Shown here: in pieces, positions 1 through 64,000 of the stretch
Position numbering within the stretch: the first letter of the stretch is position 1
Layout: each line of letters starts with the position of its first letter
Translations under genes and position numbers: made by a program
Notes under the pieces: generated by a model
Told to the model about the DNA's origin: nothing
Database searches by the model: none
Seen by the model: the letters and a program-made list of their open reading frames with translations, nothing else
Source of the DNA: an uncultured Gammaproteobacteria bacterium
Lineage (GTDB): Bacteria > Patescibacteriota > Microgenomatia > Daviesbacterales > UBA10151
DNA length: 64,000 nt
NCBI GenBank assembly: GCA_964392925.1
Contig: CAYMRP010000002.1
Coordinates: forward strand, 72,759 to 136,758
Reading direction: 5' to 3'

Positions 1-741
1 TTCAGTCACCATAATCATCGCCCCTCTTGGGCCCCTCAGCGTTTTATGTGTGGTAGTCATAATTACATCAGCATAAGGCGCGGGTGAAGGATGAGCGCCT
101 CCTACAATAAGTCCGGCAATATGCGAAACATCAGCCATTAAAATAGCTCCAACTTTATCCGCAATTTTTCTAAACTTCGCAAAATCAATTGTTCGGGGAT
201 ATGCGGTAAATCCGCAAATGAGTAAATCAGGCTTCTCTTCTAACACAGCTGCTTCAACTTCTTTATAATCCAGCTGCCCAGTTGTCATAGAAACTTTATA
301 GCTTGCAGTTTTAAAGAAAATTCCCGAGAATCCAACTTTAAGTCCATGAGTAATATGGCCACCCTGATCCAGTGCCAGTCCCATTAATTTTTGTCCTGGT
401 TTTAAAAGCCCCATTACAATTGCCGCATTAGCAGGAGATCCGGAATAAGGCTGAACATTAACATGCGCCACTCCAAATAATTTTTTCGCTAAATCCTGAG
501 CATAAATTTCAACAGTATCAACCACACCATTTCCCTGATAATAACGTCTCTTTGGATAACCTTCAGAATACTTATTGGTAAAAACCGAACCTAAAGTCTC
601 AATAACTGAGGCCGAAGTGTAATTCTCAGAAGCAATCATCTCAAGTACTTCTTTTTGACGAATTTGTTCTTTTTGGATAGCCTGATAGATTTTTGGAGAA
701 GATTTCTTTAAAGCGGTATAAGCGAAGCCTGTTTTAGCCAT
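1..741 (-). CDS. glyA: serine hydroxymethyltransferase, partial (C-terminus runs off the window start)
   Basis: Reverse-complement translation gives MAKTGFAYTALKK... with SHMT signatures incl. VTTTTHKTLRGPRG near coord 1-60; ATG at 739-741. Confidence 0.85.
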   Translation of the reverse strand, partial: MAKTGFAYTALKKSSPKIYQAIQKEQIRQKEVLEMIASENYTSASVIETLGSVFTNKYSEGYPKRRYYQGNGVVDTVEIYAQDLAKKLFGVAHVNVQPYSGSPANAAIVMGLLKPGQKLMGLALDQGGHITHGLKVGFSGIFFKTASYKVSMTTGQLDYKEVEAAVLEEKPDLLICGFTAYPRTIDFAKFRKIADKVGAILMADVSHIAGLIVGGAHPSPAPYADVIMTTTHKTLRGPRGAMIMVTE

Positions 742-974
742 CTGGCATCCCATAGAATACCTCGGTTAAGTGTTAGTGTCAATATATAAATAGTATATCG
801 AGCTTCAGAAACAAAGCGCGTCAACGATGAGGATTTGTCTATCAGGGGAAGTGCGGATTCTGCAAAGCAGATATCCGAAGGGGTCAATCCCCGATCAGAC
901 AAATCCAAGGAGTAGCGCGACTTTCCAAGCGAGAGAGTTTTGGTACTTTTGCTCTCAAAAGTACAAAGAATTAA

Positions 975-2594
975 TTAAGAATTAAAGATTTCCGCTGCCA
1001 TCCTCACTATCTCATCATCCTGCGCCACTTCCACATTAGCCAGTTCCGATGACTTCATATCTCTTTTTCCGATAACTGTTGTCACTTTAACCGACTTTCC
1101 TAAAACATCCGCTAGAACAGACTCCAAAAGCGTCCTTGATTTAGGAGCCTCCAAGATTCTTTGATGGAAAGAATAAGGCACTTCCAAAACCACATTCACC
1201 CCATCACAATTTTTAACTTTAGTCTGACGTAGCAAAGCTTCCAGGGAAAAGTTATAAGGCTTAATAGTCTCAAGAATATAAGTCCATTTATCAGTAATAA
1301 CAATCACGTCATCCGAAGCCTGCATATTCTCTATACTTGGCACAGCTTCGCCTGACGATGGAAGATCGATCATAGAAGATTGTTTTTCCAGGGTGGAAGA
1401 TAGAATTTCCCGAGTCAATCTTCCACTTTCCACCTTCATATTACTATCTTCCATTCTTCTACCCTCCATCCTCTGCGCTTCGCCTGATACACTCTTAATC
1501 ACCGCCACCTCCAGCGGCAATGATGAAATACTTGTATATTTAAGCTGTTCTAAACTCTTCTGAAAATTCTCCAAATATGAAATTAATTTCCCCTGCTCCA
1601 TCTTCTGGCCCAATCCTTCAAGAACCTCCCACCTCGCACTTCCGACTTCACCCTTTACCAATTCCCCCGCTCCATTCTTAAGAAGTAAGATCTGCCTTAA
1701 AGCTTTAAGAATCGAATTGGTAAATTCTTTAATATTGGCACCCTTTTCATTTAACTTTTGAATCACCATAAGTGCTTCTCCTCCGCTTCCTGAAACCAGT
1801 TTTTCAATTAAACCTGAAGTTTCAGAAAAATCATTAGCTTTCAAAAGTCCCCGAACCTCTTCAATACTTATATCTCCAGCTGACGAAACTTGATCAAGTA
1901 GTTTCACAGCATCTCTAAAACTGCCTTCTGAAATCTCCCCAATTAAACTTAAAATCTCATCAGATGTTTTAAGGCCTTCCTTCTCGCAAATATTCTTTAG
2001 AGCTGTTTTTACTTCATCCATCGAAGCCAACTTAAAATCAAATCTTTGAACCCGAGACAAAATAGTATTTGGCAGTTTTTGAACTTCTGTTGTCGCCAGT
2101 ATAAATAAAACATGGGCAGGAGGCTCTTCTAAGGTTTTCAAAAGCGCATTAAAAGCCTCGGTTGTTAACATATGCACCTCATCAATAATATAAACTTTCT
2201 TCTTCGCCGAAGACGGGGATAATTTTATCCTCTCTCTCAGTTCTCGAATATCATCAATACCTCGATTTGAAGCCGCATCTATCTCGATCAAATCCATATT
2301 GGATCCATCAGTAATAGAAATGCATGAATCACACTTATTGCAGGGTATTATCGGGCTTTCAGCTTGCGAATTTGCTGACGACTGATTACTGATAGCAGAA
2401 AGCTGAGCTTCACAATTCACAATCTTCGCCAAAATTCTGGCTGTGGAGGTTTTTCCGGACCCTCTTGGGCCAGTGAATAAATAAGCATGGCCTAATTTCC
2501 CGGTTTGGAATGCTGACAGGAGAGTCTTCTTAACATGGTCTTGGCCTATCAATTCTTCAAAATTTTGAGGTCGGTATTTGCGGTAGAAAACCAT
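975..2594 (-). CDS. dnaX: DNA polymerase III subunit gamma/tau
   Basis: 539-aa ORF; Walker A GPRGSGKTS, clamp-loader AAA+ motifs, zinc-module cysteines (CNKCDSC). Confidence 0.9.
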   Translation of the reverse strand: MVFYRKYRPQNFEELIGQDHVKKTLLSAFQTGKLGHAYLFTGPRGSGKTSTARILAKIVNCEAQLSAISNQSSANSQAESPIIPCNKCDSCISITDGSNMDLIEIDAASNRGIDDIRELRERIKLSPSSAKKKVYIIDEVHMLTTEAFNALLKTLEEPPAHVLFILATTEVQKLPNTILSRVQRFDFKLASMDEVKTALKNICEKEGLKTSDEILSLIGEISEGSFRDAVKLLDQVSSAGDISIEEVRGLLKANDFSETSGLIEKLVSGSGGEALMVIQKLNEKGANIKEFTNSILKALRQILLLKNGAGELVKGEVGSARWEVLEGLGQKMEQGKLISYLENFQKSLEQLKYTSISSLPLEVAVIKSVSGEAQRMEGRRMEDSNMKVESGRLTREILSSTLEKQSSMIDLPSSGEAVPSIENMQASDDVIVITDKWTYILETIKPYNFSLEALLRQTKVKNCDGVNVVLEVPYSFHQRILEAPKSRTLLESVLADVLGKSVKVTTVIGKRDMKSSELANVEVAQDDEIVRMAAEIFNS

Positions 2595-2715
2595 AGATGC
2601 TTAGTATTATGTATCAGGTATTAAGTATCAAGGGAGAGCAAATAATGCATACTACATGCTACTTAATACATAATACTCAAAACAGATCATTAACAAAAGA
2701 CTTACAATGAATAAA

Positions 2716-3132
2716 TTAATCGTGATGGATACCTAACAAATGCCGGGTTCCGTGTTCAACCAAAAATCTCAACTCTTCTTCGACTGACACCCCCTCAATA
2801 GCTGCATCTTTAATTACTTGTGGATAAGAAATCATAATATCCCCTAGCTGTAAAACTTTATCTGGAGCTTTCACAAAACCAACCTTTGGAACATGCTGTA
2901 AACTCGCAGAAGCCGTTGGATCTTCCAGCGGAAAAGATAAAATATTAGTCGTCGCGTCTTGTCCGCGAAACTTCTTATTAATCTCATGCATCTGCTTATC
3001 ACCAACCACAGTAATTCCAATCTCTAAATTTCCCTGAATTCTGTGCTGCTTGAGAATATCTAAAACTGTAGCCTGAATACCAAGCTTGCTTATTGGATAT
3101 CGAGGATCGGAATTGACAACAATGTTAATCAT
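2716..3132 (-). CDS. ybeY: rRNA maturation endoribonuclease YbeY
   Basis: 138 aa, C-terminal H..H....H metal motif (HGTRHLLGIHHD). Confidence 0.75.
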   Translation of the reverse strand: MINIVVNSDPRYPISKLGIQATVLDILKQHRIQGNLEIGITVVGDKQMHEINKKFRGQDATTNILSFPLEDPTASASLQHVPKVGFVKAPDKVLQLGDIMISYPQVIKDAAIEGVSVEEELRFLVEHGTRHLLGIHHD

Positions 3133-3155
3133 TTAAATCTACTAACGCGGAACTA

Positions 3156-3599
3156 TTACGCAGACAATCTCTCCTTAACTAAAGAACTGACTCTGGCTCC
3201 TTCAACTTTTTGCCCTACTTGACCCATCACCATACCTATAACTTTACCCATATCACCCATCGACGAAGCACCTGTTTTAGTTATAGACTCATCAACAATT
3301 TTAGTCAACTCCTCATCTGAAATCTGTTCTGGCAGGTAAGTTTCAAGTATCGCCAGCTCCGCTTCTTCTTTAACCGCTAGGTCTTCACGATCTCCAGCTT
3401 TATAGCTAGTGATTGATTCTTTACGCTGTTTTACAGCTTTTTGGATTACCGAAATAATATCTTCGTCAGATAAAGTTTCCACTTTTTTAGCTACTTTTGC
3501 ATAAGTCAGCTCAGACAAAAGCAGTCTCAATGTTGAAACTTTGACCTCATCTTTTGAGATCATTGCAGATTTTAAATCTTCACGAAGTTTTTGTTCCAT
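3156..3599 (-). CDS. GatB/YqeY domain protein
   Basis: 147 aa, Glu-rich helical protein of YqeY type next to rpsU as in many bacteria. Confidence 0.65.
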   Translation of the reverse strand: MEQKLREDLKSAMISKDEVKVSTLRLLLSELTYAKVAKKVETLSDEDIISVIQKAVKQRKESITSYKAGDREDLAVKEEAELAILETYLPEQISDEELTKIVDESITKTGASSMGDMGKVIGMVMGQVGQKVEGARVSSLVKERLSA

Positions 3600-3602
3600 T
3601 AA

Positions 3603-3806
3603 TTAGTCGTTGGCCATTCTTTTAGCTCTTCTAATTTTTCTTGCCCTTTCGGCCAAGCGTTCTTTTCGTTTTTCAGAATTCTTTTTATGGAACATCATGT
3701 CCCGGTATTCCTGAACAACTTTATCCATAACAACTCTTTTTTGAAATTTTCTTATAACAGAATCTGAACTATCGTTCGGTCCTGCTTTAACAATAATTGA
3801 TGACAT
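3603..3806 (-). CDS. rpsU: 30S ribosomal protein S21
   Basis: 67 aa, highly basic, KRxxFxKxxV...RRAKR pattern typical of S21. Confidence 0.8.
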   Translation of the reverse strand: MSSIIVKAGPNDSSDSVIRKFQKRVVMDKVVQEYRDMMFHKKNSEKRKERLAERARKIRRAKRMAND

Positions 3807-3963
3807 AATAATGTGAATTTAGAATTTCTATATACTTTTCGAGCATAGCGCGAAAATACAAAAATCCTAAACTATTAAAAACACCTCCTTTTCTTAAGGT
3901 TAATATTATACTACAAATCTTCATTCCTGCGAAGGAAGGAATCCAATAAACAATCAGAGAAAT

Positions 3964-4392
3964 TTAAGGATTTTTAGGTTGAATTCGCTGCTGAAGACCA
4001 GAAACCACAGAACCTAATAGATGCTCTGGAACCCCATTTACAATTCTATTTACAGCCTCGCTAGTCCTTAAAGTATCAATTTCGCCAATCATAGCACCAA
4101 AACTTGTGTAAGCTAATCTCCCCAATGGAGTTGAGGTAACAAGATTATGAGTTCCTGAGCCCGTCCTCTCCAAATCCACTAAACCCGTAAGCGTTAAACC
4201 TTTAACAATTTTATCAACAACACTCCGTGGCATTTTGTCAGCATCATGAAAATTCCTTAGGTCATCCGCTAATTCAGGATAAGTACGGCCTTCAGGAGAC
4301 AGGACCACACTCCCCAAAACCACACGACTTTCGTCATGCATTAAGTGAGACACAATATTTTTAGTATCGTTATCTAATTTTCTTTCAGGCAT
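3964..4392 (-). CDS. hypothetical protein, possible winged-helix DNA-binding
   Basis: 142-aa ORF; no recognisable catalytic motifs. Confidence 0.4.
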   Translation of the reverse strand: MPERKLDNDTKNIVSHLMHDESRVVLGSVVLSPEGRTYPELADDLRNFHDADKMPRSVVDKIVKGLTLTGLVDLERTGSGTHNLVTSTPLGRLAYTSFGAMIGEIDTLRTSEAVNRIVNGVPEHLLGSVVSGLQQRIQPKNP

Positions 4393-4415
4393 ATGAAAAG
4401 GCAGGAATGTGCAGA

Positions 4416-5507
4416 TTACTTAACAATTGTTTTGAGCAGATTTAAAGTTTTTGTCTGTCTTAACGCATGTCTCAAATGCATTCTAGGCTCCTGTTGGGTA
4501 AATTGCTGTTTAACTTTATTATCTTGAATTTTATCAACTTCAGCCTGTAATTCTTCATCATTAATATTTACATTTTCCTGACGGGCAATCTCAGATAATC
4601 CAAGTTCCATTCTAACGTTTCTCTCAGCCTGTGGTCTCCATTCAGCTTTCAATTGCTCAACAGTTTTCTTCTGACCTTTAAGGTATTCCTCCATTAAAAG
4701 TCCGCGGTCTGAAACATTTCTTTGTAAAGAAAGAAGCATCCGGGCGAGTTCATCCTGAATCAAAACCTCCGGAATATCTACATTTGTAATTTTCTCAACT
4801 TCCTGCAAAATTGATTCTTCATAATCAAGTTCATTATTATATTTAGCCTCAGCTTCTAAATCTGTTTTAATTTTAGTTTTAAGTTCAGCTAAAGTATTTG
4901 CCCCCATAGCCTTGGCAAAATCATCGTTAGGAGCGGTTGGTACTGCACCTGTCTGAGCTGTTGCTGGTTGTGCAGGCTGATTAAACGACATCGAACCCCC
5001 TGCTCCAGCTGGACCCTGAACCTGAGTATTTGCAGCCTGAACAGGCTGCGCCGCCTTCCATCTTTCAAATAAATCAGCCAATATTTTATCAACTTCAGCA
5101 TCATCAGCTAATTTAATTTGAGGCCGTTTGGCATTAACAATTTTATAATTTCCGACTTTAACTTCTGGTTTAACTGTGACCCGGGCTGTAAATTTTAATT
5201 CTCCGCCTTTTTGAAAAGCAGTCACATTATATTGAGGATAATCAATTGGCACATAAGTAGAACCCTGAAGAGCTTCTATCAAAGCCGCAGGCATAATCTG
5301 TTTTAAAGCTTCCTGCTGAACTTGAGGCAAAATTCTTGGCTCAACAATATTTATTGGAGCCTGACCTTTTCTGAATCCTGGTAATTCTACTTCAGCAGCC
5401 GCTTTGTTAAAAACTTCATCCCATTTTGCCTGCATATCACTCCAGGCCATAGTGACTTGAATGTCGATTTGTGATTTAGGTAGTTTGACGATATTTTTAG
5501 TTAACAT
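4416..5507 (-). CDS. tig: trigger factor
   Basis: 363 aa; N-terminal ribosome-binding signature ...PGFRKGQAP; acidic helical C-terminus. Confidence 0.85.
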   Translation of the reverse strand: MLTKNIVKLPKSQIDIQVTMAWSDMQAKWDEVFNKAAAEVELPGFRKGQAPINIVEPRILPQVQQEALKQIMPAALIEALQGSTYVPIDYPQYNVTAFQKGGELKFTARVTVKPEVKVGNYKIVNAKRPQIKLADDAEVDKILADLFERWKAAQPVQAANTQVQGPAGAGGSMSFNQPAQPATAQTGAVPTAPNDDFAKAMGANTLAELKTKIKTDLEAEAKYNNELDYEESILQEVEKITNVDIPEVLIQDELARMLLSLQRNVSDRGLLMEEYLKGQKKTVEQLKAEWRPQAERNVRMELGLSEIARQENVNINDEELQAEVDKIQDNKVKQQFTQQEPRMHLRHALRQTKTLNLLKTIVK

Positions 5508-5555
5508 AACTTGAGTAATTTAACAGAAAACGGGTACAGAATCAATGTTGTCTGA

Positions 5556-5750
5556 CTATTTAGAGCTATCAAAAACAATTTTCATTCTTGTAGCTCGAAA
5601 AGTCGCATCAGAAACAGAGACAACAGGTGTCTCAGGTGGAGACAATCTTTTTGTCTCTCTCAACATCTTTTTAGCTTCTTCGAGCGACATATCTCTATCA
5701 GCACTAACAAAGAATGTAGCAGGACCAGCAGGTAGTTTATCTTTAGACAT
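5556..5750 (-). CDS. hypothetical small protein
   Basis: 64-aa ORF upstream of tig on the same strand; the overlapping + strand ORF looks spurious. Confidence 0.3.
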   Translation of the reverse strand: MSKDKLPAGPATFFVSADRDMSLEEAKKMLRETKRLSPPETPVVSVSDATFRATRMKIVFDSSK

Positions 5751-5831
5751 ATGGACTTATAGTATACTTATTTGGTCTAAAAGTCAAATGGATCCGTGTC
5801 GGCAAGTATCTGATTAAATTGAAGTACTAGC

Positions 5832-6092
5832 CTAGTAGCCTAAACCTTTTTGATTTATTGTAGTGGAATTGTCCTTCTGAACTAGCTCACTGTTGTTAAC
5901 AGTTACGGCTTCTTGAGGTGAAACAGAATTTGCTTGTTCAGCAGGATTCTTCCCGCCTAATGCGTATTCTTGATCAGCCCTAGCTTTTAAATGTATCCGC
6001 TCAAGAACAACATCCACAAATCTTCTAAAAAAATTATCTCTCCTCTGAGACTCCGGCTGAGGCACTGGTGCTGTATTTATAGCGGCTTCCAT
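5832..6092 (-). CDS. hypothetical small protein
   Basis: 86-aa ORF immediately downstream of proS on the same strand. Confidence 0.3.
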   Translation of the reverse strand: MEAAINTAPVPQPESQRRDNFFRRFVDVVLERIHLKARADQEYALGGKNPAEQANSVSPQEAVTVNNSELVQKDNSTTINQKGLGY

Positions 6093-6093
6093 A

Positions 6094-7785
6094 TTATTCT
6101 TTCTTATTGTCTGCGATTACCTCCTCGATAGTCAAGAATTCTGTTTCCCCATCTCTCTTTTTAACTTCAATTTTATCTGTTGTTTTCTTTGAAACCACAA
6201 TTCTGGTATAAATTCCAATCAAATCCGCATCCGCAAATTTCTCCCCAGCTCTTAAATTCCGGTCATCATACAAAACCTCAACTCCAGCTGCTAAAAGCCG
6301 GTTATATACTTCCTCAACTCTAGCTTTAACCGCTTCATCCTCTAAATCTAACCCTACTAAATGAACCTGAAACGGCGACACAGCCTTAGGCCAAATAATC
6401 CCTTTGGCATCATTCATAGTTTCAACTATCGTTGCCAAAGTTCTGCCTAGCCCAATACCATAACAACCCATATAATATGGCTGAGGCTGACCATCTTTAT
6501 CGATATACGAAGCTCCATCCATTTTCGAAGAATAATGCACCCCTAGTTGAAATATATTCCCAACCTCGATACCTTTTTTAGCAACTAAAGGATGTCCGTT
6601 TGGACCAATATCACCTTCATGAGCAATCGCAAAATCATAAAACTCGTGAGGTAAAGGTATATCTCTACCAAAATTAACATTTACACTATGATAATTAGTC
6701 TTATTCGCTCCCATCTCAAAATTCGTCCGGTTTGCAGTCGTTATATCAAAAAACTGTCTAACTTCCGCAGGCAAATTTATCATTCCGGCATACCCGACTT
6801 CTGCCCCAGTCACTCTCTTAACAGTTTCTGCTGAGGCCAAATTTAGCTGGTATGCCCCAACTACTTTCATCAATTTAGCCTCATTAATCTCATAACCTCC
6901 TCTAATAGCCGCAGCTATAACTTCGCCTTTTTCAGTTTCAAATAAAATCGTTTTTGTGGTAATTCCGACTGGAATCTTTAAAAATTTTGCTAACTCCTCA
7001 ACCCCAATAATCCCCACTCCTTCAACATCCTCCATCGGTTTAAGCTCTGCATCACTCTCTACTTTTGCCGGAGTAAATCTGGCTACATCTTCGTGAGCTG
7101 AATACCCTTTTTCATCAGTCAAAAATCGCGATTCCCCAGCTTCCGACTCCACAACAAATTCATGGCAATAATCTCCGCCAATATACCCGTTATCCGATTC
7201 AACAATATGAGTTTTAAGCCCCATTCGCTCGAAAATCTTTGTATAAGTCTGTTCCATATTTTTATATTCCAGTTTGAAATCCTCTTCAGTCGTATGGAAC
7301 GAGTAAGCATCTTTCATCACAAACTCCCGCACCCTGAGCAATCCGCCGCGTGCTCTCATTTCATCTCTAAATTTTGTTGAGAATTGATATAGGTTAAATG
7401 GTAAATCCCGATAACTAATTTGAAATTTTCGCACTAAATCTACCAACATCTCTTCCGCGGTTCCGCCTAAAACAAATTCAAACTCACTCCTATCTTTTAT
7501 CGACATCAACTCAAAGCCGACTGAATTAGATCTGTTTGTCTCGTCCCATAAAGATTTAGGATGTAAAACCGGCGTAATCATCTCCTGACCGCCTGCCTTA
7601 TCCATTTCCTCTTTAATGATTCTTTGAATCTTATGAAAAACCCTTATCCCCAAAGGTAAAAGATAATATCTCCCGGCTGTCGATTCACGGATATAGCCCG
7701 CCTGATAAAGTAATTTATGCGAAGCCAGAGTCGCCCCCTGCGGAGTCTGTTTTATTGTTTTTGGAAATAATTTTGAATATTTCAT
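6094..7785 (-). CDS. proS: prolyl-tRNA synthetase (bacterial type with editing insertion)
   Basis: 563 aa; class II aaRS motifs, ProRS family; preceded by a T-box leader. Confidence 0.9.
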   Translation of the reverse strand: MKYSKLFPKTIKQTPQGATLASHKLLYQAGYIRESTAGRYYLLPLGIRVFHKIQRIIKEEMDKAGGQEMITPVLHPKSLWDETNRSNSVGFELMSIKDRSEFEFVLGGTAEEMLVDLVRKFQISYRDLPFNLYQFSTKFRDEMRARGGLLRVREFVMKDAYSFHTTEEDFKLEYKNMEQTYTKIFERMGLKTHIVESDNGYIGGDYCHEFVVESEAGESRFLTDEKGYSAHEDVARFTPAKVESDAELKPMEDVEGVGIIGVEELAKFLKIPVGITTKTILFETEKGEVIAAAIRGGYEINEAKLMKVVGAYQLNLASAETVKRVTGAEVGYAGMINLPAEVRQFFDITTANRTNFEMGANKTNYHSVNVNFGRDIPLPHEFYDFAIAHEGDIGPNGHPLVAKKGIEVGNIFQLGVHYSSKMDGASYIDKDGQPQPYYMGCYGIGLGRTLATIVETMNDAKGIIWPKAVSPFQVHLVGLDLEDEAVKARVEEVYNRLLAAGVEVLYDDRNLRAGEKFADADLIGIYTRIVVSKKTTDKIEVKKRDGETEFLTIEEVIADNKKE

Positions 7786-8025
7786 ATTATGTTTTAAGCA
7801 CTAAAAAACCTCATCTTTGCCCATCAGAAACATCTGATAAACAAGGACGAGGCTTCTCGTGGTACCACCTTGATTTTATACTTGATTGGTAGTGTTTACG
7901 TTACAAACGGGAATGCTTATCGCACCCAGCCTGCCCCGCGTAGCTTAGCGAAGTGGGGCGAAAGAGCAGGAAACTCCTTCACAGCTTTGAAAAAAGTATA
8001 CTTGGTTTATCAAGCTAAGTAAAGA
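7786..8025 (-). promoter_or_regulatory. T-box riboswitch leader of proS (terminator/antiterminator)
   Basis: Minus-strand reading contains AATCAAGGTGGTACCACGAG (T-box consensus AAnnnGGGTGGnACCGCG) at about 7853-7878, followed by hairpin + U-run (coords 7797-7850) just before the proS ATG; candidate specifier CCC/CCA in upstream stem. Confidence 0.6.
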
Positions 8026-9165
8026 TTAGAAAATTAGCTTCCGGATATCAGAAATTGTAATCAGCATAATTAAGCTCAAAAGGACTAACAATCCAATCGT
8101 ATGAACATATTTCTCAACCACCGCATGAGTCTTTTTACGAGTTATTCCTTCGATTACTAAGAAAAATAGCCTTCCCCCATCAAGCCCAGGGAATGGTAAA
8201 ACATTCACAACCGCTAAATTTAAAGACAGAGCTGCAACGAAATCTAAATAAGGAATCACCGGATTCTTCACCGATAGAATTTGCGCCACCACTGATGTTA
8301 TCCCCACAGGTCCGGCAACCGCATTCGACACAGGCGCAATATCTTTTTCCTTAAACGAATACCCAATCGTCTCACCTAGTATTTTCCCTGAATATGCCAT
8401 TAAGTTGTAGCTATGAATTGGCCCGGCAAATAATTTCTGCATAGGTGTTTCATAATTTAAATTAACAGTTTTTAAGCCTCCTAATGAAACCCCTAAGGCT
8501 CCCTGTCCTGCTGGAGGATTCTCTCTTGGTATAAGTGTAACCTCACGGCTATTATTACCCTGGATATCAGTAATAGTTAATTTGACCTCTTTCCCTGCAT
8601 TAGCTTTAATCTCCGATACAAATTGATCAGCATCCGTCACAACACTCCCGTTAAACGCTGTTATCCTATCTCCTTCAGTCAATCCTGATTGCTGAGCCGG
8701 CGAACCTTCGGCAATATTTCCCACAATAATTGCTGTGTCAGTCGTCTGGTTTACTCCCACGAATTTATAATCAGAGAGAAGCGGTAATTGAGTTTTAAAT
8801 CCTTGAGCTCCCAGAACTATATAAAAAAGCACCCAGGCTAAAAGTAGATTCATTACCACACCTGCAATAACTACAGTAATTCTTTTCCAAATTGCCGCTT
8901 TAGCAAACGATCTTTTATCATCAAGAACGCTTTTATCGGACTCGTCTTCCCCTAATAACCTAACAAATCCTCCAAAAGGCAGCCAATTAAGGCTCCAAAT
9001 AGTCTCTCCAATCTTCTTCCCCCAAGCTCTTGGCGGAATTCCAAATCCGAATTCTAAAACTTTAATATTGAATTTTTTGGCTGCAAAAAAATGCCCAAGC
9101 TCGTGAATAACAACTAAGATTAATAGAGTGACAATGAAGACAAAAATTACAAAAGCTAAAAACAT
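8026..9165 (-). CDS. rseP: site-2 protease RseP (M50 zinc metalloprotease with PDZ)
   Basis: 379 aa; HELGHFF (HExxH) in TM1, PDZ-like middle region, C-terminal LDGG. Confidence 0.85.
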   Translation of the reverse strand: MFLAFVIFVFIVTLLILVVIHELGHFFAAKKFNIKVLEFGFGIPPRAWGKKIGETIWSLNWLPFGGFVRLLGEDESDKSVLDDKRSFAKAAIWKRITVVIAGVVMNLLLAWVLFYIVLGAQGFKTQLPLLSDYKFVGVNQTTDTAIIVGNIAEGSPAQQSGLTEGDRITAFNGSVVTDADQFVSEIKANAGKEVKLTITDIQGNNSREVTLIPRENPPAGQGALGVSLGGLKTVNLNYETPMQKLFAGPIHSYNLMAYSGKILGETIGYSFKEKDIAPVSNAVAGPVGITSVVAQILSVKNPVIPYLDFVAALSLNLAVVNVLPFPGLDGGRLFFLVIEGITRKKTHAVVEKYVHTIGLLVLLSLIMLITISDIRKLIF

Positions 9166-9252
9166 AAATTAAGTACTAGCTCAACAGTCTAGTGACAAGT
9201 TATTGTAGCAGATTTATTTCTAGACTCCAGACTCTTGTCCCTAGAAACTCAC

Positions 9253-9807
9253 TTAAACCTGCATCAAATCTTCTTCTTTTTGTTTTATTAAACTGTCTAC
9301 TTCCGCATTCGCTTTCTCTACAATTTCCTGCATTAATTTCTCTCTTCGTTCTAGCTCATCTTCTCCTATTTCACCAGCGGTTTTAGCTTTGTTCCACTCC
9401 TCTTTTTGCTCCTGACGGGATTGTCTAACTGCGATTCTAGCTTCCTCGCCTTTAACATGAGCTACTTTCACAAATTCCCTCCGTCTTTCTTCAGTTAACG
9501 GAGGAATCGGCACTCTTACTGTTTGCCCTTCAACTGACGGAGTAAGTCCTAAACCTGCTCCCATAATCGCCTTCTCAATATCCTTAACCATTCCCGGATC
9601 CCAAACCTGAACTGTTAAAAGTGATAACTGAGGTGTAGTTATAGTTCCAACCTCCATAATCTTCATCTGTGCACCATAGGCATTAATAGGAATATCTTCC
9701 AGAAGTGAGGGGTTAGCTCTTCCAGCTCTGACAGCAGATAAATCTTTCTTGAGGTGGTCTAAAGCGCTCTGAATGTTTGTGGCAAATGCTACGAGTTCTG
9801 AATCCAT
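9253..9807 (-). CDS. frr: ribosome recycling factor
   Basis: 184 aa, typical RRF sequence; follows tsf (pyrH absent between them). Confidence 0.9.
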   Translation of the reverse strand: MDSELVAFATNIQSALDHLKKDLSAVRAGRANPSLLEDIPINAYGAQMKIMEVGTITTPQLSLLTVQVWDPGMVKDIEKAIMGAGLGLTPSVEGQTVRVPIPPLTEERRREFVKVAHVKGEEARIAVRQSRQEQKEEWNKAKTAGEIGEDELERREKLMQEIVEKANAEVDSLIKQKEEDLMQV

Positions 9808-9815
9808 GATATAGG

Positions 9816-10271
9816 TTAGCTGCCTAACGCAATTCTTGTGAACTTTCCAATCTTAATATTCTCGCCTAATTTTGCTATTGCAGATTTTATTAAATCTCCT
9901 ACCTTTTGGCTTGGATCTCTAACATAATCTTGGTCTAATAATTCTTCTTCGTTCTCAGGATTCATTGAAGCAATCTGAAGTGCAATCTCGTGAGCTAATG
10001 TTTTAAAATCCTCTGTTTTAGCCACAAAATCAGTCTCACATAAAACTTCGACTAAAACTCCTACTCTTCCTCCGTGTGAATATGTTTCTACAACACCAGC
10101 TGAAACTTCTCTATCGGATTTTGAACCTGCTTTATCCAGTCCTTTTTGGTGAAGTATATCTTTAGCTTTCTTCATATCACCTTCAGCCTCAGTAAGCGCA
10201 GTTTTACAATCTGCAATACCAGCTCCGGTCTCTTCTCTTAACTTTTTAATATCATCTACATTGATTGCCAT
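9816..10271 (-). CDS. tsf: elongation factor Ts (short form)
   Basis: 151 aa; N-terminal UBA-like IKKLREETGAGIADCKTAL signature of EF-Ts. Confidence 0.85.
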   Translation of the reverse strand: MAINVDDIKKLREETGAGIADCKTALTEAEGDMKKAKDILHQKGLDKAGSKSDREVSAGVVETYSHGGRVGVLVEVLCETDFVAKTEDFKTLAHEIALQIASMNPENEEELLDQDYVRDPSQKVGDLIKSAIAKLGENIKIGKFTRIALGS

Positions 10272-10282
10272 AATATATAGTA

Positions 10283-10318
10283 ATTTAACAATTTAACAAT
10301 TTAACAATTTAACAATTA
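10283..10318. repeat. tandem octamer repeat (TTTAACAA)x4
   Basis: taatttaacaatttaacaatttaacaatttaacaatta between rpsB stop and tsf start. Confidence 0.9.
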
Positions 10319-11197
10319 TTCTACTTTTCTAGAACTTTCATCTACAACTTTTTTCTCAATCTCTTCTTCAATCACAGCTGCTTCCTGCGCTAATACTTCA
10401 TCTAATTCCTCTTCTTTTGATTCAGCTTTTTCTGCTTTAGAAGTTTTTGTTTCTACTTTAGCTTCTCCAACTTTAATTCCAGCTTCTTTTTTACCCTCTG
10501 CATAAGCCCGGATTATAGTTTCACAAACTATTTTAATCGATTTAATACCATCATCGTTTGCAGAAACTGGATAATCAAACCATGTTGGATCTGCATTCGT
10601 GTCGCAAAGTCCAATCACTTTAACGCCCATTTTATTAGCTTCCCTAACTGCAATATTATCGCCAACTGCATCTACCACAAATAATGCATCAGGCATTTTC
10701 GTCATTCCAATCGCTCCACCCATTTCATTAGTGAATTTATAAAGTTTTTTACCAATCAACATTTGCTCTCTTTTTGTATAGCGGGAAAGTGTTCCTTTTT
10801 CCTGTTCAGCTTTAAGTTCTGATAATTTCTTCCAGTTTTTCTTAATCTCATCAAAATTAGTAAATATTCCTCCGTACCAGGTTTTATTTAAGTAAAATGT
10901 ATCAGCTTCTTTAGCTAATTCTGCAACAACATCCTGAGCCTGCTTTTTAGTTCCAACCATCAACAAAACCTGTCCAGCTTTACCCATTTGATAAGCTGCT
11001 TCTGCAGCTTCTTTTAGTTGCTCCTCCGAATGAGCTAAGTCTAAAATATGTACTCCGTCACGGGCTCCGAAGATGTATCTTTTCATCTTTGGATGTCCAC
11101 GCGAAACTTTATGTCCAAAATGGACACCAGCTCCGAGTAATTCTTGCATGTCAGGTGTTTTAATAGTTGCCATAATTATCTTTCTTATAACTCGCAC
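10316..11197 (-). CDS. rpsB: 30S ribosomal protein S2 (with acidic C-terminal extension)
   Basis: 293 aa; S2 signatures; rpsB-tsf arrangement. Confidence 0.9.
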   Translation of the reverse strand: MRVIRKIIMATIKTPDMQELLGAGVHFGHKVSRGHPKMKRYIFGARDGVHILDLAHSEEQLKEAAEAAYQMGKAGQVLLMVGTKKQAQDVVAELAKEADTFYLNKTWYGGIFTNFDEIKKNWKKLSELKAEQEKGTLSRYTKREQMLIGKKLYKFTNEMGGAIGMTKMPDALFVVDAVGDNIAVREANKMGVKVIGLCDTNADPTWFDYPVSANDDGIKSIKIVCETIIRAYAEGKKEAGIKVGEAKVETKTSKAEKAESKEEELDEVLAQEAAVIEEEIEKKVVDESSRKVE

Positions 11198-11391
11198 ATT
11201 CTGAGATTAAATACCCTTGTCAAATTGCTCCGCAATCCGCAAGCGGTCTCGTAAACTTCTATAACGCTTCGCGTTTACAAATAAATCTGAAGTTTACTGC
11301 GACTCCTTAACCTCTTCAGTACTAATGAATTCAGGAATCTAACAGTACTGAATGTGTGATTTGAGTAGTTTACAAACTTTGAAGCTAAAAA

Positions 11392-11661
11392 TCAACCCTT
11401 CATCTCGCCGCCAGGCGCTGCAGACATCTGAGCTTCAGGAGCGATTGGAGCAGCTGTTTTTTCTACCACTGAAAAGGGAGTTCCGGATTCAGTAATACCT
11501 TTTTTAACATTGGTAGCATTCTCAAAGCTAGTATTGGCAAAGTTCATGCCTTCAATATTAGGAGCTTTTGCACCTTCAACAGGAGGGACCGTGGATATCA
11601 CAGGCTGCTCTGGTTGCCTGCCTAATAATCTACCTAAAAATTGAGGAATTCTCATTACCAA
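11392..11661 (-). CDS. hypothetical small protein
   Basis: 89-aa ORF, Pro/Ala-rich. Confidence 0.3.
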   Translation of the reverse strand: MVMRIPQFLGRLLGRQPEQPVISTVPPVEGAKAPNIEGMNFANTSFENATNVKKGITESGTPFSVVEKTAAPIAPEAQMSAAPGGEMKG

Positions 11662-11670
11662 ATTATCTTA

Positions 11671-12186
11671 TCACACTCTTTCAAACTCTAAAAACTTATA
11701 CTTAAATCCGGCTGATTCTTCACTTTTTTCAAAAACCTTTTTAGTAAATTTATCTTTATACTCTGGAAAAAATGAATCAGCTTCTGGAAATTCTGCATCA
11801 ACTAAAGTCACATATAATTTATCAGCCAAATCTAAAGCCTCCGCAAACACCTGCGCCCCACCTATTGTAAAAATCTCCTCATTCCCAAGTTTACCCTGAG
11901 CCTGCTGAAGGGCCTCATCTAATGAATGAGCTATTACTGCTCCCTCAGAAATGAAATCCTGCTCCCGGGTAATAACTACATTAGTCCGATTCGGTAAGAT
12001 CCGACCAATAGACTCATGAGTCTTCCTCCCCATAACAATCGGATGCCCAGTCGTAATCTCCTTAAATCTTCTTAACTCTTCCGGAATTTTCCAAAGCAAT
12101 TTATTCTTCGCCCCAATTTCCCTATTCCTACCAATCGCCACAATAATCGAAATTTTCTTATGCTGTTTGTTCATTATTTGGTTCAA
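11671..12186 (-). CDS. folA: dihydrofolate reductase
   Basis: 171 aa; ISIIVAIGRNREIG...LLWKIPEELRRFKEITTGHPIVMGRKTHESIG matches DHFR. Confidence 0.85.
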   Translation of the reverse strand: MNQIMNKQHKKISIIVAIGRNREIGAKNKLLWKIPEELRRFKEITTGHPIVMGRKTHESIGRILPNRTNVVITREQDFISEGAVIAHSLDEALQQAQGKLGNEEIFTIGGAQVFAEALDLADKLYVTLVDAEFPEADSFFPEYKDKFTKKVFEKSEESAGFKYKFLEFERV

Positions 12187-12550
12187 ATGCGATAACTCTT
12201 TGGTTTGGCCTAATTAACTTTATACCATGATGAGCAGCTATAACATAAAGTTCATCGCCAATTCCCTTACTTGCCGGAGTTTCTAAATCAACATGTCTGG
12301 CCTTCGATTCTCTAACAGTCCTTTTCGCCGAACTTCTATTTCCTACTATAGCCTTTATTTCCTTAGGAATATCTTCAAAGTGATCTACATGAGTAGGATC
12401 TATCATTCTGGTAAAGACCGAGGCTAGCATCGCTAATTCTGCAGTAGCGGCCGCTCCGTATTGTTGATCTATAATATTAATTCTGGGATTTCTGGAGATA
12501 CGAGCTCTAGCTCTTCTCTCAGCATAAGGTAATTCGCCATCTCTTGCCAT
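12158..12550 (-). CDS. hypothetical protein in thyA-folA operon (weak HPPK/FolK-like resemblance, unverified)
   Basis: 130-aa ORF overlapping folA start by ~29 nt; no Cys/His catalytic motifs. Confidence 0.4.
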   Translation of the reverse strand: MARDGELPYAERRARARISRNPRINIIDQQYGAAATAELAMLASVFTRMIDPTHVDHFEDIPKEIKAIVGNRSSAKRTVRESKARHVDLETPASKGIGDELYVIAAHHGIKLIRPNQRVIAFEPNNEQTA

Positions 12551-12567
12551 AAGAAGGGATTATATTA

Positions 12568-13593
12568 TTATTTCTTCTTTCCTTCAAACAAACCCCCAGC
12601 CACAGTCAACTCACCTTTAATAGCCGAATGTGGTTCATAGTTCTCTAAAGTCACCATATCAGGCGTAAAATCACTAATCTCTTTAACGGATTTGTCTATT
12701 TTTATATTCGGCAACGGCTTTGGTTTTCTTTTTAATTCTTCTTTAACCTGAGGAATATGATTTTCATAAATATGTGCATCACCAAACGTATGAATAAACT
12801 CTCCGGGTTTAACTTTTAAAATCTGCGCCAGAATAATAGTTAAAAGCGCATATGAAGCAATATTAAACGGCACTCCCAAAAATAAATCAGCTGACCTTTG
12901 ATAAAGCTGCAGATAAAGCTTGCCGTCTTTTATAGAAACCTGATACATATTGTGACAAATTGGAAATCTCGACGCATCCTCATTCGTCGCCATGGTATAA
13001 AGATATTCCGGATTCCATGAATTCACGATTGCGTTCCTCGCAAATGGATCTTCTCTGAGCTCCGAAACTACCCACCCAAGCTGATCAATTGTCCTTTTTG
13101 ACTTAGTAGGCCATCTTCTCCACATTTCGCCATAAATTCTCGGCAATTCTCCCCATTTCTTCGCAAACTTAGCGTCAGTCCTAATCTTCTCTACAAATTC
13201 CTCCTTGGACAAGGGACTAGTCGCTAGAGTCGAGAGTCTAGAGTCTTTTTTGCTCTTTCCTAGACTCATGTCCCTTGTCTCTTGCGACTTTAAATAAATC
13301 TTATATGGGTAGTCATCCCAAATATGCACATTATTATCAACTAAATACTTAATATTAGAATCTCCCTTCATAAACCAATAAAGCTCATGAATCACCCCTT
13401 TCCAATAAACTTTTTTAGTAGTCAAAAGCGGAAACCCTTTAGATAAGTCGTATCTTGTTTGTCTCCCAAAAACGCTTAATGATCTAACTCCAGTTCCCCG
13501 GTCGACATTCCAAACCCCATCACTAAGGACTTCCTTCAAAAGATTCAAATATTGATATTCAGGATGCTGATCAGATTGCTTCATAGTCGTCAT
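12568..13593 (-). CDS. thyA: thymidylate synthase ThyA with ~50-aa internal insertion
   Basis: Aligns to E. coli ThyA (catalytic Cys in PICHNMYQV, ...LYQRSADLFLGVPFNIASYALL...); likely start at ATG 13591-13593 or 13582-13584 (MKQ); upstream ORF extension is probably non-coding. Confidence 0.88.
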   Translation of the reverse strand: MTTMKQSDQHPEYQYLNLLKEVLSDGVWNVDRGTGVRSLSVFGRQTRYDLSKGFPLLTTKKVYWKGVIHELYWFMKGDSNIKYLVDNNVHIWDDYPYKIYLKSQETRDMSLGKSKKDSRLSTLATSPLSKEEFVEKIRTDAKFAKKWGELPRIYGEMWRRWPTKSKRTIDQLGWVVSELREDPFARNAIVNSWNPEYLYTMATNEDASRFPICHNMYQVSIKDGKLYLQLYQRSADLFLGVPFNIASYALLTIILAQILKVKPGEFIHTFGDAHIYENHIPQVKEELKRKPKPLPNIKIDKSVKEISDFTPDMVTLENYEPHSAIKGELTVAGGLFEGKKK

Positions 13594-13757
13594 TGCCGCG
13601 AAGGCGGGAATCCAATAAACGAAAGTCCTAAATGACTCTCCACAAACTTTATTGAACATCAAACCTCACGTTGCTAATTGGATCCCCGCATACTCGAGGA
13701 TGACAAAAACAGAACACCCATTATATGTAACTTTTAGAAGTAACTGTCAAGGAGTAA

Positions 13758-14225
13758 TTAAAATAAGCCTCTTGAACGGCGGAGAGCACCTTGTCGAAGT
13801 ATACGCTTACGCCGGTCTAAATCTATTGCATCAGCAACATCGCTGCCCTTTTCCGGACCATCGACTAAAGTTGCCCACTCCACCCCTTTTCGATTAAAAT
13901 TTATTGTTTCAGCGACATCAACTAACTTCCCATTTGGGGTATATTTTACGATAGAAATTTCATGTTCACGCAATATAACCACAGAATCGGTAACTGGAAC
14001 CCGAGTAATTTCAGTACCTAAATAACTAATGTGAGCTACAGAAGGACCCGAGTCTTTAATATGAGTAAAACCCAACACAACATCCCCAGGGTATCTTAAG
14101 GAACTAAAGAAACTAACTTGCTGAATATCAGCACCCGTGCGCAAAGCAATCCTTTTAGCACCTTCTCTGCTCACAGAACTTAATCCAAATACTACACCGT
14201 GACTAGGTTTTGCATCAACATTCAT
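13758..14225 (-). CDS. hypothetical protein (possibly dUTPase-fold; motifs weak)
   Basis: 155 aa, TGADI and C-terminal RSRGLF loosely resemble dUTPase motifs 1 and 5; lies between dcd paralogs and thyA. Confidence 0.35.
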   Translation of the reverse strand: MNVDAKPSHGVVFGLSSVSREGAKRIALRTGADIQQVSFFSSLRYPGDVVLGFTHIKDSGPSVAHISYLGTEITRVPVTDSVVILREHEISIVKYTPNGKLVDVAETINFNRKGVEWATLVDGPEKGSDVADAIDLDRRKRILRQGALRRSRGLF

Positions 14226-14280
14226 TGGGGAATACTACACTTTTGTCTTAATTTTGTCAAAGATATACTACTCTAACAAT

Positions 14281-14850
14281 CTAAACCTGCTGTTCAACCT
14301 CTGAAGGACTGATCCTTCCCCCTTGATGCTGTCCTCTATATTCCACCCCTTCTCCTTCAATCTGATAAAAAACAATATTACAAACTCTCGCCCCCATCTG
14401 CAAACTAACCGGAAACTCAGATAAATTCCGTAGCCCCATTGTTAAAGGCCCCTTGTATCCAGGATCAACTTTAGTAACTAAAAGCAGCAATCCGGCCCTA
14501 AAAAGCGAAGAACGGGAATAAACCATTGGCATTAAATTTTTAGGCGTATTAATTTGCTCAACAGTTGAAATAAGTAAATACTCCCCAGGTTTAATTTCAA
14601 TTTCCGCCTGAGTCTCCGAATCTTCATAAAACTTTCCGATCATCTCCGTTTTTACGCCTTTCCTTCTACCCAAGCCAGCTGTTCCATCAGCTTCAATAAA
14701 AGCTCCACCTTCAATAATCTTATGCACTTCCCCCATTCGCAAATCCACCCCAACACCCTCAGGATTATTTAAATCACGCGGACCTAAATGCTCAATGAGC
14801 TTATCTTTCTTAATGAGTTCTAAAACTTTGTGAATTCCAAGTACTGACAT
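14281..14850 (-). CDS. Dcd-family protein (dCTP deaminase-like dUTPase or bifunctional dCTP deaminase)
   Basis: 189 aa; SRSSLFRAGL and VDPGYKG match the Dcd/dUTPase superfamily signatures. Confidence 0.7.
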   Translation of the reverse strand: MSVLGIHKVLELIKKDKLIEHLGPRDLNNPEGVGVDLRMGEVHKIIEGGAFIEADGTAGLGRRKGVKTEMIGKFYEDSETQAEIEIKPGEYLLISTVEQINTPKNLMPMVYSRSSLFRAGLLLLVTKVDPGYKGPLTMGLRNLSEFPVSLQMGARVCNIVFYQIEGEGVEYRGQHQGGRISPSEVEQQV

Positions 14851-14927
14851 GAATTTATAGATGTATTTTCTCGTTTCACTCGAAAGATATGCTTTCCATA
14901 TTTTTCGAACGGAGTGAGAAAATACCT

Positions 14928-15557
14928 TTAAGCTGCTTTCTTCTTACCCCTAATATTAGAAACTTCCGGCATATCGGATCCGCCGTATCTATTATTTGGA
15001 TTATTATCATAAGACCTTGATACCGGCTCCTGAAGTTTTTCAAACGAAAATGCACAAATCGGCGAACCTTCATAAATAATTATCTGCTTACCTTTAAGAA
15101 ATGTTCCAAACTCTAGGACTGGACAGCCATCCCATCCTGGATCAAACCGAGCTGCAGTCGAATGAACCACTACTCCAATTCGTGCCAGAGATGATTTACC
15201 ATGAAGATGCCCAATAATATTATCCGGAAGAGTCAGTCGTTCCTTAGTAGTCGCAATAACAAATTTATCATCAGTTAAAATAAATGGTTGCCCTGGCTTC
15301 AGCTCAACATACTCCATCATCGATTCCATTTCTTCTTTCGAAGTATGCATGGTATCGATTGTTTCCCAACCCTGCTTCTTAAAAACCTTTAAATGTTTTC
15401 CTAAATGAAAATCCATTGTTACTTCATCAACTAGGTTTTCCCAATTCTCAGGAAGTGGATCTACTTTAATTACCCCTTTTTCAATATGCTGCTTAATAGA
15501 CCAATCAGGAAGAGTTCCAATAATATCTTTTACAAATTCAGTATTCTTCTTAGCCAC
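14928..15557 (-). CDS. dcd: dCTP deaminase
   Basis: 209 aa; GKSSLARIGVVVHSTAARFDPGWDGCPVLEF closely matches E. coli Dcd [31 protein letters not shown]. Confidence 0.85.
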   Translation of the reverse strand: MAKKNTEFVKDIIGTLPDWSIKQHIEKGVIKVDPLPENWENLVDEVTMDFHLGKHLKVFKKQGWETIDTMHTSKEEMESMMEYVELKPGQPFILTDDKFVIATTKERLTLPDNIIGHLHGKSSLARIGVVVHSTAARFDPGWDGCPVLEFGTFLKGKQIIIYEGSPICAFSFEKLQEPVSRSYDNNPNNRYGGSDMPEVSNIRGKKKAA

Positions 15558-15667
15558 GTTTTTAAACTTCCTTTCTTATAAATATGCCTTGTTTAAAAAG
15601 GCAAGGTTCTGCGTAAGCAGGTTCTTATAATTTACTTTACCTAACTTAACGAAATTTTATAAGCTTT

Positions 15668-16306
15668 TCAAGTAGTCAGATTAAATGAATTACCTACTGC
15701 ATCCCAGATCTCACGAGCAACTTCTTCTTTTGATTTCGTGCTGTCAACAATAACCGAATCAGGAAACTCCCCAAAAACCTCCAGGAATCCTTCTCTTCTC
15801 ACTTTCAAAACCTGAAGATCCGACTCATTATAAGCATGAATTTCATTATCCGAAGCCTCAGCCTGCCTTCTCATAATTTCCTCCTCTGGAACATCAATCA
15901 GAATTGATAAGTCAGGTTCTAAACCCAAAGCAGCTTTTCTAACCTGCTCTTTAATAAAGTCTTTATCTAATCCTTCCTGATAACCTTGATAAACTAGAGC
16001 CGAAGCGAAAAATCTAGTCAAAACTACCCATTTTCCATTCTCCAATTCCGGCACAATTAACTCTTCAACCAAAGAATTAAGCGCTTTCAATATAAGTTCT
16101 AACTCTTCATCCGGTGTTAAAACTCCGGATGCCTTTTTCTCAAGTAATTGCTTCCTAAATTTCTCAGCATTCTCAGTTCCTCCAGGATGGCGCACCGAAA
16201 TAGCCTCAATCCCAACTTCTTTTAATTTTTCAACTAACAAATTAGCCTGAGTCGTCTTCCCCGTAAACCCCTGGCCTTCAATAACAATGAACTTACCTTT
16301 TTGCAT
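15668..16306 (-). CDS. tmk: thymidylate kinase
   Basis: P-loop FIVIEGQGFTGKTTQ; likely start ATG 16304-16306 (MQKGKF); ORF track starts 14 codons upstream. Confidence 0.85.
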   Translation of the reverse strand: MQKGKFIVIEGQGFTGKTTQANLLVEKLKEVGIEAISVRHPGGTENAEKFRKQLLEKKASGVLTPDEELELILKALNSLVEELIVPELENGKWVVLTRFFASALVYQGYQEGLDKDFIKEQVRKAALGLEPDLSILIDVPEEEIMRRQAEASDNEIHAYNESDLQVLKVRREGFLEVFGEFPDSVIVDSTKSKEEVAREIWDAVGNSFNLTT

Positions 16307-16464
16307 AAATAGAAGATACAAGTTTTCCGAACAAATTCCAATATACAAATAAGAAGTCGAGCTTTAGCAATTAAGCGCGGCTTGCCAAGTGAGAGAGTTT
16401 GGCGACTTCGCGGTCAAAGCCGCAGAAAAAAATCACCAACAAATAACTTCAGATTGCCAGGAAG

Positions 16465-18078
16465 CTAAGCTGATTTTTTGCTAGCAGCTTCCATAAACCC
16501 TAAAAATATCGGATGTGGATCAAGCGGTCTAGATTTTAATTCCGGATGAAACTGACTCCCTACAAAAAAAGGATGATCCTCAAGCTCCATAATCTCCACT
16601 AACTTATTATCAGGGCTTTGCCCAACTACTTTAAAACCATTCTTCTCTAAATCCGCCCGGTATTCATTATTAACCTCATATCGATGACGATGTCTCTCAG
16701 AGGATTTCTCTTTACCATATAAATCTCTAACTTTACTCCCGGCCTTCAAATCCGCATCCCAAGCCCCAAGCCTCATAGTGCCTCCGTAATCACGTTTCAA
16801 AAGCATTTTTACCTGCTCAGGCATAATATGGACTACCGGATCCTTAGCCTCAGACTCATTCTCAGTTGTATTCGCCCCCGCCAGTCCCAACACATTTCTG
16901 GAAAATTCTACAACCGCCAACTGCAAACCGTAGCATAGACCTAAGTAAGGAATTCTATTCTCTCTCACATATTTAACTGCCGCAATCTTCCCCTCAACAT
17001 CCCGCGCTCCAAACCCTCCAGGCACAATTACCCCATCAAAATTTGCCAGCTGACCAGGATTATCCTGTAATTTAGAAGCATCAATCCAGGTCACCTCCGG
17101 CTTAATCCCAATCTTAAATGAAGCATGTTTTATAGCCTCAATAACTGAGATATAAGAATCCATCAAAGAGAAATCACCCGAGGTAAAATATTTACCAACA
17201 ATCCCAATTTTCACAGTTTTGTGAGACTTTTCAGATGACTTTACAAACTCTTCCCAATCCTTAAGATCAGTCTGCTTTCTCTTCAGTCCTAACTTCCCCA
17301 AAATTCTTTCAGTTAATCCCTGTTCCTCAAATTTTAAAGGCACAGAATAAACATTCTTAACATCAGGTGCAGAAATTATGCATTCAGGCTCAAGCCCGGT
17401 AGAAATCGCTAATTTTTTAATTCTTGATTGATCAAGTGGTCTCTCGGCTCTGGCTAAAATTATATCTGGTTGAATTCCAACTGCATTTAAGTCCCGTACT
17501 GACATCTGAGCCGGCTTTGATTTCATTTCTCCAAGAGATCCGGGTATTGGTAAATAAGTTACATGAACATGAATCACATCATCATGCTTTTTGAGTTTGA
17601 GCTGTCTATTCGCCTCTAAAAACAACACATTTTGATATTCTCCTGCAGTTCCGCCAATTTCAATTAAAACAATATCCGCATTCTTTGATTTTCCAGCTTG
17701 CTTAACTCTGGTAATAATTTCCTCAGTTATATAATTTACGACATCTATCGATGCGCCGTCATATTCCAAATTTCTCTCTTTTTGAATTACTGATAAGTAG
17801 ATCGAGCCCTGAGTCGCAATATTATTCTTATTTAAAGACTCATTTAGATATCTTTCATAATGTCCTAAATCCTGATCTGTTTCAGTTCCATCGTCCAAAA
17901 CAAAACATTCCCCATGCTCAATAGGGTTCATAGTTCCGGCATCAACATTAAGATACGGATCCATTTTAATCGGAGAAACTTTATAACCTGCAGATTTTAA
18001 AAGGAGAGCAATCGAGGCAGTTGCAATGCCTTTACCAATTCCAGAAATAACTCCACCACTAACAAATATATATTTCAA
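16465..18078 (-). CDS. pyrG: CTP synthase
   Basis: 537 aa; MKYIFVSGGVISGIGKG N-terminus and C-terminal glutamine amidotransferase triad region (GLCYGLQ). Confidence 0.9.
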   Translation of the reverse strand: MKYIFVSGGVISGIGKGIATASIALLLKSAGYKVSPIKMDPYLNVDAGTMNPIEHGECFVLDDGTETDQDLGHYERYLNESLNKNNIATQGSIYLSVIQKERNLEYDGASIDVVNYITEEIITRVKQAGKSKNADIVLIEIGGTAGEYQNVLFLEANRQLKLKKHDDVIHVHVTYLPIPGSLGEMKSKPAQMSVRDLNAVGIQPDIILARAERPLDQSRIKKLAISTGLEPECIISAPDVKNVYSVPLKFEEQGLTERILGKLGLKRKQTDLKDWEEFVKSSEKSHKTVKIGIVGKYFTSGDFSLMDSYISVIEAIKHASFKIGIKPEVTWIDASKLQDNPGQLANFDGVIVPGGFGARDVEGKIAAVKYVRENRIPYLGLCYGLQLAVVEFSRNVLGLAGANTTENESEAKDPVVHIMPEQVKMLLKRDYGGTMRLGAWDADLKAGSKVRDLYGKEKSSERHRHRYEVNNEYRADLEKNGFKVVGQSPDNKLVEIMELEDHPFFVGSQFHPELKSRPLDPHPIFLGFMEAASKKSA

Positions 18079-18267
18079 CTTTTTAAACTTTCCTTTCTTT
18101 TATCAAACAGCAAGGCAAGTTTAAACACACAAACTACAACTCCTAACTGCTCAACAAAAAATTTAAACTTTTCGCGTCCTGCTGTCAACAATGAAAAATA
18201 CTACGGGGGATTTAAGAATTACGAAAATCAACGAACTTCGGTTTTCCGAGGCCCTCAATATAATACC

Positions 18268-18306
18268 AAAACCCACCTAATTTTTCAATAATTAAGTGGG
18301 TTTTTA
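18268..18306 (-). terminator. rho-independent terminator after the 80-aa ORF
   Basis: cccacctaatttttcaataattaagtggg followed by ttttt; A-run on the other side (bidirectional). Confidence 0.55.
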
Positions 18307-18310
18307 GTAA

Positions 18311-18553
18311 CTATCTTTCTTTACCGCCAAGAGAACGCATATTGCGGCCACCTTCAGGTCCTTGTGGATTTTCAGACTTTAAAACACCTTCATTAGGCGC
18401 GTTCAAAGTTATCCCTTCTTTACCTGCAATTGAATGCTCTAATCTTCCTTTCTCGGCCAACCATCTCAAGAAAGTTAATCTCCTTAAATCAGGCTCTCTT
18501 GTCTCCTCAACAAACATTTGTAATGCTGTATCATATCTACCAACTGCTCTCAT
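18311..18553 (-). CDS. hypothetical small protein with strong SD
   Basis: 80-aa ORF preceded by aaagaaaggaggtaagaatATG and followed by a terminator. Confidence 0.45.
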   Translation of the reverse strand: MRAVGRYDTALQMFVEETREPDLRRLTFLRWLAEKGRLEHSIAGKEGITLNAPNEGVLKSENPQGPEGGRNMRSLGGKER

Positions 18554-18632
18554 ATTCTTACCTCCTTTCTTTAAAATTTTATTATTAGCACGACTCTTAA
18601 AATGTGATAAGAATCACTGCTAATTTGTGCAT

Positions 18633-18660
18633 AAAAAAACCGCCCTTTAAATTTGGCGGC
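18633..18660 (-). terminator. rho-independent terminator downstream of topA
   Basis: aaaaaa-ccgccctttaaatttggcgg on + strand = GCCGCC hairpin + U-run on minus strand. Confidence 0.6.
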
Positions 18661-18869
18661 TGTTTGATGCTATCAGGTTTTATTAAAACCCTTACATCAA
18701 AACCGCCTCTTTACAGAGGACAGTGTGATGCGGGGTAACGACAATAATATTTTTCATAGACTTACTTGGTTATACTGCCGAGCACTTCTTAAGTCAAGTA
18801 AGGATTTGTATGCCATAATCAAAGATTTGCTTTGCGGTCAAAACGGTAAAGAAAAAGCTAACAAAAGAC

Positions 18870-20993
18870 TTAAGCAGGAGAAACTTCTGGGGTTTTAACA
18901 GCGTCACCTTCCGGCACTTTCGGCTTCGTCCAAGAAGCATAAGTACAAGTCGGCCAATTCTTGCATCCAAAAAAAGTTTTTCCTTTACGAGTTTTGCGTA
19001 CTACCACATCTCCTCCATCATTCGGACATTTTGCCTCAATCATTTCCTCAATCCGTTCAGTGTGTTTACATTCCGGAAACCCTGAACAAGCTAAAAACTT
19101 TCCAAACTTGCCAGTCCGCACTAATAGTTGTTTACCGCATTTAGGACAATTTTTATCAACCATCTCAACTTCTAGCTGAACTTTCTCAGCTGTTTCCTCA
19201 ACAGTCCCCAGTTTTGCAGCCAAAGGCTTAAAATAAGTCCCTACAGTCGCTTTCCATTCTTTCTCGCCTCTTGATATATCATCAAGCGAATCCTCCATTT
19301 GAGCTGTAAATTGATAATCAAACACCTCCGGAAAATGCTTCATTAAAAAATCGTTAACAGTTAACCCTAAAGCCGTCGGATTAAACTTCCGTTCATTACG
19401 TTCAACATAAAACCGGTCCTGAATAGTGGATATAATCGGCGCATAAGTTGAAGGCCGGCCTATTCCTAACTCTTCTAATTTTTTAACTAATGACGCTTCA
19501 GTATATCTTGGAGGCGGTTGAGTGAAATGCTGTAGCGGACTAATCCCTTTTTGATCTAAAGGCTCACCCTCTATAAGTTGTGGAATCTTTTGATTTTCAG
19601 CTTTACTTTTTACTTCTTCTTTGTCGGATTTTTCCTCCTCATCCTCTTCTTTATCAATCCCATAAACTTTTAACCATCCTGCAAACTTCAACTGAGAACC
19701 AGTAGCCCTAAGACCAAAGCTTTCAGCTGTCAGCTTTCTGCCCTCAACTTGCTGATCGCTGACGACTGACGACTGATAGCTACTCAAAACATCAACAGTT
19801 GTTTGGTTAAATAAAGCATCATTCACTTGCGAAGCCACAGTTCTTTTAAAAATTAAGTCATAAAGTCTTTTATGATCCCTAGTAAAATTATCTCCATTTA
19901 ATTTCTCTCCTGTTATCTTTAAATCTGTCGGCCTAATAGCCTCGTGAGCTTCTTGAGCATTTTTAGATTTAGCTTTATAAACCCTCGCTTGTGCTGGCAA
20001 ATACTCTCCTCCTAATACAGCTCCAATATATTCACGCGTCATTCCTAAAGCCTGGGAGGATAAAGTTACGGAATCTGTACGCATATAAGTTATAAAACCC
20101 TGCTCATAAAGGTTTTGAGCAATCATCATAGTTTTCTTAGCTGACATTCCTAATTTATTTCCCGAAGTCTGCTGCAATGTCGAAGTCGTAAACGGAGCGG
20201 CCGGTGATCTTTTAACTTCTTTTTTTGTTATCGCCCGGATTTTATAATCCGCAGTTTCCAATTTCCCCACCACCTCTTTTGCCAAAGCCTCATTATTAAT
20301 AACTGCCTTCTCACCATTAATAGAAACCAGTGCTGCAATGAATCCTGACTCTTGTCCTTTACCTCTCGATTCCAAACTTACGTCTATGCTCCAATATTCA
20401 TCAGCTTTAAATGCCTCTATCTCTCGCTCTCTTTCCACAATCAATCTCAAAGCCACTGATTGAACTCTTCCAGCCGACAACCCCCGCTTAACTTTTCTCC
20501 ACAATAGTGGTGACAATTTATAACCCACTAACCTATCTAAAACCCTGCGCGCTTGCTGGGCATCAACCAATTGCAAATTGATCTCACGCGGATGATCAAA
20601 AGCTGCCATTATTGCATCTTTGGTAATTTCATGAAATTCAACTCTCTTTATCTGCTGACTTTTAGCGGCTGTTTGTTTGCCTGTTTTCTTTTTCCCAGAC
20701 TCTTGCAGCAAATTCGCCAAATGCCAAGCAATCGCCTCGCCTTCCCGGTCAGGGTCGGTAGCCAAATAAAGAATTTCTGCTCCTTCAGCCATCTTTTTAA
20801 GCTCATTAACCTTTTTCTTTTTATCACGAGGGACTATATATTTAGGCTCAAATGTCTCCTCATTAACTCCAATCTCAGCTTTTGGAAGGTCCCGGATATG
20901 ACCCATTGAGGCTTCAATACGATAATTTTTACCTAAAAATTTAGATAAAGTCCGCGCTTTTGTAGGTGATTCAACAATTACTAAATTTTGCAT
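18870..20993 (-). CDS. topA: DNA topoisomerase I with C-terminal zinc ribbons
   Basis: 707 aa; TOPRIM N-terminus, multiple CxxC...CxxC zinc fingers at C-terminus. Confidence 0.9.
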   Translation of the reverse strand: MQNLVIVESPTKARTLSKFLGKNYRIEASMGHIRDLPKAEIGVNEETFEPKYIVPRDKKKKVNELKKMAEGAEILYLATDPDREGEAIAWHLANLLQESGKKKTGKQTAAKSQQIKRVEFHEITKDAIMAAFDHPREINLQLVDAQQARRVLDRLVGYKLSPLLWRKVKRGLSAGRVQSVALRLIVEREREIEAFKADEYWSIDVSLESRGKGQESGFIAALVSINGEKAVINNEALAKEVVGKLETADYKIRAITKKEVKRSPAAPFTTSTLQQTSGNKLGMSAKKTMMIAQNLYEQGFITYMRTDSVTLSSQALGMTREYIGAVLGGEYLPAQARVYKAKSKNAQEAHEAIRPTDLKITGEKLNGDNFTRDHKRLYDLIFKRTVASQVNDALFNQTTVDVLSSYQSSVVSDQQVEGRKLTAESFGLRATGSQLKFAGWLKVYGIDKEEDEEEKSDKEEVKSKAENQKIPQLIEGEPLDQKGISPLQHFTQPPPRYTEASLVKKLEELGIGRPSTYAPIISTIQDRFYVERNERKFNPTALGLTVNDFLMKHFPEVFDYQFTAQMEDSLDDISRGEKEWKATVGTYFKPLAAKLGTVEETAEKVQLEVEMVDKNCPKCGKQLLVRTGKFGKFLACSGFPECKHTERIEEMIEAKCPNDGGDVVVRKTRKGKTFFGCKNWPTCTYASWTKPKVPEGDAVKTPEVSPA

Positions 20994-20996
20994 AAT

Positions 20997-21281
20997 TTAT
21001 TCTATATAATTTCTTCGCATATATCTTCTCATCGCTGCCTGAGTTACTATGCCAACACCTAAACCAATTCCCGTCACAGCCACTCCCCCCACCACAATGT
21101 CTGGATTGTTGATCATCAAACCCCCGTACAGCGTTATAACTCCTGAGCCTACTGATATTCTCCAGAACCTATCAATTGAATCATAATACCGTAAAGTAGA
21201 ATGTATATGCCTATCCAATAATCCGACAGCCTCTTGAGAGCCTGATTGTCTGAAATCGCTTTTATCTCTTTCACTTAGCAT
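20997..21281 (-). CDS. hypothetical small membrane protein
   Basis: 94 aa, Gly-rich hydrophobic C-terminal half. Confidence 0.35.
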   Translation of the reverse strand: MLSERDKSDFRQSGSQEAVGLLDRHIHSTLRYYDSIDRFWRISVGSGVITLYGGLMINNPDIVVGGVAVTGIGLGVGIVTQAAMRRYMRRNYIE

Positions 21282-21381
21282 ACTTTAAATTGGTCTTAAC
21301 TTACGACTATGTATATTACATCACTTGTCAAGCATTATAGGATAATTAATTAACATGAGAAGAATCGACTGTGACAGGAAT

Positions 21382-23925
21382 CTACTCTAAAAACTTTTCC
21401 TCAACCCAAATAACTTCACCCTTAGGCAAATTACCCTCCAAAATCATTCGCGACAACTTGGCCTCGATAGTGTTTTGAATAACTCTTCTTAATGGACGTG
21501 CGCCAAGCATTGCATCAAAACCAATTTCTGTTAACTTCTCAATAACTGCATCTTTAAATTCAATCAAATACCCCTCCTTTTTAAGCATAACTTGAAGCAC
21601 TTTTAGTTTTATCCCGACAATCTTTTTTAAATCCTCCGGACTTAATGTTTTAAATAGAACCACTTCATCAAAACGATTAATCAACTCAGGTTTAAAGATT
21701 TTTAATAGTTCGTCTGAAACATCTTTTGAGAAATCTTCCAGCTTTTTACCAGAATTAAGTCCATTAGCAATAATTAATGAACCGGCATTAGAAGTTGCAA
21801 TAATAATTGTATTAGTAAAATCAGTTAATTTGCCCGACGCATCCGTTAATCGCCCATCATCTAAAACTTGCAAAAACAAATTCAAAATTTTAGATTCTGC
21901 TTTCTCAAATTCATCCAGCAAAATCAAACAATAGGGCCGGTTCTTAACCGCTTCTGTTAATTCACCTGGATTCTGTGAAGTCCCGATTAACCTATTTATC
22001 GATTCAACACTTTGATACTCTGACATATCAAATCGAACAAACGCATCTCTATTCTTAAAATAAATCTCCGCTAGAGTCTTGGCCAATTCCGTTTTCCCCA
22101 CACCAGTCGGACCAACAAACAAGAAAGATCCAATCGGTCTATCTTTATCTCGAATTTGCGCCGAAGCCCGGCGTAAAGTATCTGATACTTTGTGTACCGC
22201 CTCCTCTTGATCAATCATCCGCTTATGAATCTCATCCTCTAAATTAAGTAGCAACTCTTTCGATGCTGATTCAAGATCTGCAACCGGCACATTTACCACC
22301 TTCGACAAAACTTCTTTTACCGTTTGAACAGTTATCACTCTTTCCGGACTTTTAGTGCATTCAACCAAACATTCTTCATAAACCGCCAGCGCCGAATCAG
22401 GCAGCACCCTGTTATGAATTAATTCTTTAGATTTCTCAACCAAATAAACAATTGCACTGTACGTTGTTCTAATACCGCCGTATTTAGCTTTTTCAATTGA
22501 CCTATTCGAAATAACCTCAATTGTTTCTTCCGGAGATGCTGAAGGCAATTCTATTTTATGAAATATTCTGGCAAAACTTCCGTTTCTTTCAATTATCCTT
22601 GAATAATTCGAAGCCTCAGTTGTAGCGATAAATTGAAACTTATCTGATTCTAAATATGGCAGTAATAACGAATATAAATTAAGACTTCCACCCGCATCAC
22701 CAACTCCAAGTTCATGAATTTCATCAATAAATATAATTACATCTTCAATAAATTGAACTTCCTCAAAAGCTGCTCTGATTTTTTCTGCCAATTCTCCTTC
22801 AGTTCTAACCGAAGATAAAAGCCTCGCCCCTTCCAACTTTACCAATCTTTTGGTCGCCATCGAGGAGGGCGCGTCCCCTCTCACGATTAATTTTGCTAAA
22901 TAATTAACCAAGGTTGATTTACCAGCTCCTGGTTCACCGACCAAAAGAACATTGCTATTTTGCTCTTGAGATAAAACAGTAATAATCTCCGAAACAATAG
23001 CCTGCCTACCAACAAATTCCGGAGCTTTGTTTCTATAAATATCCCGCGTCAAATCAACTGAAATTGCATCCAAATAAGGTGTTGGTGCACCTAACCAGCC
23101 TCTATTCACGCCACTTAAATGATGTATCCCAAAATCCTCATCCCAAATATAAATCTTCTTCCATCTGCTGCGGGTTGTTTCCAAATATTTAAGCGCGCCA
23201 CGAAAATCCTCAATCTTTAAATTTATCTTCATCAACTGATTCTCAACACCCTCAATACTCTCAAGCATTGCTACCCAAAAATAACTTTCTGTAATATGAC
23301 GCGCACCAGAAAGTCTTGCCAGCTCGAAAGCTTTTTCAGCAATCCCCTCATCTGCTGCGATCTCTTTACCAGCAAAATGATCAGCATCAAGCTCCAAACT
23401 TTTCAAAAAAGCTTTCACTTCAAAAGTCTTCAACAATTTATCCCAAGTCACATCTTCCTTTTTTAGCTTTGTCACCTTCCAAATATCCCGCACCGAACCT
23501 ATCTGCCAAAGATTTTTAATTCCGTGATGCATCTCTTTATAAATAAATATCGTCAGTCCCAAAATAATGAAGGTGATATTAGCGATTATAAAAATATCCT
23601 CGTATGGGAAAAAAGGGACCAAATTAAAAATTACAGCAATTAGTGAAAACGGTGCACTAAACCAAATAAGCGCCGCTAAAATCATTACAACCGAGGCACA
23701 TAAAAACCCGAAAATTCCAATTAACACCCTTCCCAGTCTAAAGAAAAAACTTAAAATTCGTCCAACAATACTCGCATCATGAAACAACGGCGTAAATATC
23801 AGCCTCAGCATTAACCCAACAGCCAGGTCCTCTTCTAAAACCAGTAAAATATTTTTTAATGACCGCAAAAACACAGTTGCAGCGTTTGGATACCAAAATA
23901 ATAATAAATGGACAGGAAGCAGCAT
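21382..23925 (-). CDS. Clp/Hsp100-family double AAA+ ATPase with N-terminal transmembrane domain
   Basis: 847 aa; ~130-aa hydrophobic N-terminus (about 4 predicted TM), AAA1 Walker A GEPGAGKST, AAA2 GPTGVGKTELAKTLA and LILLDEFEKA. Confidence 0.75.
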   Translation of the reverse strand: MLLPVHLLLFWYPNAATVFLRSLKNILLVLEEDLAVGLMLRLIFTPLFHDASIVGRILSFFFRLGRVLIGIFGFLCASVVMILAALIWFSAPFSLIAVIFNLVPFFPYEDIFIIANITFIILGLTIFIYKEMHHGIKNLWQIGSVRDIWKVTKLKKEDVTWDKLLKTFEVKAFLKSLELDADHFAGKEIAADEGIAEKAFELARLSGARHITESYFWVAMLESIEGVENQLMKINLKIEDFRGALKYLETTRSRWKKIYIWDEDFGIHHLSGVNRGWLGAPTPYLDAISVDLTRDIYRNKAPEFVGRQAIVSEIITVLSQEQNSNVLLVGEPGAGKSTLVNYLAKLIVRGDAPSSMATKRLVKLEGARLLSSVRTEGELAEKIRAAFEEVQFIEDVIIFIDEIHELGVGDAGGSLNLYSLLLPYLESDKFQFIATTEASNYSRIIERNGSFARIFHKIELPSASPEETIEVISNRSIEKAKYGGIRTTYSAIVYLVEKSKELIHNRVLPDSALAVYEECLVECTKSPERVITVQTVKEVLSKVVNVPVADLESASKELLLNLEDEIHKRMIDQEEAVHKVSDTLRRASAQIRDKDRPIGSFLFVGPTGVGKTELAKTLAEIYFKNRDAFVRFDMSEYQSVESINRLIGTSQNPGELTEAVKNRPYCLILLDEFEKAESKILNLFLQVLDDGRLTDASGKLTDFTNTIIIATSNAGSLIIANGLNSGKKLEDFSKDVSDELLKIFKPELINRFDEVVLFKTLSPEDLKKIVGIKLKVLQVMLKKEGYLIEFKDAVIEKLTEIGFDAMLGARPLRRVIQNTIEAKLSRMILEGNLPKGEVIWVEEKFLE

Positions 23926-23928
23926 AAA

Positions 23929-24327
23929 CTATTTAATCCGGATAACCTCACCTTCAAGATCCAGCTCAACAAAATGAGCCGCTCTTCCTTCTATATATGC
24001 CGGGCATTGATTCTCAGCCAATTCGTCTAACTTTTGTCTCGGATTATGAGCGATATCAACCACCCAATCTGGCATCAAATCGTTCGTCAAACAAGGACCG
24101 CTTGAAAAATCTGTGCCGGCATTTTTTCTGTTTTTATAAACATCTTGTGCCTTTTTAACCGCATTATCAATTTCATCATCTAATCCCGGTTTATACTTTC
24201 CTCTAATTGCAGTATTAAATGGATTAGTTTCATGCACATAAACAATCGCCAAAGAAACAATCGCAATCACAGATAACACAAGTATAAGTAGTTTCCCTCT
24301 TGAGGCTGATGTCATATTCTCACTCAT
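23929..24327 (-). CDS. hypothetical membrane-anchored protein
   Basis: 132 aa, single N-terminal TM helix. Confidence 0.35.
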   Translation of the reverse strand: MSENMTSASRGKLLILVLSVIAIVSLAIVYVHETNPFNTAIRGKYKPGLDDEIDNAVKKAQDVYKNRKNAGTDFSSGPCLTNDLMPDWVVDIAHNPRQKLDELAENQCPAYIEGRAAHFVELDLEGEVIRIK

Positions 24328-24362
24328 ACTCCAATTTTGGCATTTACAGACCTCATTGGCAA

Positions 24363-25442
24363 CTATGCCTTAATATAGTTTCCTGCACCCATATTCCTAA
24401 CAACACCCAAGATCTCCAGCTTTAAAAGTACTGAAGAAATATCAGCAACTTTCTTCTTAAGTTCTCTTGCAATCTCATCCACATGCCGTCCTTCATTCTT
24501 TATTAACTCCAAAATCTCTTTCTCCTCAAAGCTCAAATTTAACTGACTAACATTAACTACTTTCGCCGTCACAACCCCTAGTTCATCTAAAATATCCCCA
24601 ACACTTGACACTAATTTCGCTCCATCTTTTAACAATACCGAAGTCCCCGAAGACATCCCTGAAGTTATTGGTCCTGGAACTGCAAAAACTTCCCTTCCTT
24701 GTTCAATAGCCAAACGCGCCGTAATCAAAGATCCCGAATCCTCAGCAGCCTCTGTCACCAAAACGCCTTTTGATAAACCGGCAATTATTCTATTTCTAGC
24801 CGGGAAATTCCCCGATAAATGAGGATAAGCAGGCGGAAATTCAGTTAATATCGCCCCAAACCCCGAAGCAATTTTCTCAGCCAACCTAACATTCTCGGAA
24901 GGAAAAATTTTAGATAATCCGCCTCCCAAAACAGCTAATGTTTTTCCACCAGACTCAATCGCAGTTACATGAGCTACAGTATCAACTCCTCTCGCCAGTC
25001 CCGAAACAATCGTCAATCCTGCCTCAACTAATTCACGGGTTAATTTTTCGGTAACTATTCTCCCGTAACCCGTCGGCTTCCTGGTCCCCACAACCCCGAA
25101 GCAATTTTCCAGTACTTGCGCGTCTATCACCCCTTTATAATAAATAATCATCGGAGCTCCTGAAATTTCGCGTAGTGAATCCGGATAATCGTCCTGAAAA
25201 ATTGTCACAACTTTAATTCCTGCTTTTTCTAAACTTAAGAAATATTCATCCGGATCAATATCTCTCTTTGCATCTCTAAAATTTTCTATTAATTTTTCCG
25301 GAAATCTAAATTGTCTTAATTCTGAAAAAGGAGCCTCCCAAATAGATTTAAAATCTCCAAAATAGTCAAACAATTTCTTAACCCTCGCCGGTCCAAACCC
25401 TTCAACTGAATGCAAAGCTAAAAGAAATCTCAAATTCTCCAT
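24363..25442 (-). CDS. dprA: DNA processing protein DprA (Smf)
   Basis: 359 aa; Rossmann-like core GVVGTRKPTGYG...LARGVDT, C-terminal winged helix. Confidence 0.85.
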   Translation of the reverse strand: MENLRFLLALHSVEGFGPARVKKLFDYFGDFKSIWEAPFSELRQFRFPEKLIENFRDAKRDIDPDEYFLSLEKAGIKVVTIFQDDYPDSLREISGAPMIIYYKGVIDAQVLENCFGVVGTRKPTGYGRIVTEKLTRELVEAGLTIVSGLARGVDTVAHVTAIESGGKTLAVLGGGLSKIFPSENVRLAEKIASGFGAILTEFPPAYPHLSGNFPARNRIIAGLSKGVLVTEAAEDSGSLITARLAIEQGREVFAVPGPITSGMSSGTSVLLKDGAKLVSSVGDILDELGVVTAKVVNVSQLNLSFEEKEILELIKNEGRHVDEIARELKKKVADISSVLLKLEILGVVRNMGAGNYIKA

Positions 25443-25454
25443 TTATAATAAAAC

Positions 25455-27302
25455 TTATTCTCCCAAAGTCCGCGCCGACTCTGTCGCGATCATTCCCGTA
25501 TCTTTAATTAGATTGTTTTTGTCAGTAGAAAAATAATATCTAAAAATTTCTTTCACAACCGGCGAAGCATTCGTCGACCCTTCCCCACCACCTTCCATTA
25601 AAACTGTCGCTGTTATTCTTGGCTGATCAACCGGCGCATACCCCGCATACCAGGCATGAGTCTTATCGTCAGGCCCATATTCAGCAGTTCCAGTTTTCCC
25701 AGCTGTTGTAATAGGAAAAGTAAAAAATGGCCAGGCGGTTCCACCCTCTTTTGGCACTTGTTCTAAGCCGTCTTTTATTAGCCTCATAAATTCAGGACGT
25801 GTCGGATGATTTATTGGATCATACTTAAATTTTTTGACCGAACCTCGTACTGCATCCTTAATCTCGAGACCCAAATGAGGTGGAAATTGCTTACCATCTG
25901 ATGCAACATACGAAATCATATTAGAAATCTGCAGAGGTGTTGTCAGTAAAAACCCCTGTCCAATCGCCATATGCAAATTATCCCCTGGATACCAAACCTC
26001 TCCAATAACTTTCTCTTTCCATTCTGGATCTGGAACCAACCCTGCACTCTCTCCTAAGATATCAATTCCCACCTTTTTTCCAAAACCCAGCTTCTTTGCC
26101 GTATCTCCCATGCTTTTCTCACCCACTGAATGTCCTAATTGATAAAAATAAATGTCGTTTGAACGCTTAAGCGCAATTGGTAAATCAACCAAACCTTCTT
26201 CTTTTCTTCCATATTGAGTAAAGTACCAGTTTGAAAAGCTGAATGGTCCCAAATTCATAACACCAGTATCTTCAAATTTTGTTTCAGCAGTTATTTTTCC
26301 GGATTCAAGACCCGCTAAACCACTCGCTATTTTAAATGTTGATCCCGGAGGATATTCACCAGCAATTGCCCTATTAAGAAGCGGCGAATTTGCAGCAGTT
26401 AGAGCTTCCGATAAATTATTAGGATCAAATGACGGCACAGATACCAAACTGAGGACCTCCCCAGTATTAGGATCATTTACCACTACCGCCCCACAACAAG
26501 CTTTAGATTTTTCCAAAGCTTTGCTCAATTCCTCAAACGCCACTTTCTGTAAATCAGCATCAATCGTTAAAATTAAATTCTGCCCCGGTATTGCTTCTTT
26601 TTTCCGAAGCGTTCGTTTTGGTCTTCCGGCCGCATCAACTTCAATAATTTCCCCACCATCAATTCCCTTAAGCGCTTTCTCATAGGCTTCCTCTACACCT
26701 CCCCGGCCAATTTTATCTCCTAATCTGTAATTCACATATTTTTCATTCTTCAATTCTTCCTCAGTTATCTCACCTAAATAGCCTAAAATATGACTTGTTT
26801 TATCTCCTTGTATATAAGAACGCATTGAATCAATTTCTAAATCTTTAAGCCGGGGATCATTCGTCGCTTCCATCTTTAAATATTCCTCACGGCTTATATA
26901 TTTTGCTTTTTCATTTCGGTTTTCCGGATTATAAAGCCGAAATCCCGGATTATTTTGAGCCAAAATTTTTCCATTTCTGTCATAAATTACCCCTCTTGGA
27001 GCATGAATCGTTTTCACCTGTATTCTGTTTGAATCTGCAAGTTCTAAATTTTCCTTGCCGCGGGCAACCTGAAGATGAAATAACCTGCCAATCATCAAAG
27101 AAAAAGCCAGAATAAAAACCACCGCCATTATCGATTTCGTCCAGGGGTTAATCGGAGAGCTTGTTTCCTCTTCCATATCAGAAAAGAATAAATTATTACC
27201 AATATCACCAGCATTTAATTTTTTATTGTAGAAGTGTCCTGATGACCGGGCTGTTTTTCGAAGCTCATCTGAGAATGCTCTGCCAAATTTATTTTTTGCC
27301 AT
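25455..27302 (-). CDS. mrdA: penicillin-binding protein 2 (class B transpeptidase)
   Basis: 615 aa; N-terminal TM, STFK (SxxK), SxN and KTGTA motifs; downstream of mreC-mreD. Confidence 0.85.
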   Translation of the reverse strand: MAKNKFGRAFSDELRKTARSSGHFYNKKLNAGDIGNNLFFSDMEEETSSPINPWTKSIMAVVFILAFSLMIGRLFHLQVARGKENLELADSNRIQVKTIHAPRGVIYDRNGKILAQNNPGFRLYNPENRNEKAKYISREEYLKMEATNDPRLKDLEIDSMRSYIQGDKTSHILGYLGEITEEELKNEKYVNYRLGDKIGRGGVEEAYEKALKGIDGGEIIEVDAAGRPKRTLRKKEAIPGQNLILTIDADLQKVAFEELSKALEKSKACCGAVVVNDPNTGEVLSLVSVPSFDPNNLSEALTAANSPLLNRAIAGEYPPGSTFKIASGLAGLESGKITAETKFEDTGVMNLGPFSFSNWYFTQYGRKEEGLVDLPIALKRSNDIYFYQLGHSVGEKSMGDTAKKLGFGKKVGIDILGESAGLVPDPEWKEKVIGEVWYPGDNLHMAIGQGFLLTTPLQISNMISYVASDGKQFPPHLGLEIKDAVRGSVKKFKYDPINHPTRPEFMRLIKDGLEQVPKEGGTAWPFFTFPITTAGKTGTAEYGPDDKTHAWYAGYAPVDQPRITATVLMEGGGEGSTNASPVVKEIFRYYFSTDKNNLIKDTGMIATESARTLGE

Positions 27303-27318
27303 AGTAGAAAACTAAATT

Positions 27319-27768
27319 TTATGCTCTTATTCTTAATTTTGTATGAGAAGTGGCAACAAATCTATCTTCCCAACTTCTTAATAAAAGATAAGTCGGCAAA
27401 ACTAGAATCATTTCAGTTAACCTCGGCCAAAACGTAAAGCTCTGGCCAGCAAAAAAACTGCTCAACATACCTGCGATTCCAATAAGCAAAGCTCCTGAAA
27501 TAAAAATCATTATCAAATTAAATGACACCGGCAGTTTTCTTAGCATACTCGCCAATTTAACCAACAATATAAATAGAATTGAGTAGTATCCAAGATTCGA
27601 CTGTGTCAGAAAAGATAAAATTAATCCGCCAAAAAAGGCAATAAATAAATTATCTCTATCTTCAATAACTAAACTCCGCGCCACAATCAAAACCAGCACT
27701 AAGTTAATCGGCAAAAAAGCACTTTGTAGAAATGCCGCTAGTGTTATTAATAGTAAAAATATCTTCAT
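27319..27768 (-). CDS. mreD: rod shape-determining protein MreD (putative)
   Basis: 149-aa polytopic membrane protein between mreC and pbp2. Confidence 0.55.
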   Translation of the reverse strand: MKIFLLLITLAAFLQSAFLPINLVLVLIVARSLVIEDRDNLFIAFFGGLILSFLTQSNLGYYSILFILLVKLASMLRKLPVSFNLIMIFISGALLIGIAGMLSSFFAGQSFTFWPRLTEMILVLPTYLLLRSWEDRFVATSHTKLRIRA

Positions 27769-27778
27769 AATTTAACAA

Positions 27779-28570
27779 TTATTCCCCCACCACAAAAACT
27801 ACTTCAAGATCTGCAATATTAAAAACCGGCTTCACTTTTGCCTGCTTAAATATTTCATTATCTTTTTGAATAACCTCTGAGACTTGGCCCAAAACCAAAC
27901 CTCTTGGAATATCAACCTCCTGTCCTTCTGAATAAACTAAATCCCCAACTTTAATTGGCTCTTCATGCAGAATCTTATCGAGCATCATTTCAGAACCAAA
28001 TTGTCCAATCAAAATTCCTTTTGCCCGGCCTTCATCCGATTGAGAAAAAGCTGAAATTCGCGAATCAGGATCGATCCCTAAAATAACTTTACTTCTTTTT
28101 GGATCTGCTTCTTTTATAAGTCCAATAAAATTATCCTTAAAGATCACTGCCTGTCCTGGCTTAAATCCGTCCTCTGACCCTTTATCAATCAGTAAAAATC
28201 TGGAAAAACCGAAAGGTCTAGCTGGCACTAAATTAAAAGCCTGATCTGATAGAACTTCTTTTTGGTCTAAAAAACTTTGGGCTTCAGCTAATTTTTTTCT
28301 TAAGTTAGCATTCTCCGATAAAATCTGCGCCATCTGTTCCGACTTTGCCCTATTTTCCTGAGCTGCTTGCCTAGCTGAAATCACAAATCCAAACTGCCGG
28401 CTAACACTAAGCGAGCTTTTATAAAGTCCATATTGGATCGGGATAGTCACAGTTTGCAGCAAACTCTTAGGGATATCCAACAATTTATAAAAATCTAACA
28501 AAAGTAGTGAAACGGAAATTAAAAGTAGAATTAGTAGGAGCTTTAAGTCGTAAAGTAAAATCTTCAGCAT
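27779..28570 (-). CDS. mreC: rod shape-determining protein MreC
   Basis: 263 aa; N-terminal TM + coiled coil then beta-rich domain typical of MreC. Confidence 0.75.
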   Translation of the reverse strand: MLKILLYDLKLLLILLLISVSLLLLDFYKLLDIPKSLLQTVTIPIQYGLYKSSLSVSRQFGFVISARQAAQENRAKSEQMAQILSENANLRKKLAEAQSFLDQKEVLSDQAFNLVPARPFGFSRFLLIDKGSEDGFKPGQAVIFKDNFIGLIKEADPKRSKVILGIDPDSRISAFSQSDEGRAKGILIGQFGSEMMLDKILHEEPIKVGDLVYSEGQEVDIPRGLVLGQVSEVIQKDNEIFKQAKVKPVFNIADLEVVFVVGE

Positions 28571-28614
28571 CAGGTTGTAAATATACCATATTTGTGCGAA
28601 AATCTTCTCAATAA

Positions 28615-29436
28615 ATGCCTAATCCGTTCATCGAAAAATTAAAGTCAAAATGGAATGAAGGCAAGTTCGTTTGCGTTGGTTTGGATACCGATTTTTCTAA
28701 AATTCCCGACAATATTAAACAAAAAACTTCAAACGATAAATTCCCCATCGCTTCGGCCGTATATGAATTCAACAAGTCGATTATCGATTCTACTCATGAT
28801 TTAGTTTGCGCCTATAAAATCAACAGTGCTTTCTACGAAGCTCAAGTCCAAACTTGGGAAGCCATGCAGCATACATTTTTATATATCCAAAAAAATTATC
28901 CTGGAATCCCCGTCATTCTCGATGCCAAACGGGCCGACATCGGTAATACCAATCAAGGCTACGTTAAAATGGCTTTTGAATCACTCAAAGCTGATGCCAT
29001 CACTGTTCATCCATATTTAGGTAAAGAAGCTCTAGGCCCATTTTTATCTCAGGAGGACAAAGGTATTATTGTTTTAGTTAGAACTTCAAATCCCGGATCT
29101 GGTGAGCTTCAAAGCTTAGAGATGAACGGCCGACCTCTTTATCAACTAGTTGCAGAAAACGTTGCAAAAAACTGGAATACTCTTGGAAATTGTGCCGTTG
29201 TAGTCGGCGCAACTTATCCTGAAGAATTAAAAAAGGTCCGACAAATTATTGGCGATATCCCGATTCTAATTCCCGGTATTGGAGCCCAAGGTGGCAATTT
29301 AGAACAAACAGTTAAAAACGGTCTCAATTCCCAAAAACAGGGTATTATAATTACCAGCTCCAGAAGTATAATTTATTCTGATAGCCCAAGACAGTCGACT
29401 ATTGATCTGGACAAAAAAATAAAGGAACTGATATGA
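28615..29436 (+). CDS. pyrF: orotidine 5'-phosphate decarboxylase (type 2)
   Basis: 273 aa; DAKRADIGNT active-site region. Confidence 0.85.
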   Translation: MPNPFIEKLKSKWNEGKFVCVGLDTDFSKIPDNIKQKTSNDKFPIASAVYEFNKSIIDSTHDLVCAYKINSAFYEAQVQTWEAMQHTFLYIQKNYPGIPVILDAKRADIGNTNQGYVKMAFESLKADAITVHPYLGKEALGPFLSQEDKGIIVLVRTSNPGSGELQSLEMNGRPLYQLVAENVAKNWNTLGNCAVVVGATYPEELKKVRQIIGDIPILIPGIGAQGGNLEQTVKNGLNSQKQGIIITSSRSIIYSDSPRQSTIDLDKKIKELI

Positions 29437-30080
29437 GTCGCTCCTCAGATATCGCATCAAAAATCTTACTCAAACTTAAAGCCGTCACTTTAAGTCCAAA
29501 TAAACCCTTTACTTACGCCTCCGGAATAATCTCCCCGGTTTATACAGACTGCCGCGTTTTAATTGGCTATCCTGAGGAGAGAAAACAAATCCGCGATTTA
29601 TATATTGAGGCTATTAAAAATTCAGGAGCAGAATTTGATATTGTAGCCGGAACTGCCACCGCCGGAATTCCTCACGCTGCTTGGATCGCCGAAGAATTAA
29701 ATCTGCCAATGATTTATGTTAGAGGTAAAGCCAAAGATCACGGCAAAGAAAACTTGGTTGAAGGTCCTCTAGAAAAAGGTCAAAAAGTCATAGTCATCGA
29801 AGACTTAGTTTCAACAGGAGAAAGCTCAATTAACAGCGTCAATGCTATTAGAAATCTTGGCGGCGAAGTCTCCCATGTTTTTTCAATCATCACCTACGGC
29901 ATCGGCAAAGGAGAAGAAGCTTTTAAAGAAAACAATCTCGAATTAATCTCATTAACAACATTTGAGCAAGTTGTTGAAGAAGCGAAAAGAATGGACTATA
30001 TAAATGAAGAAGAAACTGAAATAGTTCTCGATTGGGTTCAAGACCCCAAAGGCTGGGCCCAAAGGAGAGGACTGGAATGA
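29433..30080 (+). CDS. pyrE: orotate phosphoribosyltransferase
   Basis: 215 aa; PRPP-binding VIVIEDLVSTGES. Confidence 0.85.
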   Translation: MSRSSDIASKILLKLKAVTLSPNKPFTYASGIISPVYTDCRVLIGYPEERKQIRDLYIEAIKNSGAEFDIVAGTATAGIPHAAWIAEELNLPMIYVRGKAKDHGKENLVEGPLEKGQKVIVIEDLVSTGESSINSVNAIRNLGGEVSHVFSIITYGIGKGEEAFKENNLELISLTTFEQVVEEAKRMDYINEEETEIVLDWVQDPKGWAQRRGLE

Positions 30081-30183
30081 AATTTCTAATTAACCTAATT
30101 GACCTAATTTCTAAAGAAATCCAAATTTCTAAAAGCCATTCGGTATTTTTTAGGTCAATTAGAAATTAGAGTACTTAGAAATT

Positions 30184-31269
30184 ATGTCTAACATCATTAA
30201 ACTACCTGGATTAATAGACACTCACGTCCATCTCCGTGAACCCGGAAATACTCATAAAGAAGACTTCGAAACAGGCACTAAAGCCGCTATAGCTGGCGGA
30301 TACACCATGGTTATAGATATGCCAAATAACCCAAACCCAATTACTAATCCTCAAGCATTAGAAGAGAAAATCAAGTTAGCAGAAGGCCGAATTTATTCTG
30401 ATTTAGGTTTTCATTTTGGCGGAGCCGAATCTGCAGTTCCTTTTTTTGAAGAAGTAAAAGACAAGGTTTTCGGCTTAAAAGTCTACATGAATCACACAAC
30501 TGGCCCACTCTTAATCGAAGACCCTGGAGAACTCGATTTAATCTTCTCAAGTTGGCCCAAAGAAAAAGTCCTCATGGTTCACGCCGAACAAGAAACCTTA
30601 ACTAAAGCCATAAATCTCGCAAACAAACATGGCAACAAACTTCATGTCTGCCACGTAGCTAGAAAGACTGAACTTGAATTAATTATCAAGGCCAAATCCG
30701 AAGGCACGAATATCACTTGCGAAGTCGCCATGCATCACCTCTGTTTAACTCAAGCCGATGAGCAAAGATTAAAACATTTCGGTAGTATGCGCCCACCCCT
30801 CGCTTCCCCAGAAGACCAACAATTTCTTTGGGATAATATCGACTCAATAGACATAATCGCCTCAGATCACGCCCCTCACACCAAAGAAGAAAAAGAAGGA
30901 GAAACAGTAGTTAACGGCGTACCAGGCTTAGAAACCAGCCTACCCTTATTATTGCAAGCCGTGAACGATGAACGAATAACCATGAACAAATTAATCGAAT
31001 TAACTAGTACCAACCCAAGAAAAATCTTCAACATTCCTGAGCAACTCGACACATATGTTGAAGTCGACATGGATGAAGAATGGACAATAAAAAACGAAGA
31101 CCTCTACACCAAAGCCGGCTGGACACCATTCGCTGGAATGAAAATCAAAGGCCAAATCAAAAAAACAGTCCTAAGAGGTCGAACAGTTTTTGAAAATGGA
31201 AAAATACTAGAACTTCCAAAGGGAGAAGTTTGTTACCCACAACTAAACCCTTTACCAAGTACTTCTTAA
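30184..31269 (+). CDS. pyrC: dihydroorotase-like amidohydrolase
   Basis: 361 aa; DTHVHLREPG metal-binding start, amidohydrolase fold; in pyr cluster. Confidence 0.75.
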   Translation: MSNIIKLPGLIDTHVHLREPGNTHKEDFETGTKAAIAGGYTMVIDMPNNPNPITNPQALEEKIKLAEGRIYSDLGFHFGGAESAVPFFEEVKDKVFGLKVYMNHTTGPLLIEDPGELDLIFSSWPKEKVLMVHAEQETLTKAINLANKHGNKLHVCHVARKTELELIIKAKSEGTNITCEVAMHHLCLTQADEQRLKHFGSMRPPLASPEDQQFLWDNIDSIDIIASDHAPHTKEEKEGETVVNGVPGLETSLPLLLQAVNDERITMNKLIELTSTNPRKIFNIPEQLDTYVEVDMDEEWTIKNEDLYTKAGWTPFAGMKIKGQIKKTVLRGRTVFENGKILELPKGEVCYPQLNPLPSTS

Positions 31270-31890
31270 AGAATCAAAGTTCGGACCTATTACAACTAAA
31301 CCTCCAGCTTTTGCGACATCTGCAAAAGGTTTTCTTCCAAATGACCAGCGCGGAGCGGGAATTTCTGGTACCAATCCTGCCACCTCTGCAACCACCCTTG
31401 CGTCCATAGGCTGTTGTTCAAACGTGTAGTCAAAAGGTAAGTAGTGTTCTCGCGCTAACTCTGCAGCTGTATATTTTTTTACACCATAAGTCATTGGTGT
31501 TTCTTGAGGAAATAGATATAAATTTACATCTAACAGAATTTCTCGCTCTGGAAGATGTACCCTTAAATCCTTGATCATCCTTTGCATTGGTGTGCTAGCT
31601 GGTTCTTGATCAATAACTTGTAAATCAATATAACTTGTTCCAACATGCATCATTGTAATAGCAATGTCACGGTTAGGATATACATTGCCCACGAACTCGT
31701 TCAACCGGGGTACCTGTACTCTCGTTAGACTCTCTCTGCCAAACAAAACCATGAGTTCTTGATGAGGTGACGGAACTGTTATGGGGACAACTGCTGCCTC
31801 CCGAGAAAGCCTCTTCATTCTCTCATTTAATAGTCTTCTAGCTGATTCTGCTTCTTGAAAACCAGGAGTACGCCCTAAATCTCTATGCAT
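31252..31890 (-). CDS. hypothetical protein co-oriented downstream of pyrD
   Basis: 212-aa ORF, somewhat higher GC than neighbours; 18-nt convergent overlap with pyrC 3' end. Confidence 0.4.
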   Translation of the reverse strand: MHRDLGRTPGFQEAESARRLLNERMKRLSREAAVVPITVPSPHQELMVLFGRESLTRVQVPRLNEFVGNVYPNRDIAITMMHVGTSYIDLQVIDQEPASTPMQRMIKDLRVHLPEREILLDVNLYLFPQETPMTYGVKKYTAAELAREHYLPFDYTFEQQPMDARVVAEVAGLVPEIPAPRWSFGRKPFADVAKAGGLVVIGPNFDSLRSTW

Positions 31891-31927
31891 AGGCGTGGAT
31901 CATAGAATAAAAACATCTTATAGTCAA

Positions 31928-32998
31928 CTATAAGTTTAAACTCTTTATTTCCTCAGCTAATTTCGGATTCCACATTGCTCCGGTTGCACTCATTACCACA
32001 TCAGCCCCTGCATCTCTAAATTCTTTATAGTCGGAAGCGTTAGTAACTCCCCCAACTCCTGTAATTGAAAACTTTAACCCTTTTTCATCTCTAATCCTTT
32101 TCATCCTTTTAACAAAATCCAAACCTGCCCATTTTATACAATGCCCGCAAATCCCGGATCTCAATCTATTAGGCCCCGGCAAAGCCTGTTCGCCATTCTC
32201 ATCTCGAACCTCAGCCTGCAAAGTATTAATTCCAGCAACATCATCAGCATACTTATCAACAATCTCCGCCAACTTAACCATATCTGCATCTGACTTGTAG
32301 TATCCTACCTTCAAAATAAGCGGCGTGTTCCCAATAACTTCCCGGATTCCTTTAGCAATTTTTTCTGTAATCTCTAGGTTGTAGCAAACAAGCCCCTCAT
32401 TCCCAATATTTGGACAAGATAAATTCGCTTCCAAAACCGGAGCTCCAGTTTCATATGCGAGCTTCGCCGCCAAAACATAATCTGCAATAAATTCTTCCTG
32501 TGTTTGATCAGGCTTCACAGTTCCCATAAAAGACAAAACTAAAACCTGTCCTTTTCCTGCATAACTTAATGCTTTTTTAACATCCTCCTGCCAAACCTCA
32601 GGTTTTCTTGAAGGCACTCCAAATGAATTAGTAATAGAAATCGGATCCTGGTAATCAGTATTTGCAGTGAGAGGTTTTTCCAGCCTCTCGAGTGTTAAAT
32701 CCCCTTTAACATCCAAAGATAAAACATTAGGGAACGGGTGACATGGAAAATAATCAGACCTGACAGTTTTATAAACCACAATATCAAAACCCTCCTTAAA
32801 AGCCCCTTTAACATATTTTGAATTTAAAATTGGCCCCGCCGGAATTCCAAAAGGCAAATTAACTTTATAGCCTAGAAAATCGTAAGATGGTTCAGAAGAA
32901 TCTACAAATCTTTCAGAAGAAGCAAAATCACTAAACGGCCCTTTTTCATAATTATCCTCATAACTTAATGTCGGATCATAAAAAGGAGTCTTAAGCAT
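31928..32998 (-). CDS. pyrD: dihydroorotate dehydrogenase (class 1-like, with N-terminal extension)
   Basis: 356 aa; EANLSCPN active-site motif and C-terminal GVGGV...GADVV FMN-binding region. Confidence 0.8.
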   Translation of the reverse strand: MLKTPFYDPTLSYEDNYEKGPFSDFASSERFVDSSEPSYDFLGYKVNLPFGIPAGPILNSKYVKGAFKEGFDIVVYKTVRSDYFPCHPFPNVLSLDVKGDLTLERLEKPLTANTDYQDPISITNSFGVPSRKPEVWQEDVKKALSYAGKGQVLVLSFMGTVKPDQTQEEFIADYVLAAKLAYETGAPVLEANLSCPNIGNEGLVCYNLEITEKIAKGIREVIGNTPLILKVGYYKSDADMVKLAEIVDKYADDVAGINTLQAEVRDENGEQALPGPNRLRSGICGHCIKWAGLDFVKRMKRIRDEKGLKFSITGVGGVTNASDYKEFRDAGADVVMSATGAMWNPKLAEEIKSLNL

Positions 32999-33115
32999 TG
33001 TCGGTATAATACCAAAATCAACGAATCTTCACAATTCAGTCAACTTACTATATATTTTAAATAGTAAACTCCTACTCATTTACTACCCGATCGGAGAGTA
33101 AATGAAACGAATTAC

Positions 33116-33616
33116 TTAAAACCCTGGATCGCTCGATTCAATCACCAATACCCATTTTGAAATTCCCAATTCCTCAATGAACTTACGCATAACCAAAGTA
33201 CAATTTTTCTTTGTCGCCCAAACGCTTCGCTGGATTTTAACGAATCCCCACTCTTTTAATTTAAATCTTAATAAATCCCTCGCAATTCTTTGATCTTCTG
33301 GAATATCAAATATAATAATCCTCCAAATCCCGTCCCAAACTCCTATATCATCAAGCTGCAGCTTCGATCTAAAGACCTGATCTAGCCCCGAATCAGTCAA
33401 CTTAAAAACCACTTTTCCGACATCAACATACTCAACATAACCTCTTTCCTTCAATCTTTTTATTGCTTGTAGAATTAAAGGCTTGTTAATTTTTCTGGGA
33501 TATCCATATAAATACTTATGTGGATTATAAATAAAATCCTCTGCTCGGACATACCCTTCTAAAGACTTCTCCAAAGCAATTAGTATGAATTTAGCCAATC
33601 CTTTACTTGCTCTCAT
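33116..33616 (-). CDS. winged-HTH protein with C-terminal Cas2-like/PaaX_C-like domain
   Basis: 166 aa; C-terminal WRIIIFDIPEDQRIARDLLRFKLKEWGFVKIQRSVWA mirrors Cas2 beta1-helix-beta pattern. Confidence 0.5.
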   Translation of the reverse strand: MRASKGLAKFILIALEKSLEGYVRAEDFIYNPHKYLYGYPRKINKPLILQAIKRLKERGYVEYVDVGKVVFKLTDSGLDQVFRSKLQLDDIGVWDGIWRIIIFDIPEDQRIARDLLRFKLKEWGFVKIQRSVWATKKNCTLVMRKFIEELGISKWVLVIESSDPGF

Positions 33617-33701
33617 ATTTCATTAATATCACGATCGCAAAGTTAATGAAACATTCAATATTTTCCTCAGGCACGATTTGATATTAAATAACTAACGCAT
33701 C

Positions 33702-33729
33702 TTGTAACTTATTTTTTTTGATGTAGAAT
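33702..33729 (+). promoter_or_regulatory. putative sigma70 promoter for tdh (TTGTAA-16-TAGAAT), short or no leader
   Basis: -35 at 33702-33707, -10 at 33724-33729; first in-frame ATGs at 33732 and 33747. Confidence 0.35.
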
Positions 33730-33746
33730 AAATGTTACTGCTATTT

Positions 33747-34766
33747 ATGGCAAAAACAATGCTGGCTGTAGTCAAAGACAAACCCGCCCCTGGAGTAACT
33801 TTAAAGCAAGTCCCTATTCCGAAGCCTAAAAAAGACGAGGTCTTAATTAAAGTCCTCGGCGCATCAATCTGTGGAACTGATATTGGAATCTATGATTGGA
33901 TTCCTTGGGCAGAAGGCCATATTAAACCTCCCACAATCATCGGCCACGAAGTCGTCGGCGAAATAATCGAAATTAACACCAAAGAAAAAACCCATCTAAA
34001 AATAGGTGACTTAGTATCTTCTGAAACCCATATTTTTTGCTTAAACTGCTACCAATGTAAGATTAAAAACTATCACGTCTGTGAAAATATGGACCTTTTT
34101 GGGATAGGCAGAAACGGCGGATTTGCAGAGTACGCAACCATCCCTATTAGAACCACTTGGAAAAACAATCCTAAAATTCCTATTGAGGCTATGAGCGTCC
34201 AAGAACCTTTAGGAAATGCGGTCAATGTCGCCACCAAAGCTGGTGTTAAAGGAAAGAAAGTTTTAGTCATGGGTCTGGGACCAGCCGGACTTTGTGCCGG
34301 AGCTGCTGCTTGGGCTTTGGGAGCCAAAGAAGTAGTGGGAGTCAATGATGAGCCTTATCGCCGGAAACTAGCTGAAGAATCTGGGTGGTTCACCCGGATA
34401 ATTTCAAAAGTCCCCAAAAAAGAATATGGCACCTACGACGCTGTTCTGGAAATGAGCGGTAATCGCTTAGGAATTCAAATCGCTTTTGACGCAGTCAGAA
34501 TCGCTGGAAAAATTATTGCATTCGGAATCCCTAAAGAAGAAGTTACTTTAGATTGGGGGAAATATATGATTAATAAAGAGCTTTCCATTGAATCAGTTTT
34601 CGGCCGCCAAATTTGGGATACTTGGGAAAAAACTGATGAACTGTTAAGTTCCGGTAAAATTGACTTGAGGAAAACTATCACTCACACCTTCCCACTTTCT
34701 GAATTCGAGAAAGCCATGCAAATTATGAAAAGTCGAAAATGCGGTAAAATAGTTTTAAAACCATAA
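33747..34766 (+). CDS. tdh: L-threonine 3-dehydrogenase (zinc ADH family)
   Basis: Zn-ADH motifs (GHE..G, Cys cluster CLNCYQCK), GxGxxG; paired with kbl; ORF track start 33732, MAKTM start 33747 more likely. Confidence 0.85.
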   Translation: MAKTMLAVVKDKPAPGVTLKQVPIPKPKKDEVLIKVLGASICGTDIGIYDWIPWAEGHIKPPTIIGHEVVGEIIEINTKEKTHLKIGDLVSSETHIFCLNCYQCKIKNYHVCENMDLFGIGRNGGFAEYATIPIRTTWKNNPKIPIEAMSVQEPLGNAVNVATKAGVKGKKVLVMGLGPAGLCAGAAAWALGAKEVVGVNDEPYRRKLAEESGWFTRIISKVPKKEYGTYDAVLEMSGNRLGIQIAFDAVRIAGKIIAFGIPKEEVTLDWGKYMINKELSIESVFGRQIWDTWEKTDELLSSGKIDLRKTITHTFPLSEFEKAMQIMKSRKCGKIVLKP

Positions 34767-35968
34767 TGGATATTTACACCAAAGCAATTGATGAATTAAA
34801 AGAAAAAGGTCTCTATAACGACATCAAAATTATTGAGTCCGGTCAGGGCCCCTATCTAACTGTCAAAGGCGAAAAAAAACTTAATCTCTGTTCCAATAAT
34901 TATTTGGGACTCGCGAATAATCCTGATGTTAAAAATGCCGCAATTAAAGCAATTGAAAATTATGGTGTTGGAACCTCCTCTGTCAGAGCTTTATCCGGCA
35001 CCAATATTCTCCATATTAAACTGGAAGAGGCCTTAGCAAAATTTAAACACGCCGAAGCTGGTCTCGTGTTGCAAGGCGGTTACATGGCTAACCTCGCCGC
35101 GATTCAAACTCTTCTTGGAAAAGAAGATATCGTTATTTCTGATGAACTTAATCACGCATCAATAATAGATGCCATCAGATTAAGCGGGGTCAAAAATAAA
35201 TTTATCTATAAACACGCCGATCTTGAAAGTTTAAAAGAAAAATTAATAGAAGCCGCGGATTTAGCTAAGACCCCTAAATCAGATGGCCAACTGCCAATTA
35301 TGCTGATTGTTACTGATGGCGTTTTTTCCATGGACGGAGATCTCGCTCCACTTCCAGGTATTGTTAAACTCGCCAAAGAGTATGGAGCGTTAACCATGGT
35401 TGATGACGCACACGGTGAAGGTGTTTTAGGTGATCACGGCCGGGGAACAATCAATCACTTCAAGTTAGATGGCGAAATCGATCTTGATGTCGGCACTCTT
35501 TCAAAAGCTTTCGGTGTTATTGGAGGAATTATCACCGGCAAAAAAGACATTATCGAATATATCCGTCAAAGAGGCAGACAGTTTTTATTCTCCAACGGAT
35601 TATCCATTCCAGACACCGCAGCTTTACTCGAGGCCGTAAACATTCTGGAAAATTCTGATGAGCAGGTCAAAAAACTTTGGGATAATGCTAAACAACTAAA
35701 ACAGGGCTTACTTGAATTAGGCTTCGACTGCGGTAAAAGTGAAACTCCAATTACTCCAGTTATGATAGGCGATGAAAACAAAGCTAAAGAATTTTCTGCC
35801 AAACTTTTTGAAAAAGGAGTTTATGCAACAGCTATCAAATTCCCTATGGTCGCATTAGGCAAAGCCAGAATCCGCGCCATTCCCTCTGCAACTCATTCCA
35901 AAGAAGACATCGATCTTGCAATAAAAACCTTCGTAGAAGTCGGCCAAGAACTCCAAATAATCCACTGA
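34766..35968 (+). CDS. kbl: 2-amino-3-ketobutyrate CoA ligase (glycine C-acetyltransferase)
   Basis: 400 aa; PLP-dependent alpha-oxoamine synthase family, lysine in GTLSKAFG; 1-nt overlap with tdh. Confidence 0.85.
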   Translation: MDIYTKAIDELKEKGLYNDIKIIESGQGPYLTVKGEKKLNLCSNNYLGLANNPDVKNAAIKAIENYGVGTSSVRALSGTNILHIKLEEALAKFKHAEAGLVLQGGYMANLAAIQTLLGKEDIVISDELNHASIIDAIRLSGVKNKFIYKHADLESLKEKLIEAADLAKTPKSDGQLPIMLIVTDGVFSMDGDLAPLPGIVKLAKEYGALTMVDDAHGEGVLGDHGRGTINHFKLDGEIDLDVGTLSKAFGVIGGIITGKKDIIEYIRQRGRQFLFSNGLSIPDTAALLEAVNILENSDEQVKKLWDNAKQLKQGLLELGFDCGKSETPITPVMIGDENKAKEFSAKLFEKGVYATAIKFPMVALGKARIRAIPSATHSKEDIDLAIKTFVEVGQELQIIH

Positions 35969-35974
35969 CCTAAC

Positions 35975-37021
35975 CTATCTTAATCCACCTGTCACTTTAA
36001 CCTTAGCCAAAAGATCAAGATCATCAAGTAATTTATAGCACCCGCGAACCACAGTCGTTAATGGATCATCAGCTACCCACACCGGAATTTTTGTTTCCTC
36101 AGAAATCCTTTTATCAAGTCCGCGAATTAACGAACCCCCTCCAGTAATAACAATTCCTCTTTCCAATATATCCGACAAAAGCTCAGGGGGTGTCTCTTCT
36201 AAAACCTCATGTATCGCATTAATAATTTGAGCAATTGTTTCAGATAAAGCTTCCCTTATCTCAATCGATGTCACCTTAATTGATTTTGGTAAGCCTGACG
36301 ATAATTCCCTTCCCCTAACTACTGCCTCACGTTCTTTAATCAAAGATACTGCTGAACCAAGTTCAATTTTTACATCCTCTGCAGTTCTTTCTCCAATCAG
36401 CATCCCGTATCTCATTCTCATATAAGAGATAATATCTGCATCTAACTCGTCTCCAGCAATCCTTAAACTTCGGTTCAACACCATTCCACCTAAAGAAATA
36501 ACTGCAATTTCAGTTGTCCCACCGCCAATATCAACAACCATATTTCCCTCCGGCTCTTCAATTCTCATATTAGCTCCAATTGCATCTGCCATTGGCTCCT
36601 CAATCAAATAAGCTTCCCTTGCTCCAGCTGACATTGCCGCATCCTGGACTGCTCTTCTCTCAACTTCTGTTACTCCGGAAGGAATACCAATAACAACCCT
36701 CGGCCGTGGAATTTTAGGAAAACGGCTTGGAGTTTGATGAACTTTTTGAATGAAATGTCTCAACATTGCCTCTGTTGTATCAAAGTCCGAAATAACGCCG
36801 TCCTTTAATGGCCTGATTGCCTCAATTACTTGTGGCGTTCTACCTATCATTCTTTTGGCTTCTGTCCCAATTGCCAAAACCTGTTTTGTTTTTTTATGAA
36901 TCGCCACAACAGAAGGCTCGCGAATAACAATTCCTTTTCCGCGCACCGCGACTAAAGTGTTTACCGTGCCTAAATCGATACCAATATCATGTGAAATTAA
37001 CTGCCAAAACTTGGAGAACAT
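35975..37021 (-). CDS. mreB: rod shape-determining protein MreB
   Basis: Actin-fold motifs IGIDLGTVNT, DIGGGTTE; probable start MFSKFW at 37019-37021. Confidence 0.9.
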   Translation of the reverse strand: MFSKFWQLISHDIGIDLGTVNTLVAVRGKGIVIREPSVVAIHKKTKQVLAIGTEAKRMIGRTPQVIEAIRPLKDGVISDFDTTEAMLRHFIQKVHQTPSRFPKIPRPRVVIGIPSGVTEVERRAVQDAAMSAGAREAYLIEEPMADAIGANMRIEEPEGNMVVDIGGGTTEIAVISLGGMVLNRSLRIAGDELDADIISYMRMRYGMLIGERTAEDVKIELGSAVSLIKEREAVVRGRELSSGLPKSIKVTSIEIREALSETIAQIINAIHEVLEETPPELLSDILERGIVITGGGSLIRGLDKRISEETKIPVWVADDPLTTVVRGCYKLLDDLDLLAKVKVTGGLR

Positions 37022-37050
37022 AACGGGAGTCAGTTTAGCATAAGGCACGC

Positions 37051-38307
37051 TTACTGGGAACAGGTAAAGGGCGTATCTTTATGAAGTTTAATCATTCCTC
37101 CCCAATCAACTAATGTAAAACCCTCTCTTTTTGGAGTATTAATTAAAGGTTCTTCAACAACAATCGGCTCATCTAGCATTTGAAAATATAAACTAAATCT
37201 GATTGATGTATCCGGGTTAGGTGTAACATCTAGTCTTTCAAGGTAGTCTCTTTGTTCTTTTTCAATCAGACCTACAAAGTAATAAGCAGACTCAGGAAGT
37301 TTTTCCAACCAATAGTCTTTAAAATCTTTTTCTTCTTTTTTGTTAAGCCCGAGTTTTGGTAAAATTTCATCAAATAGATTTTGCATTTCAGATTGTTTAA
37401 TCACCCAACCTCGTGATGGCTTCTTAATTTCATTATCTAGTAATCTTGATTCATAATATAAATAACCACTCGAGATTGAACTGCTGTCCAACAAAGACAG
37501 CCCTCCGCGGGGATCTGCCCAAACTGTCCAGCCTGTTTCTTTATTATATGGTGGATCTGTATAGGATAATTCTCCTTTTGGAAATACTTTTACGTTAACT
37601 AGTTGTCTTCTTTTAGGATATAAATAGACTGCAGGTTTGCATTCCGGAGTCCACCAGGCCTTTGGCAATAGCTTCGACTGTTTAAGAATAAACCATTCAA
37701 GTTGTAATTGATCCCTATTCTCACTCGCATTTTGAGCGGGAACAATAACTTTTGGATTTATGATTGCAGTAGCCCCAACATCTATACATTTAAGAATATT
37801 TTGCGCATTCTGAATTGCAGGCTTACTTACATCCTGATAAATATCTATTAACGGATAACCTAATTTTTGTATTTCAACCAAGTCAGGATTATTCGAATCA
37901 TCTAGATGCTGAAGGTAAATTAACCCAAAGTCGCTAAAAGTAATATCCGTTACTCCATCGTCAGTATTAAAGTCGTAGCTGCGCCCCGCCCCTTCCTGTG
38001 GATTCAAGATTCTAAAGTTTCCACCATCAACCACAATATCACCCTTCTGCCCTACATGATGACCTCCCTGGAATCCACCTGGATTAACTGGGACATTCTG
38101 TTTTACTAATTTATATGTTACTCCTTCATATTCAAAAGTTGGGGGGTTAGGATCATTTATAAATTCTCTACAATATTGAGAGCCCCCTTCGCCTGAGGAT
38201 TTCATTGTCGGAAACTTCAGCGGGAATATCATAATTCCAATTAAAATAGCAAAGACAATTAAAACTATTTGAATTGTGTAGCCTTTTTGGTTAATCATTG
38301 TGAACAA
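37051..38307 (-). CDS. hypothetical secreted/membrane-anchored protein, paralog A
   Basis: 418 aa; N-terminal TM; C-terminal ~220 aa near-identical in architecture to the next ORF (both end ...GFTLVDWGGMIKLHKDTPFTCSQ). Confidence 0.6.
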   Translation of the reverse strand: MFTMINQKGYTIQIVLIVFAILIGIMIFPLKFPTMKSSGEGGSQYCREFINDPNPPTFEYEGVTYKLVKQNVPVNPGGFQGGHHVGQKGDIVVDGGNFRILNPQEGAGRSYDFNTDDGVTDITFSDFGLIYLQHLDDSNNPDLVEIQKLGYPLIDIYQDVSKPAIQNAQNILKCIDVGATAIINPKVIVPAQNASENRDQLQLEWFILKQSKLLPKAWWTPECKPAVYLYPKRRQLVNVKVFPKGELSYTDPPYNKETGWTVWADPRGGLSLLDSSSISSGYLYYESRLLDNEIKKPSRGWVIKQSEMQNLFDEILPKLGLNKKEEKDFKDYWLEKLPESAYYFVGLIEKEQRDYLERLDVTPNPDTSIRFSLYFQMLDEPIVVEEPLINTPKREGFTLVDWGGMIKLHKDTPFTCSQ

Positions 38308-39767
38308 GTAAACGGAGTATCTTTATGTAGCTTAATCATCCCTCCCCAATCAACTAATGTAAAACCTTTTCTTCTCGGAGTAATAATTTCCGGCTGTTTT
38401 ACAATTTTAGGTTCTTCCAAAGGTTCGAAAAATAAACTAAAGCGAATCGACGTATCAGGAGTTGGAATCACTTCAAGTCTTTCCAAGTAATCTCTCTGAT
38501 TTTTATCAATTAGCCCCACAAAATAATATTGTGATTCTGGCAAAGTCTTCAGCCAATACTCTTCGAAATCCTGCTTCTCTTTTGCATTAAGTCCCAACTT
38601 AGGTAAAATATCATTAAATAATTCCTCCATCTCCCCTGACTCTTGACCCCTCACCACCCAACCTTTTTTTGGCTTTTTCAAGACGTTATCTAAAAGTTTT
38701 GATTCATAATATAAATAACCAGCCCTAATTGGTGACGAGTTATTATTATTTATTAACTTGCCGTCTGGAAATGCAGTCACGGTCCAACCTTTCGTTTTAT
38801 CATAAAAAGGATCTGTATATCCGAGCTCTCCTTGAGGGTACACTTTGACGTTAACTAATTGCTGCTGCCTCGGATAAAGATATACAGCGGGCTTACAATG
38901 GGCATACATGCCAGCCTGGCCTGAAAAAATAAACCACTCTAATTGAAGCTGATCTTTACCAGGACTCTTATCCTGTTCGGGGGAAATCACCGAACCATTC
39001 ATTGGAGAATCAGGATCAATACAGTGAAACAGATCATCTGTGTTATAACCCTTAACATTATCTGGAGTTTCAAACATGGTCTTATCCTGATACATGTCAA
39101 CCAACAAATATATATGTTGCCCATAATTCATTTGAATCGGTTTTCCATCTGGTCCTAGATGTACAAAAAATAAGAATCCTTCAGTTCGAAGTGTCAATAT
39201 CTTGCTGTATTCCCCAGTCCTTAATGTTGCCGGCGCTACCAACTCCACCTCACCCGTCTCATTAGGGAAATAAACCTCAAAACCCGGCTGATTTGCTTTA
39301 TCATATTTAAGAGTGTGTCTCGTGTCGGCATGTCGACCTAGCACCTCTTCAGATGCAATAATTGGCCATTTAACTATTTGAGGAGGAAGCGGGCCCGGTC
39401 TACCCATCCAGTCTGGATAACCCATCACATAATTTGGGTCATTAGACTTAGTAAATATAGGTACGTTTTTTCTTATAGGAACATACTCAACCGGCGCAGC
39501 TGACTCATCCCAACCTCCTTTATGCCCCATTCTAGACATGCCCAGGTTAATAATGGGAGGCAGCATAACTGACTCTCCAGATCCTGGCTCAACAGCTGTT
39601 CCAACCCTACAATCAACAATCTCTTTATTCAGCGGAACTTTCCAGGGGTAAATTATCAGACTAAGCATTAGCATAAATGCCACTACAGTTAAGCCTATAT
39701 AACCTTTTTGAGTATGGAGCAGAGTATTCATTATATTAATATATCTCAACTCCACTTGCTTTGTCAT
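38295..39767 (-). CDS. hypothetical secreted/membrane-anchored protein, paralog B
   Basis: 490 aa; N-terminal TM; shares conserved C-terminal domain (QLQLEWFI...CKPAVYLYP...GYLYYES...) with paralog A. Confidence 0.6.
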   Translation of the reverse strand: MTKQVELRYINIMNTLLHTQKGYIGLTVVAFMLMLSLIIYPWKVPLNKEIVDCRVGTAVEPGSGESVMLPPIINLGMSRMGHKGGWDESAAPVEYVPIRKNVPIFTKSNDPNYVMGYPDWMGRPGPLPPQIVKWPIIASEEVLGRHADTRHTLKYDKANQPGFEVYFPNETGEVELVAPATLRTGEYSKILTLRTEGFLFFVHLGPDGKPIQMNYGQHIYLLVDMYQDKTMFETPDNVKGYNTDDLFHCIDPDSPMNGSVISPEQDKSPGKDQLQLEWFIFSGQAGMYAHCKPAVYLYPRQQQLVNVKVYPQGELGYTDPFYDKTKGWTVTAFPDGKLINNNNSSPIRAGYLYYESKLLDNVLKKPKKGWVVRGQESGEMEELFNDILPKLGLNAKEKQDFEEYWLKTLPESQYYFVGLIDKNQRDYLERLEVIPTPDTSIRFSLFFEPLEEPKIVKQPEIITPRRKGFTLVDWGGMIKLHKDTPFTCSQ

Positions 39768-39802
39768 GTCAATCTCATTAGAATTTTAGTCGCCCATAAA
39801 AA

Positions 39803-41917
39803 ATGATCAATAAACTCCTAACTTTTTGCTTTTATTTATTATTCCTGATTACCCCTCTACTTTTTACCTCCGCCACCTCCGAACTTTTTGAATACAACAA
39901 AATGATGTTTGTCTATTCTTTAACTGCAATTACAACCGGACTCTGGGTTTTAAAAATGATCTCTCAAAAAGAGCTTATTTTTAAAAGAACACCGCTGGAT
40001 ATCCCACTTGCACTTTTTTTACTTAGTCAAATCCTGTCAACCATTTTCTCAATTGATCCCCATACTTCTATTTGGGGTTATTACTCACGCTCAAATGGGG
40101 GACTGCTTTCTGTAATTTCATACATACTTCTCTACTATGTTTTTGTCTCTAATTTTAATAAAGAAACTGTTATTAAATTATTAAAAACTGCTATTTTTGG
40201 CGGAGTAGCAGCCTCTATTTATGCTATCCCTGAGCATTTCGGAATTTCCCCTTCCTGTATTATTCTCACTAACGAATTTACTGCCTCCTGCTGGGTCCAA
40301 GATGTTCAGGCCAGAGTATTTGGCACAATAGGTCAGCCTAATTGGTTGGCAGCACTTTTGGCTATGTTAATCTTCCCGGCTCTTTATTTTCTGCTTACCG
40401 CCCAATCGTTTAAATCCAAATCAATATATCTAATCTCCCTAATTGCAATGTATTTGGCTTTTACATTTACCTATTCCAGAGGCGCAACTTTAGGCTTAAT
40501 CGGTGGTTTTGGGGTTTTTGGTTTATCCCTTTTCATTAAATACTTCTACACTAAAAAAATTGTTGAAATAAAACTTCTGGCCATTGTTGCTATAAGTTTC
40601 GTTCTAATCAATTTATTTTTTGGCTCAGCCATCACCCGCTTTAAATTATTTGCCGAACCAGCCATTCCTTCCAGGCCGGAAATTGCTCAAAGTTCGGGCA
40701 CTCAACTCGAAAATGGTGGTACCGAATCCGGCCAAATCCGTCTGATTGTTTGGGAAGGTGCACTCGAAATATTCAAAGCTTATCCGATATTAGGCTCAGG
40801 AGTTGAAACTTTTGCTTACTCTTACTACCAATTCCGCCCAAATGCTCACAATATGGTTTCCGAGTGGGACTTTCTATACAACAAAGCTCACAACGAATAC
40901 CTTAATTATTTAGCTACGACTGGTATCGTTGGTTTCGTTTCTTATCTCTCGGTAATTCTTACATTCATTATTTTTTGCATTAGATCCTACATTATAAGTT
41001 TTAGAAATAAGCCTTCCCATAATACATATCCTTCGCTTCTAATCCCCACCCTTCTGGCCGGTTATACTACATATCTCATCCAAAACTTTTTCCTTTTTTC
41101 AGTCGTTAACGTTTCAGTTCTTTTTTATCTATTTCCTGCCTTTATTTTTGTTTATCTGGACGATGCCAAATCCTTATCTGAATCAAACATGATTCAAAAA
41201 ACTCTTCGTAAACTATTCCAAGTCATTAATAAGAAAGGTCTTTCTAAAACAATTGTTCAGGGGTTAGTTACGTTAATCACCATCGTGGTCTTAATATCTA
41301 TTTTTAATTTATGGGAAGCTGATACCCTTTACAAAAAGGGCTCTGACTACAATGATTTAAATAATCCTGGCCGGGCATATTCCTATTTAATTCAGGCAGT
41401 CAAACTAAATCCCAGCGAACCCCTATACCTTTCAGAACTAGGAAATGCCGCAGCCTCATCTTCAATTGCTTTGGCCCAAGAAGATTCAACAACTTCAGCT
41501 GAATTGAAAGATGATGCTCAATTCTTTACCGATCTGGCCCTTTCAATCAGCCCCGTCAACACTACAATTAACCGGACTGCCATCCGCACTTATTTTTCTC
41601 TGGCACTTGTCGATCCGGCTCTAGAAGAAAAAACAATTGGGGTAGTCGATAAATCTATCGCCCTTTCACCAACCGACCCTAAGCTTTTACATAACAAAGG
41701 AATTATTCTCTCCCAGTTCAATAGAATAAAAGAAGCCACAGCCAGCATCCAAGAAGCTATCAAACTCAAACCAAATTACCGCGATGCCCGTCTGAGCTTA
41801 GCTGATTTATATATAAAAAATAATCAGCCAGATTTAGCAGAGACTGAGCTAAATGCTGTTTTAAAACAAATCCCCGGCGATCCAGATGCCTTAAAATTCC
41901 TGGAGCAAATTAAATAA
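39803..41917 (+). CDS. O-antigen ligase-like polytopic membrane protein fused to C-terminal TPR repeats
   Basis: 704 aa; ~12 TM helices with Wzy_C-like loop, then TPR-like repeats (residues ~500-700). Confidence 0.7.
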   Translation: MINKLLTFCFYLLFLITPLLFTSATSELFEYNKMMFVYSLTAITTGLWVLKMISQKELIFKRTPLDIPLALFLLSQILSTIFSIDPHTSIWGYYSRSNGGLLSVISYILLYYVFVSNFNKETVIKLLKTAIFGGVAASIYAIPEHFGISPSCIILTNEFTASCWVQDVQARVFGTIGQPNWLAALLAMLIFPALYFLLTAQSFKSKSIYLISLIAMYLAFTFTYSRGATLGLIGGFGVFGLSLFIKYFYTKKIVEIKLLAIVAISFVLINLFFGSAITRFKLFAEPAIPSRPEIAQSSGTQLENGGTESGQIRLIVWEGALEIFKAYPILGSGVETFAYSYYQFRPNAHNMVSEWDFLYNKAHNEYLNYLATTGIVGFVSYLSVILTFIIFCIRSYIISFRNKPSHNTYPSLLIPTLLAGYTTYLIQNFFLFSVVNVSVLFYLFPAFIFVYLDDAKSLSESNMIQKTLRKLFQVINKKGLSKTIVQGLVTLITIVVLISIFNLWEADTLYKKGSDYNDLNNPGRAYSYLIQAVKLNPSEPLYLSELGNAAASSSIALAQEDSTTSAELKDDAQFFTDLALSISPVNTTINRTAIRTYFSLALVDPALEEKTIGVVDKSIALSPTDPKLLHNKGIILSQFNRIKEATASIQEAIKLKPNYRDARLSLADLYIKNNQPDLAETELNAVLKQIPGDPDALKFLEQIK

Positions 41918-41932
41918 TTTTTCACTAGCATT

Positions 41933-42190
41933 ATGAAACCTATCTCAGATTCATTAGATAAATTTAAAGATGTTAAACGCTCCTCAAACAATTCCACCGA
42001 ATTCCAAATGTATGGCGTATATTTGGCCGATACCCTTGGCGACACCAAGCATTATTCGCTTTACATCAAAATGGCCAAAACCATGCCCCGCCAAATTCTT
42101 GAAAGCGCTCTAAGTTATGTCAAAGACTACCCTAACGCCAAATCTAAAGGAAAACTATTTATGTGGAAGGTTAAGGAACTAAGGAAATAG
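41933..42190 (+). CDS. hypothetical small protein
   Basis: 85-aa ORF; its 3' end is partially duplicated downstream. Confidence 0.35.
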   Translation: MKPISDSLDKFKDVKRSSNNSTEFQMYGVYLADTLGDTKHYSLYIKMAKTMPRQILESALSYVKDYPNAKSKGKLFMWKVKELRK

Positions 42191-42300
42191 GGTCTTTACC
42201 TTTCGCGAAGCGGAAGGCAAGGTTCTTCGAAGTGAGCAGTAAAATGCGAAGCTACTGCGAACAAGAAGGTTCTTATGTGGAAGGTTAAAGAAATGAAAAA
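42160..42300. repeat. degenerate duplication of the 3' end of the preceding ORF plus short internal repeats
   Basis: tatgtggaaggttaaggaactaaggaaatag recurs as tatgtggaaggttaaagaaatgaaaaaag; aaggttctt and cgaag repeated. Confidence 0.6.
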
Positions 42301-42367
42301 AGAACTTAAAGAAACTCCTAAAACTTAGCAATATTTTTTTCAGAATTAAAATGTTAAAATCTCACCC

Positions 42368-42886
42368 ATGCAGTTAGTAATCGCGCCTGATAATAAATTA
42401 CGAGTCAAAACCAAAGCCGTAAAAAAATTCTCACCCCGTTATCACCAAATCATCAAAGATATGATCAAACTGACCAAAACTTTCGTTGATCCAGAAGGTG
42501 TAGGTCTAGCTTCAACTCAGGTTGGACTTGATGAGCAATTTTTCGTTGCCAAAATGGATGACGAATCTTTCAGAGCTTTCTTTAATCCAAAGATAATAAA
42601 ATCGTCAACCGCTGTTAAAGTTTACACCGAAGGTTGCCTTTCTATCCCAAATTACTGGGGCGAAGTGACTCGCCATTTATGGGTTGATGTCGAGTATCAA
42701 GACTTATCCGGTCAAACAGTAACCGAGCGTTTAAAAGGCCTTACAGCTCATATTTATCAGCACGAAGTAGACCACTTAAACGGTAAATTATTTATGGATC
42801 ACATTTTAGAAGAAAAATCCAAATTATATAAAGTAGTCGGTAAAGACAAAACCGGAGCCGATATATACGAACAAGTTCCTCTATAG
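42368..42886 (+). CDS. def: peptide deformylase
   Basis: 172 aa; EGCLSIP and HEVDHLNG metal-binding motifs. Confidence 0.9.
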   Translation: MQLVIAPDNKLRVKTKAVKKFSPRYHQIIKDMIKLTKTFVDPEGVGLASTQVGLDEQFFVAKMDDESFRAFFNPKIIKSSTAVKVYTEGCLSIPNYWGEVTRHLWVDVEYQDLSGQTVTERLKGLTAHIYQHEVDHLNGKLFMDHILEEKSKLYKVVGKDKTGADIYEQVPL

Positions 42887-42958
42887 TTATTTTTCGAACG
42901 CAGTGAGAAAATACAACAAGTAAAAAGTGTTTTCTCGCACATTCGAAGGATAAACAAC

Positions 42959-43720
42959 ATGGATTCTAAATCGAAAATAATTTTCCTCGGCACTCCCGAT
43001 TACCTTAATCCAATAATTAAGTCCTTAGATGAGAATTTTGATTTAGTTAAAATTATCAGAAAAACCAGCGACCTAAACAACGAAACAATAGAACAATTTA
43101 ACAATTTAAAACCTGATCTTCTAGTTGTTGCTTCTTTTGGCAAAATCATTCCCCAGGAAATATTAAACATTCCTAAACTTGGAGCCATTAATATTCACCC
43201 TTCAAAACTCCCGCTTTACCGAGGACCTTCACCAATTCAGTCTCAAATTATAGATGAAGTAACCGATTCAGCAATCAGCTTTATTTTAATGGACCAGGAA
43301 ATGGATCACGGCCCATTAATTTACCAGGAACCTTTTGAAATCAAACAAGACGATACTTTTGAATCTCTTTTAACTTCAATGTTTCAAAAATCAGCAGATA
43401 TTCTACCGATCGTAATCCAAAGTCTTGCAGACAATAAATTATCTCCAATTGATCAAAACCATGATGAAGCTACTTTTTGCAAAGAAATTCAAAAAGAGGA
43501 TGGTTACTTTGATATCGAAAATCCTCCGGCGTTAGAAGTCTTAAATAAAATGATCAGAGCCTATTATCCTTGGCCCGGAACCTGGACAAAATGGAACAAC
43601 AAAATAGTAAAACTACTGCCAGAAGGCAAAATCCAAATGGAAGGCAAAAGTCCGACCGATTTAAAATCATTTCTCAATGGCTACCCGACATTCCCCCTAA
43701 AATCCTTAATTGCTGAGTAG
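42959..43720 (+). CDS. fmt: methionyl-tRNA formyltransferase (short form)
   Basis: 253 aa; formyltransferase N-domain (NIHPSKLPLYRGPSP), def-fmt synteny. Confidence 0.8.
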   Translation: MDSKSKIIFLGTPDYLNPIIKSLDENFDLVKIIRKTSDLNNETIEQFNNLKPDLLVVASFGKIIPQEILNIPKLGAINIHPSKLPLYRGPSPIQSQIIDEVTDSAISFILMDQEMDHGPLIYQEPFEIKQDDTFESLLTSMFQKSADILPIVIQSLADNKLSPIDQNHDEATFCKEIQKEDGYFDIENPPALEVLNKMIRAYYPWPGTWTKWNNKIVKLLPEGKIQMEGKSPTDLKSFLNGYPTFPLKSLIAE

Positions 43721-43764
43721 CCCTATAGTTTGATTTAGGCACAATAATAGTCTATAATACCCAC

Positions 43765-44994
43765 ATGCCCATACTAGAACGTAGACGCTTCATAGCCCTC
43801 CTTGCCGGAGCCTCAGCAGGAACAGCCATCGCTTTAACAGAAAGTAACCCTTCAATAGCCTTGGCTAGCCCCTTAAAATCTGAAGCTTTCCAACCTCAGA
43901 TCATAACTCCCCCTGCACATATACACACCTTTAATCCTCTTCTCCGTTTACAACAAACCTCAACAGACCTGGCAGCTCGGCCCTTAAACACCCAACAAGC
44001 AGACATGCTCTTAAATCAACTCGCAGACTGGAACGTCACCAGAACTGACGGCATACTAACCGACCCATCATTACTTTCAAATACTTACTTATTAACAAAT
44101 GGTCCAGAAACCACTACTAAACCTCCATATGATAAAAACTCCGACCCTTTAAAACATCCAGTCATACAAGATTTTTATACCAGATATCCCGACTATCAAT
44201 ATTCAGTGGAATCAGCAGAAAGACTTCTTTTTCTTTATTACACACCTGCGCTTGGAGCAACTCCAAATTCTGGGACCAGAGAATCGATTATTAATCTTGA
44301 TGCAACAAATAGGCCCCAGATCAACCCTCAAAGAAGAGGGGCTCTATTATTTCAATACCACGGAGTTGAGGCCGATCCAATAAAAACGACTGCTACTCCT
44401 CCAATCGTCCTTTTATCTACCGGACAGCATGAATGGGTTCATCAAGATAATTGGGGAATCAAAAAACCTCTGGACCAAGATTTAATAACCTTCTTAGAAC
44501 ACGACTATAAAGGAAAATCAAAACCCACTTTCGCCGGGAGCCAGGATAATTTTGCGGTCAATTACACTCTAACCAACGAAGACGGCGCTCAGATTCCTAG
44601 TTATAGTGTTAAATTCAATGAACTAATAACTGACTTTCTAAGCTCTGAAGTATTTAGACAAGCAGGTCTCCCTTTCTTCACAGGTTACGATCTCAAACCT
44701 ACAGACTATTTCAATATTCTAAGAATTATGGATCAATCAGGACTTAATCTGCAGACTCTGAATCAGATGTATAAACATGCGCGGCTAACCGATTTCTATC
44801 TTGCGATAGCTTCTGGAGCAGAAGCAGATGGTAAAAAAACCTTTTCAGAATCAAACAATAACAGAGATAAAATAGCTTTTGCCACAAAAATTATGCCCTG
44901 GTGGGATTTTCCGGATTGGAATCCAACTCCAAACGATCCTAGAAAATTAGACCCAACTGTTTATTACAGAGGTTTAGTAAAAGCAACAGCGTAA
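43765..44994 (+). CDS. hypothetical Tat-secreted protein
   Basis: 409 aa; twin-arginine signal ERRRFIALLAGASAGTAIA; TATAAT 6 nt upstream of ATG (leaderless). Confidence 0.55.
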   Translation: MPILERRRFIALLAGASAGTAIALTESNPSIALASPLKSEAFQPQIITPPAHIHTFNPLLRLQQTSTDLAARPLNTQQADMLLNQLADWNVTRTDGILTDPSLLSNTYLLTNGPETTTKPPYDKNSDPLKHPVIQDFYTRYPDYQYSVESAERLLFLYYTPALGATPNSGTRESIINLDATNRPQINPQRRGALLFQYHGVEADPIKTTATPPIVLLSTGQHEWVHQDNWGIKKPLDQDLITFLEHDYKGKSKPTFAGSQDNFAVNYTLTNEDGAQIPSYSVKFNELITDFLSSEVFRQAGLPFFTGYDLKPTDYFNILRIMDQSGLNLQTLNQMYKHARLTDFYLAIASGAEADGKKTFSESNNNRDKIAFATKIMPWWDFPDWNPTPNDPRKLDPTVYYRGLVKATA

Positions 44995-45004
44995 GAAATA
45001 GAGA

Positions 45005-45253
45005 TTATGCAGCAACAGGAGCTTCAGCTTTGCTTCCAGAGGAAGGGCGTATTGGAGCTACCCAAACAGGTTTAACAATTCTCAAACATTTTGTGCAGTA
45101 CTTATTACCTTTATAAGCGTGAAGATTTGGTTTCTGAACATTCTTATGGATTTGAGCTCGTAATGGCCACTCAGAAGCACCGGACGAACCTTTCTGATGT
45201 CTTGACCATGATCTTATTGTTGAACCTTTAGTGCAAAGCGTACAAACTGCCAT
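45005..45253 (-). CDS. rpmB: 50S ribosomal protein L28 (with C-terminal extension)
   Basis: MAVCTLCTKGSTIRSWSRHQKG...PNLHAYKG matches L28; probable start 45251-45253. Confidence 0.7.
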   Translation of the reverse strand: MAVCTLCTKGSTIRSWSRHQKGSSGASEWPLRAQIHKNVQKPNLHAYKGNKYCTKCLRIVKPVWVAPIRPSSGSKAEAPVAA

Positions 45254-45315
45254 AATAACTACTTCCCTTTCAAGTCGTGATAGAATAACATAATTCAAAT
45301 TAAAATTCCATACCT

Positions 45316-45960
45316 ATGGCCGAGATCGTAGCCTTATCAATAGTCATCTTAATATTCTCCGTTATCGTCCATGAAGTCATGCACGGATACGTCGCTTTAA
45401 TGTTTGGCGATCACACCGCAGAAAGGGCCGGCAGACTAACCCTAAATCCCATTCCTCATATCGACCCAATAGGCACAATTCTTCTACCAGGAGTTCTTTT
45501 GTTAATCCCACTTCTAACTGGAACTTCTCCAGGCTTTCTTATTGGTTGGGCTAAACCAGTTCCAGTTAATCCTTTAAACTTCCGCGAGCTTAGAAAAGGT
45601 GAAATTATGGTTTCATTAGCCGGAGTCTTTTCTAACTTCGGTCTAGCTCTGGCCTTCGCAGTTTTATATCACATTGCTACCGCCTTTTTCCCAAACACTC
45701 TCGCCCTTCAGGTATTTGAGTTTGGTGTCCAAATTAATTTAGTTTTAGCCATTTTTAACTTACTGCCGATCCCTCCTTTAGACGGATCAAAAGTTTTAAT
45801 CGCTCTTCTTCCTTACGAAGCTGCTAAAAGATTCGAAGCGATTTCCTTCCAGTATGGCTTCTTTATAATCCTGCTCCTTTTATACCTTGATATCATCGGT
45901 ACAATTATGGGATTTATCATTCCTCCACTCAAAATGATACTCGGTTTACCTCCTTTTTAG
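45316..45960 (+). CDS. M50-family (site-2 protease-like) membrane metalloprotease
   Basis: 214 aa; HEVMHGYVA (HExxH) in TM1, LDGSK motif in later TM. Confidence 0.75.
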   Translation: MAEIVALSIVILIFSVIVHEVMHGYVALMFGDHTAERAGRLTLNPIPHIDPIGTILLPGVLLLIPLLTGTSPGFLIGWAKPVPVNPLNFRELRKGEIMVSLAGVFSNFGLALAFAVLYHIATAFFPNTLALQVFEFGVQINLVLAIFNLLPIPPLDGSKVLIALLPYEAAKRFEAISFQYGFFIILLLLYLDIIGTIMGFIIPPLKMILGLPPF

Positions 45961-46364
45961 GCACAAATTAAGCCGTTTAACCCCCTGTATAGATCCTTCC
46001 TTAATTTGACACAAATCGCCCTTTTTGGTAACTTTAGGGAGTTCCTTTAAAAAGAACGTAGGCTCAAAAAGCCTTCCCCGCAAGGGAATTTGCCTACTTC
46101 GCACGTTTACTTCTTAAGTTGCATTTTTCTCCACATTTTGCAACCTGATAAGGGATTTCTGCCTTAAACAGCAGGATATTGTTCTCGTATTTGAGATCCT
46201 TGGATCAAAAGATCAGAACTCCCATCTTAAAATTTATCGGGGGAAAACGCTTAAGACCACGGCTAAGTAGGCAGAAATTATTAATATTGATAGAATAAAC
46301 TAGTCACTTCATTGCGGCTAGTTTTTTGTTTTTAAAGGACAGAACAATTAATTTCAAATAATTG

Positions 46365-46436
46365 AGCCGACAATGGGAATCGGACCCATGACCCCGTTCT
46401 TACCAAGAACGTGCTCTACCACTGAGCCATGTCGGC
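46365..46436 (-). tRNA. tRNA-Thr (anticodon GGU)
   Basis: GCCGACATGGCTCAGTGGTAGAGCACGTTCTTGGTAAGAACGGGGTCATGGGTCCGATTCCCATTGTCGGCT; cloverleaf with 7-bp acceptor, anticodon loop UUGGUAA. Confidence 0.85.
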
Positions 46437-46440
46437 AAAC

Positions 46441-46489
46441 TACAAACTGGCGATGTGGCAAGCTCTGCTTACCACTGAGCCATGTCGGC
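46441..46489 (-). pseudogene. truncated tRNA 5' fragment (acceptor + D-arm only), repeat of tRNA-Thr 5' half
   Basis: GCCGACATGGCTCAGTGGTAAGCAGAGC... then no anticodon/T arms. Confidence 0.6.
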
Positions 46490-46499
46490 AAAAAACAAT

Positions 46500-46623
46500 C
46501 TAAACCGCGAGTGAACGTACTCTTCCAGGGATAAATTATTTCTAGTCTGTCGCTTTGCGACATTGTATGTAATTATCCCGTTAAAGCAGGGTTTCCTGCT
46601 TTAACCCACTGAGCCATGTCGGC
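46500..46623 (-). ncRNA. structured non-coding region beginning with a third tRNA-Thr 5' fragment
   Basis: GCCGACATGGCTCAGTGGG followed by 10-bp hairpin TTAAAGCAGG/CCTGCTTTAA, GTCGCAAAGCGAC hairpin, GGGATAAtTa...tAATTTATCCC inverted repeat and T6; directly downstream of the HNH gene. Confidence 0.35.
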
Positions 46624-46653
46624 AATCAAAACATGGAGAATTGTACCAAATTC

Positions 46654-47058
46654 TCACGATTTAATATATTTGTTCTTTCGCCATTCACGTCCTCGTCCTT
46701 TATTCAAATTTCTAAAATTGACAGTTAGTGCATGGCAGTTGGGACATAACAATCTTAAATTACTCTCAATACTATTCTCACCATTACCATCTATATGATC
46801 AATCTCTAGTGGTACTCTCAAAGTAATCTGATGCTTTTGATTCCAACCACAGCTGGAACACACTTCTCCAAATTTCTCAATTAAATAACGCTTGATATGT
46901 TGAGAAATATTTCTGGTATTAATTCCACGGCTACCATCCTTTTCTCCTCTTAGCCAAGCTTTTATGTAAGTTTTATATTGGCTTATGGCCTGACATCTAT
47001 TCGAACAATACTTAGAAGATCTTTTTAACTTTGCTGCACACTCAATACAGTTCTGCAT
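46654..47058 (-). CDS. HNH endonuclease with N-terminal zinc-ribbon
   Basis: 134 aa; CIECAAKL...YCSNRC zinc ribbon, HNH core EIDHIDGNGENSIESNLRLLCPNCHA. Confidence 0.8.
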   Translation of the reverse strand: MQNCIECAAKLKRSSKYCSNRCQAISQYKTYIKAWLRGEKDGSRGINTRNISQHIKRYLIEKFGEVCSSCGWNQKHQITLRVPLEIDHIDGNGENSIESNLRLLCPNCHALTVNFRNLNKGRGREWRKNKYIKS

Positions 47059-47111
47059 AATAACATTAAACCAGTTGTCGTATTACAACTGGTTTAACAA
47101 ATAAAAAAAGG

Positions 47112-47184
47112 AGCCGACAGCTGGATTCGAACCTGCGACCCATGCTTTACAAAAGCATTGCTCTAACCACTGAGCCATGTCGGC
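47112..47184 (-). tRNA. tRNA-Thr (anticodon UGU)
   Basis: GCCGACATGGCTCAGTGGTTAGAGCAATGCTTTTGTAAAGCATGGGTCGCAGGTTCGAATCCAGCTGTCGGCT; first 20 nt identical to tRNA-Thr(GGU). Confidence 0.85.
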
Positions 47185-47287
47185 TTTAAGTGTAAATTCT
47201 AACAAAAACAACCAATTAAAGAAAGTTTCTACTTAAATAACTCTATCGTTGCAAATATATCCTCATTTGATGTAAAATTCCCAAGTT

Positions 47288-47458
47288 ATGGCAAAGAAAG
47301 ACGCAAGAGCAGCTATTGGTTTAGGATGTACTGAATGCAAATCCAGAAATTATATAACTGAAAAGAATTCAACTAACACCAAAGAAAAATTATCTATTAA
47401 TAAATACTGCAAAAAATGCAGAAAAGCTACCCTGCACGAAGAGTATAAGCTTAAATAG
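47288..47458 (+). CDS. rpmG: 50S ribosomal protein L33
   Basis: 56-aa ORF (below 60-aa ORF-track cutoff): MAKKDARAAIGLGCTECKSRNYITEKN...KYCKKCRKATLHEEYKLK, zinc-ribbon L33. Confidence 0.8.
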   Translation: MAKKDARAAIGLGCTECKSRNYITEKNSTNTKEKLSINKYCKKCRKATLHEEYKLK

Positions 47459-47606
47459 AATTTAAGCTTGCAGCTTTGCTTAAAGCTCAAGTAAACTTGA
47501 TCTTGCGGCTTCGCCTAAAACTCAAATCTTCATCATGCATATTCCTAGAAACTAAATATCTACTCTTTCCTTTACAACTCCTCCAAAATTCGTATATAGT
47601 GAGATC

Positions 47607-48617
47607 ATGGACTTTCGAGGCCTCTCCGATCCAGTCGTAATTTTTAATAAGCCTAATAAAAAACCCGGCATTTTCCAAAAAATAAAGCCGCCAACTACTG
47701 ATTTTTTCAAGAATAAAAAAATACTCGGCGGAGCTTTAACGGTGATGCTTCTCTTCGCCGTTGGCCTGGGAGTTTTCTTAACTCAAAAACCTACCCAGCT
47801 TGCTCCAAAGGCTGATGAATCCGGAGCCGATATCTCAATTCAACCTCCAACCCAAACTGTAACATCTAGCCAGGAGTTTGAAAGCGATGTTTTTATTAAC
47901 ACCAACGACCTCTCTATATCTGCTGTCAAAGTGAAAATCGATTTTGATTCAAAGCTCGAATTGATGGACGTTACCATAGGCACATTTTTACCCACCTTTC
48001 TTATTGAACCCGTTATAACTGACTCTTCAGTCTCGTTTACGCTGGCCAGCAATCCGGCAAAAAAAGGATCTGGAATCCTAGCAAAATTAAAATTTAAGCC
48101 TGTGTCAGAAGCAAGTGGAAGTGCCCTTATTGGCTTTGATCAAACAGAAACAGAAGCTGCAGCGACAGAAAGCGGTAGCCTGAATAAGGCAGTTGGCTTC
48201 CTTGGCTCCCAAATCACTATCACAAGTGAGTTTACTCAATTCTGTAGCTCTACAGCAGATTGTCCAGCCGGCTATTATTGCCCAACTATTCCTGTGGCAT
48301 CTGGAGTTGCTGGTGACCCAATCTGTCAACTGATCTCCAGTCCAAGTCCAAGTCCAAGCGCATCAGCCTCAGCCTCTCCATCACCATCTCCTCTAGCTTC
48401 CCCAAGAAACCAAGTACCGGCTGGTTCTGACGGCGATGCTAATTCAGATGGAATCCTAGACCTCCAAGACCTATCTATACTTTTCACTCAATGGAGCCCG
48501 GCATCAGATATAACTGGATTTTTTAATCTGGATTTTAACGATGATAAACGAATAAATTCTATAGATTATTCGCTTTTCAAACAGAAGCTTGTCGAATACG
48601 CAATTCTCAGACCTTAA
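47607..48617 (+). CDS. secreted protein with cohesin-like domain, Ser/Pro/Ala linker and C-terminal dockerin-like Ca-binding repeats
   Basis: 336 aa; N-terminal TM/signal; ...SPSPSPSASASASPSPSPLASP linker; GSDGDANSDGILDLQDLSILF...LDFNDDKRINSIDYSLF. Confidence 0.55.
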   Translation: MDFRGLSDPVVIFNKPNKKPGIFQKIKPPTTDFFKNKKILGGALTVMLLFAVGLGVFLTQKPTQLAPKADESGADISIQPPTQTVTSSQEFESDVFINTNDLSISAVKVKIDFDSKLELMDVTIGTFLPTFLIEPVITDSSVSFTLASNPAKKGSGILAKLKFKPVSEASGSALIGFDQTETEAAATESGSLNKAVGFLGSQITITSEFTQFCSSTADCPAGYYCPTIPVASGVAGDPICQLISSPSPSPSASASASPSPSPLASPRNQVPAGSDGDANSDGILDLQDLSILFTQWSPASDITGFFNLDFNDDKRINSIDYSLFKQKLVEYAILRP

Positions 48618-48650
48618 ATACAAAATCTCAAAATATATAATGTATATAGG

Positions 48651-48695
48651 ATCTCCAAAATTTCCTTTGGAAATTTTAAAAGGAGGAATCGCGGA
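48651..48695. repeat. 45-nt direct repeat copy 1 (palindrome AAAATTTCCtttGGAAATTTT + AAAAGGAGGAATCGCGGA)
   Basis: identical (1 mismatch) to copy at 48766-48810. Confidence 0.85.
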
Positions 48696-48765
48696 AAGCT
48701 TCACTTTCGGTAGACAATCAAGCTCCTAAGCAAACTCCGACATTATTTTTAGAATCGCATCTCTT

Positions 48766-48810
48766 ATCTCCAAAATTTCCTTTGGAAATTTTAAAAGGAG
48801 GAATCGCGGA
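48766..48810. repeat. 45-nt direct repeat copy 2
   Basis: atctccaaaatttcctttggaaattttaaaaggaggaatcgcgga. Confidence 0.85.
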
Positions 48811-48857
48811 GAGTTTGAATTACGAAGTAATCAAACTCAAAAGCGTATTCCGACGTG

Positions 48858-48929
48858 CACGGGTGGTAGGACTTGAACCTACAACCGATGGTTTTGGAGA
48901 CCATTGCGCTACCATTGCGCCACACCCGT
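48858..48929 (-). tRNA. tRNA-Trp (anticodon CCA)
   Basis: ACGGGTGTGGCGCAATGGTAGCGCAATGGTCTCCAAAACCATCGGTTGTAGGTTCAAGTCCTACCACCCGTG; anticodon loop CUCCAAA. Confidence 0.85.
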
Positions 48930-48978
48930 ATAACTCCAAATTCTAACACAATTATACTATTCTGACCTGATCCCTATC

Positions 48979-49010
48979 TCACTTGTCACTTGTCACTTGT
49001 CACTTGTCAC
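48979..49010. repeat. tandem heptamer repeat (CACTTGT)x4 upstream of pilin gene
   Basis: tcacttgtcacttgtcacttgtcacttgtcac about 25 nt upstream of the pilin ATG. Confidence 0.9.
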
Positions 49011-49032
49011 CTAGAAATTGTATGCTTAATTT

Positions 49033-49611
49033 ATGCTGCCAAAGTACTTTAGATCTTCGTTCCGGGGTTTTACTTTAATCGAGCTTCTTGTAGCTATTTC
49101 AATTCTTGCTATAGTTGCAGCAATCGGCTTAACCACCTTCACCCAAGCTCAAAAAGTTGCCCGGGACTCAAAGCGAAAACAAGATTTACGATCGATCGCA
49201 GTAGCCCTGGAAGTCTACTATCAAAAATATAAACATTACCCCTGCGCCACCTGGTGGATTAACTCAACAAGTGGTGGCTATTGGATTACGAATACATCTA
49301 ATACTCCTGGAGAAACTGCTAACTGCGGCAACACCTCATCTGCAACCTCTGATCCTTTTAATTCGACCTTCATTACTACAATGCCTGTTGATCCTATTAA
49401 TAGCGGTGGCTACAGTTATGTTTATTGGAGCAGAGGAGACGGCTATGCTGGTCCACCTGCATGCAGCACAGTTACCGGGCAAGCTTATTACATGTACGCA
49501 AAACTAGAGAACGCAGCAGACCCCGATGCTCATTCAAAAAAACAATATAAGTTCTGCAACACAGTCTTTGGTGCAACATTTGATAACTATTTCTTTGTTA
49601 CCTCAGAATAA
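49033..49611 (+). CDS. type IV pilin / pseudopilin-like protein (prepilin N-terminal methylation motif)
   Basis: 192 aa; RGFTLIELLVAISILAIVAAIG class III signal peptide. Confidence 0.8.
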   Translation: MLPKYFRSSFRGFTLIELLVAISILAIVAAIGLTTFTQAQKVARDSKRKQDLRSIAVALEVYYQKYKHYPCATWWINSTSGGYWITNTSNTPGETANCGNTSSATSDPFNSTFITTMPVDPINSGGYSYVYWSRGDGYAGPPACSTVTGQAYYMYAKLENAADPDAHSKKQYKFCNTVFGATFDNYFFVTSE

Positions 49612-49614
49612 TCT

Positions 49615-50937
49615 ATGGACGAAATCCCCAAGGCCAAACACGATCATAAGGCTTTAAAATTCCCCGATAACTTTCTATGGGGAACAGCGACCGCAGCGCA
49701 TCAAATAGAAGGCAATAATACTAATAGTGACTGGTGGGCTTGGGAACAAAAACATCAACCTGAAGATAAAAGAAGCGGCCAAGCAGCTGACTCTTATAAC
49801 CGGTATGAGGAAGATTTTGCCTTAGCAGAGTCACTGAATCTTAACGCTCAAAGAATCTCAGTCGAATGGGCTCGGATCGAGCCTGAGAACGGCCAATTCG
49901 ATCATTCCGAAATTGAGCATTACCGCAAAGTCCTGCAGTCTCTTAAGCATAAACATTTTACAGTTATGTTAACGCTCTGGCATTTTACATTACCTAAATG
50001 GGTCGCGGATCTTGGAGGCTGGGAAAACCCTATGACAGCAGAATATTTTCAAAGATTTTTAAAAGAAATTATTCCCGCTTTTGATGAGTATGTTGATTTT
50101 TGGATCACTTTAAACGAACCAGGAGTTTATGTATTTATGGCCTATCTTCAGGGACTCTGGCCTCCTCAAAAAAAGAGTAAATGGGCTGCCGGTCTGGTTC
50201 ACTGGAATCTGACCCAAGCTCATAAAAAAGCTTATCATCTTATTCACTCACTCTCACGAAAACCTGTCGGCATTTCCCAAAACATGCAGTCATTTCATTC
50301 TAGCCATAGACATTCTTTAAGAGAACTCTTTGCAGTCTACATCAGTGATATAGTTTCTAACCATTCTTTTTATGTGCTGACGAAAGATTCTCATGATTTT
50401 ATCGGCATCAATTATTATTTTCATCATCGCTATAACACTAAAAAAAGTTTTTTGCCTCATTTGGATGAAGCTGCCGGGCAACACAGAGATGTTTCAGATT
50501 TAGGCTGGGAGGTTTTCCCTCAGGGACTATTTGATGTGCTAATGGATATTTCTAACCACAAACCTATCTATATAACCGAATGCGGAATCGCTTCCACAAA
50601 CGACGATCGCCGGACTCGATTCTTAATTCAATATCTTTCAGAAGTCTATCGGGCTGTCGAATCAGGAGTTAAGATAAAAGGATTCTTCTATTGGTCGCTG
50701 ATTGATAATTTTGAATGGCACCAGGGATTTGAGCCTAGATTCGGATTGATTGAAATGGATTACCCAACTCAAAAACGTAAAGTCCGACCCTCAGCTTATG
50801 TTTTCTCAGAGATTGCTCAGCATAACAAAATTCCTCATTCACTATTGCGCCTGCTTGGACATACAGTCAGAGTCGAAGAAGTTTTATGTTATATGCATGA
50901 CGGTCCTAAGGCTTTATGTGAGCATTTTCCAGATTAA
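49615..50937 (+). CDS. GH1-like beta-glucosidase (clan GH-A)
   Basis: 440 aa; acid/base TLNEP and nucleophile-region YITECG (ITENG-like), W-rich GH1 pattern. Confidence 0.7.
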   Translation: MDEIPKAKHDHKALKFPDNFLWGTATAAHQIEGNNTNSDWWAWEQKHQPEDKRSGQAADSYNRYEEDFALAESLNLNAQRISVEWARIEPENGQFDHSEIEHYRKVLQSLKHKHFTVMLTLWHFTLPKWVADLGGWENPMTAEYFQRFLKEIIPAFDEYVDFWITLNEPGVYVFMAYLQGLWPPQKKSKWAAGLVHWNLTQAHKKAYHLIHSLSRKPVGISQNMQSFHSSHRHSLRELFAVYISDIVSNHSFYVLTKDSHDFIGINYYFHHRYNTKKSFLPHLDEAAGQHRDVSDLGWEVFPQGLFDVLMDISNHKPIYITECGIASTNDDRRTRFLIQYLSEVYRAVESGVKIKGFFYWSLIDNFEWHQGFEPRFGLIEMDYPTQKRKVRPSAYVFSEIAQHNKIPHSLLRLLGHTVRVEEVLCYMHDGPKALCEHFPD

Positions 50938-50993
50938 CGAGCCTCTCTAGTGATACCCTAAGTACCACTGATACTCGTAATACTTCTAGAACA

Positions 50994-52829
50994 ATGAATT
51001 ATTTATTAATTGCTATTTCTGCATACTTATTAAACGCCGTCTCCGTCACTATAGATAAAATCCTCCTGGTTAAAAAACTTCCTAATCCGGCACTCTATGT
51101 TTTCTATATTTCAATATTTAGTTTATCTGCGCTACTCCTTGCCCCTTTCACAAATTTTCCTAATCAACCCGCATTTTTAATCTCCTCCGCCTCAACTATC
51201 CTTTGGACAATGGGTGCTTATTTTATGTTTAGAGCGCTCAAAAGCGGTGAGGCAGCCAGAGTTATTCCAATTATCGGAACATTAATTCCGGTTATTCTTT
51301 TGTCTATGTCTGCTATTTCTGGATCAGTAAATCTCAATGAGGTCTGGGCAGTCATAATTCTAGTGTTGGGATTGTTGTTTCTAATAATTCCCTATTTAAA
51401 AGGCAGATTCTCTCGCGAGGAATTATTGCTCGAACTTGTTTCTGCGCTACTTTTTGCTAATTCATATTTTCTTTTAAAGTCAGCCTATACTAACGCTGAT
51501 TTTCTCTCGGTTTTTGTTTATTCAAAAATAGTTCTTATTCCTATTATTTTAGTAATTCTTATTGTCCCTATTCTTAGAAAAAGTATTTTCGAACACCACA
51601 CCCATCAACCGAAAGTAAATTTATATTCAAAAACCGGGATCTTGCTCTTCGCAGGACAATTTGCCGGCGGAGCCTCTCAGATGCTTTTAACTTTCGCTAT
51701 ATCTCTTGCCAGTCCCGCAGTCATAAATTCAATCCAAGGCATCCAATATGTTTTTCTCTTTATACTAAGCTTAGCACTGGCTAAAAAATTCCCCAAAGCA
51801 TTTGGAGAAAAATTTACTAAGTTAAATATTACCGGTAAAATCATCGGGATTTTGCTGATTTTTCTGGGACTTTGGATACTCTCTTTTTCGGAAATTAAGC
51901 AAAAAGAGCCGGTCATCGGAGTTACTTTCTCTTCTCGCTATGCCCAGGAGTTAGGTTTAAACCCCGATGAAGTTTTAGATGCAACCCTAACAGAATTAAA
52001 ACCCCAAGCTGTCAGACTTCCTATTTATTGGGATGAAGTTGAATTAGAAAAAGGCAAGTATGATTTCAGTTCAACTGATAATTTTATGCAGAAATTAAAT
52101 AATGCTAATACCGATGTAGTTCTCGTTGTCGGATACAAACAACCGAGATGGCCGGAATGTTTTCAGCCCCTCTGGAGTAAAAGTGAACAGGACTCTGATT
52201 TTAACCAAAGCGTTTTAGATTTGGTCAGAGAAGAAGTCACTTATTTCAGAAAGTATCCTAATATAAAATATTGGCAAGTCGAGAATGAACCTTTTCTTGA
52301 TTTTGGAATTTGTCCTAACCCCAACTATAATCGGGTAAATAAAGAAATTGCTCTTCTTCGATCTCTTGATCCACGTCCTATTCTTCTAACAGATTCCGGA
52401 GAACTTTCCAGTTGGTATTCTGTTATGAAATTATCAGATGTTTTCGGAACGACCCTTTATCGAAATGTCTGGAATCCCTGGTTTGGCATAGTCGAATACC
52501 CTTGGCCTCCAATGTTTTACACTTTAAAAGGACAGCTCATCCAGTTTTTATCTGGAAGCACCGAAAAGCCTCTAATCATAGCCGAACTGCAAGCAGAACC
52601 TTGGCCAGCGGAAGAAAAAAGTCTTGGTCAAATTTCCATAAAAGACCAGCAAAAACTTTTCCCCAGTTCTCAGATGAAAGAAAATATTACCTACGCCAAA
52701 CAGACTGGCTTCTCAGAAGCTTATCTTTGGGGTCTAGAATGGTGGTATTTCATGAAAAAAAATTATGACTCAACTTACTGGACAATGGCCCAAAATATAC
52801 TTCGTCAAAAAGATCCCACTAGATTTTAA
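50994..52829 (+). CDS. fusion of DMT/EamA-like membrane domain with C-terminal clan GH-A glycoside hydrolase domain
   Basis: 611 aa; ~10 TM helices in first 300 aa; C-terminal TIM-barrel motifs VENEPF (acid/base) and IIAELQAEPW (nucleophile). Confidence 0.55.
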   Translation: MNYLLIAISAYLLNAVSVTIDKILLVKKLPNPALYVFYISIFSLSALLLAPFTNFPNQPAFLISSASTILWTMGAYFMFRALKSGEAARVIPIIGTLIPVILLSMSAISGSVNLNEVWAVIILVLGLLFLIIPYLKGRFSREELLLELVSALLFANSYFLLKSAYTNADFLSVFVYSKIVLIPIILVILIVPILRKSIFEHHTHQPKVNLYSKTGILLFAGQFAGGASQMLLTFAISLASPAVINSIQGIQYVFLFILSLALAKKFPKAFGEKFTKLNITGKIIGILLIFLGLWILSFSEIKQKEPVIGVTFSSRYAQELGLNPDEVLDATLTELKPQAVRLPIYWDEVELEKGKYDFSSTDNFMQKLNNANTDVVLVVGYKQPRWPECFQPLWSKSEQDSDFNQSVLDLVREEVTYFRKYPNIKYWQVENEPFLDFGICPNPNYNRVNKEIALLRSLDPRPILLTDSGELSSWYSVMKLSDVFGTTLYRNVWNPWFGIVEYPWPPMFYTLKGQLIQFLSGSTEKPLIIAELQAEPWPAEEKSLGQISIKDQQKLFPSSQMKENITYAKQTGFSEAYLWGLEWWYFMKKNYDSTYWTMAQNILRQKDPTRF

Positions 52830-52903
52830 AATAGGTCTATCATAAAATAATTTCAATTCCCCTCATTAAATGGATATGTGTAGCGTTTTAGTTAGGATTT
52901 CTA

Positions 52904-55243
52904 ATGAATATTTTAAAGACGAATAAAAAAAACTTTTGGGCTTACTTACCGTTTGTGTTCTTCGTATGGTTTTTAGTTAAGCTTGGAAGCTTAGGAATTA
53001 GTCTAGTTTCATATATATTAAATTCGTTAAAAAAGGCTCTCAACAATCTCTCTCCAATATTCTCGCGTGATTTTTATTTTGATACTCCAAAGACTAAAAC
53101 TGTAGCCCACTTGATAACTTCAACTAAAAAACCAAAGAAGAAACAGTTAGCTAAGAAAAAAATCCCTTCAAATAACATTACTTACTTTAAAACCTTTAGA
53201 AGAATTTTTTCTCTTAAAATTCGGCTAGCCAGTTTGCTTGCGATTTTAGTAATTTTCTTTATCTCATATTCATACTTTTTAGTTGAACTAACTCATGACA
53301 TGCCTTCCCCTAATAATTTAAGAACTCTTCCCACCCCCACTACCACTGAGTTTTACGACCGCAATAACAAACTACTCTATCGTTTCTATGAAGGAAAAAA
53401 TCGCACCCCGGTTAAACTATCTGAAATTCCACCTTATCTAATCCAGGCCGCTATCTCAATGGAAGATCAGCATTTTTATAATCACATTGGTATCGATTTC
53501 GCCGGAATTTTAAGAGCCGGAGTTCTATTTATCAGAGATGGCGAAGTCCAGGGCGGTTCAACTATCACCCAGCAATTAATAAAAAACACTTTACTGACAC
53601 CAGAAAGAACTCTGCAGCGAAAAACAAAAGAAATTATTTTGGCCTTTTGGACCGAAAGGATTTTTAGCAAACAGGAAATACTAGAAATGTATTTTAATGA
53701 GGTGCCCTTTGGAGGAACTGCTTGGGGAATTGCAGCCGCCAGCCAAACTTACTTTGATAAAAAAGTTTCAGATTTAACTTTAGCTGAATCAGCGTATCTA
53801 GCTGGACTACCTGCTTCTCCAACCACTTATTCCCCTTATGGAGCTAATCCTCTTCTAGCAAAAAACCGCCAAAAAGAGGTTCTCCGTAGAATGGTTGAAG
53901 ATGGAGCAATTAGTCAGCAACAGGCCAACGAAGCTTTCGCTCAGGAATTAAATATTAAACCGCCGGCCAACGAAATCTATGCTCCTCACTTTGTCATGTA
54001 TATCCGCTCTGAGCTAAGTGAAAGATATGGTGAAAGATATGTTTCTCAGGGCGGTCTTAAAGTTTATACCACTCTAGATTTAGATCTTCAAGAAAAAGCC
54101 CAAGCAATAGTAGCCGCGGAAGTAGATAAAATAAAAAACCTAAATGTCTCAAATGGGGCCGCCATGATTACTGATGCCAAGACCGGCCAAATCCTGGCTA
54201 TGGTAGGTAGTAAAAATTATTGGGAAGAAGGCAGCGGCAATTTCAATGTTGCTACTGCTTTAAGACAACCCGGCTCTTCAATAAAGCCAATTACATATGC
54301 TGCCGCTTTTAAGTCTGGATACTCACCGGGGAATATTATTCTTGACACACCAATCTCATACAAAAATTTTTGGGAGACTTATACTCCCGTAAATTATGAT
54401 GGCAAATTCCACGGCGCTGTTTCAATCCGAACCGCCCTCGGCTCTTCTTATAACATCCCTGCAGTAAAAATGCTTTCAGCTATCGGTTTACCGGAAATGC
54501 TCAAGACTTCAAAAGATCTAGGTATCACATCTCTCACAGATACTAACCGCTATGGTCTGTCACTAGCCCTAGGAGGTGGAGAAGTGAAGATGATTGATAT
54601 GATGTCGGTTTATGGAACTTTCTCGCAAATGGGCAGAAAATATCAGGTAAAGGGAATTTCTAAAATAGTAGACACTAAAGGTAAAGTAATTGAGGACAAC
54701 ACCAAAGATGCCGGACAAGTTGTCATCCAACCCGCAATAGCTTTTATGATCTCCGATATTCTTTCGGATAACAAAGCTCGGACTCCAGCTTTTGGTGCAA
54801 ATTCATTATTAAATATTCCGGGTAAAAAAGTCGCTGCTAAAACCGGAACTACCGACAATAAAAGAGATAATTGGACATTCGGTTATTCTCCTGAGTACGT
54901 AGTTGGAGTTTGGGTCGGTAATAATGACAACACTCCAATGCATCCTTCTTTAACCTCGGGCGTTACCGGAGCTGCTCCAATCTGGAATAAGATAATGCTG
55001 GAGGTTTTAAAAGACCGTCCTAATTTAGCATTTGAAAAACCAACTGAAGTAATCCCTGGATCAGTAGATGGCCAAAAAGATTTGGTTATTGCGGGCCTTC
55101 CTGCGAAATCCCTTATCCGTCAAAACCGTCAGCGAGTTAGAGATGAAGCGCTCAGTCAGGACCGTGATGTTATAACTTTCACCGATCCGCTATCTGTCTA
55201 TCAATCAGATCAATCGGGACAGCCAATAATAATTAACCCTTAA
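52904..55243 (+). CDS. class A penicillin-binding protein (PBP1A-type, transglycosylase + transpeptidase)
   Basis: 779 aa; GT51 motif EDQHFYNHIGID, RITQQ; TP motifs SSIKP, SYN, KTGTT. Confidence 0.85.
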   Translation: MNILKTNKKNFWAYLPFVFFVWFLVKLGSLGISLVSYILNSLKKALNNLSPIFSRDFYFDTPKTKTVAHLITSTKKPKKKQLAKKKIPSNNITYFKTFRRIFSLKIRLASLLAILVIFFISYSYFLVELTHDMPSPNNLRTLPTPTTTEFYDRNNKLLYRFYEGKNRTPVKLSEIPPYLIQAAISMEDQHFYNHIGIDFAGILRAGVLFIRDGEVQGGSTITQQLIKNTLLTPERTLQRKTKEIILAFWTERIFSKQEILEMYFNEVPFGGTAWGIAAASQTYFDKKVSDLTLAESAYLAGLPASPTTYSPYGANPLLAKNRQKEVLRRMVEDGAISQQQANEAFAQELNIKPPANEIYAPHFVMYIRSELSERYGERYVSQGGLKVYTTLDLDLQEKAQAIVAAEVDKIKNLNVSNGAAMITDAKTGQILAMVGSKNYWEEGSGNFNVATALRQPGSSIKPITYAAAFKSGYSPGNIILDTPISYKNFWETYTPVNYDGKFHGAVSIRTALGSSYNIPAVKMLSAIGLPEMLKTSKDLGITSLTDTNRYGLSLALGGGEVKMIDMMSVYGTFSQMGRKYQVKGISKIVDTKGKVIEDNTKDAGQVVIQPAIAFMISDILSDNKARTPAFGANSLLNIPGKKVAAKTGTTDNKRDNWTFGYSPEYVVGVWVGNNDNTPMHPSLTSGVTGAAPIWNKIMLEVLKDRPNLAFEKPTEVIPGSVDGQKDLVIAGLPAKSLIRQNRQRVRDEALSQDRDVITFTDPLSVYQSDQSGQPIIINP

Positions 55244-56164
55244 TTATCGATCAACTCTAGTAATCCAATTTAAGTATTTAGGATTTTTACCATGCACAAT
55301 ATCAGAATATAAACTAATTATTTTCTCAGTCCACTCACCTGTTTTACCATTTCCAATAACCTGATCTTCTACTTGAACTACACCCGCAATTTCCGACCCA
55401 GTTCCACAAACAAATATTTCATCAGCATTTTTTAATTCTTCCAAACTTATTTTCCTTTCTTCAACTTCCAAATCAAATTCTTTCTTGAGAATCTGCATAA
55501 TTGTATCGCGGGTAATCCCAACTAAAATATCAGCAGTCGATGGGGGAGTAAATATTCTCCCATTCTTAACAATAAAAAGATTCTCTGCAGACCCCTCCAC
55601 CACAGACCCTTCGTGATCCAAAAAAAATGCCTCATCAAATCCAAGTCCGGCACTCTCAGTTTTCGCCAGACAGGTATTAGCATAAGCCCCAGTAATTTTA
55701 CCTTTTGGTGGAATCGCTTTATTTGAAACTCTGACCCAAGATGAAATATTTGCTTTAAGGCCGCTCTTTTCGCCGTAATGCCTGCCCAAAGGAATACAAT
55801 ACATTGCAAACCCATCAGCTAATTTATCTAAATTAAAATTACCAATCGCCGGATCTGATTTATATGCCAGTGGTCTGATATAAACATCAGTCTCACTAAA
55901 ATTCTTTTTCAAAAGTTCTTTTGTAATCTCAGTTAATTCTTCAGGAGTTCCCGGCAATTTTATATGCATTATTTTCGTTGACTCAACCATTCTTTTAAAA
56001 TGATCTTCAACTCGAAATGCATAAAGACATCTCTCTTCCTCACTATAATAAGCCCGTATCCCCTCGTAATTACCCGTCCCGTAATGCAAAGCATGAGTAG
56101 TTACCGGCACCACCGCCTCTTCCTCAGAAACAAACTTACCATTAAAGAAAAAAGTCTTACTCAT
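55244..56164 (-). CDS. class IV aminotransferase (branched-chain amino acid / D-amino acid aminotransferase)
   Basis: 306 aa; EGSAENLFIVK PLP-fold IV signature. Confidence 0.75.
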   Translation of the reverse strand: MSKTFFFNGKFVSEEEAVVPVTTHALHYGTGNYEGIRAYYSEEERCLYAFRVEDHFKRMVESTKIMHIKLPGTPEELTEITKELLKKNFSETDVYIRPLAYKSDPAIGNFNLDKLADGFAMYCIPLGRHYGEKSGLKANISSWVRVSNKAIPPKGKITGAYANTCLAKTESAGLGFDEAFFLDHEGSVVEGSAENLFIVKNGRIFTPPSTADILVGITRDTIMQILKKEFDLEVEERKISLEELKNADEIFVCGTGSEIAGVVQVEDQVIGNGKTGEWTEKIISLYSDIVHGKNPKYLNWITRVDR

Positions 56165-56192
56165 AATTTGAGAAATATAATTTTATATTTAA

Positions 56193-56250
56193 ACCATTTA
56201 ACAATCAACCATTTAACAATCAACAATTTAGCAATTTAGCAATTTAGCAA
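56193..56250. repeat. tandem repeats (AACAATCAACCATTT)x2 + (CAATTTAG)x3
   Basis: aaccatttaacaatcaaccatttaacaatcaacaatttagcaatttagcaatttagcaacc; overlaps the last codons of rluB. Confidence 0.85.
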
Positions 56251-56779
56251 CCTCCTCCGAATTCAATTTCCTAAACTTACCTAATCCTAATTTCTCATCT
56301 CTTAAACTACCTATCGCTACCCTCTTTAAATCTAATAATTCTAACCCAACTTTTCCACACATTCTCCTCACCTGTCTATTCTTCCCTTCAAAAATAGTTA
56401 ATTCAAATATCTCACTGTTGCTCTCCCGCGAAATTAGTTTAACAACAGCCGGTGATGTCACACTGTCTTTTATCTCGAGTCCTTTTTCAAATTTTTTAAT
56501 AACTGGTTTCGGTAAAAATCCTCTGATTGTTAATTGATAAGTTTTGCCTAATTCATGAGAAGGGTGGGTGAGTCGATTCGAAAACTCTCCATCATTTGTA
56601 AATATTAAAAGCCCGGAGGTATTCTCGTCCAATCTCCCAACAGGAAAAACCTTCTCCGGCACTTTCACTAAATCCATCACAACCGGCCTGCTCAATTCAT
56701 CACTGGTCGTAGTTATATATCCTTTTGGTTTGTTTAATAAGTAGTAAACAAACTCTGTCTCGTCATTTATATTTTTCAT
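56228..56779 (-). CDS. pseudouridine synthase (RsuA/RluB family) with S4 domain
   Basis: 183 aa; GRLDENTSGLLIFTNDG catalytic Asp motif. Confidence 0.8.
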   Translation of the reverse strand: MKNINDETEFVYYLLNKPKGYITTTSDELSRPVVMDLVKVPEKVFPVGRLDENTSGLLIFTNDGEFSNRLTHPSHELGKTYQLTIRGFLPKPVIKKFEKGLEIKDSVTSPAVVKLISRESNSEIFELTIFEGKNRQVRRMCGKVGLELLDLKRVAIGSLRDEKLGLGKFRKLNSEEVAKLLNC

Positions 56780-56797
56780 AATAGAATGGTAAATTTA

Positions 56798-56826
56798 TTG
56801 ACTTTTTACCTTCAAGTTGATATATT
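56798..56826 (+). promoter_or_regulatory. sigma70-like promoter TTGACT-17-TATATT
   Basis: -35 56798-56803, 17-nt spacer, -10 56821-56826; drives the 30-aa ORF. Confidence 0.55.
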
Positions 56827-56863
56827 GTAACTCATAGCTTCCTGAAAAGGAGCTTTTTAAACA

Positions 56864-56956
56864 AATGAACAGAAATAATTCATCACTTCTTAGCCTTCTT
56901 AACCTCAACATTGTTGAGGTCGTACTCGTCGTGGGTACAAAAGGAGGCGCTTTTTA
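56864..56956 (+). CDS. 30-aa hydrophobic peptide (MNRNNSSLLSLLNLNIVEVVLVVGTKGGAF)
   Basis: SD aaaaggag 8 nt upstream of ATG, own promoter and terminator; below ORF-track cutoff. Confidence 0.45.
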
Positions 56957-56987
56957 AGAAATAAAAAATCTTAAAAAGAAGACACAA

Positions 56988-57012
56988 GCCTCCTTAACAG
57001 GAGGTTTTTTTT
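56988..57012 (+). terminator. rho-independent terminator (cctcc-ttaaca-ggagg + T9)
   Basis: seen directly in sequence. Confidence 0.7.
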
Positions 57013-57016
57013 TGGT

Positions 57017-57091
57017 CAAAAATTCCACTGGAAGTTTTGACGGGTCAAGCACTATGACCGCCGGAGGCGGAATACAATATCAATCTTGACC
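57017..57091. repeat. composite element copy 1: palindrome AAAATTCCActGGAAgTTTT + inverted repeat GGGTCAAG...CTTGACCC enclosing CCGCCGGAGGCGG hairpin
   Basis: mirrors arrangement at 58398-58470. Confidence 0.6.
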
Positions 57092-57135
57092 CAGTAAAAT
57101 ATTTGTAAAAAATTAAAAGAAAGGAGGAAATAAAT

Positions 57136-57375
57136 ATGGTTGACATAAAGAACGGATATGATTGGGATTTTAGCCTAAGTGCTTCAACCCAAAAGCCCAG
57201 AATAGATTTAGATAAAGAAGCTCAAAAAATGATGGATGGGATAAGAAACGGATCTCAATCCCAAGTGGATTCCGCTAAAGAAGCCCTAAAAAGGTTTGAA
57301 CTAATCAGAGCTACTAATCCAATTGATAGATTTCAAGCTGGAAGAGTAGACAGGAAACCTCAGGCTAAAAAATAG
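57136..57375 (+). CDS. hypothetical small protein (79 aa)
   Basis: strong SD aaaggagg; N-terminal KNGYDWDFS motif shared with next ORF (DDSYDWQPS). Confidence 0.55.
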   Translation: MVDIKNGYDWDFSLSASTQKPRIDLDKEAQKMMDGIRNGSQSQVDSAKEALKRFELIRATNPIDRFQAGRVDRKPQAKK

Positions 57376-57467
57376 GAGCACAAGAGCTCGCTTGTCTGAG
57401 CAAAGAAGATAAAAAGCTGGAGGGGATATCAAAGGAAATATCCCCTCCAAAAGAAAGGAAAATAAAA

Positions 57468-57872
57468 ATGAAACATGAAATAGGAATGTGTGATTTTGAT
57501 GACTCGTACGATTGGCAGCCATCAAATAAAAAGAATGATAAACCAGATTTACCAAGGGGTGTTAAAGCTACTCCAAGTATTTCTATTGAAACTCGGGAAC
57601 CAGTTCCTGCAGCAACTAAAAGAAATGCCATCAGCTTAGCTGAATGGGTAATTAAAAATAGGGACGCAAACTCTCTGTCTTTCGGCGAAAAAACCGCCTG
57701 GAGCCAGGGAATAGGTTTCATCAAAGAAAGAGATACGCTTAACAGCGCAACAAGAGTTGATACTCAAACTTCTGATACTGAAACTATAGAAATAAAGGCA
57801 AAACCATTAGAGCAATTTATAACTCCCACAGCTTCCCCAGCTGCTAGCCGAACTCTTGCCCTCGCCCTCTAA
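57468..57872 (+). CDS. hypothetical small protein (134 aa)
   Basis: SD gaaaggaaaa; shares N-terminal YDW motif with preceding ORF. Confidence 0.55.
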   Translation: MKHEIGMCDFDDSYDWQPSNKKNDKPDLPRGVKATPSISIETREPVPAATKRNAISLAEWVIKNRDANSLSFGEKTAWSQGIGFIKERDTLNSATRVDTQTSDTETIEIKAKPLEQFITPTASPAASRTLALAL

Positions 57873-57883
57873 AAACTGACTAT

Positions 57884-58234
57884 ATGACCCGCAGAAAAAA
57901 TCCAGAATGGAGTGATCCTACAGCAGAAGCAGCAATTTCAAAATTAAGTTTTGCTGGGAAAGAAAAAACATCCAAACCACCTCCAACAAACTACCAGGGA
58001 GTCGAGTTTTTAAGCAGATTTAATACTCCGTCTGAATCAAAAGAAAGAAGGAGATTAATCAAAAATCTTAATAAAGAAATTGACACTCTCTGCAAGGATG
58101 ATCCCATGAGGATTGAGCTATCCAGAAAAAGAGCAAGGCTTGAAGCCCAACAATTCGCCTCCAGAGTAAGTTCAGATGTTTTTAAAGAAAACAGACGCCA
58201 TCGCAAAGCAATCTTGCATTCACTACGCCCTTAG
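57884..58234 (+). CDS. hypothetical basic small protein (116 aa)
   Basis: Lys/Arg-rich, predicted helical; own ORF between island genes. Confidence 0.5.
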   Translation: MTRRKNPEWSDPTAEAAISKLSFAGKEKTSKPPPTNYQGVEFLSRFNTPSESKERRRLIKNLNKEIDTLCKDDPMRIELSRKRARLEAQQFASRVSSDVFKENRRHRKAILHSLRP

Positions 58235-58367
58235 TTTAAAATCTTTATTAATGACAACTTTCAGCACTCAAATTATGTCCTCCATTATCATTGTTAGCCC
58301 AATTATTGGGCGCAATCTCGGGAGGACTTTTTAGAGTAAAACTTTAAAAAGAAAGGCAAAAACCTAA

Positions 58368-58392
58368 CCTCCCGCAAGGGGGGCTTTTTTTT
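58368..58392 (+). terminator. rho-independent terminator (cctccc-gcaa-gggggg + T8)
   Basis: seen directly. Confidence 0.7.
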
Positions 58393-58397
58393 GGCTT

Positions 58398-58470
58398 GAA
58401 TGTCCAATGGACATTTAAGCGGGTCAATTACATTTAAGCCATCGCAGGATTGTAATGATGAAATTGACCC
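58398..58470. repeat. composite element copy 2: palindrome AATGTCCAaTGGACATT + inverted repeat GGGTCAATT...AATTGACCC
   Basis: same order and spacing relative to the preceding terminator as copy 1. Confidence 0.6.
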
Positions 58471-58847
58471 AGAAAGAAATTATGGCAGTATCACCTGAAA
58501 CACCTAGACAAATAAACCTAAAACAAAAAGTTGCTGTAGCCCAAAGCCTCTACCTACCAAAGGATGGGCGAGCAGAATTGATGCGCGCCAGACTTAAACA
58601 TGCTCCAGATGGAATAGAAGACGGTGTTACTGGTTTTGAACTAGATTCATTAGGAGGAGTTCAAAAAATATACACCCAGGACAAAAAACAATGGTATGAG
58701 ATTTTCCTTTTTGGACCAATAAAAAACCGTGACAGAGAATTAATTGCTCAGTACTTTGGTTTTAATGAAAAACAGAATCAACAGGTCCCAGGTATCGATC
58801 AGGTTGGTCCTTTTAGAATAAGAAAAAATTATTTCGTAACAACTTAA
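58455..58847 (+). CDS. hypothetical small protein (130 aa; alternative start 58482)
   Basis: ORF begins inside the inverted repeat; second ATG at 58482 (MAVSPETP) may be the real start. Confidence 0.5.
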   Translation: MMKLTQKEIMAVSPETPRQINLKQKVAVAQSLYLPKDGRAELMRARLKHAPDGIEDGVTGFELDSLGGVQKIYTQDKKQWYEIFLFGPIKNRDRELIAQYFGFNEKQNQQVPGIDQVGPFRIRKNYFVTT

Positions 58848-58865
58848 AAGAAAGGAGGATTAATA

Positions 58866-59129
58866 ATGGATAGAAAAAATGGATTAGATGTCAGACCCAA
58901 CTTGCCGGTAGAAAATCAACCCAATGGAATTCCTGTAGTCCGTGCAGTCATCGATGCAGATGTTAGGTTTGCACTAGCGGCAGGAATTGATTATACAATC
59001 GATCCAATAACTACAGCATTGGCTAAAAATGGAACTTATTTAGCAGCACCACCGACTGATAGTGAAGTAGCAGCTGCTGTATTTTCAGGCTTAAATTACT
59101 CATTGCCCGGACCTAAAAAAACTCGGTAA
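58866..59129 (+). CDS. hypothetical small protein (87 aa)
   Basis: strong SD aaaggaggattaataATG. Confidence 0.55.
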   Translation: MDRKNGLDVRPNLPVENQPNGIPVVRAVIDADVRFALAAGIDYTIDPITTALAKNGTYLAAPPTDSEVAAAVFSGLNYSLPGPKKTR

Positions 59130-59293
59130 AAGTCCATCATTACGGGGGAACACGCCCAACTCCCTCGTAATGGCCAAACTCATCAAATTCTATATGACTT
59201 TGCAAGCGAAGAACTTACTCTTCGCTTACTGGATTTTTATATAAACCTATTTATTGCTGAGTACTATTAATATCAATTAGGAGGTGAGTTTAA

Positions 59294-59440
59294 ATGTCAT
59301 TAAGCTTTGGCAACATGAGCCCTTTAGTATCTTTATTATTTGGAATACTTATCTTAATTTTTCCAAAATTAATTAATTATCTTATCGCCGCTTACTTAAT
59401 TATTGTTGGATTATTAGGACTCGGAATTATTCAGGGCTAG
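59294..59440 (+). CDS. DUF3096-like small membrane protein (48 aa)
   Basis: MSLSFGNMSPLVSLLFGILILIFPKLINYLIAAYLIIVGLLGLGIIQG; SD ttaggaggtgagtttaaATG; below ORF-track cutoff. Confidence 0.55.
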   Translation: MSLSFGNMSPLVSLLFGILILIFPKLINYLIAAYLIIVGLLGLGIIQG

Positions 59441-59507
59441 CAGTAATAGGCAGTGAAAGATCTCTTGATTGCATAAGAACTTTTATCTGCCTATACTAAA
59501 TATCAAT

Positions 59508-59849
59508 ATGTTAACAATTATATTATTAGTAATACTGGCACTGGGATTTTCATACTTCTCTGCTTTTAATTCTCAACTAGCCACTATCACAATTCCTGGC
59601 TATGCTCAAATGGAAATTCCTCTCTATATTCTGATGGGTATCACCCTAGTTCTGGGACTTTCTTTCTTCTGGATCATTAGTCTAATCGATTCCTTAACTT
59701 ATTCTATGAAGCTTCGCGGCAAAGAACACACGATTAAAGATGCTAAAGCCACTATCCACGATTTAACTCACCGCATTAACCAATTAGAAATCGAAAACGC
59801 CAAACTAACTGAACGCACTGGAATAGTCAAAGATTCTAACTCTCTCTAA
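59508..59849 (+). CDS. LapA/DUF1049-like small inner-membrane protein with C-terminal coiled coil
   Basis: two TM helices then KATIHDLTHRINQLEIENAKL coiled coil; likely start MLTIILL at 59508. Confidence 0.5.
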   Translation: MLTIILLVILALGFSYFSAFNSQLATITIPGYAQMEIPLYILMGITLVLGLSFFWIISLIDSLTYSMKLRGKEHTIKDAKATIHDLTHRINQLEIENAKLTERTGIVKDSNSL

Positions 59850-59853
59850 AATT

Positions 59854-60393
59854 ATGAAAGCTTTGCTGATCAAAGCCTGGAATGTACTTAAACTCCCCAA
59901 AGGTTTACAAATCGCTGCTATGCGGATAACTCAGGACGAATTCTTAATTGGAGTCACCGGTGTAATATTAAATGATAAAAACGAAATCTTAATTTGCAAA
60001 CACACCTACCGCGGTGGAGAAAATTGGAGTTTGCCAGGCGGATATTTAAAAGGCAAAGAACACCCCAAAGAAGGATTGGCTCGCGAGATTGAAGAAGAAA
60101 CTGGACTAATTGTTAGAGTCGAGGAACAATATAAATTAAGAACTGATAGAGATACTGCCCGAATTGATATTTCCCTGATTGGTAAATTCATCGGCGGTGA
60201 ATTTAAAGAAAGCCACGAAGTCTCAGAAGCTAAATTTTTTTCTTTTGATAATCTGCCCCAAATCTCCCGTAATCAACTACTCCTGATAAATGAAATACTG
60301 GATTACAAACAAAAGGTAGCGGAGCCCGAGCTTAAAAAACCAACAAATTTAAATTTTTGGCAGAGAGTTAGGTTTGTAATAAAGGGAAAATAA
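59854..60393 (+). CDS. NUDIX hydrolase
   Basis: Nudix box GGYLKGKEHPKEGLAREIEEETGL. Confidence 0.8.
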   Translation: MKALLIKAWNVLKLPKGLQIAAMRITQDEFLIGVTGVILNDKNEILICKHTYRGGENWSLPGGYLKGKEHPKEGLAREIEEETGLIVRVEEQYKLRTDRDTARIDISLIGKFIGGEFKESHEVSEAKFFSFDNLPQISRNQLLLINEILDYKQKVAEPELKKPTNLNFWQRVRFVIKGK

Positions 60394-60807
60394 CTAAAAG
60401 TTACTTAAAATAGCAGCTGCTACTAATAGGCGAATCAATGCTTCAAAAGTTTGAACTGCTATTTTCTTAACAATCCATTTTCCTTCAGTGCCGCCAAATA
60501 TAACTGCGCTTACTTGAGCTGGCATCACAAAACCTAACCAAAAGAATGCCGCCATCCCATAAGCATTCCAGCCAGGCAAGTTATTAATGAATATTGCGAG
60601 TACTACAGTGCTGACTAGAGTTACTAAAAGCTGAACCCCATATATAGGGCCCATACTTTTCATCATCTTTTCCTGTGTTTCTTTAGATAACTTATCAAAT
60701 CCGTGAATTTTCCCCCAGAGCTTGCCGAAGAGGAAGGTATACCAAATAGCTCCAACTAAGAATTGGGCTGCAGTAGCGATCGCAATAGTTACAAAGTTAA
60801 GTTCCAT
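60394..60807 (-). CDS. hypothetical polytopic membrane protein (DUF1761-like)
   Basis: 137 aa, 4 predicted TM helices. Confidence 0.45.
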   Translation of the reverse strand: MELNFVTIAIATAAQFLVGAIWYTFLFGKLWGKIHGFDKLSKETQEKMMKSMGPIYGVQLLVTLVSTVVLAIFINNLPGWNAYGMAAFFWLGFVMPAQVSAVIFGGTEGKWIVKKIAVQTFEALIRLLVAAAILSNF

Positions 60808-60844
60808 AATCTAATAATAAATCCCAAAAAAATAATTTGCAAGT

Positions 60845-60931
60845 GCGGAGAGGGTGAGATTCGAACTCACGGTAAGCTTGCACCCACAATAGTTTTCAAG
60901 ACTATCTCCATAAACCACTCGGACACCTCTC
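60845..60931 (-). tRNA. tRNA-Ser (anticodon UGA), long variable arm
   Basis: GGAGAGGTGTCCGAGTGGTTTATGGAGATAGTCTTGAAAACTATTGTGGGTGCAAGCTTACCGTGAGTTCGAATCTCACCCTCTCCG. Confidence 0.85.
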
Positions 60932-60970
60932 CAGGCTCACTAATTCTAACAAATTTTGACCAGAAAATCT

Positions 60971-62167
60971 CTATTCTCTCTGTTTACTAAAATCTTTAAG
61001 AGTATTTAGTAATTTTTTAATATCTTTTTCCTTCAGAGCAGGGAAGTTTGCGACTCTCAAATGTTTATTCTTAAACCCGGAATATCCGGCCCCCAAAATT
61101 AGTCCTTTTTCGGCAGCAAACTTTCTTAGTTCGTCACTGCCCTTCAAAATTTCAAAAACAGGCGTTGTAGCCGATGCGTACTTCTGATCCTGAATGAATG
61201 ATGACCCCGTATATTGTGTATCCAAATAAGCGAAGCTTGCGGTTCTCGCTATAGGCTGCGATCCTAAGTCTTCGGGCCCAGAGAAAAAACTATAAAGCAT
61301 ATGAGCCTGATCATTTAAACGTTTTCTAATCTCTAAAATTCCAATTTTTAGAAAATCCTCGATAACATTAGCTAAAAGATAGATTCCGAGTACATTAGGA
61401 GTCTCATTTGTCTGAAAGTCATGTGATTTCTCAACTAATTTAAGCAAACTGTGATAAGACCCAACAGAATAATCTTTAATCTTAGATAACTTATTAGCTT
61501 TTTTGAGGCTATTTGGGCTCAAAATCAGTATCGATAAGCCAGCCGGCAGTCCAAAACCTTTCTGAACTGAGAAGAAAACAGCATCCAGGTATTGGTACTC
61601 AATATCAACATAAGGGACTGAGGAGACAATATCTAAGGCAAATATTTTTTTCGGATACTTTTGTTTTAGTTTATAAATCTGATCCATCGGAATAGAAAAT
61701 CCGGTAGACGTATCATTCTGAGTAATACAAACCAGTTCTACTTCTTTTGAAATTTTTGTTTTTTCTAGCGAAGTTTTAGAAATCTCATTTTGGTCCCAAT
61801 TAAAAAATACTGATTTTTCGGGGGACTTACCCAAGTCAGAAGCAATACCCATCCAGGTCTTCCCAAAATATCCGCTCAAAATATGGTGTGTGTTATTGTG
61901 CGACATCGACTGTGTTATCCGTTCCATGGCTTCTAGGGCAGAGGAGAGGACTACAATTTCATAATCGGCCGGTATATTCAGAAGTTTTCTTAACCCCACG
62001 TCCATTCTTTTATATATCTCTTTAAATTCTGACCCCCTATGAGAAATCGATAATACATCTTCTCTGATAGCATTTTTCACGATTTGAGGAACAGTTGGGT
62101 AAATTTGTGACGGACCGACAGTGAAATAGGTTTTTTTAATACTCTTTGAGGAAAGGGTTTTTGGCAT
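60971..62167 (-). CDS. serC: phosphoserine aminotransferase-like class V aminotransferase
   Basis: 398 aa; PLP fold type I, adjacent to serA. Confidence 0.65.
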   Translation of the reverse strand: MPKTLSSKSIKKTYFTVGPSQIYPTVPQIVKNAIREDVLSISHRGSEFKEIYKRMDVGLRKLLNIPADYEIVVLSSALEAMERITQSMSHNNTHHILSGYFGKTWMGIASDLGKSPEKSVFFNWDQNEISKTSLEKTKISKEVELVCITQNDTSTGFSIPMDQIYKLKQKYPKKIFALDIVSSVPYVDIEYQYLDAVFFSVQKGFGLPAGLSILILSPNSLKKANKLSKIKDYSVGSYHSLLKLVEKSHDFQTNETPNVLGIYLLANVIEDFLKIGILEIRKRLNDQAHMLYSFFSGPEDLGSQPIARTASFAYLDTQYTGSSFIQDQKYASATTPVFEILKGSDELRKFAAEKGLILGAGYSGFKNKHLRVANFPALKEKDIKKLLNTLKDFSKQRE

Positions 62168-62339
62168 TTTAGATGCATCCCTATTTAAAAATATCTATAA
62201 GAATTTGGCAATAGATCAACTTCAAAGCTCACCTATTTCTTTTAGTAACTATAGGTTTCTATACTATAGGGCATTTCTACCCTCGCTCCTCTCTAGGGTT
62301 GTTTTAAATTACTAAATTTTATATAGTACGCCAACATAG

Positions 62340-62849
62340 ATGTCGCGTATCGAAGAAGGTAATCAATACTCCAAAATTTCAGAAGGACCTAAAAGTGATC
62401 TCGGAGGCTATCTGTATAAAACACTCCTGGCTAGAGTTATTCCAGGCATAATATCAACAAGCGCCGCCTTAGAGCAATTTGCAGGACAACAACCTGATAC
62501 AACAGCTAGAAAAATGAGGAGTGCTCTCGGCAGACTGCCAATTATTGCTAGTTCCGCAGCCAAAGGCCAATTAGTAAAGGTTAATATAGAAATCGTTAGG
62601 TTACCTCACTCTGAGACAGCCGATACCCTAGCTTCGAGGATTAGTCGGCATGATTCAGAAATATATCCCGTCCCTTCAAGCATTACTAGAAAAATTCACA
62701 GACCCAAAGAAATTGTTTCAGACGGAATGGCTCGCAGTTCTTTGGTACATGGACTTGAAACTGTAGTTACCGAGGTTTCACATCCTGGATCAAACAGGAG
62801 ACTTTATACTGTAAGGTTGGTCGGAGTAGCTCGCCTGCGTGAAGATTAG
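62340..62849 (+). CDS. hypothetical protein (low confidence)
   Basis: 169-aa ORF between serC and serA on the opposite strand; atypical Arg-rich composition. Confidence 0.25.
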   Translation: MSRIEEGNQYSKISEGPKSDLGGYLYKTLLARVIPGIISTSAALEQFAGQQPDTTARKMRSALGRLPIIASSAAKGQLVKVNIEIVRLPHSETADTLASRISRHDSEIYPVPSSITRKIHRPKEIVSDGMARSSLVHGLETVVTEVSHPGSNRRLYTVRLVGVARLRED

Positions 62850-62850
62850 T

Positions 62851-64000
62851 TCAGTAAAGCACTCTTAAACTGATCGTTCCCTTAATTTTCTTAAGCTCCT
62901 CAATCACCCCGAGCTTATACTTTTTATCAATATCTGTAATAACATACCCCACCTCTTCGTTCGTTTTTAAATACTGCTCCAAAATATTCGCCCCGGACTT
63001 TGCCAAAACCTTATTCACTTCCGAAAGAATACCAGGTTCATTCTTATGCAAATGCAGCAACCGGTGAGCTTTCCCCTGCCCGGCTAAATTTATATTAGGA
63101 AAATTTACAGACAAATAAGTATTCCCGGAATTCATAAAATCGATTAATTTCCCGGAAACAAATTGGGCAATATTCCTTTGCGCTTCCTCAGTCGATCCAG
63201 CAATATGCGGAGTTAAAATCACATTAGGCAACCCTGCTAACTCAGTTACAAGCGGATCATCCTTTCCTTTTGGCTCATTTGGAAAAACATCAACCCCAGC
63301 TCCTCGAATTTTTCCTGATTTAATACTTCTGACTAACGCTTCTACATCAACTACAAACCCCCTCGCCAAATTAAGAAAAATTACTCCATCTTTCATCAAA
63401 TTAAAATGCTTTTCAGTAATCAGATTGGTATTCGTTTTACTATCGCCCGATACATGCACCGAAATAATATCTGACTTTTTAAAGACTTCTTCCATGCTGA
63501 CGGCTTTCCTCGCATTCCCTAAAGCTAATTTTTCAATTTTGTCATAAAACAAAACCTCCATCCCTAAACTCTCTGCTAAAACAGACAATTGAGACCCTAT
63601 ACTCCCATAACCAATAATCCCCAATGTTTTCCCCCTGATTTCATTACTGCCTTTGGCTGATTTATCCCAAATCCCCTGATGTGCTTTTACCGATTTATCA
63701 AAAATTCCTCTGGACAAAGCAATAATTTCTCCAATTGCCAGTTCTACAACTGACCGTGTATTTTGATAGGGTGCATTAAAAACCGATACACCAAACTGAA
63801 GCGCTGCCTCTAAATCTACCTGATCAGTTCCAATTGAAAATGTGCCTATTGTCTTAAGTTTTCGGGCATTATTGAGTACATTTTGACTAATCTTTGTTTT
63901 CGACCTGATTCCCAATATCGATATATTTTTTATTCGTTCTATAAGCTCTTTTTCATCAAGCGCTGTCTTTAAAGCCTCAACTTGGTACCCTTCTTTCTTA
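62851..64000 (-). CDS. serA: D-3-phosphoglycerate dehydrogenase, partial (N-terminus beyond window end)
   Basis: GIIGYGSIGSQ NAD-binding motif, catalytic His region; ORF runs off the window end. Confidence 0.8.
   Translation of the reverse strand, partial: KKEGYQVEALKTALDEKELIERIKNISILGIRSKTKISQNVLNNARKLKTIGTFSIGTDQVDLEAALQFGVSVFNAPYQNTRSVVELAIGEIIALSRGIFDKSVKAHQGIWDKSAKGSNEIRGKTLGIIGYGSIGSQLSVLAESLGMEVLFYDKIEKLALGNARKAVSMEEVFKKSDIISVHVSGDSKTNTNLITEKHFNLMKDGVIFLNLARGFVVDVEALVRSIKSGKIRGAGVDVFPNEPKGKDDPLVTELAGLPNVILTPHIAGSTEEAQRNIAQFVSGKLIDFMNSGNTYLSVNFPNINLAGQGKAHRLLHLHKNEPGILSEVNKVLAKSGANILEQYLKTNEEVGYVITDIDKKYKLGVIEELKKIKGTISLRVLY

Follow-up and report, generated by a model that had tools for sequence, protein, structure and literature searches.

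tRNA genes are known as integration sites of genomic islands, with duplicated tRNA 3' ends; in att duplications made by an integrase, it is the 3' part of the tRNA that is copied. Short palindromic repeats form further known classes, among them REP/BIME and the IS200/IS605-derived palindrome-associated elements (PATEs). CPR genomes, to which the locus described here belongs, are thought to take up DNA readily. In the same phylum, self-splicing introns are reported to interrupt tRNA genes, some of which escape standard tRNA finders. In phages, nuclease genes sit among tRNA genes. SegB of phage T4 is a free-standing GIY-YIG homing endonuclease encoded in a tRNA gene cluster; it recognises a tRNA gene motif and drives the inheritance of itself and of neighbouring tRNA genes, with cleavage and homing both shown experimentally (PMC2330249). 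[quoted passage not shown]

Here we describe a tRNA-Thr(UGU)/tRNA-Thr(GGU) pair of a CPR/Patescibacteria bacterium, a probable relative of Daviesbacteria, located in a 64,000-nt stretch of DNA (the window, from whose first letter all positions are counted), and propose, with a probability of roughly 0.6, that at least three kinds of event, independent of one another, have reshaped it. Exchangeable cargo would occupy the slot that separates the tRNA genes, here a free-standing HNH endonuclease gene, which in this clade would move as one block together with a tRNA-Thr(UGU) allele of its own. Partial duplications or insertions, a mechanism we infer from the sequences, would have left promoter-proximal parts of tRNA-Thr(GGU) as relics, each event keeping or regenerating an intact tRNA-Thr(GGU) copy downstream; relic A would reach up to the start of the anticodon loop and relic B up to the end of the D stem. 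A copy of a dispersed two-hairpin element would have come to lie in the D loop of relic A, and the resulting ~200-nt leader would be removed when RNase P matures tRNA-Thr(GGU).

Layout of the tRNA-Thr locus

The initial annotation had reported four identical tRNA-Thr 5' halves, and an exact search of the DNA bore this out: the 18-mer GCCGACATGGCTCAGTGG occurs four times, always on the minus strand, with starts at 47184, 46623, 46489 and 46436, where 0 copies were expected (100 shuffles). Two of the copies are the 5' ends of intact tRNA-Thr(UGU) and tRNA-Thr(GGU) genes, both of which had been claimed and both of which are called by ARAGORN and by Rfam; the other two are 5' fragments. The ARAGORN check that had been suggested called the intact pair and neither fragment, nor did Rfam (RF00005, even at E<=10), and only the two intact genes match within 46200-47300. 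A 134-aa HNH gene that passes the Pfam HNH cut-off does lie between tRNA-Thr(UGU) and the fragments. The fragments are real, but both stand between the HNH gene and tRNA-Thr(GGU) and so do not flank the nuclease gene as had been stated. The same arrangement was found in independent assemblies (loci L001, L002, L088 and L117), which excludes an assembly artefact. From upstream to downstream, the features are as follows.

47196..47204, minus strand: extended -10-like box TGTTAGAAT, read from the sequence, 11 nt upstream of tRNA-Thr(UGU)
47110..47184, minus strand: intact tRNA-Thr(UGU) (ARAGORN; Rfam tRNA, 66.5 bits), first 18 nt identical to tRNA-Thr(GGU)
47064..47099, minus strand: palindrome between tRNA-Thr(UGU) and the HNH gene, a 15-bp terminator-like hairpin
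47065-47073, minus strand: -10-like box TGGTTTAAT on the 3' arm of the palindrome, 6 nt before the HNH ATG
46654..47058, minus strand: HNH endonuclease gene, 134 aa (ORF; Pfam HNH)
46640..46648, minus strand: extended -10-like box TGGTACAAT, standing 16 nt ahead of fragment 1
46606..46623, minus strand: putative relic A, part 1, tRNA-Thr nt 1-18 (exact 18-mer; the fragment at 46623)
46528..46605, minus strand: two-hairpin element, copy A (78 nt; fold z -7.5), inserted into relic A at its D loop
46513..46527, minus strand: relic A, junction TGGA plus part 2, AGAGTACGTTC, tRNA-Thr(GGU) nt 20-30 with one mismatch
46490..46512, minus strand: relic A, non-conserved tail ending in T6, variable between the window, L088, L117 and L201
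46437..46489, minus strand: putative relic B, read from the sequence as tRNA nt 1-20, AGCA, GAGC (D-stem 3' strand) and a 25-nt tail (the fragment at 46489)
46364..46436, minus strand: intact tRNA-Thr(GGU) (ARAGORN; Rfam, 65.7 bits)

Judged by their sequence, both fragments appear to be relic 5' parts of tRNA-Thr(GGU). Part 1 of relic A sits where the tRNA 5' end stands in insert-free alleles; part 2 (AGAGTACGTTC itself at 46513-46523, with AGAGCACGTTC at this site in L201 and AGAGCACATTC in L117) breaks off where the anticodon loop begins. The order of nt 1-18, the 78-nt element in the D loop and nt 20-30 is the same in the window, L117 and L201, and intact tRNAs match both ends of covariance model R1 once its middle is deleted. 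The stretch following the 46623 copy had been described as an unrelated, highly structured segment. Its T6 end is present and the proposed folding check, once run, gave a strong fold (z -3.6), but the segment is 116 nt long and not wholly unrelated, because tRNA nt 20-30 resume after the 78-nt element and a 4-nt junction; no canonical terminator hairpin precedes the T6 run. Relic B also folds strongly (z -3.7), its 25-nt tail being partly complementary to the fragment; it is longer in L117, shorter and diverged in L207, and absent from L088, L201, L003 and L209. When the segments of 116 nt and 35 nt were compared by BLAST and nhmmer with 87 loci and with the window itself, only orthologous copies came up, and exact-pattern scans of a viral collection for the fragment junction and hairpin 2 returned nothing, giving no support for a phage attP origin. 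Two other identities were considered and rejected: the 116-nt segment as a decayed tRNA-Tyr or other class II tRNA, which no Rfam model supports, and relic A as a tRNA interrupted by a group I intron, as no Rfam intron family matches and the interrupted copy in the window lacks its 3' half.

The box TGTTAGAAT has the architecture TGnTAnAAT, as does the box upstream of the GGU locus, and TTTG.TA.AAT.C is the sole invariant block in an alignment of seven alleles, always standing ahead of the first GCCGACATGG copy, be it a fragment or an intact tRNA. We infer that the box at 46640..46648 is the promoter of the tRNA-Thr(GGU) transcription unit and that the box upstream of tRNA-Thr(UGU) is a promoter too. 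Because both relics lie downstream of this conserved extended -10 box and no second promoter for tRNA-Thr(GGU) is evident, they are probably transcribed as a ~200-nt structured 5' leader of the intact tRNA. A leader RNA had been suggested previously as a fusion to the HNH mRNA 3' end; a leader is indeed probable, but it would belong to tRNA-Thr(GGU), since the conserved box stands between the HNH stop codon and fragment 1. The palindrome ahead of the HNH gene keeps its pairing in L088 through a change on both arms, and palindromes with TGGTATA(A/C)T recur in the tRNA-to-HNH spacers of other phyla; it might act as a tRNA terminator, as an HNH promoter for a leaderless mRNA, or as an operator. 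At the other end of the locus, tRNA-Thr(GGU) is identical (73/73) across the window, L088 and L003, and its first 33 nt have an equal covariance-model score in L005, L116, L201, L207 and L209; beyond it, on the downstream side, the sequences of different strains cannot be aligned and contain different ORFs.

An HNH family linked to tRNA-Thr

The HNH protein combines an N-terminal four-Cys zinc ribbon with a core of the form CxxC...DH...N...CPNCH, and its residues 67-109 match Pfam PF01844 at 27.2 bits (cut-off 21.4). An alignment of 31 homologues shows no variation at any Cys, in the DH motif, or at N100 and H109, the invariant core positions being C67, C70, D87, H88, N100, C105, N107, C108 and H109. 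The AlphaFold model (pLDDT 86) has a beta-beta-alpha core, and Foldseek against the PDB gave weak matches (E ~0.01) to the HNH domains of McrA, PacI and Cap5, confirming the fold and adding no functional detail; a PDB sequence search with the family profile gave marginal matches to McrA and I-HmuI only. The best PADLOC match is 'homing endonuclease' (6e-11). Membership in IscB or ZorE was rejected, the NCBIfam matches to their HNH cores being far below threshold.

The family comprises 921 homologues, with a relative present in at least 542 species genomes. Among 80 bacterial genome loci, 74 have a tRNA-Thr gene within 300 nt of the HNH relative, on the same strand in 69, and the hosts in which the two are linked include Acidobacteria, Chloroflexia and cyanobacterial hosts. 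In non-CPR hosts the HNH gene is lower in G+C than its flanks and still abuts tRNA-Thr. Phage relatives occupy tRNA arrays; a tRNA lies within 200 nt of the relative in 62 of 80 viral loci and is a tRNA-Thr in 30 of those; in three named phages (a T5-like Klebsiella phage, GAP32 and Raoultella phage Ro1; 42-52% identity) the relative directly follows tRNA-Thr. No description of the link between the HNH gene and tRNA-Thr in CPR genomes was found in the literature searched. In this clade, a tRNA-Thr(UGU) allele with the anticodon arm ATGCT..AGCAT occurs only with the HNH gene, and HNH-less alleles have the arm GCTGT..ACAGC, so that the allele switches with the nuclease gene (8 vs 7 loci); ordinary recombination could also give both the allele switch and mosaic haplotypes. 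The idea of a universal 'immune' anticodon arm on the HNH-adjacent tRNA-Thr(UGU) was dropped, since the arms vary with host lineage.

The earlier suspicion that the HNH gene is mobile is well founded: with its tRNA-Thr linkage and its presence or absence between strains, it behaves like a mobile, tRNA-linked element. Two marks of free-standing homing genes are found here, presence or absence between close relatives (L117, L209) and a constant tRNA-Thr association across unrelated genomes. The protein is most likely a homing-type nuclease with a target in or beside tRNA-Thr genes. It is 50-70% identical across phyla, with 33 invariant columns; this conservation seems unusually high for a selfish gene, and a cellular function linked to tRNA-Thr would also fit.

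Allele series, two-hairpin element and origin of the relics

Related strains combine the parts of the locus differently. L209 has an empty slot between the tRNA genes at the syntenic locus; L003, L116 and L005 have the HNH gene without relics; L088 has the HNH gene and relic A; the window and L001 have the HNH gene with relics A and B. Where other cargo is present, L207 combines a GNAT gene with relic B, L117 has a GNAT gene in the HNH gene's place together with relics A and B (its L33 protein is identical to that of the window), and L201 has a PaaX-like ORF with relic A. L119 and L120, found via L33, show a different local synteny and no element. In L003 and L116, whose HNH is 96% identical, tRNA-Thr(GGU) begins 30 nt past the stop codon of that gene, at the very position that the start of fragment 1 takes in the window, which supports the view of the fragments as an insertion polymorphism. 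The initial annotation had named an ancestral arrangement of constant size and unrecognisable tRNA pieces as observations that would speak against it; we find size polymorphism and recognisable tRNA pieces. The series gives no order of events, as a deletion running exactly from one 18-nt repeat to another could make a without-relic allele out of a with-relic one.

Sequence identity changes along the haplotypes. The 5' part of the HNH gene is 99.1% identical between the window and L003 vs 92.9% between the window and L088; its 3' end and the spacer are 100% identical between L088 and L003, with the window at 66-77%; and relic A, absent from L003, is identical in the window and L088 (119/119). 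The haplotypes appear mosaic, with recombination breakpoints that would separate the HNH gene from relic A, and the tRNA pieces and the nuclease gene seem to have arrived independently. Relic A is present across strains whose M50 protease is 84-100% identical.

The element within relic A has two further copies in the window.

57015..57092, plus strand: two-hairpin element, copy B (covariance model R1 25.7 bits, R2 80 bits; fold z -4.8)
58394..58470, plus strand: two-hairpin element, copy C (R1 28.5 bits, R2 80.8 bits; fold z -8.0)

Both surfaced with the covariance model only, not with BLAST or nhmmer, and both lie directly 3' of an intrinsic terminator (CCTCCT..GGAGG T9 for copy B, which is 43 nt ahead of an ORF start; CCTCCC..GGGGGG CT8 for copy C). 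The three window copies have a common fold (z -4.8 to -8.0). In copy A, hairpin 1 is formed by GTTAAAGCAGG/CCTGCTTTAAC and hairpin 2 by GGGATAA...TTATCCC with an inner stem GTCGC/GCGAC; it entered the tRNA D loop cleanly, no more than 2-3 nt (TGG) being duplicated. Compensatory changes occur among the orthologues of copy A (L088, L117 and L201). In the family alignment 95.7% of cells are paired and both partners have changed in 11 of 20 pairs, a level of covariation reached by 0/500 shuffles (slid controls, 0-2); with the three distinct orthologues alone, the level was reached by 11/500 shuffles. The copies keep their structure and junction bases (G..C GGG..AA..TT..CCC) and have little stem sequence in common, and they appear too diverged for recent transposition or mobility. 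No Rfam family matches the element at gathering or permissive thresholds, at the locus or in copies B and C, and it is absent from ~530 kb of other CPR loci, compared with three copies in the 64-kb window. Apart from tRNAs, the same Rfam scan gave only a chance Phe-leader match on a terminator. The element looks like a palindrome-type repeat (REP- or PATE-like).

How the relics arose can be weighed against these data. The initial annotation read the fragments as target-site duplications or scars of HNH insertion into, or excision from, a tRNA-Thr gene, a reading favoured by the fact that they directly adjoin an HNH gene whose family shows tight linkage to tRNA-Thr genes. Moreover, at locus L032, from an unrelated genome, a GIY-YIG nuclease gene stands between a 5' tRNA-Thr(GGU) fragment and a regenerated intact tRNA, so that nuclease-gene insertion with tRNA 5' duplication does occur in CPR genomes. 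At the present locus this origin is unlikely, because related strains carry the HNH gene and the fragments separately (HNH without fragments in L003, L116 and L005; fragments without HNH in L117, L201 and L207); the tRNA promoter box between the HNH stop codon and fragment 1, and the breakpoints parting the HNH gene from relic A, also speak against it. Duplications left at the tRNA gene by genomic islands that an integrase had inserted and that were later lost in part would account for tRNA-Thr(GGU) as a synteny breakpoint, with fully different sequence downstream between strains, and for the copies of tRNA 3' ends found downstream in L005, L028, L117, L201 and L209. We nevertheless regard att duplications as very improbable here: the duplicated parts are promoter-proximal 5' parts, not tRNA 3' parts, only 35-116 nt lie between the repeats, and no integrase domain was found in the six flanking ORFs scanned against Pfam (42959-50937). 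Relic A runs to nt 30, and the repeats (family D6) extend for ~12 nt beyond the tRNA on its upstream side, which is more readily explained by duplication than by a crossover core. Similarity between isoacceptors does explain two of the four copies, which are no more than the 5' end that two isoacceptors have in common; as an account of all four, it or an assembly artefact can be practically dismissed, given two copies outside any tRNA, 0 chance matches expected, and a structure repeated in four independent assemblies and in diverged orthologues.

A different view is that relic A, either alone or together with relic B, forms a structured RNA with a function, a 5' leader or a small RNA that acts in tRNA-Thr(GGU) expression, processing or stability, or independently, its tRNA-like 5' part belonging to that function. 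It lies downstream of a conserved -10 box and folds strongly, its stems are kept via two-sided changes while its loops diverge, it is 100% identical in two haplotypes with different flanks, and it is kept where the M50 protease is 84-100% identical; given the compensatory changes and its persistence at only 84% identity, the leader could have a function. We consider this rather doubtful all the same: the leader is dispensable, because close relatives with the same tRNA and promoter (L003, L116, L209 and L005) lack relic A, the 3' third of relic A is not conserved, there is no Rfam match, the structured core is a dispersed element that also follows terminators upstream of unrelated ORFs, and the covariation test on the three orthologues alone is a weak one. 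Relics left by partial duplications or insertions, independently of the HNH gene, are the reading that we prefer.

A broader proposal, of rather low probability, joins two ideas, that the HNH family is a tRNA-Thr-specific homing system and that the two-hairpin element with its tRNA 5' mimic is a new structured leader RNA. If the first were true, the family would shuttle between the tRNA arrays of phages and bacterial chromosomes, CPR ones included, the adjacent tRNA-Thr gene would be carried along or converted, and HNH breaks in tRNA-Thr genes would repeatedly generate relic 5' parts; several lineages (the window, L032, L076) have such parts with their end point in the D arm or the anticodon loop. 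If the second were true, the leader would tune tRNA-Thr(GGU) maturation or level.

Implications and comparison with known systems

Should the family-wide linkage hold, the HNH protein, which is small and easy to express, would represent a natural nuclease directed against a tRNA gene, common to phages and ultra-small bacteria, and would offer a direct handle on the spread of selfish nuclease genes in CPR genomes, helping to explain how CPR tRNA loci turn into mosaics. Here an essential tRNA gene present as a sole copy would tolerate structured debris of ~200 nt lying between it and its promoter, and the relics call for caution in tRNA annotation and completeness estimates. The two-hairpin element, with its clear covariation, would be a repeat or an RNA motif not described before, and it can be searched for by covariance model.

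Like REP/BIME and PATEs, the element is short, non-coding, dispersed and intergenic, with two palindromes and two copies after terminators; unlike them, its copies share structure more than stem sequence and number three per 64 kb. Like the self-splicing introns of the same phylum, it is a structured insertion that interrupts a tRNA gene. Those introns lie in the anticodon loop, splice themselves and interrupt the only functional copy, whereas the window insert has 78 nt, lies in the D loop and matches no intron family, the interrupted copy lacking its 3' half and being followed by an intact one. As at tRNA-site islands, tRNA-Thr(GGU) marks a strain-variable cargo slot, with 3'-end copies downstream in relatives; in contrast to such islands, the window fragments are 5' parts upstream, and the six flanking ORFs scanned contain no integrase.

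The closest parallels are the phage tRNA regions. As with T4 SegB, the nuclease gene is free-standing between tRNA genes, the tRNA-Thr(UGU) allele switches along with it and haplotypes are mosaic; it differs in being HNH rather than GIY-YIG and in residing on a bacterial chromosome rather than in a phage. With T5 it shares HNH genes among tRNA genes, and tRNA-like stable RNAs and a pseudo-tRNA are annotated nearby in T5; across 62 HNH-core residues, hegA is 48% identical to the window protein. The T5 proteins, which are larger, have only the catalytic core in common with the window protein, which has its own N-terminal zinc ribbon, and the T5 genes are scattered through the array, whereas the window family in bacteria is specific to tRNA-Thr. 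No known principle is overturned by this locus, which mostly extends what is known of the T4 and T5 tRNA regions.

The HNH slot and its allele series

The 18-mer GCCGACATGGCTCAGTGG occurs four times in the window, exclusively on the minus strand (starts at 47184, 46623, 46489 and 46436; chance expectation 0). As the initial annotation had read it, two copies belong to intact tRNA-Thr genes and two to fragments, on which the 18-mer search, ARAGORN and Rfam agree, and a 134-aa HNH gene, above the Pfam HNH cut-off, lies between tRNA-Thr(UGU) and the fragments. Neither ARAGORN nor Rfam (matches with E<=10 included) returned further tRNAs in the region. The principal features are:

47110-47184, minus: tRNA-Thr(UGU) (ARAGORN and Rfam)
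46654-47058, minus: HNH ORF, 134 aa
46364-46436, minus: tRNA-Thr(GGU) (ARAGORN and Rfam)

Along the minus strand, tRNA-Thr(UGU) is followed by a hairpin, the HNH gene, a 30-nt spacer, fragment 1 (the 46623 copy) with a 116-nt segment ending in T6, fragment 2 (the 46489 copy) with 35 nt, and tRNA-Thr(GGU). The syntenic locus was retrieved in related strains through protein look-ups with HNH, L33 and M50 protease, the nearest named relatives being Candidatus Daviesbacteria; its flanking genes are fmt, M50 protease, L33, a dockerin protein, a pilin-like gene and beta-glucosidase.

Alleles of the syntenic locus (L numbers are loci of other genomes): cargo between the tRNA-Thr genes; fragments
L209: none, tRNAs 77 nt apart; none
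L003, L116, L004 (HNH 96% identical), L005 (73%): HNH; none, tRNA-Thr(GGU) ~30 nt past the stop codon
L088 (HNH 90%): HNH; fragment 1 and segment only
Window, L001, L002: HNH; fragments 1 and 2
L207: GNAT acetyltransferase, opposite strand; fragment-2-like piece
L117 (L33 protein identical to that of the window): GNAT; fragments 1 and 2, fragment 2 longer
L201, L202, L204 (M50 84% identical): PaaX-like ORF; diverged fragment 1 and segment

The existence of HNH-only, fragment-only and mixed alleles demonstrates that HNH gene and fragments occur independently, which excludes the proposal that the fragments are target duplications left by HNH insertion. Identities by segment among the window, L003 and L088 reveal recombination breakpoints around the locus.

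Identity by segment: window-L003; window-L088; L088-L003
HNH 5' part: 99.1%; 92.9%; 93.2%
HNH last 66 nt: 77.3%; 77.3%; 100%
30-nt spacer: 65.5%; 66.7%; 100%
Fragment 1, first 119 nt: absent in L003; 119/119; absent in L003
Both tRNAs: 100%; 100%; 100%

Sequence 3' of tRNA-Thr(GGU) is unalignable between strains and carries strain-specific cargo: none in the window, a 209-aa ORF in L088, a 535-aa ORF in L003 and L116, and a 255-aa ORF in L117, all three ORFs lacking Pfam matches. In the window (45961-46363) the empty slot is followed by ~330 nt of non-coding sequence (45961-46330), without an Rfam match and by eye ~95% identical to L117.

Across seven aligned alleles a single block is invariant, TTTG.TA.AAT.C, which is an extended -10-type box (TGGTACAAT, 46640-46648). 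It precedes the first GCCGACATGG copy, be it relic or intact gene, by 13-16 nt, and the same type (TGTTAGAAT) lies 11 nt upstream of tRNA-Thr(UGU); no comparable -10 box was seen just ahead of the window's intact tRNA-Thr(GGU). Since a box precedes the first copy in all seven alleles and none was seen next to the intact gene, we infer from these consensus matches that the fragments would be transcribed as a ~200-nt leader and then cut off by RNase P.

Relics of tRNA-Thr(GGU) and the two-hairpin element

The stretches of fragments 1 and 2 fold far more stably than shuffled controls (z -3.6 and -3.7, respectively). For the segment after the 46623 copy, a strong structure and a T6 end had been described correctly, but its description as unrelated sequence holds only in part, since tRNA nt 20-30 resume within it. 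By orthologue alignment, fragment 1 comprises tRNA nt 1-18, a 78-nt two-hairpin block, a 4-nt junction and tRNA nt 20-30 (AGAGTACGTTC in the window, AGAGCACGTTC in L201, AGAGCACATTC in L117); every copy stops where the anticodon loop begins, and intact tRNA-Thr genes match a covariance model of the region at both ends with the middle deleted. Fragment 2 comprises tRNA nt 1-20, AGCA (~40 nt in L117), the D-stem 3' strand GAGC and an unrelated tail able to pair back on the fragment. Given this anatomy, both fragments are relic 5' parts of tRNA-Thr(GGU).

Comparable debris is found elsewhere. Beyond the terminator of the intact gene, relatives carry a conserved pseudo 3' part of tRNA-Thr(GGU), from ~nt 44 to the 3' end (L209 1954-2095; L117 1795-1948; L005 1722-1890; L201 7270-7440), in which hairpins are inserted in the T loop and where the variable loop meets the T stem; the window lacks this part. 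In two other lineages, an older tRNA copy survives as 5' and 3' pieces with an intact tRNA nested between them. In a Harrisonbacteria genome (L032, 4112-4604), an 86-aa GIY-YIG gene (Pfam 1.3e-13) is inserted in tRNA-Thr(GGU): its ATG falls in the anticodon loop of the old copy and its stop codon within the regenerated intact tRNA. The old D arm contains an inserted hairpin, and the old 3' fragment lies downstream. In L041 (218-514), an intact tRNA-Val(GAC) is flanked by an nt 9-23 piece upstream and an nt 24-50 piece downstream, which looks like insertion of a new copy into an older one. At a further locus, L076, a hairpin follows a 5' fragment covering nt 1-24. Pseudo 3' parts, nested copies and this fragment together argue that tRNA genes of these genomes have been repeatedly rebuilt by insertions sparing an intact copy.

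The block in fragment 1 is a dispersed element, for which a covariance model gave two more full-length window matches, 56997-57110 (+) and 58379-58488 (+). These copies, each directly 3' of an intrinsic terminator and ahead of small ORF(s) without Pfam match, are:

57015-57092, plus: two-hairpin element
58394-58470, plus: two-hairpin element

The shared unit reads G, hairpin 1 (10-12 bp), C, GGG(A/T)(T/C)AA ... TT(A/G)(A/T)CCC, (A/T)G.AA; stem sequences diverge between copies, with pairing and junction bases retained. Across five aligned sequences, 95.7% of cells are paired and 11 of 20 pairs show two-sided changes, a covariation matched by 0 of 500 shuffles (slid controls, 0-2). Folded singly, every copy forms both hairpins again (z -3.4 to -8.0), and the orthologues alone give four compensatory pairs, from just three distinct sequences. 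A refined model recovered exactly three copies in the 64-kb window plus the L088, L117 and L201 orthologues, whereas ~530 kb of other CPR (Patescibacteria) loci yielded no copy; no Rfam family matches the element, either at the tRNA-Thr locus or at its other two positions in the window. Insertion into the tRNA D loop was clean, with a duplication of at most TGG. The element is similar to palindrome-type repeats such as REP/BIME or IS200/IS605-derived PATEs; its copies are too diverged for recent transposition, and it may function as an RNA motif.

Other repeats occur in the window. A 59-nt direct repeat (48651-48709 and 48766-48824) is 92% identical, its copies 115 nt apart, the second copy ending 33 nt from the 3' end of tRNA-Trp (48857-48929, minus), downstream of it. 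The 8-nt unit AACAATTT forms a short tandem array at 10271-10333, with similar runs at 43076-43122 and 56214-56252.

An HNH family linked to tRNA genes

The HNH protein has 921 homologues at E<=0.001, with 50-70% identity across CPR phyla, and relatives in at least 542 species-level genomes, mostly Patescibacteria; other carriers are Pyrinomonadaceae, a Chloroflexia bacterium and a Phormidium, and in non-CPR hosts G+C of the gene is lower than that of its flanks. No variation occurs in the four N-terminal Cys, the two CxxC pairs or the D-H, N and H residues. Structure prediction (pLDDT 86) confirms the HNH fold and nothing more, and in the defence library a homing-endonuclease model matches best.

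A tRNA-Thr lies no more than 300 nt from the HNH gene at 74 of the best 80 loci (same strand: 45 just upstream, 24 just downstream; opposite strand: 5), against an estimated chance adjacency of ~0.2% for about three tRNA-Thr genes per megabase-sized genome. Anticodons are mostly UGU, some GGU and one CGU, and the gene's place in the Thr-Tyr-Thr cluster differs between lineages. Within the clade, one tRNA-Thr(UGU) type accompanies all HNH-bearing alleles and another all HNH-less alleles, so gene and tRNA appear to travel as a block. In one Pyrinomonadaceae locus (L064, ~2900-3000), the adjacent tRNA-Thr retains its anticodon arm, T arm and acceptor 3' strand, with a degenerate 5' part and no ARAGORN call.

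More distant relatives (36-53% identity) belong to tRNA arrays on phage-like contigs, where the gene often precedes tRNA-Val(UAC) or adjoins tRNA-Thr; in three named phages it is directly 3' of tRNA-Thr. On metagenome contigs L094-L110, a subfamily with ~40% identity is placed in such arrays 8-40 nt ahead of tRNA-Val(UAC), which suggests HNH subfamilies with different tRNA partners.

A long perfect palindrome at 47064-47099 (minus) carries an extended -10-like TGGTATA(A/C)T box in its 3' arm, and tRNA-Thr/HNH spacers of L011, L013, L055, L078 and others contain the same type. The box lies 6-10 nt ahead of the HNH start codon, suggesting a leaderless HNH mRNA whose own promoter would overlap a tRNA terminator or an operator; such an overlap would be reminiscent of I-TevI autorepression.

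The initial interpretation is partly supported, its underlying observation being confirmed. Most likely, the locus is layered: a free-standing, tRNA-linked HNH gene would fill an exchangeable slot between two tRNA-Thr genes and, independently of it, two tRNA-Thr(GGU) 5' relics would lie between the tRNA promoter and the intact gene, one of them bearing the dispersed two-hairpin element. Our literature search found no description of a CPR-wide HNH/tRNA-Thr link. The group I introns in Patescibacteria tRNA genes (PMC13011429) are a different kind of insertion from that at this locus. The nearest described systems to the HNH gene are the T4 SegB and T5 F-Tfl endonucleases of tRNA gene regions (PMC2330249, PMC5714182), and T5 hegA has a catalytic core in common with the window HNH protein.

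What the first reader, a model, noticed from the sequence alone, without database searches (positions are those of the whole stretch)
56780..59460. Compact island of about seven small ORFs with strong SD sites, own promoter/terminators and paired palindromic elements
Between rluB and the LapA-like gene lies a 2.7-kb block that differs from the rest of the window. It holds seven ORFs of 30-134 aa (30, 79, 134, 116, 130, 87 and 48 aa), none with a recognisable enzymatic motif. Two of them (79 and 134 aa) share an N-terminal xYDWxxS motif, which suggests paralogy. Almost every ORF is preceded by a canonical AAAGGAGG Shine-Dalgarno, whereas most housekeeping genes here have no SD and several are leaderless (for example TATAAT 6 nt before the ATG at 43765). 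The block carries a near-consensus sigma70 promoter (TTGACT-17-TATATT at 56798) and two strong intrinsic terminators (56988, 58368). Each terminator is followed by a copy of a composite palindrome. This looks like a self-contained, separately regulated module of small proteins. It could be a toxin/antitoxin-like, phage-derived, signalling or cell-surface small-protein system. It is the least housekeeping-like region of the window.
Basis: partly seen in the sequence, partly recalled or inferred. Interest (0 to 1): 0.7.

Follow-up and report, generated by a model that had tools for sequence, protein, structure and literature searches.

The report
Twin leader-peptide attenuators, hypervariable small genes
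The "island" is an operon in a Daviesbacteria-like (candidate phyla radiation) genome whose two "terminators" look like a pair of leucine/valine- and isoleucine-sensing leader-peptide switches that gate fast-evolving small proteins of unknown role: a textbook switch in an unusual lineage with unusual cargo.

Summary
The interpretation needs revising. Each "terminator" is the last hairpin of a four-segment, ribosome-dependent transcription attenuator. The 30-aa ORF (Leu/Val-rich) is its leader peptide. A second, overlooked 27-aa ORF (Ile-rich, 58251-58334) is the leader of the second copy. In folding simulations a ribosome stalled in the branched-chain-codon run lets the antiterminator form, and a ribosome at the stop codon does not. 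Leader DNA is 91% identical in a relative whose flanks are 72-74% identical. In two relatives the Ile-type leader sits directly in front of biosynthetic acetolactate synthase (ilvB), a canonical target. The block keeps its position (pseudouridine synthase | block | DUF3096-LapA-NUDIX) in about 12 related Daviesbacteria-like contigs. Its cargo turns over fast: one family is 23-32% identical between strains whose flanking proteins are 92-100% identical. No cargo family matches Pfam, PHROGs, NCBIfam, PADLOC or viral structures. The 79/134-aa paralogy is not supported. The two-hairpin "palindrome" after each terminator is real, with strong covariation, but is optional among relatives and unexplained. 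Verdict: a known regulatory kind with no matching Rfam family, and cargo of unknown function.

The parts
56798..56826 (+). Promoter P1, TTGACT-17-(TG)TATATT
   Evidence: 10/12 match. The same TTGAC(T/A)-17-TATATT is conserved upstream of leader 1 in L002, L003, L006, L008 and L009.
56836..56854 (+). 5' hairpin AGCUUCC..GGAGCU carrying the SD of leader peptide 1 in its 3' arm
   Evidence: Read from the sequence and present in the folds. Conserved in L006, L095 and L097, and with a compensatory change in L090.
56865..56957 (+). Leader peptide 1 ORF (30 aa, MNRNNSSLLSLLNLNIVEVVLVVGTKGGAF), Leu/Val type
   Evidence: Orthologous peptides occur in L002, L003, L006, L008, L009, L087, L090, L095, L097 and L098. 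The predicted stall window is 11/15 Leu/Ile/Val.
56893..56900 (+). Segment 1 (GCCUUCUU) inside the Leu codons. It pairs with segment 2.
   Evidence: MFE structures. Anchored pair counts (flanking pair GC7/UA4/UG3).
56941..56948 (+). Segment 2 (AAGGAGGC), 7 nt before the leader stop codon. It pairs with either segment 1 or segment 3.
56950..56978 (+). Spacer hairpin CUUUUUAAGA..UCUUAAAAAG, which contains the leader stop codon
   Evidence: compensatory changes among type-2 copies. L090 has a different sequence in the same position.
56986..57013 (+). Segments 3 and 4: intrinsic terminator of attenuator 1 (9-bp stem plus U9)
57015..57092 (+). Accessory element copy 1: hairpin A (57015-57041) and hairpin B (57042-57092)
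   Evidence: Optional among relatives.
57136..57375 (+). ORF79, occupant of the variable 'slot 1' (orphan, strong SD)
   Evidence: Homologues only in L097 and L002. Unrelated genes sit in this slot in L006, L095, L090 and L003.
57417..57450 (+). Intercistronic 14-bp GC-rich hairpin without a U tract, about 20 nt upstream of ORF134
   Evidence: Conserved with compensatory changes in L095, L097, L006, L002 and L090. DNA similarity to L006 resumes here.
57468..57872 (+). ORF134 = family B (N-terminal D-x-x-DW motif, helical hairpin, otherwise disordered)
   Evidence: 11 proteins in 5.8e9. AF2 pLDDT 60.7. Present after leader 1 in every complete locus examined.
57884..58234 (+). ORF116 = family C (basic, pI 10.5, predicted helical)
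58214..58242 (+). Candidate internal promoter P2, TTGCAT-17-TAAAAT, 8 nt before the leader 2 ATG (weak; inferred)
   Evidence: Read. A stronger TTGCAA-17-TATACT sits at the same place in L004, L005 and L099. Not listed by the scan.
58251..58334 (+). Leader peptide 2 ORF (27 aa, MTTFSTQIMSSIIIVSPIIGRNLGRTF), Ile type. Segment 1' is GUCCUCC at 58277-58283 and segment 2' is GGGAGGAC at 58320-58327.
   Evidence: Orthologues in L002-L006, L009, L087, L090, L095, L097, L098 and L099.
58368..58392 (+). Intrinsic terminator of attenuator 2 (CCUCCC-GCAA-GGGGGG plus C-U8)
58394..58470 (+). Accessory element copy 2: hairpin A (58394-58420) and hairpin B (58421-58470)
58482..58847 (+).
58866..59129 (+). 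ORF87 = family E, fused to D in L003 and L004 and replaced by other small ORFs in L006, L095, L097 and L090
59138..59237 (+). Structured 3' end of the block: hairpin 59138-59172, then terminator-like hairpin 59204-59227 plus a U-rich tail
   Evidence: z = -5.0. Similarity to L006 resumes at 59214.

Best explanation
The block is one operon, possibly with an internal second promoter. It is governed by two paralogous ribosome-dependent (leader-peptide) transcription attenuators that read the supply of charged branched-chain tRNAs.

Proposed mechanism, all of it inferred:
1. Transcription starts at P1.
2. A ribosome translates the 30-aa uORF.
3. If Leu/Val-tRNA is plentiful, the ribosome runs to the stop codon and covers segment 2. 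Segments 3 and 4 then form the terminator and RNA polymerase stops at about 57013.
4. If the ribosome stalls in the Leu/Val run, it covers segment 1. Segment 2 then pairs with segment 3 (the antiterminator), and transcription reads through into ORF79, ORF134 and ORF116.
5. The second attenuator works the same way with an Ile-rich 27-aa uORF and gates ORF121 and ORF87.

Shown here: the anatomy, its conservation, the in-silico switching and the ilvB link in relatives. Inferred: the response to starvation.

The cargo are lineage-restricted cytoplasmic small proteins (families B, C, D and E, plus a variable slot). Their biochemical role is unknown. My best guess is strain-specific starvation-response or interaction factors. 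D/E behaves like a co-diversifying two-part pair.
For: 1. Anatomy. Both copies have uORF, segment 1, segment 2, spacer hairpin, segment 3, segment 4 and a U8-9 run. In nearly all of the 13 leader copies folded, the unconstrained MFE shows the 1:2 helix plus the terminator.

2. Switching in silico. A 28-nt ribosome footprint was masked in 21 copies from 12 loci.
   - With the A-site in the Leu/Val or Ile run, segment 3 is paired upstream with P about 1.0.
   - With the A-site in the last codons or at the stop, P falls to 0.02-0.5, and to 0.1 or less in both window copies.
   - At full-length equilibrium, terminator probability falls to about 0 only for stalls in the Ile run in W2, L003, L004 and L006, and to 0.1-0.3 for type 1 in L002 and L003.
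   - Switch scores are 0.97 and 0.92, against 0.01 +/- 0.24 and 0.02 +/- 0.29 in dinucleotide shuffles. None of 100 shuffles reaches the observed value.

3. Regulatory codons. The predicted stall windows are 11/15 or 9/11 Leu/Ile/Val (5/10 in L008) for type 1. They are 7/14 to 9/15 for type 2. The window's proteins average 25%.

4. Constraint at the RNA level.
   - Leader 2 DNA is 91% identical to L003, whose flanks are 72-74% identical.
   - RNAalifold returns the antiterminator as the consensus for type 1, and the 1:2 helix plus terminator fold for type 2.
   - In the anchored alignment, the pairs flanking the invariant pentamers covary. For the antiterminator, 80% of cells are paired against 55% or less when slid, and 4 of 500 shuffles reach the observed score.

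5. Canonical target in relatives. In L009 and L087 the Ile-type leader and terminator lie directly in front of a biosynthetic-type acetolactate synthase large subunit (TIGR00118, 631.6 and 629.4 bits, cut-off 538). IlvE lies about 0.7 kb away in the window.

6. The L1-gated proteins have Leu/Ile/Val contents of 0.147-0.164, at the bottom of the window's range. That would suit synthesis during BCAA shortage.

7. Precedent. uORF attenuation is described as a common way of regulating ilvB (PMC10272879, PMC1262725, PMC5794164).
Against: - No transcript or translation data exist. Everything is sequence and folding inference.
- In this window the gated genes are not BCAA biosynthesis genes, and no AHAS is present in the 64 kb.
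- In several copies (L006_1, L008_1, L009_1/2, L002_2) the full-length equilibrium still favours the terminator with a stalled ribosome. The model therefore needs co-transcriptional (kinetic) folding.
- Without a ribosome, truncated transcripts partly form the antiterminator (P 0.4-0.9 in most copies; range 0.07-1.0).
- Covariation within the three key helices is modest, because the GGAGG/CCUCC cores are invariant.
- Leader 2 has no SD, and its start codon is inferred.
- Precedent for caution: for a similar ilvB leader in Streptomyces coelicolor, mutating the candidate regulatory codons did not change regulation (PMC1262725).
Confidence: 0.78

Rival explanations
1. The leaders are attenuators, but the sensor is not a stalled ribosome. 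A protein, tRNA or small ligand (T-box-like, ppGpp/ykkC-like, or TRAP/PyrR-like) would choose between antiterminator and terminator. On this view the ORFs are incidental.
For: Alternative structures exist regardless of what selects between them. ilvB genes in some bacteria are controlled by ppGpp riboswitches (PMC10272879). All three codon positions in the leaders are conserved, which fits an RNA-only element just as well.
Against: - No T-box, ykkC or other Rfam family is found, even at E up to 10. Only terminator-level matches to Phe_leader and Trp_leader appear.
- An in-frame start and stop are kept in all 21 copies, although the sequences differ.
- The stop codon always falls so that a terminating ribosome covers segment 2. 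Where the stop moved (L009, L087, L090), it still lies just 5' of segment 2.
- BCAA codons are concentrated exactly over and after segment 1.
Confidence: 0.08
2. The 30- and 27-aa ORFs encode functional small hydrophobic peptides (type I toxin-like or membrane peptides), each with its own terminator. The downstream genes would be transcribed from other promoters.
For: Both peptides are hydrophobic (GRAVY 0.70 and 0.74) and their amino-acid sequences are conserved. A candidate promoter lies before leader 2. Leader peptides can have functions in trans (PMC7298713).
Against: - Conservation is at the nucleotide level in all codon positions, not a synonymous pattern.
- The peptides are too short and too interrupted (N, S, G, P) for a clean TM helix.
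- No promoter-like site of at least 9/12 lies between the terminators and the next genes, apart from weak AT-rich matches.
- The four-segment switch and the ilvB context are not explained.
- There is no PADLOC or Pfam toxin hit.
Confidence: 0.06
3. The block is a mobile or phage-derived cassette array (integron-, MITE- or moron-like). The repeated structured elements would be recombination sites rather than regulators.
For: - Cargo differs between near-identical strains while the structured 'punctuation' is conserved.
- The accessory A/B element is gained or lost as a discrete unit of about 78 nt.
- Strong SD sites are atypical for this genome.
Against: - GC content is the same as the genome's.
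- The chromosomal position is fixed in all relatives.
- No phage, transposase or defence family hit among the block's ORFs. The window's other genes were not screened for an integrase or transposase.
- There are no relatives on viral contigs and no viral structural match.
- The A/B elements occur only after the two leaders.
- Homologous recombination using the conserved leaders as anchors could explain the turnover without a dedicated mobility mechanism.
Confidence: 0.05

Closest known systems
Enterobacterial ilvGMEDA (ilvL), ilvBN (ivbL) and leu (leuL) leader-peptide attenuators (my own knowledge of the classical systems; Rfam Leu_leader RF00512 and relatives)
   Same: A short uORF rich in Leu/Val/Ile codons. 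Four RNA segments give mutually exclusive 1:2, 2:3 and 3:4 pairings. An intrinsic terminator lies before the first structural gene. The stop codon is placed so that a terminating ribosome blocks the antiterminator.
   Different: - No sequence or covariance-model similarity. Rfam gives only terminator-level matches below threshold (Phe_leader 30.7 bits against a gathering score of 55).
- Two specialised attenuators (Leu/Val, then Ile) sit in series within one gene cluster, rather than one multivalent leader.
- An extra spacer hairpin lies between segments 2 and 3.
- In this window the gated genes are orphan small proteins, not biosynthetic enzymes.
ilvB uORF attenuators of Actinobacteria (Corynebacterium ilvB-II motif; candidate leaders in Mycobacterium and Streptomyces) (PMC10272879, PMC1262725)
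   Same: A BCAA-enriched uORF plus terminator directly upstream of ilvB. This is exactly what relatives L009 and L087 show for the Ile-type leader.
   Different: A different phylum (CPR/Microgenomates). No sequence similarity was tested or expected. Here the same leader type precedes a hypervariable orphan gene in most relatives.
Leucine-rich attenuator peptide of the Staphylococcus aureus ilv-leu operon and the Listeria ilv leader (PMC5794164, PMC5864092)
   Same: Leader-peptide attenuation tuned to one BCAA. In Listeria, BCAA scarcity is used as a signal beyond biosynthesis.
   Different: Those leaders control BCAA biosynthesis operons and act together with CodY. No CodY link or biosynthetic cargo is seen in this window.
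Type I toxin-antitoxin small hydrophobic peptides, and integron cassette arrays
   Same: Small hydrophobic ORFs followed by terminators. Short variable ORFs are separated by structured repeats.
   Different: No antisense RNA, toxin family, integrase or attC-type site was found. The structured repeats are attenuators with a ribosome-dependent logic.

Membership tests
Ribosome-dependent (leader-peptide) transcription attenuator | Short uORF with in-frame start and stop upstream of the regulated genes | tested here: met
   56865-56957 and 58251-58334. Kept in 21 copies from 12 loci, plus L098 and L099.
Ribosome-dependent (leader-peptide) transcription attenuator | Run of codons for the sensed amino acid(s) in the uORF | tested here: met
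   Stall windows are 11/15 or 9/11 Leu/Ile/Val (5/10 in L008) for type 1, and 7/14 to 9/15 (mostly Ile) for type 2. The proteome average is 25%.
Ribosome-dependent (leader-peptide) transcription attenuator | Intrinsic terminator between the uORF and the first structural gene | tested here: met
   56986-57013 and 58368-58392.
Ribosome-dependent (leader-peptide) transcription attenuator | Antiterminator (2:3) mutually exclusive with the terminator, and an anti-antiterminator (1:2) whose 5' strand overlaps the regulatory codons | tested here: met
   In silico only: (0/100 shuffles reach the observed switch score).
Ribosome-dependent (leader-peptide) transcription attenuator | Stop codon placed so that a terminating ribosome occludes segment 2 | tested here: met
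   The stop is 7 nt 3' of segment 2 in the window copies, and just 5' of it in L009, L087 and L090. P(antiterminator) falls to 0.02-0.5 across copies, and to 0.1 or less in the window copies.
Ribosome-dependent (leader-peptide) transcription attenuator | Regulated genes belong to the pathway of the sensed amino acid | tested here: inconclusive
   Met in relatives L009 and L087 (ilvB, TIGR00118 above cut-off). Not met in the window, where the cargo is orphan and no AHAS is present.
Ribosome-dependent (leader-peptide) transcription attenuator | Read-through rises when the cognate aminoacyl-tRNA is scarce | not testable with these tools
   Needs reporter assays, Term-seq or coupled transcription-translation.
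Rfam leader families (Leu_leader, Phe_leader, Trp_leader, His_leader, Thr_leader), T-box, ykkC/ppGpp | Covariance-model score at or above the family gathering score | tested here: not met
   Only tRNAs pass in the whole window. At E up to 10, Phe_leader scores 30.7 against 55 and Trp_leader 16.4 against 41, over the terminator portion only.
Toxin-antitoxin or anti-phage defence system | Match of at least one component to a known toxin, antitoxin or defence family | tested here: not met
Phage-derived module | Homology to phage protein families, or presence on viral contigs | tested here: not met
   PHROGs gives nothing below E 0.05. BFVD has no hit at E 1e-3 or better. IMG/VR has no match for family D.

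The most novel reading that the evidence does not exclude
A candidate-phyla-radiation lineage has taken the classical BCAA attenuator away from biosynthesis. Two serial sensors (Leu/Val, then Ile) would switch on a strain-specific, rapidly diversifying set of orphan small proteins when branched-chain amino acids run short. These would include a co-diversifying, sometimes fused D/E pair with an apparently new fold. The module would then be a nutrient-triggered host-interaction, competition or toxin/immunity-like system. Its cassettes would be exchanged between strains by recombination at the conserved structured RNA 'punctuation'. The extra A/B double hairpin would be a new post-attenuator RNA element.
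Probability: 0.3. Interest if true: 0.72.

Novelty: new variant of a known kind. Interest (0 to 1): 0.55.

Why it matters
- Ribosome-dependent attenuation is textbook biology in Proteobacteria, Actinobacteria and Firmicutes. I found no paper linking it to CPR/Patescibacteria.
- These organisms have tiny genomes, are thought to depend on hosts for amino acids, and are largely uncultured. A pair of amino-acid-specific attenuators therefore gives a direct, testable view of what such a cell does when Leu/Val or Ile becomes limiting.
- What it switches on appears to be, in most relatives, a fast-diversifying set of orphan proteins rather than enzymes. In two relatives ilvB occupies the same slot.
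- The finding also supplies a candidate new RNA family (two subtypes plus an accessory double hairpin) and four new protein families. One of these has a confident model without a significant structural neighbour.

Tried and rejected
- Family searches on every ORF (Pfam, PHROGs, NCBIfam, PADLOC): only DUF3096 for the 48-aa ORF.
- Rfam at gathering and at E up to 10: nothing but terminator-level noise.
- Paralogy of ORF79 and ORF134: rejected.
- Phage origin: rejected.
- Compositional island: rejected.
- A/B hairpins as a dispersed repeat or MITE: no other copies in the window or in 97 loci.
- A/B hairpin B as a promoter (TTGACC as -35): copy 2 has no -10 and ends 12 nt before the start codon, so this was dropped.
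- Family D as a relative of the 168-aa gene that follows ilvB in L087: no.
- Family B structure: the model is too poor (pLDDT 60.7) to search with.
- An exact-match scan of GTDB species genomes with a leader 1 22-mer found nothing. The afdb50 fold library was unavailable. A viral scan with family B failed for lack of conserved columns.
- MAFFT alignments of the two leader types together put segment 1 out of register. I therefore used an anchored alignment.

Full report
OBSERVATION. The seven ORFs have the reported coordinates and sizes. The promoter TTGACT-17-TATATT at 56798-56826 is the best sigma-70 match in the region (10/12, with a TG extension). It recurs upstream of the block in relatives. 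Terminator-like hairpins lie at 56986-57013 and 58368-58392. Each is followed by a two-hairpin palindrome (57015-57092 and 58394-58470). The GGTCAA..TTGACC frame occurs twice in 64 kb against 0.08 expected.

Strong Shine-Dalgarno sites are indeed concentrated here. GGAGG precedes ORF79, ORF87 and ORF48, and AGGAG precedes the 30-aa ORF. None of 55 crude genes elsewhere in the window has either motif upstream. ORF116, ORF130/121 and the second leader lack an SD, however. GC content is the same as the window's (0.386 vs 0.387). The proposed 79/134-aa paralogy fails both BLASTP (E 2.5) and profile-profile comparison (only YDW aligned, probability 0.3%).

WHAT THE REPEATED ELEMENT IS. Aligning and folding the two "terminator + palindrome" regions shows a larger repeated unit of about 170 nt. 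In order it contains:
- a small hydrophobic ORF;
- a G-rich segment (GGAGG) at the end of that ORF;
- a spacer hairpin;
- CCUCC, a loop and GGAGG (the terminator), then U8-9;
- hairpins A and B.

A pyrimidine-rich segment inside the ORF (GCCUUCUU at 56893-56900; GUCCUCC at 58277-58283) pairs with the first GGAGG. That gives four segments with mutually exclusive pairings 1:2, 2:3 and 3:4, the classical attenuator layout. In nearly all of the 13 copies folded without constraint, the MFE shows 1:2 plus the terminator.

COMPARATIVE EVIDENCE. Exact look-ups and homology searches recovered about a dozen related contigs. The nearest named relative is a Candidatus Daviesbacteria MAG, and two close MAGs are labelled Gammaproteobacteria. 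In all of them the block lies after the pseudouridine synthase gene. On the far side lies DUF3096-LapA-NUDIX or, in L009 and L087, ilvB. Both leader peptides are conserved.

The leader DNA is conserved in all three codon positions. It is more conserved than the flanks: leader 2 is 91% identical to L003, whose flanks are 72-74% identical. This points to a constraint on the RNA.

RNAalifold on type-1 copies returns the antiterminator as the consensus. On type-2 copies it returns the 1:2 helix, inner hairpin, spacer hairpin and terminator. I also built an alignment anchored on the invariant pentamers. In it, the flanking pairs covary:
- 1:2 helix: GC7/UA4/UG3 at one flanking pair;
- antiterminator: CG6/AU2/UA2 and GC11/AU2/GU1, with 80% of cells paired against 55% or less when slid, and 4 of 500 shuffles reaching the observed score;
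- terminator: CG11/UA4 at one pair, with overall scores no better than shuffles.

This covariation is modest, because the core pentamers never vary.

SWITCH SIMULATION. I masked a 28-nt ribosome footprint codon by codon on transcripts truncated before segment 4.
- With the A-site in the Leu/Val run (type 1) or the Ile run (type 2), segment 3 is paired upstream with P about 1.0.
- With the A-site in the last codons or at the stop, P falls to 0.02-0.5, and to 0.1 or less in both window copies. This holds in all 21 copies.
- On full-length RNAs at equilibrium, terminator probability falls to about 0 for stalls in the Ile run in four type-2 copies. It falls to 0.1-0.3 in two type-1 copies. Other copies keep the terminator, so kinetic folding must be invoked.
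- The window's switch scores are 0.97 and 0.92, against 0.01-0.02 +/- 0.24-0.29 in dinucleotide shuffles (0 of 100 reach the observed value).
- The permissive stall windows are 11/15 or 9/11 Leu/Ile/Val in type 1 (5/10 in L008) and 7/14 to 9/15 in type 2. The window's proteins average 25%.

THE ilvB LINK. In L009 and L087 the order is promoter, leader 1, family B gene, family C gene, leader 2, then a 579-589-aa protein. That protein scores 629-632 bits on TIGR00118, the biosynthetic acetolactate synthase large subunit (cut-off 538). uORF attenuation of ilvB is an established theme (PMC10272879, PMC1262725). In the window, IlvE is the next gene but one upstream (NF005146, 323.8 bits against a cut-off of 279). 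No AHAS is present in the 64 kb.

CARGO. All-against-all BLASTP of the block's proteins defines four families and two variable slots:
- family B (ORF134), always first or second after leader 1;
- family C (ORF116);
- family D (ORF121, directly after leader 2);
- family E (ORF87), fused to D in L003 and L004;
- a variable slot 1, occupied by ORF79 here and by unrelated genes in L006, L095, L090 and L003;
- a variable slot after D.

Four strains were compared: the window, L095, L097 and L006. Their flanking proteins are 92-100% identical. Between the same strains B is 63-84%, C 45-89% and D 23-32% identical. At the DNA level, window 57140-57417 and 58490-59214 have no detectable similarity to L006, although the flanks are 91% identical.

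The families are tiny and clade-restricted. Each of B and D has 11 proteins among 5.8e9. For D, 23 clusters score E 0.001 or better among 1.84e9 representatives, 19 of them of D-like length.

None of the cargo ORFs scores as hydrophobic by mean hydropathy, and C is very basic (pI 10.5). Signal peptides and TM segments were not formally predicted. The three L1-gated proteins are unusually poor in Leu/Ile/Val (0.147-0.164). That fits synthesis under BCAA shortage, but it may simply reflect disorder.

ACCESSORY STRUCTURES.
- Hairpins A and B are strongly supported as structure: 99.3% of cells are paired, 8 of 19 pairs are compensatory, no shuffle of 500 reaches the observed score, and slid controls reach at most 58%.
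- They occur only directly after the attenuator terminators. They are present or absent as a discrete unit of about 78 nt among relatives, including the more distant L098.
- They would exist only on read-through RNA. I cannot assign a function to them. Processing, stabilisation or protein binding are guesses.
- A 14-bp GC-rich hairpin before ORF134 (57417-57450) is also conserved with compensatory changes.
- The block ends in a structured region with a terminator-like hairpin (59138-59237).

MECHANISM AND RIVALS. The best-supported model is ribosome-mediated attenuation that senses Leu/Val (leader 1) and Ile (leader 2) tRNA charging, at confidence about 0.78. If there is no internal promoter, D/E (or ilvB in relatives) requires read-through of both attenuators, which acts as a serial AND gate. 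A weak candidate promoter before leader 2 (58214-58242) is stronger in L004, L005 and L099, and could uncouple the two units.

The rivals are individually unlikely, for the reasons given in their entries:
- an RNA switch read by a protein, tRNA or ligand;
- functional hydrophobic peptides of type I toxin kind;
- a mobile or phage-derived cassette array.

The role of the cargo remains open. I favour strain-specific starvation-response or interaction proteins, with D/E as a co-diversifying pair, but this is inference.

COMPARISON AND NOVELTY. The element works like the enterobacterial ilv/leu attenuators and the actinobacterial and staphylococcal ilvB leaders. It meets every sequence-testable defining feature of a leader-peptide attenuator. 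It is not a member of any Rfam leader family. A full-text search found no paper combining leader peptide, attenuation and Patescibacteria.

The points of difference are:
- two amino-acid-specialised attenuators in series;
- an extra spacer hairpin;
- an optional post-terminator double hairpin;
- gating of hypervariable orphan proteins rather than biosynthetic enzymes.

I rate it a new variant of a known kind, with interest 0.55.

Noticed in passing
window 56836-56854: A 5'-terminal hairpin (AGCUUCC..GGAGCU) holds the SD of leader peptide 1 in its 3' arm. It is conserved, with a compensatory change in L090. It may time uORF translation or stabilise the 5' end. In L003 the -10 box lies about 8 nt before the leader ATG, which suggests a leaderless uORF.
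   Followed up: partly
window 58214-58242; L004 about 55-85; L099 upstream of 336: A candidate internal promoter lies just before leader 2. It is TTGCAT-17-TAAAAT in the window and a better TTGCAA-17-TATACT in L004, L005 and L099. It would make the second attenuator unit independently transcribed, with a nearly leaderless uORF.
   Followed up: partly
window 57417-57450: A 14-bp GC-rich hairpin without a U tract lies 20 nt upstream of ORF134. It is conserved with compensatory changes in five relatives and sits exactly at the boundary between the variable slot and the conserved B gene.
   Followed up: partly
L003 96-506; L006 2417-2824: An HTH (HTH_3/19/31) regulator gene lies between ilvE and the pseudouridine synthase in two relatives, but is absent from the window.
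   Followed up: no
window 57850-57872 and family B alignment A6: Family B proteins end in R-x-L-A-(L/A)-(A/S)-(L/KL). This is faintly reminiscent of an ssrA-type degradation tag and may mark them for rapid turnover.
   Followed up: no
whole window: Canonical GGAGG or AGGAG Shine-Dalgarno sites are almost absent before the window's larger genes (0 of 55 crude genes). That was not re-examined.
   Followed up: partly
L006 7390-9090; L095 9577-11232: Relatives carry a PMT_2-type glycosyltransferase insertion between tRNA-Ser and the class V aminotransferase. The window lacks it.
   Followed up: no
L007, L009 (CAYNRM010000063, CAYOSW010000018): The two MAGs closest to the window are titled 'uncultured Gammaproteobacteria', while the third closest is Candidatus Daviesbacteria. 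These are probably taxonomic mislabels of CPR bins.
   Followed up: no
L009 4253-4759 (-); L087 8998-9504: A conserved 168-aa orphan gene follows ilvB in the two relatives that carry it. There is no ilvN-like small subunit and no similarity to family D.
   Followed up: partly

Follow-up and report, generated by a model that had tools for sequence, protein, structure and literature searches.

A putative family of leader-peptide attenuators with exchanged codons in Daviesbacteria-like CPR bacteria

A 30-codon open reading frame (ORF) with its own promoter and terminator most likely encodes a leader peptide through which ribosomes attenuate transcription. The ORF lies in a 64-kb stretch of DNA, which we call the window. 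It belongs to one copy (W1) of a unit with about 24 copies in all, spread over 14 contigs from reduced-genome, Daviesbacteria-like CPR bacteria, and a second copy (W2) is found inside the window at 58251-58392. The unit begins with a short ORF and continues with P1, a stem in which a CCUCC-type segment (R1) pairs with a GGAGG-type segment (R2), then with P2, a hairpin around the stop codon, and finally with a terminator that pairs CCUCC with GGAGG and ends in a run of Us. Across the family the RNA scaffold is kept, while the composition of the peptide is exchanged. Most likely, these units form a previously undescribed family within the known class of leader-peptide attenuators; a literature search found no paper on leader-peptide attenuators in CPR.

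Anatomy of the unit

Searches by nhmmer, by sequence pattern and by covariance model gave 20 copies of the unit from 11 sources (E ≤ 6e-4), and further copies are present in L105 and L106. When the pattern scan was applied to metagenomes, 11 of its 21 loci turned out to be false positives: the terminators of TARA porin genes (L084, L086, L092, L094-L097, L099), plus L082/L091 and L100. The matches of the same unit pattern in viral contigs are those false positives alone. At the gathering score, Rfam reports tRNAs alone in the window and nine related loci, with no match to a riboswitch, a T-box or a leader family (those compared were Leu_leader, Phe_leader, Thr_leader, His_leader, Trp_leader and PyrG_leader, and also T-box). 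Searching by E-value in 56700-57250 brings up sub-threshold terminator look-alikes, the best of which, Phe_leader, scores 30.7 bits vs. a gathering score of 55 and matches in its terminator part alone.

The features of both copies in the window are collected in Table 1. The first-pass annotation of this DNA had placed a 30-codon gene at 56864-56956; the length holds, and the coordinates are one base too low. The promoter and the terminator that it described (cctcc-ttaaca-ggagg-T9, at 56989-57013) are both there. The promoter matches at 10/12 positions and is the top of 14 sites in a 4.5-kb scan, and an equivalent, TTGAC(A/T)-17-TATA(T/A)T, is found in L002, L003, L088, L090, L087 and L105. The terminator core consists of CCTCC (56989-56993), TTAACA, GGAGG (57000-57004) and T9, and by scan the stem has 9 pairs (56986-57007). 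The Shine-Dalgarno sequence (SD) said to lie 8 nt from the ATG does not: the SD-like GGAG (56849-52) is 12 nt away and is itself base-paired in a 5′-UTR hairpin. That hairpin is shared with L088a, L090 and L087a and is missing from L002a, so the SD is a non-conserved feature. As for the hairpin cctcaac-att-gttgagg, assigned to the 5′ part of the transcript, it exists at another place, within codons 13-19 of the ORF (H1 in Table 1).

In every copy the leader ORF has 21-35 codons and starts shortly after the promoter, with an ATG or, in one case, a GTG. In 17 of 18 copies, the stop codon follows the R2 core at a distance of 6-14 nt; that of L003a precedes the core by 12 nt. Several paralogs have no SD, and their translation would need a leaderless or nearly leaderless mRNA. 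The terminator region is conserved in all copies, with its helix 93.9% paired over 20 copies and followed by U7-U9. P2 and the terminator together are 84.9% paired over the same number of copies, a value that 0/500 shuffles reach and to which every slid control is inferior. These alignments used a hand-specified structure and a covariance model instead of MAFFT/RNAalifold, which recovered the terminator alone on the 3′ domain because P2 was misaligned.

Through multiplication, the unit has reached two to three copies per locus, and it is also found before non-biosynthetic genes. The next gene starts 0-42 nt past the U-run in L002a, L003a/b, L083, L087a/b, L090, L101a/b, L085b/c and L105, so in most relatives there is no space for a separate promoter. 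In some copies, the 3′ strand of the terminator doubles as the SD of the next gene.

Table 1. Features of the two units and their surroundings, in window positions
Feature	Position	Strand	Details
rluB-like gene	56228-56779	-	divergent from the W1 promoter
W1 promoter, sigma-70-type, TTGACT-17-TATATT with extended -10 TG	56798-56826	+	TTGACT 56798-56803, TATATT 56821-56826
5′-UTR hairpin AGCUUC-loop-GGAGCU	56836-56854	+	SD-like GGAG paired inside; by sequence inspection
W1 putative leader ORF	56865-56957	+	ATG 56865, TAA 56955-56957; 30 codons, MNRNNSSLLSLLNLNIVEVVLVVGTKGGAF
R1, 5′ strand of P1	56893-56900	+	GCCUUCUU; codons Ser10-Leu11-Leu12, then LNIVEVVLVV
H1, inside P1	56903-56919	+	CCUCAAC-AUU-GUUGAGG, 7-bp hairpin
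H2, inside P1	56922-56938	+	GUACUC-GUCGU-GGGUAC, by folding
R2, 3′ strand of P1	56941-56948	+	AAGGAGGC; perfect 8-nt complement of R3
P2 hairpin	56950-56978	+	CUUUUUAAG-loop-CUUAAAAAG; stop UAA 56955-56957 within the 5′ strand
W1 intrinsic terminator	56986-57013	+	R3 GCCUCCUU 56988-56995, loop, R4 AGGAGG 56999-57004, U9 57005-57013
Extra structured RNA element	57014-57094	+	12-bp hairpin and GGGUCAAG...CUUGACCC stem, between terminator and next gene
79-aa ORF	57136-57375	+	would-be read-through gene
134-aa "YDW" ORF	57468-57872	+	would-be read-through gene
116-aa ORF	57884-58234	+	would-be read-through gene
W2 putative attenuator, "B-type", Ile-rich	58214-58392	+	same family as W1
W2 possible promoter TTGCAT-17-TAAAAT	58214-58242	+	ATG 8 nt past the -10
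W2 putative leader ORF	58251-58334	+	MTTFSTQIMSSIIIVSPIIGRNLGRTF; R1 58277-58283, R2 58321-58327, P2 58327-58351
W2 terminator	58368-58383 + U8	+	followed by the second copy of the extra element
Second copy of the extra element	58393-58470	+	after the W2 terminator
121-aa gene	58482-58847	+	downstream of W2 and of the second extra element

Alternative pairings and the proposed mechanism

The W1 transcript (56834-57013) folds with z = -7.1, and 0/200 shuffles fold as well. Because R2 is the perfect complement of R3, it forms an antiterminator. In W1, R1:R2 has 8 bp and -12.4 kcal/mol (RNAfold, RNAduplex), and R2:R3 has -15.3 kcal/mol. With R1 masked, the antiterminator state (-24.0 kcal/mol) and the terminator state (-24.6 kcal/mol) are isoenergetic, and R2:R3 is the minimum free energy (MFE) structure until R4 is transcribed. 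For W2, the masked-fold model of a ribosome stalled on the Ile codons has the antiterminator as its MFE. In all copies but one, R2:R3 has 6-10 bp and -13 to -17.7 kcal/mol, comparable in energy to R1:R2 and R3:R4; L085c stands apart (-9.5) because its R2 anchor was misplaced by the automated procedure.

How much does covariation tell us about the antiterminator? The GGAGG/CCUCC core of R2:R3 is invariant, and the support is therefore modest: the antiterminator covariation score is 0.109 vs. 0.081, and 21/500 shuffles reach it. Past the core, the pairing is copy-specific (34 observed vs. 25.0 ± 3.6 in shuffles, P = 0.012). Alignment pair 6-77 occurs as G-C in 9 copies and as A-U in 7. One antiterminator-specific pair is A-U in W1; L085b has U-A instead, with the R3 base lying in the terminator loop. 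The covariation of R2:R3 is not independent of the terminator pairing.

The interior of P1 differs between leader types, and there the codon composition is type-specific. In W1, H1 and H2 (56903-56938) hold the Ile/Val/Leu codons 14-23. H1 is replaced in a compensatory manner by CCUUAAC/GUUAAGG in L105, and H2 by CGUGA../..UCACG in L002a and by GUACUC/GAGUAC in L087a. Orthologs of W1, which share its A-type leader (described below), occur in L088, L103, L090, L087, L105, L002 and L003. Within the A-type, substitutions that change an amino acid are no rarer than synonymous ones, yet the hairpins and the Leu/Val/Ile character are preserved.

We propose the following mechanism. RNA synthesis would start at the strong promoter, and the RNA would fold into P1 (R1:R2 around the two hairpins), P2, and the terminator (R3:R4 and U9), with the polymerase stopping at 57013. 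A ribosome would translate the 30-codon ORF during RNA synthesis. If charged Leu/Val (and Ile) tRNAs are ample, the ribosome would reach the UAA, 7 nt beyond the GGAGG core of R2, and in that position it would cover R2, so that R3 would pair with R4 and transcription would terminate. If those tRNAs are scarce, the ribosome would stall at the Leu/Ile/Val codons in or just past R1 (codons 11-17), keeping R1 unpaired and R2 free. The free R2 would then pair with the nascent R3, stacked on P2; the terminator would be blocked, and the polymerase would continue into the 79-, 134- and 116-aa genes. The analysis itself shows how the unit is built, that it is conserved, that its segments can pair in alternative ways, and that paralogous leaders specific for one amino acid go with matching biosynthetic genes. 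We infer that the ORF is translated, that ribosomes stall on it, that read-through follows and, for W1 in particular, that Leu/Val is the signal.

Leader composition, downstream genes and alternative readings

Codons 8-23 of W1 encode 6 Leu, 5 Val and 1 Ile, and we refer to its peptide as an A-type, or Leu/Val, leader. In a binomial comparison with the window proteome, no amino acid by itself reaches strong significance in W1. The same comparison gives P values of 1e-4 to 1e-3 for the paralogs, in which Ile makes up 8/21 residues, Leu 10-12 of 33-34, and Phe 6/24. In three cases, the composition of the leader fits the biosynthetic gene that follows. The Leu-rich leader MSKTIAIDLRRVENLLSLLLLGLLLGAFIRRSF is 10 nt before a gene of the 2-isopropylmalate synthase family (leuA-like). 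The Ile-rich leader MQRNIINIIEIIITSSSGRIS (8/21 Ile, P = 1e-4) directly precedes genes for Rid and IlvA (ridA-ilvA; IlvA matches NF006390 with 637 bits, cut-off 421). Another Ile-rich leader, MRNFSEVVILSIIIVSPITGHDLRRRF, is 10 nt before the gene for a biosynthetic acetolactate synthase (ilvB; TIGR00118 with 632 bits, cut-off 538). Unit L003b is directly upstream of ilvB, and in L003 an A-type leader heads the transcription unit that runs into an Ile-type leader and ilvB. There is also a Phe-rich leader, MDQRNFRFFSFESFTFQKEGGLLE (6 Phe of 24, P = 6e-4), and one leader, that of L085a/L089a, with no single dominant amino acid.

In the Leu and Ile paralogs, the downstream gene fits the amino acid presumed to be sensed, whereas the W1 genes have no family match. 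It counts against the attenuator reading that the genes 3′ of W1 are not amino-acid biosynthesis genes, that the SD-like GGAG is base-paired and 12 nt from the ATG, and that 122 nt with a weak promoter-like site come between the W1 terminator and the next gene. The 79-, 134- and 116-aa proteins have no Pfam or NCBIfam match, and a tblastn comparison of the window with IlvB, LeuA, RidA, IlvA and PepT gives no matches. The downstream gene order is kept in L088, L003, L103 and L105. For the 121-aa protein, a homolog search gives 3 proteins and a profile search 16 cluster representatives; its AF2 model (pLDDT 85) has no Foldseek match in the PDB with E ≤ 0.001 (TM < 0.3). The extra RNA element past the terminators is limited to the W1 lineage, where it has five copies (two in the window, two in L088 and one in L103); it shows compensatory double changes in 7/20 pairs and has no Rfam match.

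Such downstream genes, which are not branched-chain amino acid (BCAA) genes, would suit a leader-peptide attenuator that responds to something other than Leu/Val, such as stress on translation in general, a compound that targets the ribosome, or the capacity for inserting a hydrophobic nascent chain into the membrane, and that acts as a stress switch for the operon. So would the Asn content of the W1 peptide (5/30) and the L085a/L089a leader. We nevertheless find this improbable, given the paralogs whose single-amino-acid enrichment is matched to leuA, ilvA and ilvB, the A-type transcription unit of L003, which extends through the Ile-type leader into ilvB, and the lack of resistance, Sec or YidC genes downstream.

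Could the ORF be incidental, with a metabolite, a protein or a tRNA selecting between terminator and antiterminator independently of translation? The very stable and conserved structure (z = -7.1) is compatible with this, as are the many copies in which the SD is poor or absent, and the P2 sequence CUUUUUAA, which dictates both the leader stop codon and the C-terminal Phe. Yet 18 of 19 distinct copies have no stop in the leader frame between the ATG and the end of R2, whereas the other two frames are open in 3 and 1. The interior of P1, which would have to be the ligand pocket, is not conserved between types, and its type-specific codons fit the downstream pathway. With no riboswitch or T-box match in Rfam either, we regard a translation-independent switch as quite improbable.

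The first-pass annotation had favored an independent gene, with its own promoter and terminator, whose short hydrophobic product would be a type I toxin (Hok/Fst/TisB-like) or a regulatory peptide of the membrane. The strong promoter and terminator would agree with such a gene, as would the conservation of the peptide in six to seven relatives and the 122 nt that separate the W1 terminator from the next gene (they include a weak promoter-like site, TTGACC-16-AAAAAT, 9/12). The maximum 19-residue Kyte-Doolittle hydropathy of the W1 peptide is 1.85, above the usual threshold of 1.6, so it is also compatible with a membrane peptide. But Asn, Asn and Glu sit within the hydrophobic stretch, and hydrophobicity is not conserved: paralogs on the same scaffold have values of -0.06 (the Phe-rich leader), 0.41 and 0.64 (Ile-rich). 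The opposite strand, suggested as the place to look for an antisense promoter, has no promoter-like site in 56208-57258, and hence no candidate antisense RNA; a minus-strand hairpin at 57004-56989 has no T-run. The amino-acid changes among A-type copies follow the RNA pairing rather than peptide conservation, and the fit of leader composition to the biosynthetic gene in three cases is also against a toxin. Rather than standing alone, W1 is a copy of a repeated cis element found at operon starts, and in most relatives its terminator abuts the start of the next gene. A toxin or membrane peptide gene is thus very improbable. The evidence from family, position and pairing favors instead the secondary idea of that annotation, a leader peptide, and supports an RNA element that acts in cis on the genes downstream, the very finding that it had named as counting against its main proposal.

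A RiPP precursor was dropped because modifying enzymes are absent from the surroundings and conservation does not lie in the peptide, and an antibiotic-responsive leader of the erm/cat type because no resistance gene is downstream.

Known attenuators and implications

In enterobacteria, the attenuators of leu, ilvGMEDA, ilvBN, thr, phe, his and trp have a short ORF in which codons for the regulatory amino acid abound, with an enrichment that differs by operon. Their RNA has four segments that pair as 1:2 and 3:4 or else as 2:3, and an intrinsic terminator just before the regulated genes. The CPR family is similar in its codon-rich ORF, in the 1:2/3:4 vs. 2:3 pairings, in its terminator and in having operon-specific leaders, but there is no homology of sequence or structure. 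In the CPR units, the stop codon is past segment 2, in an additional hairpin (P2) between segments 2 and 3, and one 3′ scaffold (GGAGG, P2, CCUCC/GGAGG, U-run) is common to the Leu, Ile, Leu/Val and Phe versions. Other differences are that several CPR copies are apparently leaderless, that in some the terminator 3′ strand is the next SD, and that W1 precedes genes with no family match.

Outside the enterobacteria, the region upstream of ilvD in Staphylococcus aureus encodes a 26-aa peptide with Ile and Leu codons, followed by a terminator hairpin, and an alternative antiterminator has been predicted there; the peptide has been proposed to stall ribosomes at low charged tRNA, and suppressor mutations give genetic support to this attenuator, which governs the ilv-leu operon (PMC5794164). 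The S. aureus antiterminator sequesters the poly-U tail, whereas the predicted CPR antiterminator pairs with the 5′ strand of the terminator. In Actinobacteria, comparative genomics has identified candidate leader peptides and terminators before ilvB (PMC1262725), and a Corynebacterium ilvB upstream ORF has been described (PMC10272879, PMC11857589). L003b resembles these in being directly upstream of ilvB outside the Proteobacteria. The CPR family differs from them in phylum, sequence and hairpin layout, and in having multiplied and spread to non-biosynthetic genes. W1 is like Hok/Fst/TisB in that a small ORF (about 30 codons) with a hydrophobic stretch has a promoter to itself and a terminator close by; it lacks a candidate antisense RNA, its peptide is not the conserved entity, and its unit is found at operon starts.

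An orphan "toxin-like" peptide gene becomes in this way a regulatory element with a testable mechanism. Gene callers and screens for small peptides or toxins in CPR should mask such leaders. Classical ribosome-mediated attenuation in CPR would imply coupled transcription and translation, and the sensing of tRNA charging. One scaffold with swapped codons (Leu, Ile, Leu/Val, Phe) is a natural series in which to study how attenuator specificity evolves. And a conserved operon of hypothetical proteins gains a first functional handle, its putative induction at Leu/Val/Ile shortage.

We also offer, as a tentative and rather unlikely possibility, that reduced-genome, Daviesbacteria-like CPR bacteria use self-multiplying leader-peptide attenuators as their main amino-acid sensors, with Leu/Val- and Ile-type switches kept in lineages after the loss of BCAA synthesis and inducing, on starvation, a conserved operon of small proteins specific to the lineage. 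This operon may include the YDW protein, the 116-aa protein, and a pair of 121-aa and 64-87-aa proteins with no match among solved structures. If this were true, those proteins would be the response of an episymbiont to BCAA starvation, or its means of BCAA acquisition, and the extra RNA with covarying pairs 3′ of the terminators would add a second layer of regulation.

An RNA scaffold common to the leaders

The probable attenuator copy under study, W1, is a putative leader ORF with its own promoter and terminator (see the table). The first-pass annotation had described this ORF, both signals and a 7-bp hairpin, and all four are present in the sequence. Its ORF coordinates were one base too low, however, the hairpin lies within the ORF rather than in the 5′ part of the transcript, and the SD-like GGAG is 12 nt from the ATG rather than 8 nt, and is also paired in a 5′-UTR hairpin. 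The promoter is the top match in a 4.5-kb promoter scan, and the predicted transcript (56834-57013) has a fold z of -7.1, with none of 200 shuffles as stable.

The layout of the fold is identical in every copy. Stem P1 pairs a CCUCC-like 5′ strand inside the ORF (R1) with a GGAGG-like 3′ strand (R2), and its interior holds one or two small hairpins. Directly after R2 comes P2, an A/U hairpin that contains the stop codon, and an A-rich linker then leads to the terminator, CCUCC (R3) and GG(A/G)GG (R4) followed by U7-U9. P2 and terminator are 84.9% paired in a model-fitted alignment of 20 copies, a value equalled in 0/500 shuffles; slid controls were all lower. The stop codon falls 6-14 nt past the R2 core in 17/18 copies, and 18 of 19 distinct copies keep the leader frame open between the ATG and the 3′ end of R2, whereas the two alternative frames are open in 3 and 1.

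By its rluB-like neighbour gene, the organism of the window is a Daviesbacteria-like member of the Candidate Phyla Radiation (CPR); the closest relatives (69-75% identity) are at three loci on other contigs, L001-L003. Using the intergenic region as query, nhmmer finds the unit at the equivalent divergent position in L002 and L003, together with an extra copy in L003 and another in the window (W2, ~58250-58392). The P2-plus-terminator pattern has two window sites only, W1 and W2, against 0 expected. The same pattern in metagenome contigs gave 21 loci: 10 true relatives, and 11 that were discarded as terminators unrelated to the family. Searching first with a profile, then with a covariance model (labelled R1, not to be confused with the RNA segment), collected 20 copies from 11 sources at E ≤ 6e-4, and loci L105 and L106 carry further copies. 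A locus has two to three of them.

The window has a third, weaker and divergent attenuator-like unit (fold z = -4.55; covariance model 25 bits, E = 0.03), with an 80-aa ORF and a CTP-synthase-like gene downstream of it. The unit has a CCUCU/AGAGG hairpin, a P2-like hairpin that includes the stop codon, and the terminator GCCGCC-N10-GGGCGG-U7, whose 5′ strand complements a preceding GGCGG. GGCGG/GCCGCC/GGGCGG-U7 replaces the GGAGG/CCUCC set here.

L001 (CAYNRM010000063.1) and L003 (CAYOSW010000018.1) are GTDB representative records titled 'uncultured Gammaproteobacteria'. They resemble the Daviesbacteria MAG L002 and the window in RluB (70-75% identity), in gene order and in having the attenuator family, so these two bins probably carry the wrong taxon label.

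Features of the proposed attenuator units and the operon (window positions unless a locus is named)
Feature	Position	Strand	Remarks
W1 promoter	56798-56826	+	TTGACT-17-TATATT; TG upstream of -10
W1 5′-UTR hairpin	56836-56854	+	pairs SD-like GGAG
W1 leader ORF	56865 (ATG) to 56955-56957 (TAA)	+	30 codons, MNRNNSSLLSLLNLNIVEVVLVVGTKGGAF
W1 7-bp hairpin	56903-56919	+	within ORF
W1 terminator	56986-57007, T-run to 57013	+	CCTCC-TTAACA-GGAGG-T9; 9-pair stem
W2 unit	58214-58392	+	upstream of 121-aa gene
W2 leader ORF	58251-58334	+	Ile-rich, MTTFSTQIMSSIIIVSPIIGRNLGRTF
W2 terminator	58368-58383	+	followed by U8
Third unit	18797-18633	-	divergent
Third-unit promoter		-	TTGACT-17-TATAAC
Third-unit leader ORF	18757-18692	-	21 codons, MKNIIVVTPHHTVLCKEAVLM
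80-aa ORF	18553-18311	-
CTP-synthase-like gene	18078-16465	-
Operon of lineage-restricted small proteins	57136-59129	+	79, 134 ('YDW'), 116, 121-130, 87 aa
Extra structured element	57014-57094; 58393-58470	+	80-115 nt
Extra element, other loci	L088 3593-3680, 4905-4982; L103 560-668
14-bp hairpin, perfect	57417-57450		GGAGGGGATAT...ATATCCCCTCC
ilvE	55244-56164	-

Leader composition and the genes behind it

Peptide composition shifts between copies while the RNA scaffold stays conserved. The A-type (Leu/Val) leader of W1 recurs in L088a, L103a, L090, L087a, L105a, L002a and L003a (letters denote copies within a locus), and the B-type (Ile) leader of W2 in seven relatives, with a B-like Ile leader, MRNFSEVVILSIIIVSPITGHDLRRRF, in L003b. 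A further Ile leader is that of L101b (MQRNIINIIEIIITSSSGRIS, 8 Ile/21). The C-type (Leu) leaders are those of L101a (MSKTIAIDLRRVENLLSLLLLGLLLGAFIRRSF) and L085b (12 Leu/34), and L085c has a Phe leader (MDQRNFRFFSFESFTFQKEGGLLE).

Wherever the downstream gene is recognisable, its pathway agrees with the leader. The Leu leader of L101a precedes a 2-isopropylmalate-synthase-family gene (492 bits, under the equivalog cut-off because the C-terminal domain is absent). The Ile leader of L101b precedes a Rid-family gene (over cut-off) and threonine ammonia-lyase IlvA (637 bits vs. 421), and that of L003b, homologous to W2, directly precedes ilvB, the biosynthetic acetolactate synthase large subunit (TIGR00118, 632 bits vs. 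538). The 64-kb window holds ilvE and no ilvB, leuA, ilvA, ridA or pepT homologs.

One other leader, MESNSQNMNNLNRTIICKSLHWMGVYFGTSRRFLG (L085 rc 3433-3358; L089 5455-5533), has no dominant amino acid, with Cys, His, Trp and Tyr once each. It is followed by two small ORFs and a PepT-like peptidase (TIGR01883, over cut-off), which hints at peptide scavenging under attenuator control.

In most relatives the next gene starts 0-42 nt from the U-run: 11 nt in L002a, with an SD, 10 nt in both L003b and L101a, and none in L101b, where the ATG adjoins U7 directly and the terminator 3′ strand, GGGAGG, would therefore be the SD of the next gene. Since this leaves no room for a promoter in most relatives, downstream expression would have to be by read-through, and by its position the unit is a cis-regulatory element. 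Several paralogs (L101 1905-1918; L003 3791-3781; L085 and L101 leaders) have GGGAGG plus U7 as SD and spacer for an immediate ATG, which is the ridA start in L101b and elsewhere opens a mini-ORF of 3-11 codons that overlaps the start of the following gene. A ribosome-binding site would therefore be hidden as well when the terminator hairpin forms, and these paralogs would combine transcriptional and translational control.

In the promoters of the B-type leaders and L101b, the start codon is 7-8 nt past the -10 box (8 nt in W2, whose possible promoter has a weak -35 hexamer), which suggests translation from leaderless mRNAs.

Alternative pairing and the proposed mechanism

R2 and R3 are complementary over 6-10 bp in every copy, and W1 has a perfect 8-nt match (AAGGAGGC with GCCUCCUU). 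The R2:R3 energy is -13 to -17.7 kcal/mol, similar to R1:R2 and R3:R4, in all copies but L085c (-9.5 kcal/mol, with the automated R2 anchor misplaced). Covariation evidence for R2:R3 is limited because the GGAGG/CCUCC core is invariant. Outside the core, contiguous pairing is copy-specific (34 vs. 25.0 ± 3.6 with partners shuffled, P = 0.012). Alignment pair 6-77 switches between G-C (9 copies) and A-U (7 copies), and the overall covariation score is 0.109 vs. 0.081, reached by 21/500 shuffles. One pair, A-U in W1 and U-A in L085b, is unique to the antiterminator, because its R3 base sits in the terminator loop.

When the ribosome footprint is masked in the fold model, the antiterminator is the MFE of W2, and in W1 it is isoenergetic with the terminator (-24.0 vs. 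-24.6 kcal/mol); R2:R3 is the W1 MFE just before R4 is transcribed. In known attenuators such as trp, the antiterminator works kinetically and need not be the more stable fold.

Comparison of six A-type leaders shows at least as many non-synonymous as synonymous differences, and the non-synonymous ones preserve the hairpins and the Leu/Val/Ile character. In hairpin H1, CCUCAAC/GUUGAGG of W1 is replaced by CCUUAAC/GUUAAGG in L105a (Glu to Lys); H2 is GUACUC...GGGUAC in W1, GUACUC...GAGUAC in L087a (Gly to Ser), and a different stem, CGUGA...UCACG, in L002a (Leu-Val to Ile-Ile; Gly-Thr-Lys to Ser-Arg-Asn). The A-type leaders thus appear to be under RNA-level constraint.

How would W1 work? Most likely by classical ribosome-mediated attenuation. 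If charged Leu/Val/Ile tRNA is plentiful, the ribosome would reach the UAA just past R2 and cover R2, R3:R4 would form, and transcription would end at 57013. With scarce charged tRNA it would stall at codons in and after R1 (SLLNLNIV...) and keep R1 open, so that R2:R3 would stack on P2 and polymerase would read through into the genes for the 79-, 134- and 116-aa proteins. If the leader were not translated, both P1 and the terminator would form (superattenuation).

A leader peptide that senses another stress is an unlikely reading of W1. A translation-independent riboswitch or protein-binding leader is quite improbable, given the conserved leader frame and the type-specific codon content inside the non-conserved P1 interior. 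The type I toxin or membrane peptide of the first-pass annotation is highly improbable, since the unit is embedded in operons, the promoter scan found no candidate antisense promoter between 56208 and 57258, and hydrophobicity is not a family property (maximum 19-residue Kyte-Doolittle 1.85 in W1, 0.64 in L101b, 0.41 in L085a and -0.06 in L085c).

The downstream operon and comparison with known systems

Neither Pfam nor NCBIfam has a family for the window's downstream proteins. L088, L003, L103 and L105 have a conserved gene order: A-leader, variable small gene, 'YDW', ~110-aa protein, B-leader, 121-aa protein and 64-87-aa protein, with ilvB filling the slot after the B-leader in L003. The mechanical ORF start behind W2 (58455) falls within an extra structured element; because all homologs begin MA(V/I)..., corresponding to ATG 58482, the likely length of that protein is 121 aa, not 130 aa. 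For its family, word-indexed search finds 3 proteins, and profile search finds ~16 cluster representatives among 1.8 billion. The AlphaFold (AF2) model is confident (pLDDT 85, pTM 0.77) and has no match in the PDB. In the homolog P0004 (222 aa) this family is fused to the 64-87-aa family that comes next, suggesting that the two act together.

The extra element separates the attenuator terminator from the SD of the next gene in the window, L088 and L103 (the closest relatives), and is not at the equivalent position in other relatives. It combines a long-range GGGUCAA...UUGACCC stem and a 12-bp hairpin whose UCCA-N-UGG apex is conserved, with compensatory both-side changes at 7 of 20 pairs in the five copies compared, and no Rfam match. 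The 14-bp hairpin that separates the 79-aa and 134-aa genes lacks a T-run on the + strand, so it may stabilise the operon mRNA or take part in its processing.

The CPR family follows the regulatory logic known from the leu, ilv, thr, phe, his and trp attenuators of enterobacteria. Its Gram-positive analogues, which have been predicted or partly tested, are the Leu/Ile-rich peptide of S. aureus ilvD (PMC5794164) and actinobacterial ilvB leaders (PMC1262725; PMC10272879; PMC11857589). The unit shares homology with no Rfam family: the W1 search gave none at its gathering score, and the top sub-threshold match, Phe_leader (30.7 bits vs. 55), covered the terminator alone. A literature search combining leader peptide and attenuation terms with Patescibacteria or CPR found no paper in the library searched. 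What would set this family apart is one scaffold common to several amino acids, a stop codon placed after segment 2, within P2, a terminator 3′ strand that in some copies is also the SD, probably leaderless leaders, and targets without recognised function.
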